A stretch of DNA of 30,902 nt from Gemmatimonadota bacterium (GTDB lineage: Bacteria > Latescibacterota > UBA2968 > UBA8231). Below the pieces are notes generated by a model. The model was not told the DNA's origin. It saw nothing but the letters and a program-made list of their open reading frames with translations, and made no database searches. This document shows positions 1-30,902 of this stretch, piece after piece. The stretch covers positions 1-30,902 of the forward strand of contig JAYOYH010000051.1 in NCBI GenBank assembly GCA_038153405.1, in the 5' to 3' direction. The translations under genes and the position numbers were made by a program. The number at the start of each line of letters is the position of its first letter. The first letter of the stretch is position 1.

Positions 1-375
1 ATGTCGATGCTGCCGCGCGAGTGCCCCCATCCTCAGTACGACCGGACGAAATACTACGATAGCTACGTGAAGTTCTTTATGTTCGGCGACCGCAGAGATC
101 CCATACCCGAGCACATTCGCCTATTTAATAAAGTCGGTCTGGCCTATGGTTACCTGATTGACAATGCCTATATTGTCGACGTTGAAAACGGTGTAGAGTT
201 TATGCTGACGGCCGTCATCGCCGCCAATGACAACGGCATTTACAACGACGGTCAGTATGAGTATGATGCGGTGAGTTTTCCCTTTCTGGCCAATCTGGGG
301 CGCGTCCTATACGAGCGCGAACGGCTGCGCGAGAAAAGGGTCAAACCGGATCTGCGCGCGTTTTTGTTGCATTAG
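1..375 (+). CDS. Serine hydrolase (class A beta-lactamase-like family), C-terminal fragment, 5'-truncated by the window
   Basis: NKVGLAYGYLIDNAYIVD..EFMLTAVI resembles the KTG-box region of FCB-group serine hydrolases; frame is open at window edge. Confidence 0.65.
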   Translation: MSMLPRECPHPQYDRTKYYDSYVKFFMFGDRRDPIPEHIRLFNKVGLAYGYLIDNAYIVDVENGVEFMLTAVIAANDNGIYNDGQYEYDAVSFPFLANLGRVLYERERLREKRVKPDLRAFLLH

Positions 376-453
376 AGCGGCATGGGGCATCCTCTTATCG
401 GGTGCCTGCCGTGCGAGCGGGAGCCATTCAACACGGAAAGGGAGGATAAGCCC

Positions 454-1488
454 ATGGCTAGGAGAGAAAAGGTGCGCGCGGTGCTGGTTGGCTGCGGCGG
501 CATGAGTCGCGCCTGGCTTTCGGCGGCGAGCGAACGCAGCGACTTGGAACTAGTCGGTCTCGTCGATATCGACAAGAAAAATGCGCGCTGGCGCGCCGAA
601 GAGTATCGCTTGGAAAACGCGGAGGTGGGCAGCGATCTCAAGGCCGTGCTGCGCGATGTAAATCCCGACGTGGTCTTTGACGTAACGGTGCCGTCGGCTC
701 ATACCGATGTAACCGTTACGGCGCTGCGCCACGGCTGTCACGTGCTGGGCGAAAAGCCGCTGGCCGATTCCATGGCCAATGCGCGGCGTTCGCTGCGCGC
801 GGCGGAAAAGGCCGGTAAAATCTATGCTGTCATTCAGAATCGACGCTATACCCCCCATATTCGTCGCCTGCGCCGCCTGCTAGCCAAAAACCCCCTTGGC
901 CCATTGACGACAGTCAACTGCGATTTCTATATCGGCGCACACTTTGGAGGGTTTCGCGACCGCATGGAGCACGTGCTGCTGCTCGATATGGCGATACACA
1001 CCTTTGATCAGGCGCGCCTCATTACCGGAGCCGATCCCGTTTCGGTCTACTGTCAGGAGTGGAATCCGGCCGGCTCGTGGTATGACCACGATGCGTCGGC
1101 CATCTGCATTTTTGAGATGAGCGATGGGCTGGTTTTCACTTACCGCGGCAGTTGGTGTGCCGAGGGGCTCAATACGAGCTGGGAGTGCGACTGGCGCATC
1201 ATCGGCACGCGGGGCAGCGCCACGTGGGACGGCGGTGAGGGCATCTGCGCTCAAGCGGTGAAAAAAGGCGGTGGGTTCCACGCGCAGATGCGCGACCTGC
1301 CGGTGCCGGTGCTGGCCGCTAGGGATCGGGTCGGCGGGCACGCCGGCCTAATCGACGAGTTTGTCGATTGCGTGCGCCGCGGCCGCGTGCCCGAGACGGT
1401 GTGCACGGATAATATAAAGAGTTTGGCGATGGTCTTTGCGGCGATCGAGAGCGCTAAAAGGGGGCGCAAGGTCGCGGTGAAGTACTAG
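454..1488 (+). CDS. Gfo/Idh/MocA family oxidoreductase
   Basis: GGAGG RBS before ATG 454; Rossmann GCGGMS, HVLGEKPLA, DMAIHTFD motifs. Confidence 0.92.
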   Translation: MARREKVRAVLVGCGGMSRAWLSAASERSDLELVGLVDIDKKNARWRAEEYRLENAEVGSDLKAVLRDVNPDVVFDVTVPSAHTDVTVTALRHGCHVLGEKPLADSMANARRSLRAAEKAGKIYAVIQNRRYTPHIRRLRRLLAKNPLGPLTTVNCDFYIGAHFGGFRDRMEHVLLLDMAIHTFDQARLITGADPVSVYCQEWNPAGSWYDHDASAICIFEMSDGLVFTYRGSWCAEGLNTSWECDWRIIGTRGSATWDGGEGICAQAVKKGGGFHAQMRDLPVPVLAARDRVGGHAGLIDEFVDCVRRGRVPETVCTDNIKSLAMVFAAIESAKRGRKVAVKY

Positions 1489-1507
1489 CTCTCGCCGGGT
1501 GTGGCGC

Positions 1508-2518
1508 TCAGCCCACTTGGATGCCCTGCACCTGGAAGACTTCGCGAAGAAAGTGTTCGCCCATGAGGCGGTAGCCCTCGGCGTTGGGATGCAGGTTGTC
1601 CGGAAGCAGGTGGGCGAGCTCTTCGCCGAAGAGCTTCAGGCCATCGACGTAGTAGATATGCGCATCGCCGCGCCGCCGGAACGACTCGACGGCTTCCTGC
1701 ACTTCAATGCGCATGTGCTGTAGCGTTAGGCCCACGGCGTTGGGCGTTTCTTCGCGATCGTGCCCCCAGATGGGCGAACACACGACAAAGGGCGTGTCGG
1801 GATGGCCATCGCGGATGGTGGCGATGGTGCCGAGAATAGCCGGTCGAAAGGTGCGCGGTCCGAGGCTAGATCCGCCGTAAATATTGATGCCGATTTTGAC
1901 GGAGAGAAAGTCGGCCGGCCGGTCGCGGATTAGGCGGGCCATCATGGGGTCGGCGTGGCACTGGCCGCCAAAGCCGAACGACGTCAGGTTGAAGTCCATG
2001 CCGCGTGCCACGACGCCCGGCCAGGTAAAGGAGGGCGAGCCGGCCGTGCGGCAGTGGGTGATAGACGAGCCGTAGGTGACCCATTTGCGCCGATGGTCTT
2101 CGCTCTTTTCCAACCCGCTGCCCTCGGGAATTTCGATAGAGCGCACGGCCACCGGCATAGCCTGAGAGAGCCACAGTTCGAGCGCGTTGTCGCCGGTGGG
2201 CAGGTTGCCAAATTCGGTGGCGGTCTGACCGGCGGCAAAGTCGACGGTGGCGACCAGATCGCCGTTGGCATAGAGGTCGAAGTTGCCCGCTTCGGCTAGC
2301 GGTTCGGTGTGCAGCGTGAGGGCTGTGGCATCGCTGGCAAAGCGCATGCGCACGCCGGAGGCCATTTCGGCGCGCCCGGCCAATTCGCTGACGCCCGGCG
2401 AATAGAGATCCTGGTCTTCGTGGGGAATGCGCCAGGGCTTGATCCATCCGTCGCCCCGTTCGAGCGAGGCGATGCCGCCCCAGCACAGGCGCGGGTCGTC
2501 GGCGGGTATGGTGGGCAT
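1508..2518 (-). CDS. SGNH/GDSL hydrolase with N-terminal beta-sandwich (SsfX3-like)
   Basis: YGSSITH block I, GFGG, GIN, DNLHPN (DxxH) motifs. Confidence 0.85.
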   Translation of the reverse strand: MPTIPADDPRLCWGGIASLERGDGWIKPWRIPHEDQDLYSPGVSELAGRAEMASGVRMRFASDATALTLHTEPLAEAGNFDLYANGDLVATVDFAAGQTATEFGNLPTGDNALELWLSQAMPVAVRSIEIPEGSGLEKSEDHRRKWVTYGSSITHCRTAGSPSFTWPGVVARGMDFNLTSFGFGGQCHADPMMARLIRDRPADFLSVKIGINIYGGSSLGPRTFRPAILGTIATIRDGHPDTPFVVCSPIWGHDREETPNAVGLTLQHMRIEVQEAVESFRRRGDAHIYYVDGLKLFGEELAHLLPDNLHPNAEGYRLMGEHFLREVFQVQGIQVG

Positions 2519-2610
2519 GGTATTCGTCCTTTAGCTGCTGTTAGCGGGTTGCAATGGGTGCGCAGCTAATCTAACGCGCCGGCGAGTGCCTGTCATGTTA
2601 TTCCGTGAAC

Positions 2611-2859
2611 GGGTGGAGCCCCGACCAAACGAGGTCGAGGCTCCGTCCTGGGGCAACGCGGTAATGGACTTCAGCCCGCGTTAACAGAGTGGGGTTTGCC
2701 GGAGCGCTGCCACTTCGAAGGCGCGTCCGCTCCGCGCTCACCGCGTGCCAACGGCATGCAGGAGTCGCGACCCCGCTGTCACTGGGGCCATGACAGAAAC
2801 GGGGCTATCGCGCGCGAAAGCGAAAGCGAGGCGCTCCGATTGAAAAGCGCAACCCCCCT
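2611..2859 (-). ncRNA. Candidate structured non-coding RNA; 3' part possibly Acido-Lenti-1-like (unverified recall)
   Basis: At least seven helices: 2611-2648 hairpin; 2655-2661/2676-2682; 2691-2696/2851-2856; 2700-2707/2831-2838; 2743-2749/2753-2759; 2766-2781/2791-2812 with bulges. TATAGT -10-like box on minus strand at 2871-2866. Strand uncertain: G-U wobbles and GAAA loops favour +. Confidence 0.6.
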
Positions 2860-2916
2860 ATTCAAACTATATCGGCACTTTCATTAGCAACTTTAACGAT
2901 TTTAAAATAAAAAACA

Positions 2917-2941
2917 TAAGTCATTTATTAATAAATACTTA
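2917..2941. repeat. AT-rich imperfect palindrome TAAGT-C-ATTTATTAATAAAT-ACTTA
   Basis: Directly visible inverted repeat within a very AT-rich tract (about 2880-2975). Confidence 0.7.
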
Positions 2942-2975
2942 AAATGTAAAATTTATGAGTTGTGTTCTGATTTTG

Positions 2976-4112
2976 CTACAGAGGTATGCCTTTCCAGGCG
3001 CAGATTCCCTCTAGTAGACTGGCGCCGAGGCGGCGATAGGCTTGGCGGGTGAAGACCGTATCGCGGCAGGTGGCATAGGGTATTTCCAGCGTTAGACAGG
3101 GAATTTGCCACGTTTCCCAAGCGTAGTTGTCGAGGGTGGCTTGCGCATCCCAGCGCGACGGATAGCTCGGCTGGTGCAGCAGGTCGGCATGGACGAGTTC
3201 GGTCGGTAGCAAGGGGGCGATGGCTTCGATGGCTTGGCGCGCCGCCTGCAACTGCAGTTCGGGGCGGTTGGCGCGCGGCAGAAAGAAATAGGCGCCATCG
3301 GTTTCGCCTGGTCCCGGCGCATGCAGGTCAAGCACAAGGGCAGGGGTGCAGCGCTGCTGCCAACGATGCATATCGCTCTGGATGACGCCGACTTCGTGGC
3401 GCATGGGCGGCGTGCTCCAGGCGCGGTTCAGGTCCCAGGGGAAGGGGTCTTTGCCGTAGTCGCCCTCTACGACGCCGTCCATATGGGCCAGCGGCGTGGT
3501 CCATATGAGCAACTGTGCGGGGTCGAGGGACTGTGCGGCGCGGCGCAGCAGGCCATCCAGCACCCACGAGCTCGGCATCTCGCCGGCGTGCTGTCGGGCA
3601 ATGGCGTAGAGACCGGGGACCCCGTCGCCGCGATAATTGTTGGCTAGGCGCGGCAGGGGGTTGCCCCGACTCGTGACGCCGATCAGGTCGAGTTCCCAGT
3701 AGCTGCCGCAGGCGGCGCGCGTCATCTCCAAGTCGCCCAGCCCGTAGGGGTAGCAGAAAGCCACTTCAAACGCGTCGTAGCTGGGCTGGATGTGCCAAAC
3801 GACCTGGTGGCGCCCGTCGTCTAAGATTTCTACTGCGCCCGTTTCAAGGCGCTCCCAGGTGGCGCCGGCCTGGCGCCATACGGGCTGTGCGCGCTGCCAG
3901 TTGTGCGCGCCGCCTAAGCAGGAGTCGACGTTGGTCAGGACGATATCTACGGGGCGATCGGAGCACTCGACGAGGCGGAAGTAGAACCACAGCGCCTCGG
4001 TACCGCCGTGTGGATCGGCGGCAAAATAGACGATGTCGCGCTCGCTCGTCGAGCGGATATCTATGGCGCAGGCGTTGCCGCCGGGAAATTGAGTTTGCAC
4101 GTGTAGCGACAT
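2976..4112 (-). CDS. M14 family zinc carboxypeptidase (cytosolic-type)
   Basis: Start re-assigned to MSLHVQTQFPGGN (GAGG RBS); WFYFR, RQHAGE (HxxE), DLNR, LDLHA, TLE motifs. Confidence 0.85.
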   Translation of the reverse strand: MSLHVQTQFPGGNACAIDIRSTSERDIVYFAADPHGGTEALWFYFRLVECSDRPVDIVLTNVDSCLGGAHNWQRAQPVWRQAGATWERLETGAVEILDDGRHQVVWHIQPSYDAFEVAFCYPYGLGDLEMTRAACGSYWELDLIGVTSRGNPLPRLANNYRGDGVPGLYAIARQHAGEMPSSWVLDGLLRRAAQSLDPAQLLIWTTPLAHMDGVVEGDYGKDPFPWDLNRAWSTPPMRHEVGVIQSDMHRWQQRCTPALVLDLHAPGPGETDGAYFFLPRANRPELQLQAARQAIEAIAPLLPTELVHADLLHQPSYPSRWDAQATLDNYAWETWQIPCLTLEIPYATCRDTVFTRQAYRRLGASLLEGICAWKGIPL

Positions 4113-4184
4113 GGGCCTTTTTCCTCGGAGTAGTAGCTCGAAAAATAACGCCAATTGGCGTGCTAATGCCAAAGGGAGGATTGC

Positions 4185-4850
4185 ATGGATCTGGTCGAAA
4201 CCGCCGACGGCTCGCATACGCTTGCTGCGCCCTATCCCGGCGAGCACTACCACTCGACGCACGGTGCGCTGCGCGAGAGCCAGCACGTATTCGTGCGCCA
4301 CGGCGTGGCCGACCTCGGGCCGCGCGCGCGCATCGGCGTGCTCGAAATGGGATTTGGCACGGGGCTCAACGCCCTGTTGACGCGACTTTTTGCCCTGCAA
4401 TACCGCCAGCCGATCGACTACGTAGCGGTTGAATCCGAACCGCTCAACGCGGCGGTTGTCGCCCAGCTCAACTATCCGCAAGTCGTCGATGGGGCCGGCG
4501 CGCTCTTCGCCGAACTGCACGATCTGACATGGGGTCCGACTGCCCGCTTAGACCCGTTTTTTTCGCTGGAAAAAGTGCACGCGCGCATCGAAGAAGTCGA
4601 TTTGCATGCGCGCTTTGATGCGGTTTATTACGACGCCTTTGGTCCGGGCTACCAGCCGGAGTTGTGGACGCAAGAGGCTTTCGCGCGCGTCTACGATGTA
4701 CTCGTGGTCGGGGGTGTCTTGGTTACCTACTGCGCCAAGGGACAGGTCAAACGCGATCTGCGCGCGGTGGGCTTTGCGGTGGAGAGTCTGCCGGGGCCAC
4801 CCGGCAAGCGCGAGATGACGCGAGCGCGCAAGGTGGCGCAGAATACCTAA
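4185..4850 (+). CDS. mnmD: tRNA mnm5s2U34 methyltransferase MnmD (stand-alone MnmC methyltransferase domain)
   Basis: TADGSHTL, EHYHSTHGALRESQHVF, LEMGFGTGLN, YYDAF, PELW, GPPGKREM; GGAGG RBS. Confidence 0.9.
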   Translation: MDLVETADGSHTLAAPYPGEHYHSTHGALRESQHVFVRHGVADLGPRARIGVLEMGFGTGLNALLTRLFALQYRQPIDYVAVESEPLNAAVVAQLNYPQVVDGAGALFAELHDLTWGPTARLDPFFSLEKVHARIEEVDLHARFDAVYYDAFGPGYQPELWTQEAFARVYDVLVVGGVLVTYCAKGQVKRDLRAVGFAVESLPGPPGKREMTRARKVAQNT

Positions 4851-5440
4851 AGCTCGAGCAGCATATCGTAGTTGTTGGTGTCGCGCGTCTGGAACTGTCC
4901 GCATTCGACAAACCCCATTTTGCGATAGAAATGTTCGGCGCGCGCATTGTCGGCGCGCACGCCGCCCCATAGAACGACGCGTCTACGCCCAAGCCGGTGT
5001 GCGGCATTGACCAAATGGGGAAATAGGGCGCTGCCCAGACCGCGCTCTTGGTAGGCATCGGCCACCGAAGGAGCTAGCGTGCAGTCGGTGGCTGGGTCGA
5101 GTGTCTGTCCGCGCTCGCGGTAGCGCGCCGCATCGCCGTCTAGCACGCCGAGGCGCAGGATAAAGTAGGCTGCGATGTGCTGCCCATCGAGGGCGAGAAA
5201 GCGCAGCGTGTGGCCGTAATCTATATCGAGACAGAATGCGTGTGCCTGCTCGGCGCTAAAGGGATGGGGACCGTAGACGCGGCGCGTGGCTTCGGAGAGG
5301 TGGGTAAAGTAGTGGGCGAGGCGTTCGCCGTCGTCGCAGCGGTGCAGCCGCACATTGAGCGCAGTGCCGTCGCGCAGCGCAATGATGCCGTCTAATAAGT
5401 GGGGTTGGCGCTGTATATCGCCCTCTTTGAGCTCACTCAT
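4847..5440 (-). CDS. GNAT family N-acetyltransferase
   Basis: VADAYQERGLGSAL acetyl-CoA motif; NARAEHFYRKMGF. Confidence 0.88.
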   Translation of the reverse strand: MSELKEGDIQRQPHLLDGIIALRDGTALNVRLHRCDDGERLAHYFTHLSEATRRVYGPHPFSAEQAHAFCLDIDYGHTLRFLALDGQHIAAYFILRLGVLDGDAARYRERGQTLDPATDCTLAPSVADAYQERGLGSALFPHLVNAAHRLGRRRVVLWGGVRADNARAEHFYRKMGFVECGQFQTRDTNNYDMLLEL

Positions 5441-5460
5441 GGCGTTTCTCCTTATCTCTG

Positions 5461-6504
5461 CTAGTGCCGAATCAGTTCATCGTATATGGCCTGTGCTACG
5501 CGGACATTGCCGGCGCGATTAAAGTGGCCGTCAATCGGATAGTAGTAGCGCTGTGCATCTTCGCTGCCGTTCATGTAGGTCAATAGGTCGAGCACGGCAA
5601 TGCCTCGGTCGCGACAGTATTGGGTTAGCAACTGTCCGGGTTTGCGGCTTTTTGACCAGGTGCCAGCTAGGCCATTTTCGACGGCATAGCGCGGGTAGAT
5701 AACGGCGATAGCAGGGCGTGCTTGGTGTTTCTCGGCCAGCTCGACAAAGTCGTCGATGAGCTCGTGCGTATGCCGCAAAAAGCGCTCTTCGGCTGAGAGC
5801 GCGTAGCGCAGACGCGGCGTCCATGCGCGCAGCGCCCAGGCGCGCAGCGCCAGGCTGGACATCAGCGGGGCTAGGTGGTTGTGCAGCTCCATGCGCAGCA
5901 GGGCAATCTGTTGATCGTCGTAGGCGAGGCGACCGTCAGCGTCGGCGTGCGAGATGGCATTGGGCAACAGGTCGTTGCCAAGGAAAATGCCCAACAGCAT
6001 CTGATCGGCTTCCAACTGTGGCGCAACGGTGCGCGCGGCAATGAGTGCCTGCACGGAACTAAAGCCAATCATGGAAAAGTTGTATACTCGCAACTCTTTG
6101 CCCGCCTCGGTGCCGATGCGCTCGAGCTGGCCGGTCAGCGTGTGTTCCTCGTCTTGTCCCACGCCGAAAAGCATGGAGTCGCCGAAGATTAACAGCTGCT
6201 GTTGGTCACCGTGGCGCGCTTCGATTTCGCGCGTGCGGAAGCCCAGGCTGTTGGTATGGGCCGTATAAGTGTACTCATCGGTGCGGATGGTCTCGCTGGC
6301 GTGCGGGGTCAGCGCATAGCCAAAGAGCGAGCTGTGTGGATGGTCGGTAGCGGGGATGATCAGTGAGTTGAGCAGGCGTTCAAACGCCAGTTGGAGAAAG
6401 GCCTCATCGTCGGCGTAGGCGACAAAGCGCGCGCGCGCGTATCCCTCGACCAGTGCCAGGGGAGCGATCAAACAGACCAAGATGAAAAGGGCGTTGCGCC
6501 GCAT
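5461..6504 (-). CDS. Membrane-anchored SGNH-hydrolase-like protein (AlgX/AlgJ-like)
   Basis: N-terminal TM helix from MRRNALFILV; TNSLGFR, GDS, GND, DGHFNRAGN motifs. Confidence 0.78.
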   Translation of the reverse strand: MRRNALFILVCLIAPLALVEGYARARFVAYADDEAFLQLAFERLLNSLIIPATDHPHSSLFGYALTPHASETIRTDEYTYTAHTNSLGFRTREIEARHGDQQQLLIFGDSMLFGVGQDEEHTLTGQLERIGTEAGKELRVYNFSMIGFSSVQALIAARTVAPQLEADQMLLGIFLGNDLLPNAISHADADGRLAYDDQQIALLRMELHNHLAPLMSSLALRAWALRAWTPRLRYALSAEERFLRHTHELIDDFVELAEKHQARPAIAVIYPRYAVENGLAGTWSKSRKPGQLLTQYCRDRGIAVLDLLTYMNGSEDAQRYYYPIDGHFNRAGNVRVAQAIYDELIRH

Positions 6505-6541
6505 GGGTTTCTCTGTGCGAGTCCTAGGTTGAGTCCGTTGC

Positions 6542-6569
6542 TTGACAGTGCAGGGGCGCTCAATAGATT
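6542..6569 (+). promoter_or_regulatory. Putative sigma70 promoter for 6665 gene
   Basis: TTGACA-N16-TAGATT in the divergent intergenic gap. Confidence 0.4.
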
Positions 6570-6664
6570 GCAGAAGGCGCGTAGGGAAATATAGCGGGTG
6601 ACGCAGGGTTGTGCACGGATGCGCGCGGCGCATTGGACAGTGACTAACGCAGAGGACGGTTTGT

Positions 6665-7429
6665 ATGAATGCGGCCATAAACCGAGGAGTGATTATGGGA
6701 GCATTGTGGCTGGCGCTGATGGCGCCGCCGCTGCTGGCCCAGGTCAATATCGAACACTACCGGGGCAAAGAAGGCGTGACGGGTGGAGCGCGCCTATCGC
6801 TGCAATCCGATATCGGCAACGTCGACGTCGTCAAAAGCGATGGGGCCGGCAATGTAACGGTCAATACGGCAACCGGTACCTATTTGGCCGTATTCAAAGG
6901 AGGCATTGGCTTTCTCGGCGGCAAGCGCTTTGCCAATAGCGGGGTTTTACACCTGCGCTATACGCACGCGCAAAACGCGCGCTGGCAGCCAGAGACCTTT
7001 GTTCAGGGCGACTATGCCAAATCGCGCCGTCTCAATCGGCGCTTGCTGTGGGGAGCGGGCATGCGCAGGGTTTGGCGCGCCGACAAGGCGATGGCTTTTT
7101 ATCTGGGCTCTTCGCTGATGTGGGAACGCGAAAATCTCAACCTATTGGCGGGCGATATACACGCGGTGAACACCTCTGTCTGGCGCTCGAGCACCTACCT
7201 AAATGCACACTTTAACCGGCGCATTCAGCTGTCGTTGACGGCGTATTACCAGTTCGCACTCGACGACGTAGAGGATGTGCGCCTTCTCGGCACCAGCGAG
7301 TTAACTACGCCACTCGTCGGTCCGCTCAGCCAGACGACGGCAATAGACTTTCGCTCGGACTCGGACCCGCCGCAGGGTGTCAAAAAGACCGATGTGAAGC
7401 TGTCGACTAGTTTTGGCGTCAAATTTTAA
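6665..7429 (+). CDS. DUF481 family outer-membrane beta-barrel protein
   Basis: Signal peptide then QVNIE; alternating amphipathic strands; DSDPPQGVKKTD; C-terminal Phe. Confidence 0.72.
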   Translation: MNAAINRGVIMGALWLALMAPPLLAQVNIEHYRGKEGVTGGARLSLQSDIGNVDVVKSDGAGNVTVNTATGTYLAVFKGGIGFLGGKRFANSGVLHLRYTHAQNARWQPETFVQGDYAKSRRLNRRLLWGAGMRRVWRADKAMAFYLGSSLMWERENLNLLAGDIHAVNTSVWRSSTYLNAHFNRRIQLSLTAYYQFALDDVEDVRLLGTSELTTPLVGPLSQTTAIDFRSDSDPPQGVKKTDVKLSTSFGVKF

Positions 7430-7488
7430 ATGCGCGCGCAATAACTGCGTCGCACCCAGCAACGCTCTTTTGCAAAGGAGGAGAGATC

Positions 7489-8490
7489 ATGGGGATAAAC
7501 AACTATCCAATAGGTATTGGCTTTCTTACGCAGGTTACTCCTGAGCGCATGCGCTATATGGCGCAGATGGGCGCTGAGCATGTCGTGACTTCACTGCCCG
7601 GCGGAGGACGCAATCGCAACGGCGATATTTGGACTTTTGAAGGCATGCTGGCACAGCGTAAAGAGGTCGAAAGCTATGGGCTCAGCCTATCGGTCTACGA
7701 GGGGATTCCAGTGCCGCAGCGAGTTAAGCTGGGTGAGGAGGGCCGCGACGAGGATATCGAAAACTACTGCGAGTCAATTCGCAATATGGGTCGGGCGGGC
7801 ATACCGATTCTCTGCTATAACTGGATGGTGGGCTTTGGCTGGCTGCGCACGGATTTTACGACGCCGGCGCGCGGCGGGGCGGTGGTGACGACCTATCGCC
7901 ACGCCGATTTTGAGCGCGGTGGACTGACGCCGCTGGGCGAGGTGCCCGAAGCGCAGCTGTGGGACAGTCTGGCCTATTTCCTTAAGGCCGTGGTGCCCGT
8001 CGCCGAGGAGTCGGGTGTCAAACTGGCCATGCATCCGGACGACCCGCCGCGCTCGCCGGTGCGCGGCATTGGACGCATTATGACAAGCCCAGAAAATTTC
8101 CAGCGCATGCTCGATATGGTGGATAGCCCGGCCAATGGCCTGACCTATTGTCAGGGATGTTTTACGGAAATGAATATCGACAACCCGACCTGGATTCGCC
8201 GCTTTGCCGAGCAGGGTCGCCTGCACTTTGCGCACTATCGCAATATCAACAAGGGCGGCCACGCCGATGAGTTTTCCGAGACCTTCCACGACGAAGAAGG
8301 TGAGGCGGATATGTATGAGGCGATGAAAACCTATATCGAAGTCGGTTTCGACGGACCGATGCGGCCGGACCACGCACCGACCATGGAGGGCGAAAACAAC
8401 GACCACCCCGGCTACGCTTTACAGGGTCGCTTGATGGCCGTCGGCTATATGAAGGGGTTGATGGAGGCGATCGTAAAATCGCGCCGATAG
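7489..8490 (+). CDS. uxuA: Mannonate dehydratase family
   Basis: CYNWM, LAMHPDDPP, SPANGLTYCQG, HYRN, RPDHAPTMEGE; AAGGAGG RBS. Confidence 0.88.
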   Translation: MGINNYPIGIGFLTQVTPERMRYMAQMGAEHVVTSLPGGGRNRNGDIWTFEGMLAQRKEVESYGLSLSVYEGIPVPQRVKLGEEGRDEDIENYCESIRNMGRAGIPILCYNWMVGFGWLRTDFTTPARGGAVVTTYRHADFERGGLTPLGEVPEAQLWDSLAYFLKAVVPVAEESGVKLAMHPDDPPRSPVRGIGRIMTSPENFQRMLDMVDSPANGLTYCQGCFTEMNIDNPTWIRRFAEQGRLHFAHYRNINKGGHADEFSETFHDEEGEADMYEAMKTYIEVGFDGPMRPDHAPTMEGENNDHPGYALQGRLMAVGYMKGLMEAIVKSRR

Positions 8491-8495
8491 GTGTT

Positions 8496-8544
8496 GCAGA
8501 GGAGGGCGGCGGATGTCAACAGCGCTCCCACCGCCCTCTTCTGC
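8496..8544. terminator. Hairpin between convergent genes, probable terminator
   Basis: GCAGAGGAGGGCGG pairs with CCGCCCTCTTCTGC (14 bp, one G-U); no clear U-tract. Confidence 0.55.
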
Positions 8545-8556
8545 GCCACGGTTGCC

Positions 8557-9390
8557 CTACTCGCGCCGCGGCGTGACTACCGTCACGCCGTCGTCTTCAA
8601 TGAGCGGGCGGTTGTATATGTAGGGTGGCTCGAGCACGGCCTGCTGTGCCTCCGTCAGCTCGGATACCCATTCTGGCTGGCTCGTTTGGTAGGTGCCGCC
8701 GGCAAAGTGCAGGTATTTGGGACTGTAGCGGTAGAGCAACGAACGGCGCTCGTGTTCGGCCGTCCACGGCAGCGTGCCGTGCAGCGTGGCCTCGTTGAAG
8801 ATGACCATATCGCCTGCTTTACAGGGCACGTTGTAGACCACTTCGCGGTGTTCGTCCCAAGTTCGTATGGCCTCTGGACAGGAAAAGTTGGCCTTATGGC
8901 TACCGGGTATGCAGGCAAAACCGCCGTCTCCCTCGTTGACATCGGTAAGCTGAAACTGGCAAACGATCATCCCGCAGCGCATGACGCCGTTGGCGTATTG
9001 GTAGTACTGCGAGCCGTCAAAGACGCGACTCGTCGAACCGTGCAAGATAAGCCCTTCGGTACCCTTGCCACCGGTCAGCATAAAGGGCGCGTGGTCCATT
9101 TTCCAGCCGCGCCCAAAAAAAGTATTCAAATAGGGTATCAGCTTTCTGTGCGCTAGCAGATTGCGGAAGGGCTGGCAGTGCGGCTTGTCCCATTGTAGCA
9201 TGCCAGTGAACATGCCGCGGCGTAGGGGGCCGTGGGTGCTGCCGTGCGGTGCGTGGTTGGGGTCGTCGCGGCGCTGGTCCCAGTTGGCGTCAAACGCATT
9301 GTTGAGCGCGCCGATCTCTTCGGCGCTGAGAAAGTTGGGAATCTTGAGAAAGCCCTGTAAATCAAAGAGAAATTTTTCCGTATCGTTCAT
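8557..9390 (-). CDS. Phytanoyl-CoA dioxygenase (PhyH) family Fe(II)/2-oxoglutarate enzyme
   Basis: Start MNDTEKFLFDLQGF; GGFACIPGSHK, AGDMVIFNEATLHGT, RRSLLYRY. Confidence 0.88.
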   Translation of the reverse strand: MNDTEKFLFDLQGFLKIPNFLSAEEIGALNNAFDANWDQRRDDPNHAPHGSTHGPLRRGMFTGMLQWDKPHCQPFRNLLAHRKLIPYLNTFFGRGWKMDHAPFMLTGGKGTEGLILHGSTSRVFDGSQYYQYANGVMRCGMIVCQFQLTDVNEGDGGFACIPGSHKANFSCPEAIRTWDEHREVVYNVPCKAGDMVIFNEATLHGTLPWTAEHERRSLLYRYSPKYLHFAGGTYQTSQPEWVSELTEAQQAVLEPPYIYNRPLIEDDGVTVVTPRRE

Positions 9391-9538
9391 GCCTATGGCC
9401 TCGCGTTTTGGATGCACAATGGGTGAGTGAGCGGCTAAAGTAGGCCGCCCGATGAACGCGCGCAACGGTCGGGATAGAAGAGAGCCGTTGGCTTGTTGAA
9501 CGTGCGGTCAACTGCAGGCCCGACGCCTTATAGTCTGC

Positions 9539-10522
9539 CTAGTCCCACTCCAAAAACCAGCGCAGTTCCTCTATAGTTGTCGCATGTTGATAGGTGGGAT
9601 CGCTCAGTTCGAGCTTAAAGCGCTCTGCTGCAACGGCATCTCCAGCGCGGCGAAACTCGGCCCAGTCGCGGTAGCTCAGCGCTTTGATATTGCGTGTTTG
9701 TCGCAGGAATTCAAAGAGAGGATCAAACCACTGGCGCCATAGCTCGTCGCCGCTTTTGGGCGTTTTGCTCAGGGGAGTCGCCGCCTCCAAGAGGACGGGA
9801 TAACTGCGTGCGGCCGCTGCGGCGACAAAGGCGTGCGTCGTGCGCCGTTTAAATTCGGCTGGCGTGTAAACGTCAATCGACCACCAGTCGACGTATTCGT
9901 CACCTGGGTAGAGCGCCATGTACTCATCGTGCCCATCCGCGGCTATCGACCAGACTAAGGCGATATGCTGGAGGTCCCAGCGGTTGCGCAGCGTCTGCGC
10001 CAGGCGCTGCCAGGCGCGTCGATAGGTTTCGGGATCGTAGTCGTTCCACGGGTTGTTGCACTCCGGTCCAATGCGCAAAAAAACGGGCCGGCCAAGCTGA
10101 GTTAGGCCGAAGCACAGCGCGTCAATGGCCTCGTCGAGCCGTCCATCGGCCACGGCCTGCGCATAGGACTGACCAGCGCCGGCCATGCCCAGGTCGATCT
10201 GCAGTAACAGGTAGTGTTCATGGCGGAAGAGCAGGTCGCGCAGGGGCATGTGCCAGTCGTAGGGTAGTGTCGCCAGGTCGTAGGCCACCTCATAGTAGGC
10301 CGGCCGGGTTCGTTCCAAGCTGCTGCGGTCGGCAAATGGATCAAAGTCTATGCCCGTTCCGAACAGAATGCGTTCGCCGCGCGGTTCTAGCCGCTGTAAA
10401 AAATCGCTGCGCGAAGCAAAAGAAGAAAACCCATCAGTCGAAGAGGAACCGTCCGTTGGGAGATAGGCGGGTGTACAGCCCCAATAGGGCAGCAGCAGAA
10501 GGAATATGTATACGGACCTCAT
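9539..10522 (-). CDS. Glycoside hydrolase family 26-like lipoprotein
   Basis: Lipobox-like LLPYWGC; PVFLRIGPECN and YPGDEYVDW GH26 signatures. Confidence 0.75.
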   Translation of the reverse strand: MRSVYIFLLLLPYWGCTPAYLPTDGSSSTDGFSSFASRSDFLQRLEPRGERILFGTGIDFDPFADRSSLERTRPAYYEVAYDLATLPYDWHMPLRDLLFRHEHYLLLQIDLGMAGAGQSYAQAVADGRLDEAIDALCFGLTQLGRPVFLRIGPECNNPWNDYDPETYRRAWQRLAQTLRNRWDLQHIALVWSIAADGHDEYMALYPGDEYVDWWSIDVYTPAEFKRRTTHAFVAAAAARSYPVLLEAATPLSKTPKSGDELWRQWFDPLFEFLRQTRNIKALSYRDWAEFRRAGDAVAAERFKLELSDPTYQHATTIEELRWFLEWD

Positions 10523-10562
10523 GCACTAAAGTTACGCTATCGGCTCCACTCGATCCAGCGGC

Positions 10563-11486
10563 TCAGAAGCGCTCGCCGGCCGCGCGTAGAGCACCGAGCG
10601 CATCAAGGGTGACGAAGATATTGCCGCGTGCCCGATGCGTGCCGCCCCAGTTGACCAGCGAATCGCCTTCTTTCTGCGAGCGACCGGTTCGGTAGTACTT
10701 GCGTTCGGCGGGAAAAGTGCCATCGGCGAGCTGCTTGCTCTTTAGCAACTGGACAGCCGGTATACAACGCGGGTCGGTGGCGCAATCTATTTCGCCCAAG
10801 ACCTTGATCGCGAAGAGCACGTCGGCGTGTTCGTAGCACGGGTAGTGCAGCGAGACGAAATCCGCGCTGAGTGGAGTTGATAGATCGGATTTACAGTATG
10901 CATTGCGCGCTAGTACACTGTCGACTAGGCGCTCGGCTGCCGCGCTGGCTGTCGAGCAATCGCGCTGCTGGCCGTGCAGGTAGAGACCGCGCACGGCGCT
11001 TAGTGCCTGGGCGAAAGAAGCGGGCGTCTCGAGGGGACGCCACTGTTCGGCCCAGGAAATTAAGCGCGCTGCCAGCGCATCGGCGCGCTCATCGGCCAAC
11101 TGCAAAAAGTGCAGATAGTGTAGCGCATGACCTTCTATGCTGCCGCTCGTAGGCTGTTCGCGCTGCGGGCTGAGTAGCCACGAGCAGACCTGTTCGCGCA
11201 GGGATGGCAGGCGTTGATCGCTAACGGCGCAGCCCAGATCGGCCAGCAGGTGCAGCACCCAATGCGCACCGCGCCAGCGCGCATGGGCAGGTCCGGCGAT
11301 GCAGCCATCGCGCCACTCGGCCAATAGCGTCGAGACCAGAGGCGACGCCGCCACATCGTCGCGGACGATGCGCATTTCGCGCGATTCGAGAGGGCGCTGG
11401 TAGACGTTGCGCAAGATTTTGTAGCGCACGTGCGGTTCTTCCAACTCGGCCAACTGTCGCGCGATGTGTTTGATCGAATCGAGCAT
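10563..11486 (-). CDS. Hypothetical alpha/alpha-toroid protein (prenyltransferase/squalene-oxidase repeat-like)
   Basis: WRGAHWVL..LADLG, LHYPCY, LKSKQLADGTF QW-like repeat, FVTLDALGAL. Confidence 0.55.
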   Translation of the reverse strand: MLDSIKHIARQLAELEEPHVRYKILRNVYQRPLESREMRIVRDDVAASPLVSTLLAEWRDGCIAGPAHARWRGAHWVLHLLADLGCAVSDQRLPSLREQVCSWLLSPQREQPTSGSIEGHALHYLHFLQLADERADALAARLISWAEQWRPLETPASFAQALSAVRGLYLHGQQRDCSTASAAAERLVDSVLARNAYCKSDLSTPLSADFVSLHYPCYEHADVLFAIKVLGEIDCATDPRCIPAVQLLKSKQLADGTFPAERKYYRTGRSQKEGDSLVNWGGTHRARGNIFVTLDALGALRAAGERF

Positions 11487-11601
11487 GGTCTATATTGAGC
11501 AAAAGTGCAGGTAATACGCCTGTCGAATGATGGCACATCTGGGGTCGGAGAGGCTGGTGCTTCAGGGCGTGGGCGAACGGACAATGGCGGCAGGAAAATT
11601 T

Positions 11602-13947
11602 CTAACTATCTGTATTTGGATGAAGCGCCGTGTAAACCGCCCCCTGAATATCTTCTACCGTGTAGGGCTTATCTAAGAAAACGTCTATTTTCCCCTCATC
11701 CATATACTGCTCAACGCGCTCGACGCGATAGCCCGTGCAGAGAACGACAGCCAGGTCGGGACGCAGTGCTCGCATGCTGTCAATGAGTTGGATGCCGGTT
11801 AGTTGGGGCATTGTGTAGTCGGTTACGAGCACGTCAACGCCTGCGGGGTCCTTGGTAAATTCTTCCAGCGCTATCTGCGGGTCGTTAAAGGTGATAACCG
11901 TGTAACCCGCATGCTCTAACATATGACGGCCGAGCATAGTCAAGTTGGTTTCGTCATCGACGACCATCACGGTGCCCTTATCTTGATAAGATATCTTGGT
12001 TCTCTCCGCGTCCTCTGTGCTCTCCGTCAGAATAGCTGGTATGTAGATCTGGAACTCCGTGCCCTTGCCCAATTCGCTATCGAGCTCAATGACGGCGTCC
12101 CACTGATTAATAATGCCGTGCACTACTGCTAAGCCTAAGCCGGTGCCTTTGTCGGATTCTTTGGTGGTAAAATAGGGTTCGAAAAGGCGCTCTCTCGTCT
12201 CTTCGTCCATCCCAGTACCGGTATCGCTAACGGTCAGCCCGATGCCACTGGGCCCGTTGAGCTTTTGTTGGGATACTTCCTCAGAAAGCTGTTTCACTTT
12301 GATAGTGAGCACGCCACCGTTTTCCTCCATGGCATGCGAGGCATTAGTGCACAGGTTCATAATGAGCTGGTGGATGTGCGAGGCGTTGGCGACAATGCTG
12401 CCTGCGTGGTCGTCAATTTCTTGGCGTATCTCTATCGTGCTGGGCAGCGACGCGCGCACGAGTTTGAGCGCTTCTTTGATGATGGGAACGACGTTTATCG
12501 GCGCCGACTCTTGCGACTGCTTGCGACTAAACGTGAGAATCTGCTGCACAAGCTGTCGCGCCTGATCTCCGGCTTTGAGCGAGGTCTGCAGCGCCTCTTT
12601 GGTTTTTTCGGGGTTGTCGACAAAGAGCGTGGCTAGTTCCGCATAGCCGAGGATGACGGTCAGCAGATTGTTAAAGTCGTGGGCGATGCCGCCGGCCAGC
12701 GTCCCCATCGCCTCCATTTTCTGCGCCTGTATAAACATTTTCTGGAGCTCGGCATTTTCCGCTTTGGAGCGCTCTGTCTCCTCGATCTGTAGCTGCAGGT
12801 CGATGTTGCTCTGTTCCAATTCGGCTGTGCGCTGCGCAACGCGCGATTCGAGATCTTGGTTTACCCTGTGCAGCTCTGCCTCTTTGTGCACCGTTGACGA
12901 TTTATAAGCCAATAGTTTCCACAGGCCATATCCAATGAGCAATAAGAAAAAGAGCGCCCCTGTTAAAAGGCTCATTTCAACAGGAGCGCTATTTAGGAAG
13001 CGTTTTGATGCCAGGTAGTAATATTCGCCTGAAGCAGGTTGCCTATTTTCATTTGCGGGAAAAATAGCCGAAGCACCTTTAGTCGCTTGGAATGTCCATG
13101 GCGTTACGCGTTTAAAGGACCAGGCGACGTTGTCTTGGATCAGCTGGCCCTTGTCGGACTGCTGCATTTCGTTCCAAACGTCGGTATATTTTGTGCGGAA
13201 ACTTAGGTCTGTTGCTGCTGTGGATGAAGTTGACCCAAACAGAGTGTGCGTGTTGATGCCGTTGGCATCGATAAGCAGATAGAACCCTGGGTCTAAGCTC
13301 TTTTCGTATTTATCTGTTAATAAATCACTTAGCGCATAATCTAGGACTAACAGGCCCTGTAGTGACGAAGCGTCGTAACCATGTAGCGGTGAAGTGGCAC
13401 TCAATACGGGTTCGTTTGAGCGATTGGTTGGAGAAAACGGCACGCCAGTGATGATGGGCGAAATATGCACAGAATTTTTGGGCAGAGTTATGCCCTTTTT
13501 GAAGAGATCGCTTTGCGATAGATCTTCCAGTTGATCTTTGGCAGAAATGACGATGTCGCCGTCTATGAGCTGCACGCGCAGTCGCTCCAGACCATCGGTG
13601 TCAATAAGGCGAATCTGGTAAGCCTGAAGAGCCTTCAAAGCAGCAGCAATCTCTTTAAATGCCGCCGATTCGGATAGCCGTTGGTCATCTACAAAGCTGA
13701 TATCTTTAAATTCGTGGTCTTTCGCAAGAAGAGCCATTTCCCTGGGTAAGGATTTGAATAAATAATCGAGGGATATAGACCGCTCATCGAGCTGCCTGGC
13801 GTAGGCGAGCAGCTGTTTAGCTTGGAGTTCGGCCGATCGAAGATGCGATATATACCAAACTGCACCATAAAATGCCAAGCAAAAAAGGGCAAAAAAAGCT
13901 ATGAAACGCCCCATGAAACTATGCACAGTGTATATCTTGTCAGCCAT
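11602..13947 (-). CDS. Hybrid sensor histidine kinase (TM, Cache-like periplasmic domain, TM, HisKA, HATPase, REC); start uncertain
   Basis: [13 protein letters not shown]-box, NLCTNA, DTGTGM, FTTK, GTGLGL, receiver VVDDE/TDYTMP/KP. Confidence 0.92.
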
Positions 13948-14107
13948 TAAGTTCCGAATTGTTAAATCTGAAACGGCCACATTCTGAATTTGTAAAGCTT
14001 CGTGTCTTGCCAAGTATAATGATTTAAGTGCCTCAAATAGTCAAGTCTTGATTGGTTGGTGTAGGGAACCGGACCGGCTATATTGGAAGCTAGGAGAGTA
14101 TGCTGCC

Positions 14108-15397
14108 ATGGAATACGATATTCTGGTTGAGGTCGAAGAGGCGATTTATTCGTTTGAACCGGCCGACAACGGCGCCGGCCCACTGTGGTGCCATGGATCA
14201 ACTATTGTTGCGCGCTGGCGCGACCGAGTGTATGTAGTCGCGTTGGAAACGCTGGAAGGTCAGGTGCCGCTCAACAACTGTCGCTGGGTGCTCTACTGCC
14301 GCGATGAAGGTGGCTGGCAGCGCGTCTATACGGACGACAGCGGTCGCACCCGCGAGCCATCGCCGCTCGCATTATTGGGCGATGGTCAACTCGTCGTATC
14401 GGCCAATCCGACGCTAACCCAAGGAGATGCCTACAGCGGGCCAGCCCGGCCGACGGCCTTTGTTTTTGATGCCGACAATCCGCTATCGGGTCAGCGCGTT
14501 GAGCAACCTATTTGGCTGGGCGAGCCGGCCTTTAGCGAGCACTCCTACCGCACGGTCGTGTCCGATGCCGGTGCGGGTCAAGTGCTCTACATGCAGAATG
14601 TGGGTTATGAATCGGCGCATATGTCGCTGCGCGATAGGGGGGGCAGTTGGCGTGGTATCGGACAAATCTTTTGGCCGGGCGGCGACGAATACGAAGACCC
14701 CCAGCCGCTGCGCCTGTGCTATCCCAACGTCGCCTTGCGCGAGGGCAGCGCGCATTTTCTGGGCGTGGGCGATATCGTCGAGCCGGTGGCGGTCTGGCGC
14801 GAGGAAAAGCTTCGCCAGAGCGGCCGCCAGTGGGACTACGTGTTTCGCCGCCTGTTTTATGCGACGACGCCGGACATTGCCAATGCGTCCTTTGGTCAGT
14901 GGGTTGAATTGGTCAACTTAGATGCAACGGCTGGAGCTGTTCGCAGCGGTGACATCTACGTCGACGATTCCGGGCTGGTGCACGTGTTGTGGAGCCAGAC
15001 CAATACCGATGTGCGCCTGCGCGCGGCGTTTTTTCCCGACGTCGAAATCGAACATGTGCTCTACTACGCGACGCTGCGCGATGGGCACGTTGTCGATAAG
15101 ATCGCGCTGTGCCGTGCCCGAGAGGGCGAGGATGCCGTGCCTCAGATGGCGCGTTTTCATCAGACTCCGCAGGGTCGCCTGCTGGTACTGGCCCCATTGG
15201 GCCAGCAGATGTGCTTAGCCGAGTTGAGTGGGCAGGAGCCGGTCTGGCATGCGGTCTCCCTCAGTGCGCCCTTTGTCGGCACGTTCCTAACGGCAACCGG
15301 ACGCGCTGGCAGTGCGCCGTCCGAATACATAGATATTGTCGGCACTCTATCCGGGCAGGGACAGACGCTGAACTACGCCCGAGTACGGGTAGAGTAA
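14108..15397 (+). CDS. Conserved-looking hypothetical protein, probably beta-propeller
   Basis: 429-aa ORF with AGGAG RBS; DNGAGPLWCHGST, TREPSPL, LCYPNVAL, WDYVFRRLFY; beta-rich. Confidence 0.75.
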   Translation: MEYDILVEVEEAIYSFEPADNGAGPLWCHGSTIVARWRDRVYVVALETLEGQVPLNNCRWVLYCRDEGGWQRVYTDDSGRTREPSPLALLGDGQLVVSANPTLTQGDAYSGPARPTAFVFDADNPLSGQRVEQPIWLGEPAFSEHSYRTVVSDAGAGQVLYMQNVGYESAHMSLRDRGGSWRGIGQIFWPGGDEYEDPQPLRLCYPNVALREGSAHFLGVGDIVEPVAVWREEKLRQSGRQWDYVFRRLFYATTPDIANASFGQWVELVNLDATAGAVRSGDIYVDDSGLVHVLWSQTNTDVRLRAAFFPDVEIEHVLYYATLRDGHVVDKIALCRAREGEDAVPQMARFHQTPQGRLLVLAPLGQQMCLAELSGQEPVWHAVSLSAPFVGTFLTATGRAGSAPSEYIDIVGTLSGQGQTLNYARVRVE

Positions 15398-15419
15398 ATC
15401 CACTAGATCGCTAACGAGT

Positions 15420-16484
15420 TTAGGTCCAGCGGGCTGCTTTGTAGACGGCGTGCAGGATATCGAGATTTTTTACTTCTAATTCCAGCGGCATCGGTACCGG
15501 TCCTTTGCCCAGCAATGCCTTTATAATGGCCTGACCTACCGGGTGCATATCGCCCCTGTCGTGGCGCGACATATTGACGGTATAGACGCGCTTTTTGGGA
15601 GCGCCCCTGCCGCTGTTGCCCGTATAGAAGTGCTCAATTTCATGCACGTCGCCAAAGGACGTGTACGTAAAGCGCAGGCCGCCTTTGGTGCCGTAGATAC
15701 TAGTCTGGTGCGGCACCTCGTGGTGGGCATTGCTGGCGCGTTCCCAGAAGTACTTCAGCCCGTTTTCAAAGGAGAGCAGCGCGCCGCCGTGCTCTTCGAC
15801 GGTAAAGGTCTTGGTGCCGGACGGCACCCGGTCTAGTCCATTGACGCAAAATGCTTCGCAGCGCTTGAATGCGGGCTCGCCGAGCACGCCTAAATGAAAC
15901 GATAGGTCGTAGACGCCCCAGTCGTAGAGCGGGCCGCCGCCGGCCATATCGCGGTCCAAAAACCACTTGGCTGTTGGGTGGTATTCGATGCCTGGGCGTC
16001 CCTGGCGCGATATGGCGCGGTGGTGCACGAAGTATACCTGCCCGATTTTGTCCGCGTCGATCAGCTTTTTCACATAGGGGAACTTGGGCTGCAGGCGCGC
16101 GTGGCGGCAGGAACAGCCGGTGACCATTAGTTCGGGGTGCTTTTGGGCCTCTTTGAGCAGGCGGCGCGCTTCGGCCGGCGTGCGGGTCAGCGGCTTTTCC
16201 ATTATCAGGTGTTTTTTTGCGCGGAGCACGTCGATGCCGATCTGACAGTGCAGGCCGGGTGGGGTGCATACGACCACGGCGTCGACGTGGGGGTCGCGGA
16301 GCAGTTCCCTGTAATCGGTCGTCCGGTGTGCGATGTTATATTCGGTGCCCAGCGCCTGCAGTGCCTTCTCGCTTACGTCGGCTAATGCGCGTATTTCAGT
16401 GCGTCGGTCGGCGTCGAAGTTGCGCATATGGGCGTTGGCAATCATGCCGCCACCGATAAAGCCAAGCTGAATTTTCTTTGCCAT
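15420..16484 (-). CDS. Gfo/Idh/MocA family oxidoreductase
   Basis: GFIGGGMIA, VVCTPPGLH, MEKP, GGGPLYDWGVY. Confidence 0.92.
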   Translation of the reverse strand: MAKKIQLGFIGGGMIANAHMRNFDADRRTEIRALADVSEKALQALGTEYNIAHRTTDYRELLRDPHVDAVVVCTPPGLHCQIGIDVLRAKKHLIMEKPLTRTPAEARRLLKEAQKHPELMVTGCSCRHARLQPKFPYVKKLIDADKIGQVYFVHHRAISRQGRPGIEYHPTAKWFLDRDMAGGGPLYDWGVYDLSFHLGVLGEPAFKRCEAFCVNGLDRVPSGTKTFTVEEHGGALLSFENGLKYFWERASNAHHEVPHQTSIYGTKGGLRFTYTSFGDVHEIEHFYTGNSGRGAPKKRVYTVNMSRHDRGDMHPVGQAIIKALLGKGPVPMPLELEVKNLDILHAVYKAARWT

Positions 16485-16498
16485 ATCACTGGCTCCCC

Positions 16499-17485
16499 TT
16501 AGCTGAGACTGAGCTCGCTCAAATAAATGGTGGAAGGCGGTAGACCCGAACCGCTGCCTTCGTGACTCGAATAATACGAGAGTAGGGCGCGCCTATCGTC
16601 GAGGGCGACAAAGCCGGGGTAGGAGGTGTCGCCGCCGCTGGGCAAGGTGCCAACTTCGCGCAGCTGCCCGTCGACTAGCCAGTAGAGCGCGGTGTGCGGT
16701 CGCTGTGGGTCGACGCTATTGCGACCGCCGACTAGGTAGTACGCGCCCCATTTGACCAGCAGCGGACCGCCGACGTTGCGGTCGAGGTCACTGCGCGTCC
16801 ATTCGGCATAGGGCGGACGCGATCGGCAAAGGCGCGCCGGCCGTGCGTCGGCTCCGCGCGCCAGCGCTACGCACTGTCCATCTTCTTCGAAGAGGAAGGC
16901 GGTCTCGTCACCGTACTCTTCCGTGAATAGGGTGCAGTAGCTCCACACCAGGCCATTGACACTCTCCAACATGGCGCCTTCGATTTGGGTCCGGTCCGTG
17001 CGCTCTTCCTCGCCGTCGGTATAGCCTTTGCGCCGCCGGCCGCACAGATAGGCTCGGTCGCCGTGCGCGGCTGCACGCCAAATATAGTGGCCGTAGGTTC
17101 CCTCCAATTGCACCGGGCCGTGCCAGTGGGCGCCGTCGTCGCTGTAGGCGGCAAAGCCGAGGTGGTCGTTGAGCGTGCGCGCTCGCCCCTCGGGTGGAAT
17201 GGCCCACGTGCCGCTGTAGACGAAGAGGCGGTTTTTAAAAACGAGCAGATGCGGGTCGCGCACGTCGCGCGGTGCCGCGTCAAAGACCAAGGATTCGGTC
17301 CATGTTGCGCCGTGGTCGTTGCTGCGCAGGACGACGATCTGCGAACTGGAGAAGAGCATGTGGCCGTCGGGACAGCGGCGATAGGTCAGGTAGAGCGCAC
17401 CGTTAAAGGCGCACAGATCGGTAAAGGCGTTATGGTTGCCATCGTCGACTAGCGCGCGCGGCGTGCCAATATGTAGCGTGGGCAA
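16499..17485 (-). CDS. BNR/Asp-box (sialidase-like) beta-propeller protein
   Basis: TTG start with AAGGA RBS; HNAFTDL, Asp-boxes SNDHGATW and SDDGAHW, GDTSYPG. Confidence 0.8.
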   Translation of the reverse strand: MPTLHIGTPRALVDDGNHNAFTDLCAFNGALYLTYRRCPDGHMLFSSSQIVVLRSNDHGATWTESLVFDAAPRDVRDPHLLVFKNRLFVYSGTWAIPPEGRARTLNDHLGFAAYSDDGAHWHGPVQLEGTYGHYIWRAAAHGDRAYLCGRRRKGYTDGEEERTDRTQIEGAMLESVNGLVWSYCTLFTEEYGDETAFLFEEDGQCVALARGADARPARLCRSRPPYAEWTRSDLDRNVGGPLLVKWGAYYLVGGRNSVDPQRPHTALYWLVDGQLREVGTLPSGGDTSYPGFVALDDRRALLSYYSSHEGSGSGLPPSTIYLSELSLS

Positions 17486-17521
17486 GGCGAATTCCTTGGC
17501 AAGGGGCTTATATGGAGGGCA

Positions 17522-17863
17522 CTACATGTATTTCTTGCGCTCGGCCAGCACGCCGATAGCCATAAACGAGGCCAATACAACGACGGTTACATACTGGTCG
17601 CCAAAGTAGCGCAGCAATTGGGCGACTGAAGGCGTAATCAGTACGGTGAGCATGCCGTAGCCAAACGAGCACAGCAGCACGAAAATGAGCGTGCGCACGA
17701 TAAAGGGATAAGAGCGAATACGGCGCTTGACGGCGGCGTTGATTTCGTCGCCGTAGATTACCAGCAGGGCCGTGGTAAAGGCGGTGGCAATGGCCAGCAC
17801 GTGCGCGCGCACCCAACCGGCCGGCATGAGGGCGAGTTCTTTGAGAAAGGCGATGGGATCCAT
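17522..17863 (-). CDS. DUF3392 family small membrane protein
   Basis: LLVIYGDEIN, FIVRTLIFVLLCSFGYG, IGVLAERK; three hydrophobic helices. Confidence 0.72.
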   Translation of the reverse strand: MDPIAFLKELALMPAGWVRAHVLAIATAFTTALLVIYGDEINAAVKRRIRSYPFIVRTLIFVLLCSFGYGMLTVLITPSVAQLLRYFGDQYVTVVVLASFMAIGVLAERKKYM

Positions 17864-17958
17864 GCAGTTTCCGCGTAGTCAAACAAGGGGACGGGGTGAA
17901 TCCAAAACTAAGGGGACGGTCGGAGAAATGCCAGCGCGTTGTGGTACTCGAGTATGGG

Positions 17959-19662
17959 CTAAATGCGGCGGAAGGTCGCCAGCACGTCGTTTTGGCTGAG
18001 AATGCCCAACAGGTGGCCGTGGTCCACTTCGTCGAGCACCGGCAGATAACTGGCGTCGGGGTGCTGGCGAAACATTTCGAGCACTTCAAAGAGCGTCTGC
18101 TGTGGAAAGGCGACCAGTTTGAGCGGGCGCACTAGGTCGGCAGCAATAACTAGGTTGGACAGTTGGGGGTCGACGAGAATATCGCGGACGTCTTCGTAAG
18201 CGATGACGCCTTCAAAGCGCCCCTCTTCATCGACAACGGGAAAGCGATCGTAGCGACTGTGAGCGATAAGGCGCAGCAATTCGTTGAAGTGCGTCGTGGT
18301 GTGAACGGTATCAACGCTCTTGCGCATAACGTGCTCGACGAGGATATCGCCAGCGTGGTCTAGTTGGTGCCCCTGCGGCACGCCTAGCGATTGGCGGAAA
18401 TGGGTGACGACGTGGTGCAGACTCTCAAAGGCGCCGGTTGGTGCTCGGCGCGCCAGCAGAGTAAGCACGGGCACCTCGCCGGCCTGGACCAAGCCAAAGC
18501 GCACGGCAACCGGTCCGCCGAGCTCAAAGATGACGACGGCACCCAAAACTACTGTTTGCAGCATTTGTCCCGGTCCCGGCCAGACTTCGGCCAGCGCCGA
18601 GGACAGGCCAATAGCCACGCCGGCTTGGGCCAGCATGGTGGGGCCGGTCCACCGCTCATGACGGTCGCTGAATTGGCCCCAGCGCGCACCGAAACGGCAG
18701 CCGAGCAGTTTACCCGCCGTGCGCATCAGCACGTAAGCTGCGCCCACCAAACCTATGTCGGCTAGCATTTCGATGTGCAAGTTGGCACCCGCCAGAGCGA
18801 AGAACAGCACGTAAAGGGGATAGTCTAGTTGGCGGATGGCCGCCAGCAGATCGCCGTCTCGGGTCGAGGCATTCGCCAGCACGGCGCCGCAGGTAAAGGT
18901 GCCGAGCATGGCATCGACCTGCATCAGGTCGCACAGGGCAGTCACGCCAATGGCGCCGCCGAGAATGAGCAGCTGCTGCTCGCTGGTCGTGCGCAGGCGC
19001 TCGGCCCAAATGCTCATAAAGAAACCGCTCAGTGCGCCTATTGCCGGCGGCAACAGCAGGCTGTAGGCCAGCGAACCCATACCGTTTTCCGGAGTGAGGA
19101 AAGCGAAGACGGCTGCGTTGAACAGCAGCACGCAGATCAGGTTGTCCAGGCCGATGAGCGTGCGCACGACGTCCGTCACGGGGCCGGCTGATTCGTATTC
19201 GCGTATGACGAGCAGCGTTGCCGCTGGTGCGGTGGCCATGGCAATGATACCCAGAAATAGGCCTGCGCGCAGCGGATCGATCTGCGTCAGGTCGCCGAAG
19301 AAGAAATGCAGGGCGGCGGTAGAGGCAAAAACTAGGGTGAAGGTCGCGCTGAGTTCGCAGAGCGAAAGAACGGCGATGCGGTGGTGCCAGCGCCGCAGCT
19401 GCTCGCCCTGAAAGTGCATGCCGATAGCCAGCATGATGAGCGTCAGGGCGATGTGCGAGACGGGCTCCAGGCGCTCGAGATCAGCGTGGTCGAGCAGCGA
19501 TGGATAGCTGAGCAGGTGTGATAGCGAGGGGCCGGCAAACAAGCCTATCAGCAGATAGCCGGTGACGCGCGGCAAGTGCCATTGAAATACTTGGCGACCG
19601 GCCAGCAGCGCCAGCCAGAATAGAATGGCGGCTGCGGCAAAAGTATACACGGAAGCATCCAC
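17959..19662 (-). CDS. Cation:proton antiporter (CPA family) fused to C-terminal CBS pair
   Basis: LPRVTGYL, ATAPAAT, GLDN, FFALAGA, QAGVAIGL; CBS motifs RFPVVDEEGRFEGVI and LPVLD..LLGILSQNDVL. Confidence 0.88.
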   Translation of the reverse strand: MDASVYTFAAAAILFWLALLAGRQVFQWHLPRVTGYLLIGLFAGPSLSHLLSYPSLLDHADLERLEPVSHIALTLIMLAIGMHFQGEQLRRWHHRIAVLSLCELSATFTLVFASTAALHFFFGDLTQIDPLRAGLFLGIIAMATAPAATLLVIREYESAGPVTDVVRTLIGLDNLICVLLFNAAVFAFLTPENGMGSLAYSLLLPPAIGALSGFFMSIWAERLRTTSEQQLLILGGAIGVTALCDLMQVDAMLGTFTCGAVLANASTRDGDLLAAIRQLDYPLYVLFFALAGANLHIEMLADIGLVGAAYVLMRTAGKLLGCRFGARWGQFSDRHERWTGPTMLAQAGVAIGLSSALAEVWPGPGQMLQTVVLGAVVIFELGGPVAVRFGLVQAGEVPVLTLLARRAPTGAFESLHHVVTHFRQSLGVPQGHQLDHAGDILVEHVMRKSVDTVHTTTHFNELLRLIAHSRYDRFPVVDEEGRFEGVIAYEDVRDILVDPQLSNLVIAADLVRPLKLVAFPQQTLFEVLEMFRQHPDASYLPVLDEVDHGHLLGILSQNDVLATFRRI

Positions 19663-19675
19663 GCGTGTGCGCTCG

Positions 19676-20452
19676 TCAATCCATCGGGTAGAGGCTACAG
19701 CCTCCGTCCACGACTAGCGTCGTGCCCGTGGCATAGGCAGCCATATCTGAGCAGAGATAGAGGAAGGCATTTGCAACGGTCTCGGGGGGCTGCATATAGC
19801 CGAGGGGAATGGCTTTCTGTGCGCGCGCTTTGTAGGATGGGTCGGTGTCCCACTGGCGCTTAGCTAGACCCACGGCGACGATGCCGGGCGCTACGGCATT
19901 GGCGCGGATTCCGTGCGTGACCAACTCGCGCGCATAGCCGCGCATCATCGCCTTGACGCCGGCTTTGCTGGTGGTGTAGGGCGTAATTTCCGGCCAGGGC
20001 ACATCCTGCACCCACGAAGTCGTAAAGATGAGGTGTCCGCCGTGCCGTGCGTCAATCCAGCGTCTGCTGGCCTCTTGGGCAAGGACGAAGGATGCGCGCA
20101 GGTTGACGTCGATAAGCTGGTCGAATTGCGCTAGGGGGTACTGATCTACCGGGTGGGCGTCGACCATGCCGGCGTGGCAGCATACCACGTCGGGCAGATC
20201 CCACAGTGCGGCGAGCGCATCGAGGGCGTGAGCTACCTCTGTCGGGTCGGAGGCGTTGGCGCGAAAATAGGCGGCGCGCTGACCGGTGGGATCGATCTCG
20301 GCCAGCACCGGCTGTGCCTCCGCTTCGCCGATGACGTCGTTGATGGCTACGCGCGCATTATGCGCTACCAACTGGCGCGCGATGACGCGGCCGATGGCGC
20401 CGCCGCCGCCGCTGATAAAGACGATGCGATCCTGCAGGTCGAGCAGATCCAT
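19676..20452 (-). CDS. SDR family oxidoreductase
   Basis: SGGGGAIG, YTTSK (YxxxK), RANAVAPG, VDGG. Confidence 0.92.
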   Translation of the reverse strand: MDLLDLQDRIVFISGGGGAIGRVIARQLVAHNARVAINDVIGEAEAQPVLAEIDPTGQRAAYFRANASDPTEVAHALDALAALWDLPDVVCCHAGMVDAHPVDQYPLAQFDQLIDVNLRASFVLAQEASRRWIDARHGGHLIFTTSWVQDVPWPEITPYTTSKAGVKAMMRGYARELVTHGIRANAVAPGIVAVGLAKRQWDTDPSYKARAQKAIPLGYMQPPETVANAFLYLCSDMAAYATGTTLVVDGGCSLYPMD

Positions 20453-20497
20453 TATCGGCTACTTCCCAATGAGGCAAAGGCTATTTGCGTGGCGCCT

Positions 20498-20526
20498 TAG
20501 ATAGGGACAAAGATTCGATTTGTCAA
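20498..20526 (-). promoter_or_regulatory. Putative sigma70 promoter with overlapping inverted repeat upstream of SDR
   Basis: Minus strand TTGACA-N17-TATCTA; GACAAA-N7-TTTGTC inverted repeat at 20506-20524. Confidence 0.5.
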
Positions 20527-20538
20527 TTGAGGTAAGCC

Positions 20539-21444
20539 CTAGCGCAGTCCGAGCCAGTGCAGCACGGCCAGTAGGCTGATCGGACTCCACAGCGTCGAGC
20601 CGATGAGAATGCCGCCCAAGAGGTCGGGGCGTGCATCAAAGCGCGTCGTTAGCACCAGCGCGTTGATGGCTGTGGGCAGACAGGAGCAGATGAGTAGGAC
20701 CTCGCGCACCGCGCCCTGTGCCCCGATGGCCCAGGTAAGGGCGATTCCCATAAGTGGGCCGAGGACGATTTTGGCAGCGATAGCGCCGCCTAATACCGCA
20801 GTTTGTCCGCGGTCAACTCGTATGCGACCGACCTGCACGCCGAGCAGCACTATGGCGAGGATGGGACCGGCCTTGCCGATTAGATCGGCTGTGTTCAGAA
20901 CGGATTCCGCAATGGCAATGCCCTGAGCATTAAGGGCAATAGCCAGCACAGCCGTATAAATGAGCGGTAATTTAAATATGCTCGTGAGGGCCTGCAGCGG
21001 CCGTTGGCGGCCGCCGGCGGCGATGTATACGCCGAGCGAAGAGGCGAAAACGTTGCCGTAGACAAAGAGGAGCATGGCGATGGCCAGCGCTTCGTCGCCT
21101 AGCGCAAAGAGCACGACGGGTACGCCGTAAGACGCTACGTTGACCGTGGGCAGGGAGAGCGTGACGGCGCTGCGCGTCGCTTTATCCCAAGACAGTGCGC
21201 GCGCCAGCAGCCAGATGATCGGTATGCTGCACGCGTACATGCCCCCCTGCCAAGCCAGCACTTGAACGGCGGCTATGCCGGTAATGGGATGGCGCACTAG
21301 GGCGGAAAAGAGCAGAAACGGCAGGCATATGTAGATGGCGACATCGGCCAGGGACTCGGCGTCAACGCGCCGTCGACGCCCGAGGGCGTATCCGCAGCCG
21401 ATCAGCGTGAAGAGTGGGGCGATGACGTCTAGCAGGAATACCAT
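20539..21444 (-). CDS. AEC (auxin efflux carrier) family transporter
   Basis: About 10 TM helices; NVASYGVP, KLPLIY, LPTAIN; ATG overlaps upstream TGA (TGATG). Confidence 0.88.
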   Translation of the reverse strand: MVFLLDVIAPLFTLIGCGYALGRRRRVDAESLADVAIYICLPFLLFSALVRHPITGIAAVQVLAWQGGMYACSIPIIWLLARALSWDKATRSAVTLSLPTVNVASYGVPVVLFALGDEALAIAMLLFVYGNVFASSLGVYIAAGGRQRPLQALTSIFKLPLIYTAVLAIALNAQGIAIAESVLNTADLIGKAGPILAIVLLGVQVGRIRVDRGQTAVLGGAIAAKIVLGPLMGIALTWAIGAQGAVREVLLICSCLPTAINALVLTTRFDARPDLLGGILIGSTLWSPISLLAVLHWLGLR

Positions 21445-22094
21445 CAGGGCAGTAGGTCGTCCATGGCACCTTCGATAGCGATGGCGCGCACGGGCGTGCC
21501 GTCGCCCCCTTCTACTTTCAGCGGCAGCGCGGTAAAGAACACGCGCTCCGATCGTATGGCATTGAGATTGGTTAGCCCTTCGATAATGACAATGCCGGCT
21601 CCGAGCAGCGTCTGGTGCACCGCAGTGATTTCCTCCATATCGTCGATAGCGGCGACTGAAGGAGGCTCGACGCCGATCAGTGCAATGAGGCGCTCGGCAA
21701 AGAACTGCGCCAACTCGAGGCTGATGCGCGGCAGTTGGTCGCGATAGGCCGGTTCATTGACGCGCGCGCTCCACCCCGAGCGCAGCAGCACGCGATCGCC
21801 CGGTTCAATGCGCTGGGCAACATCGCCGAGGTGTGCCAATGTGATGAGCTCGCGCGGCTGCAGGTGGCCGACGTCTATCACCCACGCGGGGCCCACGCAC
21901 TTGGACAAGTCTAGGTGGTCAATGGTAAGGCCCCGCTCAAAGAAGTGGCGCGGCGCGTCCATGTGGGTAGTGGCGTGCGAATAGAGGTGCAGCGTGCGCG
22001 CATTCCAGCCGTCGTCGGCAATGGTATTGGCCGTGTCCCAGGCGATACCGCGCATATGCGGCCGCATGGTGAGCGATAGGTCGATGAGGTTCAA
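21444..22094 (-). CDS. Cyclase family metal-dependent hydrolase (kynurenine formamidase-like)
   Basis: Start re-assigned to TTG 22094 (AAGGA RBS); IDLS, HATTHMDAPRH, IIEGLTNL, LPLKVEGGDGTPVRAIA. Confidence 0.88.
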   Translation of the reverse strand: MNLIDLSLTMRPHMRGIAWDTANTIADDGWNARTLHLYSHATTHMDAPRHFFERGLTIDHLDLSKCVGPAWVIDVGHLQPRELITLAHLGDVAQRIEPGDRVLLRSGWSARVNEPAYRDQLPRISLELAQFFAERLIALIGVEPPSVAAIDDMEEITAVHQTLLGAGIVIIEGLTNLNAIRSERVFFTALPLKVEGGDGTPVRAIAIEGAMDDLLP

Positions 22095-22255
22095 GGTTTT
22101 CCTTTCGGACGTTGATAGCGGCCGAAAGTATAGGCTACATGCGCCGCGCGGAAAAGTGGGCGAGTCTGATTCTATCGACATGGAGCGGTTGGTTGTGCCG
22201 CAGTTTCACCCGCTGCGCCGGTGCCTTTTCGGGGCCCTTTAGCGCCCTACTCCCG

Positions 22256-24037
22256 CTATTTTTTCCCCTTGCGATGTCGGCTCTTTTTATCCGCTTTTTT
22301 CGACTGACCGCCGTTTGTTCCTTTGATCTTGCGCGGAGCCTTCTCGCCGTTGAGTCGAGCGATCTGAAGCTGCTGACCGCAGACCCACACCTTTTTTAGT
22401 ACGCGGTAGAAGTCGCGCGGCATGCCTGCTGGCAAGTCGACGGTACTATAGCTGTCGTGTATATCGATGCGGCCGATATGCTGGCTATCGAGTTGGACTT
22501 CGTTGGCAATCGCACCAACGAGGTTGCCCGGTTTGAGTCCATGCGCGTGCCCAACCGCAACGCGAAATCGCTCCAGGCCCTCGGCAGGTGGTGGAACGGC
22601 CTTGCTCTGTGGGAAAGCGCCGGTCATCCTCTCGTGGTCTCCGCTATGCGCTGCGGGGGACTCGGAGACCACACTGGCAGCGGGCGGTGCCGCATCGCGC
22701 TTGCGTTCGAGATTGCCCGCAAGCAGCAGGGGGTCATCGCCCTGCGCTATCTTGGCCAGAGCCGATGCGATATCGAGCATAGCGACGTTGTGCTCCTGCC
22801 GGTACTGCTCTAAGATCATGCGAAAAATGCCGAGGTCTTCAGAGGCTAAAACATCGGTTATGCCCTGTTTGAAATGGGCGATGCGCTGGTCGTTGATCAT
22901 CTCCGTCGAAGGCAGCTCTAATAGCGGAATTTTATGCTGCGTGGCGCGCTCAATGGCGTAGAGCAACCGCCTCTCGCGCGGTGCGACAAAGAGCACGGCC
23001 TCGCCGCTGCGCCCGGCGCGCCCAGTGCGCCCGATGCGGTGAATGTAGGCTTCGACGTCGGATGGGATGTCAAAATTGATCACGTGGCTGATGCGGTCTA
23101 TATCTAGGCCGCGGGCGGCTACGTCTGTGGCTACCAAGATATCCAATTGACTCTTTTTGAGCAGTGCGACAGTTCTCTCGCGCTGACGCTGTGCCATATC
23201 GCCGCTCAGTGCCGCGCTGGCGTAGCCGCGCGCCTCCAGTTTTTCGGCCAGTTCGGTGGTCATGGTGCGCGTGCGGACAAAGACGAGCACGCCGTCAAAC
23301 GGCTCCGCTTCGAGAATGCGCGTCAAGGCATCGATCTTGTGATCTTTGCCGCTGACCATCCAGTGGCGCTGGCGAATGGTATCAGCGGCGGCCGTGCGCT
23401 CCTTTATGGCAATGTACTCGGGATTGCGCAGATGGCGTTCGGCGATGCGGCGGATGGGAGTGGGCATAGTCGCCGAAAAGAGCGCCGTTTGCCGCTGGGC
23501 CGGCGTCTGCTGCAAAATCCACTCTACGTCTTCGATAAAACCCATTCTCAGCATCTCGTCGGCTTCGTCGAGCACCAGACAGCGCAGTCCGTCGAGCCGC
23601 AGCGTTTTGCGCCGCATATGGTCCATTACGCGTCCAGGCGTGCCGACCACTACGTGCACGCCGCGCTTGAGGGCGCGCAGTTGGCCGTCGTAGGACTGGC
23701 CACCGTAGATGGGCAAGACGTGAAAGTCCTTTACATAGGTCGCATAGCGCTGGAATGCTTCGGCGACCTGTATGGCCAGTTCGCGCGTTGGCGTCAGCAC
23801 GAGGACCTGCACGCTGCGCGATGCAATGTCGATATGGGTGAGTAGGGGTAGGGCAAAGGCGGCGGTTTTGCCGGTGCCGGTCTGCGCTTGCCCGAGCACG
23901 TCGCGGCGTTCGAGCATGAGGGGAATGGTTTGCGCTTGGATCGGCGTTGGAATTTCGTAGCCGACATCGGCCAGCGCTTTGAGAACGGGTTTGGACAGCG
24001 ACAGGTCCTGAAAGGTAGTAGCGCTTTGGGAAGACAT
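22256..24037 (-). CDS. deaD: DEAD-box RNA helicase DeaD/CsdA with C-terminal DbpA-type RNA-binding domain
   Basis: AQTGTGKT, PTRELA, TPGR, DEAD, SAT, HRIGRTGRAG; KPGNLVGAIANE; start re-assigned to MSSQSATTF. Confidence 0.93.
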   Translation of the reverse strand: MSSQSATTFQDLSLSKPVLKALADVGYEIPTPIQAQTIPLMLERRDVLGQAQTGTGKTAAFALPLLTHIDIASRSVQVLVLTPTRELAIQVAEAFQRYATYVKDFHVLPIYGGQSYDGQLRALKRGVHVVVGTPGRVMDHMRRKTLRLDGLRCLVLDEADEMLRMGFIEDVEWILQQTPAQRQTALFSATMPTPIRRIAERHLRNPEYIAIKERTAAADTIRQRHWMVSGKDHKIDALTRILEAEPFDGVLVFVRTRTMTTELAEKLEARGYASAALSGDMAQRQRERTVALLKKSQLDILVATDVAARGLDIDRISHVINFDIPSDVEAYIHRIGRTGRAGRSGEAVLFVAPRERRLLYAIERATQHKIPLLELPSTEMINDQRIAHFKQGITDVLASEDLGIFRMILEQYRQEHNVAMLDIASALAKIAQGDDPLLLAGNLERKRDAAPPAASVVSESPAAHSGDHERMTGAFPQSKAVPPPAEGLERFRVAVGHAHGLKPGNLVGAIANEVQLDSQHIGRIDIHDSYSTVDLPAGMPRDFYRVLKKVWVCGQQLQIARLNGEKAPRKIKGTNGGQSKKADKKSRHRKGKK

Positions 24038-24129
24038 GCTGTGTTTTTCTTTCTGTGGAAGACCAGAACGGAGAGGGGGCCGCGCGCTTGATGCGTGCGC
24101 AGCCCCTGTCGTGACGGCTACATATAATA

Positions 24130-24210
24130 TAGACTCAGGGTCGCCGTTTCCCAATGGGGCGTCCTTGACCGGCTCGGACGAGGAGAACATATTGCCCCGA
24201 CTGCAGTCTA
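24130..24210 (-). promoter_or_regulatory. Candidate structured cis-regulatory RNA in deaD leader
   Basis: Closing helix TAGACT/AGTCTA with inner GTC/GAC, GCCG/CGGC, GTCC/GGAC pairings, ending ~90 nt before the deaD start. Confidence 0.45.
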
Positions 24211-24437
24211 ATTGCCCACAGCGTGATGGAGGGTGTGCGATGAGTGAATCGCCCCCAGAGAAGCCCTTTAGCGACAGGGCGCGCCAGCGACAATCAACGG
24301 GCTATGATCGCAGTGCGGGGCCGTTTTGATCAACGCAGTGCACTAGCGCGTGCAGTGCGAACGAGCGCTCGCGCCGACGATGGCGCAGTGTGCGCGGCTC
24401 TCGTTCCGATATGCACATAGAGTGAGGGATCGATCTT

Positions 24438-25448
24438 TTGACCTTAGCCATAGAGCAGACTAGAGAATCCGATTGGGCTGTGCCCATTGTCGGAAAGCCG
24501 ATCGTTGCCGACGGTAGGCATAATGCCTTTGCCGCCGTTGTCGAATGGCAGGGCCGCTATTGGCTGGCGCATCGACGCGGCAGTGGCCATATCGCACGCG
24601 ATGGCGTTCTCGTCGTTCTCGTTTCAACGGATATGTTCGCGTGGGAGGAGGTCGCTCTTTTTGATACGGGGGCTGACGATCGCGATGCGCAGTGGGTCGT
24701 TTTCGACGGCAGGCTGTGGCTCTACTTCAACAGCCTAAAGGACGGTCTCTTCGCGATCCACGCTAGTTGCACGGAAGACGGCGCGGAATGGAGCCGGCCG
24801 CAGCGGGTCTACCAAGACGGCTTTATCCTGTGGAAACCCGTCGAGTACGGGGGGCGGCTCTACGCGGGTGCGCATCGTCCGGGCACCGACGCGGAGCGCT
24901 GCGCGGAACTCGTCTGTTCCGACGACGGAATGCATTGGGAAACGATAAGTACTATCCGCGCCGGCCGCGGCGAGAGCGAGACGGCCTTGCTCTTTTCGCC
25001 CGAAGGCCACCTGACCGCCTTCTTGCGCGACCAAATGCACATCGGAGGCGCCATTCTGGAAGCGGAGTACCCGTATGCGCAGTGGCAGGAGAGAGCGGCC
25101 GGCGTTCATCTGTCGGGACACGCCGTCTATGTATTTGCAGGCGTCACCTATGTATTCTCGCGCGTATTTGCCTGCGATCCTCAGCTCGACGCATCGGCCC
25201 CGCGCGCCGCTTTGCCCCAAGCAGTGCACCAGGGCACGATCGCCTACACCTACGAAAACCGCGCACTCGTGCCCTATCGCTTGCTGGGTCCGCTGCAGGG
25301 AAACCACGATTCGTCGTATGCCACGGCTATTGTGCGCGATGGCGCCATGTGGACAATCTTTCATCGCGCGCGCCACGAATACGCCGGCCCTTTTCGCCTA
25401 AACGATGCCGCCGATCTGCTGCTGGCTAAAGTAGCGCTCAAGCACTGA
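24438..25448 (+). CDS. BNR/Asp-box (sialidase-like) beta-propeller protein; start may be GTG 24480
   Basis: HNAF, DDRD, TEDGAEWS, SDDGMHW, ESETALLF, HDSSY; paralogous to 16499-17485. Confidence 0.78.
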   Translation: MTLAIEQTRESDWAVPIVGKPIVADGRHNAFAAVVEWQGRYWLAHRRGSGHIARDGVLVVLVSTDMFAWEEVALFDTGADDRDAQWVVFDGRLWLYFNSLKDGLFAIHASCTEDGAEWSRPQRVYQDGFILWKPVEYGGRLYAGAHRPGTDAERCAELVCSDDGMHWETISTIRAGRGESETALLFSPEGHLTAFLRDQMHIGGAILEAEYPYAQWQERAAGVHLSGHAVYVFAGVTYVFSRVFACDPQLDASAPRAALPQAVHQGTIAYTYENRALVPYRLLGPLQGNHDSSYATAIVRDGAMWTIFHRARHEYAGPFRLNDAADLLLAKVALKH

Positions 25449-25608
25449 CGACAAATCGCACTATTCGAAATTCGATGGGCAATAGGACCGTGCAGCGGGG
25501 CCAACGGCGATAAGCCACTGGGTGGCCATGGCGGACAGCAGGGCTAGCGGATGCGCCGTGCAAGAGCGCTTGGCATGCACCGGAACCGAGCACTGTATTC
25601 CACCTCGC

Positions 25609-25976
25609 TTACGGGGCAGATTGACCGAAAAACGATGTAAAAAAGCGATGTGGATCGCCCGGGGGGGCAAGGAGCTGTGCTTGCCTTGGCGTCAGCGCGA
25701 AATCGGTCGGAGGCTGCACGCGTTCGTTGATCCAGACTAGATGCGAAACGCTGTATTTGTAGAGCAGCACCCGGCGCTGGTGCGATCCCCGCCAAGCGGT
25801 TGTGCCGTGGGTTTCGGAGCGCTGCCAAAGCGATTGCCCTGCGTCGGATCGGGTAGTCGCTGCTGGTCGAGCAGGGCGTTGAGGGAATATACCTCCTGAG
25901 AGGTGAGCGCGTTTTCGATCACCAAGTAGCCCTGGAGATCGAAAAGGTATTGTTGGAGTTCGAGGTCTGGATTCAT
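25609..25976 (-). pseudogene. PhyH-family dioxygenase remnant with internal deletion and frameshift
   Basis: N-terminus QYLFDLQGYLVIENAL...RFGSAP joins, in another frame near 25813, to C-terminus THGTTAWRGSHQRRVLLYKYS...LTPRQAQLLAPP; both match the intact paralog at 8557-9390. Confidence 0.8.
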
Positions 25977-26050
25977 AATCGCTTCTGCTGGCAGATACTG
26001 CGTTGGATGTCCGCCCGCGCTCTTGTCTATGGGTTCGAACCGAGCGGCGG

Positions 26051-27337
26051 TTAGCTCCTGTCATAGGGGCGCACCAGCCCCAGCGCTTGGCGGTTGAGCT
26101 CGAGTCCAAAACCCGGCGTATCGGGCAGGGTGATATAGCCGTTTTCCGGCAGCGGCTCGTTGGTGAACACGGCGCCGAAGTTGGGCTCGATCGAATCGCC
26201 CTGCTCGCTCATCATCATAAATTCGGCTAGGTTGATCGACTCAAAGGCCATGGCCATATAGTAGCCATAGACGCCGCAGCCGTGCGGCACCACGGCTACG
26301 CCCTGCGCATTGGCCTGTGCGACGACGCGCGAAAATTCCGTCGGCCCTCCCATCCACATGACGTCGGGCTGCAGTAGGCCGACGCCGGCTTCGATCAGCT
26401 GCTGATAGCCGTAGCGCGTGTACTCGTGCTCGCCGGTGGCAAAATACGCCGTCGTGCCCAGGCCTTCGAAGCGATCGGCCAGCTTGGCATGGGAAGCGTA
26501 GTCGTCGGGTATAAACGGTTCTTCGATCCACTTCAGATTAAACGGCATCAGCACGCGGGCCAGTTCGGCGGCGTATTGCAGGTCGAGCGCCATATAGCAA
26601 TCGAGCATGAGCGGAAAATCGGGGCCGACTTTTTCGCGCCAGTCGCCGATAAATTCCACGTTTTTGCGCATGCCCAGTGGCCCGTCGGCCGGGCCGTAGG
26701 GCAGGGGAATCTTTGCCCCAGGGAAACCGAGGTCCTTGGCCAGATCGGGCCGCGACGTGGTTGCATAAACCGGTATGCGCTGCTTGGTCCTGCCGCCCAT
26801 CAGGTTGTATACCGGCTCGCCGAGCATGCGACCGCACAAATCCCACAGGGCTAGGTCAATGGCGGATATGGCGTGCACGCCTAGGCCCTTTCTGCTGTAG
26901 TGAATGGAAGCGCGCCACATCTGTTCCCATATCACAGAGCGCTCTAGCGCACTGCGCCCTTCGACAAACATCGACAGGTGCTGCTCGATGATGTAGGCGG
27001 CCGCTTCGCCTCCCGTGCTCGCACCAATGCCCACGTGGCCGGCCTCGTCTTCGATCTCGACGATCACCGTCGGCACGCGCGCTACGCCCCAAGAGGCGCG
27101 CGAGCCTGCATACTGGGGATAGCGCGACATGGGGTTGGTAATGGGCGGGTGCGTCGTCACGTGATCCCATCCGCCGTCGGCGTCGGTCAAGCCGAGGATC
27201 CAGTGCGTGTCGGATGTATCGTGCACGTCGCTGGCGCCGTAGTCCTCGCTGCGCGATACGTAGGCGCGCACCTGGCGGATCTTTGGATGACGCGGGTTGG
27301 CAATTACATCTTCATTGGGTGCGATATACAGAGACAT
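26051..27337 (-). CDS. rhmD: L-rhamnonate dehydratase-like enolase-superfamily enzyme
   Basis: ITNPMSRYP, YSRKGL, KIPLPYGP, MLDCYM, WIEE, GEHEYT, QPDVMWMGG, VVPHG. Confidence 0.8.
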   Translation of the reverse strand: MSLYIAPNEDVIANPRHPKIRQVRAYVSRSEDYGASDVHDTSDTHWILGLTDADGGWDHVTTHPPITNPMSRYPQYAGSRASWGVARVPTVIVEIEDEAGHVGIGASTGGEAAAYIIEQHLSMFVEGRSALERSVIWEQMWRASIHYSRKGLGVHAISAIDLALWDLCGRMLGEPVYNLMGGRTKQRIPVYATTSRPDLAKDLGFPGAKIPLPYGPADGPLGMRKNVEFIGDWREKVGPDFPLMLDCYMALDLQYAAELARVLMPFNLKWIEEPFIPDDYASHAKLADRFEGLGTTAYFATGEHEYTRYGYQQLIEAGVGLLQPDVMWMGGPTEFSRVVAQANAQGVAVVPHGCGVYGYYMAMAFESINLAEFMMMSEQGDSIEPNFGAVFTNEPLPENGYITLPDTPGFGLELNRQALGLVRPYDRS

Positions 27338-27446
27338 GAGCGTTTTCCTCTTTTGGTCTCACAGGTGCTGACGGCGAGTCGCTTAGCCGTTGTTTTCCTC
27401 CGCGTCACCACGTCCTCGTTGCGCAGATGCTCACGGATGACCTGTT

Positions 27447-27476
27447 ATTAAATCGGATATATGATTTCTATTTAAT
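27447..27476. promoter_or_regulatory. AT-rich inverted repeats upstream of rhmD-like gene, candidate operator
   Basis: ATTAAAT...ATTTAAT and AAATC-GGATATAT-GATTT. Confidence 0.4.
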
Positions 27477-27636
27477 GCGATTACCGGCTAAGAAACAAGT
27501 ATATCGAAGTTGGGTCAACCGGAGTGAGGGGGACCGCGGGTGCCCCGGGTCTCGTCGCGGTTGCTGCAGGCCAATAGTCTAACGGACACGTGCTGTAAGG
27601 AGCGGTAATGAAAAGTACTCACAGCCCGTAATGGGG

Positions 27637-29205
27637 TCAGAAAAAGCGGCTGTGCAGTCGAGCTTCTACGCCTTCGAATCCCAATATTTCGTAGCAGGTG
27701 CCCGACGTGCAGGCCAATCCCGAGCGCCGATGGCCGGCGAACAGGTTTAGATTGTGGTTGGTGCCTAGGTCGGCGTTGAGTGTGAGACCGCGCCACCACG
27801 TGGTGCCTGAGGGATCGGCACCGGTCGCCAGCACGTCTGTGCTGCGTTCGAGCTGCAGGGAGGCGGAAATTCCCGAACTGCGCTGAATGCCAACATTGAA
27901 GTAGAGATTGTTATAGGGGTATTTTGAGGAGCCAAAACGCCGATCTACAGTTTGGAATTGCGCGTCGAATTCGAGCGTATATTGTGGGTCGGCAGCCCAG
28001 GTCCACAGCGCGCCAAAGACGCGGTGTCGCAGGTCTTCAAGAATTTGGTTGCGGGTAAAATCGACGAAAAACTGTGCTTCCCAAGCTGTGCCAATCGGCG
28101 AGTGCAGCTGCAGAAACAGTTCGCGCAGGCTGCGGTCGTCGGATTTGCCGGGATCGCGTTGACGCACGGCGCGCGTCCAGTTGGCGGTGAGGATGTGCCC
28201 GCCGCTGGATGCATAGCTCAACTCGGCCTGAAAACCGCGCTCGTCGTCGGCCAGCAGGTCGTGCGTGATGCGGTTGAGCAGGTGGGCGGAGTGCTCGCGA
28301 ATCAGCGGAGGCGGATTGTTGATCTGGGTAAGGGCGAAATCGAAGTAGTCCTTGAATTCAGCGCTCAGTCCCCAGGGTCCGCTCGTCATCGCCATGGATA
28401 GATAGAGCGCGCGACCCCGTTCGCGGTCCAGTGATAGAAAATGCGCGAGGTCGGGGTCGCGCTGGGCATATTCGCCATAGATCTCGGCATTGACTTCGGA
28501 TAGGCCGAGCGCTGCCAGCAAACGCGCGAGGCGCAGGCGCGCGCTGAGGGCTGCACCCACTTCGCGTTGAGCGCCGATATCGTAGTGCAGCAGGCTCAGG
28601 CCGGTGTCCAAATATCGACGGGGTTGGAGCGTCAGCGCGCCGCCCTGGATGGTACCCTGACGCCGTTTAATTCCCCGGAGTCCAGGAGGGAGGTCGGAAT
28701 TAACCGGGGTGCCGCGCAGGAGCTGTAGGTTGCCCCACGACTTGCTGTAGCGCACGTGGAGTCCGTCGAGGTCGCTGACGATTTGATAGCGCCGGCGCTC
28801 GCCGCGCTGTTCGGTAATCACGCCGGGCAGTTCGAAAGCGCGCACGAGCAGGCCGCTGCCTACAATGGTGTAGAAATGGCCCAAGGTCGCCTGCAAGGGA
28901 CCGCGGCGATAGGACGCGAAGCGCTGGAGAATTTCGCCGTAGTTGCGGCCTGCTACGCTCGAGCCAAAGGCTTCAGTGCGAATGCCAACGCGAAGGTTGT
29001 TCAACGCGTAGCCGAAGTTTAACTGGTGGTATAGAGTGCGGAGGTCGTCGGGTTCGCGGTCGGGCATATTGCCGATCTGTAGTTCGCTCAGACTCGAAAG
29101 TTGCAGTTGAGCCTGAAGGGGAACAGCCAGGAGTGCGGCGATAAAGAGCAGAATCGATGGATTGAGCGGGCGCGTGGAGCACATCGCACTGAATAGGGAA
29201 CGCAT
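27637..29205 (-). CDS. DUF6029-like outer-membrane protein with C-terminal CxxxxC
   Basis: Signal peptide (VPLQA-Q); LGHFYTIVGSGL, NNPPPL, DERGFQ, RRSGLACTSGTCY..GFEG; ends RFF. Confidence 0.7.
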   Translation of the reverse strand: MRSLFSAMCSTRPLNPSILLFIAALLAVPLQAQLQLSSLSELQIGNMPDREPDDLRTLYHQLNFGYALNNLRVGIRTEAFGSSVAGRNYGEILQRFASYRRGPLQATLGHFYTIVGSGLLVRAFELPGVITEQRGERRRYQIVSDLDGLHVRYSKSWGNLQLLRGTPVNSDLPPGLRGIKRRQGTIQGGALTLQPRRYLDTGLSLLHYDIGAQREVGAALSARLRLARLLAALGLSEVNAEIYGEYAQRDPDLAHFLSLDRERGRALYLSMAMTSGPWGLSAEFKDYFDFALTQINNPPPLIREHSAHLLNRITHDLLADDERGFQAELSYASSGGHILTANWTRAVRQRDPGKSDDRSLRELFLQLHSPIGTAWEAQFFVDFTRNQILEDLRHRVFGALWTWAADPQYTLEFDAQFQTVDRRFGSSKYPYNNLYFNVGIQRSSGISASLQLERSTDVLATGADPSGTTWWRGLTLNADLGTNHNLNLFAGHRRSGLACTSGTCYEILGFEGVEARLHSRFF

Positions 29206-29251
29206 TGCGACAATATAGACAACGAGATTTGCTCGGCAAAGAGCCGATTTT

Positions 29252-29271
29252 TTCGCGGTTTAAACCGCGAA
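29252..29271. promoter_or_regulatory. Perfect 20-bp palindrome in divergent promoter region
   Basis: TTCGCGGTTTAAACCGCGAA is its own reverse complement. Confidence 0.65.
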
Positions 29272-29331
29272 GTACTCGTATACTTAAGGTGCGAGTGATA
29301 GAGAAATACACGAGGAGTTGAATTCGGTCTT

Positions 29332-29823
29332 ATGAGATGTAACGGAATTATTGTGCTGTGTCTGTTGATGGGCAGTATCGCCAGAGCGGAGAATGCACCG
29401 CAGCTAGTGTTGGAGAATATAGACGGCTCGACGTTTTCGCTGGCCGAAGCGCTCAAAGAGGGCCCCGTCGTCTTTGATTTCTGGGCGACGTGGTGCAAGC
29501 CCTGCATTAAGGGGTTGCCCAAGATGCAAGAGTTGGCCAGCGCTTATGCAAAACGGGGCGTGCAGGTGCTGACGATCAACATCGATGGCCCGCGCAACCG
29601 ACCCAAGGTGCGTCCCTTTATGAGGCGCTATAAGATCGATCTACCCGTTTTGCTGGACAATACAAACGAAGTATTGCAGTTGTTTCATCTGGCGGGTGTA
29701 CCCGCTTCGATGATCATCGCGTCCGATGGGACGGTATTTTACAAGCACGAGGGCTACCGGTCCGGTGACGCGGACAAACTCAGGAAAAAGCTGGACGAAT
29801 TATTGGCTCTTGAGGAGGAATAA
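29332..29823 (+). CDS. TlpA family thiol:disulfide reductase with signal peptide
   Basis: DFWATWCKPC, INID, cis-Pro GVP; ARA signal cleavage; AGGAG RBS. Confidence 0.92.
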   Translation: MRCNGIIVLCLLMGSIARAENAPQLVLENIDGSTFSLAEALKEGPVVFDFWATWCKPCIKGLPKMQELASAYAKRGVQVLTINIDGPRNRPKVRPFMRRYKIDLPVLLDNTNEVLQLFHLAGVPASMIIASDGTVFYKHEGYRSGDADKLRKKLDELLALEEE

Positions 29824-29826
29824 ATC

Positions 29827-30657
29827 ATGCGTATAGCACGTGTTGTCCTAGTGTCGGCTCTGCTCACCACGCTGGCTTTTGCCCAGTCTCGGGTGGGCGA
29901 ACCGGCCGCTGATTTCACGCTGTTTTCGCTGGATGGAGATGCAGTTTCGCTGAGCGATTTTAGGGGGCAGGTCGTGTTGATTAACTTCTTTGGCTTCAAC
30001 TGACCTTTCTGCATCGCGGAGGCCGCGAATATAGAAACCATTTGGCAAGAATTTGCATCCGAACACTTCCAAACCATCGGCTTAGACATGTATGACGGCC
30101 GCGCCGATCAGGTGCGGATCCAGTTTAAAGAGAATACCGAAACGACCTATCCCCTGCTGTTAGAGGCGAGTCCGATCGGTCCGCTATACGGCCTCGGGCG
30201 CGACTTTTATATGGTGATCGACCATCGCGGAATTGTGCGCTATCGCACGACCGATGGCGTCGGTCTGGGATCGCGCTTTGATGGAGTGAGCATTCGTGCG
30301 GCGATTGTAGAGGCGCTGGATGAACTGGCCCAGGAGCAGGCAGCCAGCACTTCCGTGGTGGAGGAAGAGGCCGTGCCGGATGCCTTTGGGTGGATAGTCA
30401 ACTATCCCAATCCGTTTAACGCCAGCACGTCGGTTTACTTTAATATAGCTCGAGCGGAATCGGTTACGTTGGATATATACGATGTGCGGGGGCGTTTGGT
30501 GCGTCGTCTTTGGGAAGGGCCTTTGACTGCCGGCGAGCACCAGATGCGCTGGGATGGGCGCGATGATGGAGGATTTGCCGCGGCCACCGGTGTTTATCTG
30601 AGCTGGCTACAATCCGCCAAAGAGACCCACGTGCAGAAAATGCTGCTGCTGCGCTGA
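29827..30657 (+). CDS. Selenoprotein: exported redoxin (TlpA/peroxiredoxin-like, U-P-F-C) with C-terminal FlgD-Ig/T9SS-like domain, 276 aa
   Basis: GAGGAGG RBS, ATG 29827, signal peptide, VGEPAADFTLFSLDG..VSLSDFRGQVVLINFFGFN-TGA-PFC; TGA 30001-30003 is in frame with ORF 30088-30657; NYPNPFN...WDGRD...GVYL...KMLLLR tail. Confidence 0.88.
30006..30037 (+). promoter_or_regulatory. Putative bacterial SECIS hairpin
   Basis: TTTCTG/TAGAAA lower stem, TCGCGG/CCGCGA upper stem, G-containing apical loop about 16 nt after the UGA. Confidence 0.72.
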
Positions 30658-30708
30658 ATGAATGCTTGATCAATGCTTCTGATTTCACGAGATCGAGGTA
30701 AGTAGACC

Positions 30709-30902
30709 ATGGAAAATTTGCCCATCAGCACTGACGTCCGACGCCTTTCGCCAGCCGAAGTAGAACAGTTTGACGAATGGGGCTATATACGGGGTTTGCC
30801 GGTTTTTGATGCGGCCGCCGTTCCCCATTTACAAAAGCGCCTGCACGAACTCGAAGCGGGCATGCCGGACGACGTGCCGATCAGCTCGGTCAATATGTGG
30901 CA
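30709..30902 (+). CDS. PhyH family dioxygenase, N-terminal fragment (3'-truncated by the window)
   Basis: GAGGT RBS; MENLPISTDVRRLSPAEVEQFDEWGYIRGLPVFD matches the PhyH start pattern L-S-x-x-E-V-x-x-F-x-x-x-G-Y. Confidence 0.7.
   Translation, partial: MENLPISTDVRRLSPAEVEQFDEWGYIRGLPVFDAAAVPHLQKRLHELEAGMPDDVPISSVNMW

Follow-up and report, generated by a model that had tools for sequence, protein, structure and literature searches.

We identified, in a 30,902-nt contig of a bacterium assigned to Latescibacterota (JAYOYH010000051.1, analyzed over its whole length and called the window below), a structured RNA of about 250 nt that is a real, uncatalogued family of narrow range. The RNA locus sits between the genes for an M14-type peptidase and a GDSL esterase, both on the minus strand (Table 1). 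The unit is quite probably a non-coding RNA that is driven by the flagellar sigma factor FliA and has some function and, as judged from comparison with a sister genus, it likely descends from a secreted-protein gene by internal deletion. As for what the RNA does, our preferred reading, which we hold tentatively, is that this FliA-made, gene-derived small RNA (sRNA) may damp flagellin translation by antisense pairing.

Table 1. Features of the RNA locus, its neighbors and related sites. Positions are those of the window unless another locus is named.
Feature	Position	Strand	Remarks
Predicted RNA	2610..2862	minus	~250 nt; covariance-model R1 match 2610-2862; both ends inferred from promoter spacing and terminator
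Sigma-28-type -35 element, TAAAGTTG	2888..2895	minus	7/8 bases match the E. coli consensus (PMC2859248)
Sigma-28-type -10 element, GCCGATAT	2869..2876	minus	7/8 bases match the consensus; 11 nt from -35; overlaps TATAGT
5' purine run	2853..2860	minus	Contributes to P1; likely relic Shine-Dalgarno of the ancestral gene
Multibranch 5' domain, P1-P6	2691..2856	minus	Folds of 7 homologs and covariation
P1	2849-2856/2691-2699	minus	
P2	2831-2838/2700-2707	minus	
P3	2813-2824/2726-2736	minus	
P4	2790-2812/2766-2782	minus	
P5	2753-2764/2737-2749	minus	
P6	2709-2722	minus	
P6 loop segment UUCGAAGUGGCA, candidate seed	2708..2719	minus	Complementary to codons 1-5 of the flagellin upstream of flaG-fliD
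Near-invariant 3' module	2645..2683	minus	P7 stem (this genus only) around a GGRC-URRA-GUCC mini-hairpin, then UGCCCC
Intrinsic-terminator-like hairpin	2615..2644	minus	7/11 pairs changed on both sides; 100% of cells paired
Downstream gene, SsfX3-like GDSL esterase	1508..2518	minus	Pfam PF21181, PF14606, PF13472; possible read-through target
Upstream ORF, M14-type carboxypeptidase-like	2976..4520	minus	Pfam PF18027; synteny anchor; true start likely internal
Frameshift spot in ancestral ORF, G071	L121 ~3160-3190		
Frameshift spot in ancestral ORF, G020	L126 ~1400-1420		
Frameshift spot in ancestral ORF, G011	L136 ~1840-1860		

Identity and distribution of the RNA

A preliminary description of this DNA had placed a stand-alone structured non-coding RNA at 2691..2859 (~170 nt), with a minus-strand promoter and a start near 2859. 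The nature of the element and a start in this region are supported by homologs, covariation, a terminator, the lack of an Rfam match and RNA-library contigs. The proposed extent proved too short: the conserved unit reaches ~2610, which adds a 3' module and a terminator, and conservation across homologs spans ~2610 to 2895, promoter included.

A DNA search of 61 genomes returned matches in eight, namely, this genome, five of its seven congeners, one sister-genus genome that matched in the promoter only and one genome with a chance match. Using a covariance model built from two sequences, we found the RNA as a single copy in 6 of 76 genomes of the family, all belonging to one genus, and the reading as a repeat element (REP) was dropped because the element is single-copy. 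Pattern scans of metagenomes left seven homologs among 10 stretches, and five pattern-scan matches were discarded as chance (L034, L038 and L039 of 10; L043 and L046 of 7). Congeners G003 and G007 have no RNA at the locus, and the esterase gene there directly abuts a methyltransferase gene.

Rfam yielded no match at the gathering score, either for the whole window or for seven homolog loci, and only three chance-level matches (E 3.7-5.6) when E values up to 10 were admitted; none of the Rfam riboswitch aptamers matched the RNA locus or its homologs, and ARAGORN found nothing in the whole window. The initial impression that the element is no tRNA, tmRNA, RNase P RNA, SRP RNA or riboswitch thus held. 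Standard copies of three of these RNAs occur among the carriers, with SRP RNA elsewhere in this genome, RNase P RNA in four of five and tmRNA above the cut-off in two of five carrier genomes, and these identities were rejected for the element; this assembly gave no tmRNA or RNase P RNA match, and both genes are likely unassembled. In the absence of a full-length match, the novelty stands against Rfam. No description of the RNA was found in Rfam or in the open-access literature searched, and the supplementary tables of large RNA-motif surveys could list it. As for an ORF of its own, the aligned homologs show, by inspection, no common start codon or frame after the 5' purine run. Sponges of the CsrB/RsmZ type carry many GGA motifs in loops; this identity was rejected as well, given that the RNA has only five GGA in 258 nt, of which several lie in stems; CsrA and FliW are present nonetheless.

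Promoter and strand

The promoter TAAAGTTG-n11-GCCGATAT (2895-2869) matches 14 of 16 bases of the E. coli sigma-28 consensus given as TAAAGTTT-n11-GCCGATAA (PMC2859248), and the pattern is kept in all six RNA-carrying genomes, all seven metagenome homologs and all five sister-genus loci. A TATAGT box had previously been taken for the -10 element. This box is present on the minus strand (2871-2866), but the promoter is of the sigma-28 type instead, and homologs differ in this hexamer, whereas all of them keep GCCGAT, which overlaps it, and TAAAGT upstream. The sigma-28 motif occurs at 34 sites in this genome compared with 15 in the reversed control; six sites precede five flagellin genes and one precedes flgM. 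FliA itself is found above the cut-off in this genome and in all seven congeners. We predict from these features that the RNA is transcribed from the minus strand by FliA. All homologs have a strongly AT-rich tract upstream of the promoter (2880-2960 here, where the genome averages 59% GC); it might serve as an UP element.

The strand, which had been left undecided at first, is now assigned as minus by the promoter, the excess of G-U over A-C and the tail of the terminator. When the seven full-length rows are read as the minus strand, there are 53 G-U cells and 12 A-C cells; in an unfitted alignment, 24 of 139 cells are G-U and one is unpaired.

Structure and transcription

All twelve helix strands named in the preliminary description were found where it had placed them, including the pairs of GGGGTT (2691) with AACCCC (2851), of CGGAGCGC (2700) with GCGCTCCG (2831) and of GCGTGCC (2743) with GGCATGC (2753), as well as the bulged arm 2766-2781/2791-2812. 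Relative to dinucleotide shuffles, the region 2680-2870 folds with z -2.59 on the plus strand (4 of 200 shuffles as good) and z -2.82 on the minus strand (0 of 200). Folded one by one and compared with 40 shuffles apiece, 7 of 11 homologs adopt a similar branched structure in the 5' domain (z -1.2 to -3.2), with P2 and P6 weaker in G002, G004 and L033. The G006 lineage, represented by four sequences, no longer folds strongly in its 5' domain (z -0.1 to +1.1), yet its promoter, terminator and 3' module are retained. In a model-fitted alignment of the 5' domain, 330 of 371 cells are paired and 32 of 58 pairs have changed on both sides, a count that covers seven full-length rows from four lineages and is inflated by the fitting to the structure; three reverse-strand terminator matches and four partial rows were left out. 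The helices are preserved across 5' domains that are 60-69% identical. In a plain alignment of 11 sequences the 5' domain is misaligned, and RNAalifold accordingly returned little beyond the 3' half. Collection of homologs followed by covariation analysis, as had been suggested, produced homologs with covarying helices. At the GCGAAA repeat of P3 (2814-2825), the RNA contigs of two studies are 6 nt shorter, a natural length variant.

Covariation of the terminator and the 3' half was assessed in a plain MAFFT alignment of 10 loci from two genera, in which 99.3% of the cells pair. The U-rich tail of the terminator is clear in G002, G004, G006 and the sister genus and poor in this genome, in which a simple terminator scan did not call the hairpin.

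Part of the region 2400-3100 is contained in RNA-library data of six runs from three studies; in runs X3-X6, the share of its sequence words is small. In all four of the runs mapped first, contigs cover 2647-2849 or part of it, those from runs of two studies ending at both 2647 and 2849; these contigs are unstranded and shallow, and the runs were chosen using this stretch of DNA. Parts of the contig without RNA cover were given no weight as evidence, and scattered RNA pieces occur elsewhere on the contig, over 20 kb. Two other runs (X5 and X6) contain pieces, 2498-2639 and 2454-2603, that lie downstream of the terminator or reach into it and do not cover the RNA body; the first of these runs from the terminator into the esterase gene. 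Together, the contigs give a weak hint of a discrete RNA from this locus and leave room for read-through.

Probable origin from a decayed gene

In five sister-genus genomes, the same peptidase neighbor is accompanied by the same promoter, 5' purine run, 3' module and terminator. The G071 unit (~710 nt) consists of the promoter, a Shine-Dalgarno sequence, a signal-peptide ORF with one frameshift, the stop codon of which falls inside the 3' module, and the terminator; at the position of the purine run, this unit has AGGAGG followed by ATG, and AGGRGG is found in all five sister-genus loci. The G020 unit (~716 nt) contains a broken copy of the ORF, and remnant units of ~284, ~233 and ~196 nt are present in G031, G062 and G074, respectively. 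Intact homologs of ~215 aa are encoded behind sigma-28-like promoters in G021 and G026. No Pfam family was found for the ancestral ~215-aa protein, and the clusters that a protein atlas returned for it have a cohesin domain in 16-25% of their members. Since what lies between this promoter and the shared 3' module and terminator in the sister genus is a decaying gene for a secreted, cohesin-like protein, the RNA likely replaced that gene.

Traces of the coding sequence were also sought in the 5' domain itself. Aligned to the G071 unit, the 5' domains of G000 (this genome) and G001 beat 100 of 100 mononucleotide shuffles, that of G002 beat 99 and that of G005 beat 90; the alignments of G004 and of the G006 lineage to this unit were not significant. 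An nhmmer profile search gave E 0.074 on a segment around P6, so that homology to the ORF is modest.

In G071, G020 and G011, which represent two genera, a frameshift interrupts the ancestral ORF at one and the same place (Table 1), with spacers of 5, 7 and 8 nt compared with 6 nt in the intact G021, and the flanking coding sequence stays recognizable. Two ORF copies (G011 and G031) have ATA at the start position. The G074 remnant (L125) contains several short perfect hairpins, unlike the 5' domain of this genus, and possibly represents an independent path from a gene to a structured RNA.

Proposed flagellin pairing and alternative readings

Our preferred reading can be laid out as follows. 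FliA would drive a stand-alone sRNA of ~250 bases from the minus strand, and the exposed P6 loop would base-pair with the main flagellin mRNA at its first codons. Such pairing would lower flagellin translation and thereby damp filament synthesis. In a host where no Hfq was found, the multibranch scaffold would shield the RNA and expose its seed in a loop, and the older 3' module might supply stability or a protein-binding site. FliA would thus turn on both flagellin and its damper, forming an incoherent feed-forward loop. More speculative is the evolutionary form of this proposal, under which a cohesin-like mRNA of the flagellar regulon collapsed by deletion and four of its old codons were co-opted as an Hfq-free loop seed, with the steps from intact gene via frameshifted copy and deletion remnants to folded regulator still preserved among relatives.

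Only two 9-mers are common to the four well-folded lineages, and one of them, UCGAAGUGG, lies in the P6 loop, which is largely unpaired in 4 of 7 homologs and only partly open in G002, G004 and L033. A 12-bp duplex between the seed and the flagellin, with one G-U, is predicted in four of the five genomes tested (G000, G001, G002 and G005); G006, where the flagellin start differs at one base, gives no seed duplex, and a matching flagellin start was not recovered in the G004 genome. Among 4068 crudely called gene starts, three contain the exact 9-mer site, and the target flagellin ranks second by energy with the 9-mer and fifth with a 14-mer. Estimated after the fact, the chance of a match is ~0.005-0.007 for that 9-mer against 7-9 flagellins and ~0.03 for the whole RNA against seven flagellins, and it is higher if any flagellar gene is counted. 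The target site is also found in G020 and G031, the units of which have no complement, so its conservation lends no independent support to pairing. Among the homologs compared, seed and target show no two-sided compensatory change. Furthermore, the ancestral ORF contains codons that match the seed, so that the seed may have been inherited rather than selected for pairing. Hfq (PF17209) was found in none of five genomes that are 83-94% complete, in a search for which the control was positive in 5 of 14.

Several features of the flagellin genes deserve mention in their own right. The leader of the main flagellin gene (G000:C1 181840-182014) contains two sigma-28 sites, four ANGGA motifs and conserved hairpins, one of which carries GGA in its loop. 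This arrangement fits CsrA-FliW control, for which ANGGA, or GGA in a loop, is the motif. This genome has nine Flagellin_N matches, including a divergently transcribed pair that shares an intergenic region with two sigma-28 sites. An unannotated 233-aa ORF (G000:C19 20081) begins with an 11-nt complement of the seed; it may be another target, or the match may be due to chance.

A possible, if doubtful, alternative is that the working part of the FliA-made RNA is the 3' module, which would bind a protein or another RNA, the 5' domain being a folded spacer and the flagellin match due to chance. The module is older than the rest and is the most conserved part of the RNA: its exact pattern is present in 10 of 132 genomes of the class and absent from the reversed control, and the module additionally occurs in G005 and, in a divergent form, in G011. 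It sits outside the terminator stem, has survived both where coding sequence was deleted in different ways (G031, G062 and G074) and where the seed was lost (G006 lineage), and is near-invariant between two genera, the neighboring M14 proteins of which are just 59-67% identical; its mini-hairpin tolerates G-U/A-U exchange. However, no mRNA target of the module stands out among the matches listed, either genome-wide or at gene starts, and this reading does not account for the retention, in four lineages, of both the loop 9-mer and a 5' domain with covarying helices. Action of the 3' module and pairing with flagellin can both be true together. Within the module, CCAUUACCGCGU (2654-2668, minus strand) resembles, in the same sense and with one extra base, the start of a second flagellin paralog, ATGCCATTACGCGT, which is seen in six genomes (G000:C8 103859 onward); the resemblance may be a chance one.

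We consider it unlikely that the RNA is a 5' leader or attenuator that puts the GDSL esterase under FliA, perhaps with ligand or protein control. The esterase gene lies downstream in the same direction in all six carrier genomes of this genus and in G071, the U-tract is poor here, the two RNA contigs of runs X5 and X6 lie between the terminator and the esterase gene, and the invariant GCCCC offers the 5' G-run an alternative pairing partner. However, in four of five sister-genus loci the next gene is convergent, yet the promoter, module and terminator remain; G003 and G007 have the esterase with no RNA upstream; there is a separate sigma-70-like site at 2596-2568 (one found versus 0.4 expected by chance); and, as stated above, no riboswitch family matches.

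That the unit is a non-functional or fading pseudogene relic, retained for its terminator alone, appears distinctly unlikely. The likely descent from a decayed gene, the absence from the locus in G003 and G007, the degenerate 5' domain of the G006 lineage and the restricted range would all fit such a relic. Against it stand the promoter, which is intact in all 11 genome loci, the near-invariance of a 3' module located outside the terminator stem and the preservation of helices at the sequence divergence given above.

Finally, a role like that of 6S RNA or Ms1, which had been raised in the preliminary description, has little in its favor, and a divergent RNA polymerase-binding RNA of this kind, possibly tuned to the FliA holoenzyme, is very improbable. 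6S RNA is a long hairpin with a central single-stranded bubble. The RNA described here shares with 6S/Ms1 a closing stem, a size of ~180 nt (for the 5' domain), an intergenic location and a promoter of its own. No other 6S RNA was found: RF00013 is unmatched in this genome and in five of five congeners searched, and the spacer between zapA and the following gene, which we take to be RNase-Y-like, is only 74 nt; the RF00013 control was positive in only 5 of 14 genomes, so this blank says little. By contrast with 6S/Ms1, the RNA matches no model, folds into branched structures without a long two-sided central bubble of the canonical kind, is restricted to one genus and missing at the locus in two congeners, and has a sigma-28 promoter and apparent coding-gene ancestry. 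There are four genes with a ZapA domain in this genome.

Comparison with known systems

The closest parallels in regulation are the sigma-28-dependent sRNAs of E. coli, namely, UhpU, MotR, FliX and FlgO, which are under flagellar sigma control, as this RNA is predicted to be, three of them pairing with fliC mRNA and FliX lowering flagellin (PMC10578931). According to the same account, the E. coli sRNAs are UTR-derived, Hfq-bound and enterobacterial, and pair inside the fliC coding region (PMC10578931), whereas the RNA reported here fills a whole transcription unit, has a covarying multibranch domain and would pair at the start codon in genomes where Hfq was not found. The likeness is one of description, with sequence comparison made through Rfam alone. 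UhpU is reported to have acquired its FliA promoter late (PMC12704781). CJnc170/FlmR of Campylobacter jejuni, a member of another phylum that we again liken by description, is a FliA-dependent sRNA, and its overexpression shortens flagella and lowers motility (PMC11187230).

In the literature searched, sigma-28-dependent sRNAs and ORF-derived sRNAs are reported for well-studied cultured bacteria only. If our preferred reading is correct, both kinds of sRNA extend to a lineage defined from metagenomes, and one where no Hfq was found. Target and seed being specified, the question of how a new regulatory RNA gains its fold and its seed becomes testable. Even if flagellin pairing fails, the 3' module is a conserved, unexplained RNA element that has outlived its gene several times.

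With regard to origin, the nearest counterpart is OxyS, an sRNA that replaced a peroxidase gene (PMC8825220). As described there, the sRNA took the place of a protein gene at the same locus under retained promoter control, and the 3' coding end, 3' UTR and terminator of the parent gene were kept (PMC8825220). In the present case, both ends of the old mRNA seem to have been fused by internal deletion into a multibranch RNA of 250 nt, and the setting is the flagellar regulon. Extant relatives show the gene at several stages of decay, a graded series along which one can trace how a covarying RNA structure arose from coding sequence.

Follow-up and report, generated by a model that had tools for sequence, protein, structure and literature searches.

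Results

Three adjacent genes and a concealed reading frame

Close to one end of the window (the whole stretch of DNA analysed, 30,902 nucleotides) lie a gene for a predicted DUF6029 outer-membrane beta-barrel, a divergently oriented gene for a TlpA-like redoxin and, directly behind the latter, a second redoxin gene that contains one in-frame TGA (Table 1). The TlpA gene stops at 29821-29823 and the ATG of the second redoxin follows three bases later. The strong ribosome-binding site of the original prediction is found as GAGGAGG, and its overlap with the end of the TlpA gene makes translational coupling likely; GAGGAG is kept in four of four relatives.

From this ATG one frame runs to a final TGA stop at 30655-30657, as had been proposed, and the sole in-frame stop before it is the TGA at codon 59, in the context INFFGFN-U-PFC. 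Aligned with the neighbouring TlpA, this TGA falls on the first Cys of CKPC, again as proposed. The table-11 open reading frame list gives only 30088-30657 (189 aa) and the protein database likewise holds the 189-aa call, so that the expected truncation by gene callers is borne out.

Table 1. Features of the redoxin gene and its partners, in positions of the window.
Feature	Position	Strand	Remarks
Whole gene, predicted 276-aa selenoprotein	29827..30657	+	signal peptide, UxxC redoxin, linker, T9SS/FlgD-type C-terminal domain
Shine-Dalgarno-like GAGGAGG	29812..29818	+	inside the final codons of the TlpA gene
Predicted signal peptide, aa 1-19 (AFA/Q)	29827..29883	+	by eye
TlpA/ResA-type thioredoxin-fold domain	29893..30321	+	PF00578 54.6 bits, cut-off 26
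In-frame TGA, codon 59	30001..30003	+	very likely read as Sec in U-P-F-C
bSECIS-type hairpin	30006..30037	+	upper stem 30014-30019/30023-30028, loop AGG 30020-30022, lower stem 30006-30011/30032-30037
C-terminal sorting domain (NYPNPFN ... QKMLLLR)	30382..30654	+	T9SS type A-like / FlgD_ig
TlpA-like redoxin, module partner	29332..29823	+	WATW-CKPC at 29494-29505, with cis-Pro, likely periplasmic
DUF6029 predicted outer-membrane beta-barrel, module partner	27637..29205	-	divergent from TlpA; PF19494 66.7 bits
Invariant CxxGxC (CTSGTC) hairpin	27694..27711	-	loop before last barrel strand

Contigs from four other runs span the TGA, and these contigs (as distinct from raw reads, and amounting to about three independent samples, given that X5 and X6 seem to stem from a single data set) carry no other letters at 30001-30003, where other bases had been proposed as a ground for doubt. 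The runs that hold the window are estuary and marine, with no RNA data set listed among them. Summed over four same-genus relatives, which are kin and not independent, codons 1-58 are identical in 96 comparisons, synonymous in 78 and non-synonymous in 58, and the corresponding figures for codons 69-160 are 174, 134 and 60. Based on these counts, there is coding constraint on both sides of the TGA.

The read-through protein scores above the Pfam cut-offs for AhpC-TSA, Redoxin and FlgD_ig, and its AF2 model (mean pLDDT 92.3) shows two domains predicted with confidence and a loose linker between them. The signal-peptide pattern was also recognized by eye in relatives and in forms with Cys at codon 59. 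Two same-genus genomes (L028/L083 and L029/L084) have approximately 370 extra residues between redoxin and tail, in a frame of about 640 aa. Redoxin copies are split in G015 (L091) and G059 (L130/L131), where assembly errors are possible.

Probable selenocysteine at codon 59

The in-frame TGA very likely encodes Sec in a thioredoxin-like enzyme. Recoding is supported by the pairing of TGA with Cys among homologs, by selA, selB and selD, by a bSECIS-type hairpin and by the way in which codon and machinery go together from genome to genome, all of which uphold the UxxC selenoprotein of the original prediction. The TGA could instead be a true stop, either in a broken gene or between a 58-aa peptide and a 189-aa protein, or it could stand for Trp or Cys in another code. 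We consider this very improbable. The 189-aa gene calls agree with a stop, yet the homologs argue for another role of this codon. After removal of duplicates (L055-L058 and one L034 row), 44 DNA matches spanning codon 59 were reduced to 39 distinct stretches; L049-L054 match the tail only. The codon is TGA in 32 of the 39 and Cys in six, the remaining row (L070, GCC) being misaligned. TGA sits exactly at the position of the attacking Cys in these 32 stretches, down to about 30% identity. One of the Cys copies is a close paralog that adjoins a TGA copy.

Across 69 database homologs, coverage of the read-through protein never exceeds 76%. Full-length Cys forms that share its architecture (266-274 aa, with CPHC or CSHC) share 32-36% identity with it (E 2e-38) and occur in genomes whose proteins are named Balneola or Gracilimonas by their sources (Balneolaceae-type). 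All 21 family genomes that carry the TGA gene have selA, as do all three distant genomes with TGA forms; selA was found in none of the seven genomes with Cys forms, although some genomes are incomplete and this count is no proof of absence. The attacking position is taken by Sec, and by Cys where selA was not found. In family f3 (L133, L134), a second UxxC TlpA-like gene (GASW-U-GxC) adjoins tandem redoxin copies.

Two further host genes bear on the meaning of TGA. The host SelD has TGA at its known Sec site (CGU; L015:1465-2529, plus strand, on G000:C77), as does the host BCP peroxiredoxin (DDTPGU; G000:C3:51244-51630, minus strand), and in each case a hairpin follows. These are likely two further selenoproteins of the host, and they argue against a true stop at codon 59. 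Reading of TGA by another code is at odds with close relatives, in which the same gene terminates with TGA after KMLLLR, so that TGA still stops.

The Sec machinery that had been expected in the genome was recovered in part. selA, selB and selD all score above the cut-off in the host genome (G000). A tRNA-Sec was not found in the host assembly, which is 93% complete (the Rfam search scored 150 of 387 candidates), a result that would favour the true stop. Against this, tRNA-Sec exceeds the cut-off in three of five relatives searched (G002, G006, G015), and the two cases in the same genus lie at contig ends. The runs holding the window contain contigs with the anticodon part of a tRNA-Sec at zero mismatches and a flank about 92% alike, which are not assignable to the host genome. 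Their depth is 8.8 in X5 (window 7.3-9.1) and 5.6 in X7 (window 4.1-5.5), a match that faintly hints at a tRNA-Sec on an unbinned contig. Candidates that ARAGORN labelled 'SeC' under relaxed settings, one of them close to selA on C29, were rejected as not credible tRNAs.

A bSECIS-type hairpin after the TGA

According to a review, bSECIS elements have a loop of 3-9 nt with a G in its first two positions, an upper stem of 4-16 bp, a distance of 16-37 nt from the UGA and a minimum free energy of -7.5 or lower (PMC13188914). The hairpin here, with its 3-nt AGG loop, 6-bp stem, distance of 16 nt and -14.7 kcal/mol, agrees with all four criteria. Across 22 family sequences, whose relatedness inflates the score, 93% of cells are paired and four cells are compensatory; none of 500 shuffles paired as highly, and slid controls were 30-52% paired. 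Five stem codons are identical in four of four relatives, and other codons change synonymously about one third of the time. In 19 Cys stretches, at most three of six positions pair in the hairpin register.

By folding energy alone, the hairpin does not stand out from chance (z -1.4, 19/200 shuffles), and resampled codons reproduce the 6-bp stem in 4-17% of draws for a given sequence. More distant Sec forms do not share this register and have one to four of its six pairs. A loose motif scan for further SECIS-bearing genes was discarded, its 157 hits being mostly spurious. We are nevertheless highly confident that SelB would read this hairpin and insert Sec at codon 59.

The redoxin domain

The domain shows the extended thioredoxin fold, with (C/U)xxC placed where a helix begins, and its top Foldseek matches are 2ls5, 3kcm and ResA (TMt ~0.82-0.86 for the latter two). 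TlpA/ResA-type thiol-disulfide oxidoreductases have a cis-proline facing the active site. In the redoxin family, Pro occurs in none of 38 sequences at the column of TlpA's GVP, and this absence is unusual for a protein-disulfide reductase. The peroxiredoxin motif PxxxTxx(C/U) is also absent, given that in FGFN-U-PFC the Sec stands at the Thr position of BCP. Lacking both cis-Pro and the peroxiredoxin motif, the family may act on something other than an ordinary protein disulfide. The read-through protein reaches the cut-off of none of the NCBIfam selenoprotein models. We suspect that the redoxin works like a TlpA-fold enzyme, yet we do not file it as TlpA.

The C-terminal tail and its predicted export system

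The tail scores above the cut-off for TIGR04183 (29 bits, cut-off 23) and just under that for Por_Secre_tail (PF18962; 25.3 versus 27), and the tails of the Cys forms reach 33-49 bits. The host genome has 99 FlgD_ig matches, 91 of them over the cut-off, and a profile of the redoxin tail matches it 96 times, in 94 cases at a C-terminus. One of the two other matches is likely the true FlgD, on C53 near fliF. A flagellar hook-cap FlgD was rejected as the identity of the redoxin tail, for which FlgD models are far under the cut-off. No FliF match was found in G009, although the redoxin gene is present there.

Among the 94 C-terminal tails, Tyr is the last residue of 44 (often ...AY) and Lys or Arg that of 42, and these endings may be two sorting signals. 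The same Sec redoxin is also seen with a short 'SWGxVK/SGVKALFR' tail or with a DFDGDG-repeat tail that is dockerin/EF-hand-like by eye (loci L043-L045, L064-L065; L046, L047, L128, L132), and its C-terminal tags look interchangeable.

SprA and PorV score above the cut-off in five of five genomes (G000, G009, G015, G022 and G024). A C25 peptidase is encoded directly upstream of porV, in the position of porU, and from this domain we infer a PorU-like gene in the host. GldM and GldN were found in Parabacteroides (G061) and were not found in the host (G000), its relatives G009, G015, G022 and G024 or the Balneolaceae-type G213. The export system hence does not appear to be a canonical T9SS; the gene content points to a T9SS-like system with an unrecognized or diverged motor. 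According to the literature, further FCB phyla may also have T9SSs (PMC11285876). We think it probable that the Sec signal peptide and the C-terminal domain (CTD) would carry the protein over both membranes via SprA/PorV, and that a PorU-like sortase may cut and anchor the tail. Surface targeting by the tail, suggested at the outset, thus stands as a prediction, consistent with the TIGR04183 and FlgD_ig scores and with the SprA, PorV and PorU-like genes. Aside from this, sprA and selA lie ~6-7 kb apart in G000:C29, G009:C1 and G015:C1, which is probably plain synteny.

The DUF6029 barrel and a possible thiol relay

The module formed with TlpA and DUF6029 was absent from the original prediction and is the more interesting part of the locus. 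AF2 models DUF6029 with confidence (pLDDT 91.6) as a barrel made almost wholly of beta-strands, in which a Cys pair lies on the hairpin before the last strand. In most DUF6029 barrels, the CxxGxC pair provides the only two cysteines. By the usual topology of such barrels, its loop would be an outer loop, and a single pair placed there may lack reach to the periplasm. A PDB sequence search with the barrel gave no real relative, and its Atlas matches are DUF6029 clusters only. In G019 (L120) DUF6029 is in three pieces, where an assembly error is possible. Elsewhere in the window, 26051-27337 (minus strand) encodes a protein over the NCBIfam cut-off for L-rhamnonate dehydratase, which is 95-97% identical in same-genus relatives and much more conserved than its neighbours.

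Our overall reading, to which we give nearly an even chance, is that a 276-aa Sec enzyme (U-P-F-C) of thioredoxin fold would leave the cell through T9SS-like export and act on its outer face as a selenol/thiol oxidoreductase, recharged by the neighbouring TlpA via the DUF6029 loop. Based on gene linkage and conserved cysteines, we tentatively propose the whole relay as follows. A DsbD-type membrane protein would donate electrons to TlpA, which would pass them to the CxxGxC of the barrel; this would recharge the Sec59/Cys62 pair at the surface, whose substrate outside the cell would be a disulfide or another form of oxidised sulfur. All five genomes searched encode a DsbD_TM protein. For a Cys-form barrel and its redoxin domain (L196), complex prediction gave 0.02 and 0.30 against a mark of 0.32; the controls did not fold, and these scores count neither for nor against the relay.

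Among 36 family genomes, which are kin and not independent, 20 have both DUF6029 and the redoxin, 15 have neither, one has the redoxin only and none the barrel only. Of 21 family genomes, 18 have TlpA, redoxin and DUF6029 next to one another, with varying gene order and orientation (separate in two, untestable in one). The three genes also adjoin in four distant MAG loci (L059-L062). Their linkage is not strict: in G015 and G028 redoxin copies are found at a distance from the barrel gene, and in G038 and G042 no DUF6029 match accompanies the redoxin. These cases, together with the lack of cis-Pro, would suit an exported Sec redoxin that acts alone at the surface and is recharged by environmental thiols, its linkage reflecting shared regulation only. 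Such an enzyme could be an oxidant or metal scavenger, or could resemble HBP35, which has thioredoxin activity and binds hemin (PMC2907840). We consider an independent role unlikely, given the near-perfect co-occurrence with DUF6029 in the family and an adjacency that persists through several rearrangements, and the missing peroxiredoxin motif also speaks against it.

Beyond the family, DUF6029 occurs in 39 of 151 genomes sampled from the phylum of Parabacteroides. We examined 35 loci of other lineages (32 of those 39, plus three MAGs). CxxGxC is found near the C-terminus of the barrel in all 35, TlpA lies within 2.5 kb in 32 (29 by motif, three by tblastn) and a further CxxC protein is encoded in 28. 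Many of 42 DUF6029 neighbours scanned with Pfam are Omp28-type or have a T9SS tail. A link of the module to PG2172-PG2175/Omp28 is conceivable, but found no confirmation in the literature searched.

The main rival to the relay is a structural disulfide in a barrel with a transport role. The Sec redoxin would still be real, and the module would serve barrel biogenesis or transport, with TlpA and the redoxin forming or guarding a disulfide in the DUF6029 loop and the barrel exporting or importing polysaccharide or a CTD protein such as PorA. DUF6029 has been likened by HHpred to Wzi-like polysaccharide porins (PMC9603273), and PorA is said to reach the surface without T9SS machinery (PMC7712824). 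Small CTD proteins without CxxC adjoin DUF6029 in several Bacteroidota loci, and in genus g19 all six loci have TlpA and DUF6029 with no such redoxin within ~7 kb. The one CTD neighbour searched had no PDB match at E<=0.01, which weighs against this reading. A structural disulfide is also hard to reconcile with the exported CxxC proteins of varied folds (Omp28, redoxin) in the 28 distant loci; these varied partners, together with the Cys/Sec swap in the family, suggest repeated catalysis rather than one-off folding. We therefore hold the structural and transport role to be rather unlikely and retain the relay as our working model.

Discussion

The means by which Gram-negative bacteria maintain thiol enzymes at their surface in the reduced state are an open question in the field. 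It is possible, if doubtful, that TlpA, DUF6029 and a secreted (seleno)redoxin constitute a thiol relay through the outer membrane that is widespread and so far undescribed. It would be a counterpart of DsbD, passing periplasmic electrons via the barrel cysteines to enzymes at the surface, in which the Sec versions would be exported by a T9SS-like system without recognizable PorM/PorN. The protein described here is a candidate bacterial selenoprotein that leaves the cell, from a family truncated in the database entries examined, and DUF6029 gains a testable role. Cys forms are found in Balneolaceae genera that have been cultured, and Parabacteroides has the barrel with TlpA, so that the relay is open to genetic tests that need neither selenium nor the uncultured host.

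UxxC redoxin selenoproteins have already been catalogued (PMC13188914). They share with the gene here the PF00578/PF08534 fold, Sec as the first residue of UxxC and an in-frame bSECIS. The present gene differs in its signal peptide, T9SS-type tail and fixed partner barrel and in its lack of cis-Pro. The text of that review has no match for 'secret', 'T9SS' or 'FlgD'. Our search of the accessible literature yielded neither a T9SS-tailed or secreted selenoprotein nor a TlpA-DUF6029-redoxin module; selenoprotein lists in supplementary files may nonetheless include the redoxin family.

A precedent is HBP35 of Porphyromonas gingivalis, a cargo of the T9SS that has thioredoxin activity and occurs in a surface form (PMC2907840). 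Like the redoxin here, whose location is predicted, HBP35 (PDB 5y1a) combines a thioredoxin motif with a CTD; it differs in having Cys rather than Sec, a 344-aa chain in the PDB and hemin binding. 5y1a is not among the best 60 of 113 PDB matches of the redoxin family profile, and it is matched weakly (E 7e-5) by a DUF6029 neighbour in Parabacteroides.

With T9SS type A cargo (PMC11285876), the redoxin shares a ~90-aa Ig-like C-terminal domain, a Lys in the last strand and an N-terminal signal peptide, and its host shares SprA, PorV and PorU-like genes. By contrast, the host lies outside Bacteroidota, GldM and GldN were not found, and FlgD_ig gives the tail a higher score than Por_Secre_tail does.

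ResA, TlpA and CcmG are periplasmic reductases that are fed by DsbD/CcdA and act inside the envelope. The redoxin here has their fold, and a DsbD-type protein is present, whereas the locus adds a second redoxin with an outer-membrane export tag and a linked barrel with a cysteine pair. Thus, UxxC redoxins as such are known, and it is the putatively secreted Sec form and its module context that appear to be undescribed.
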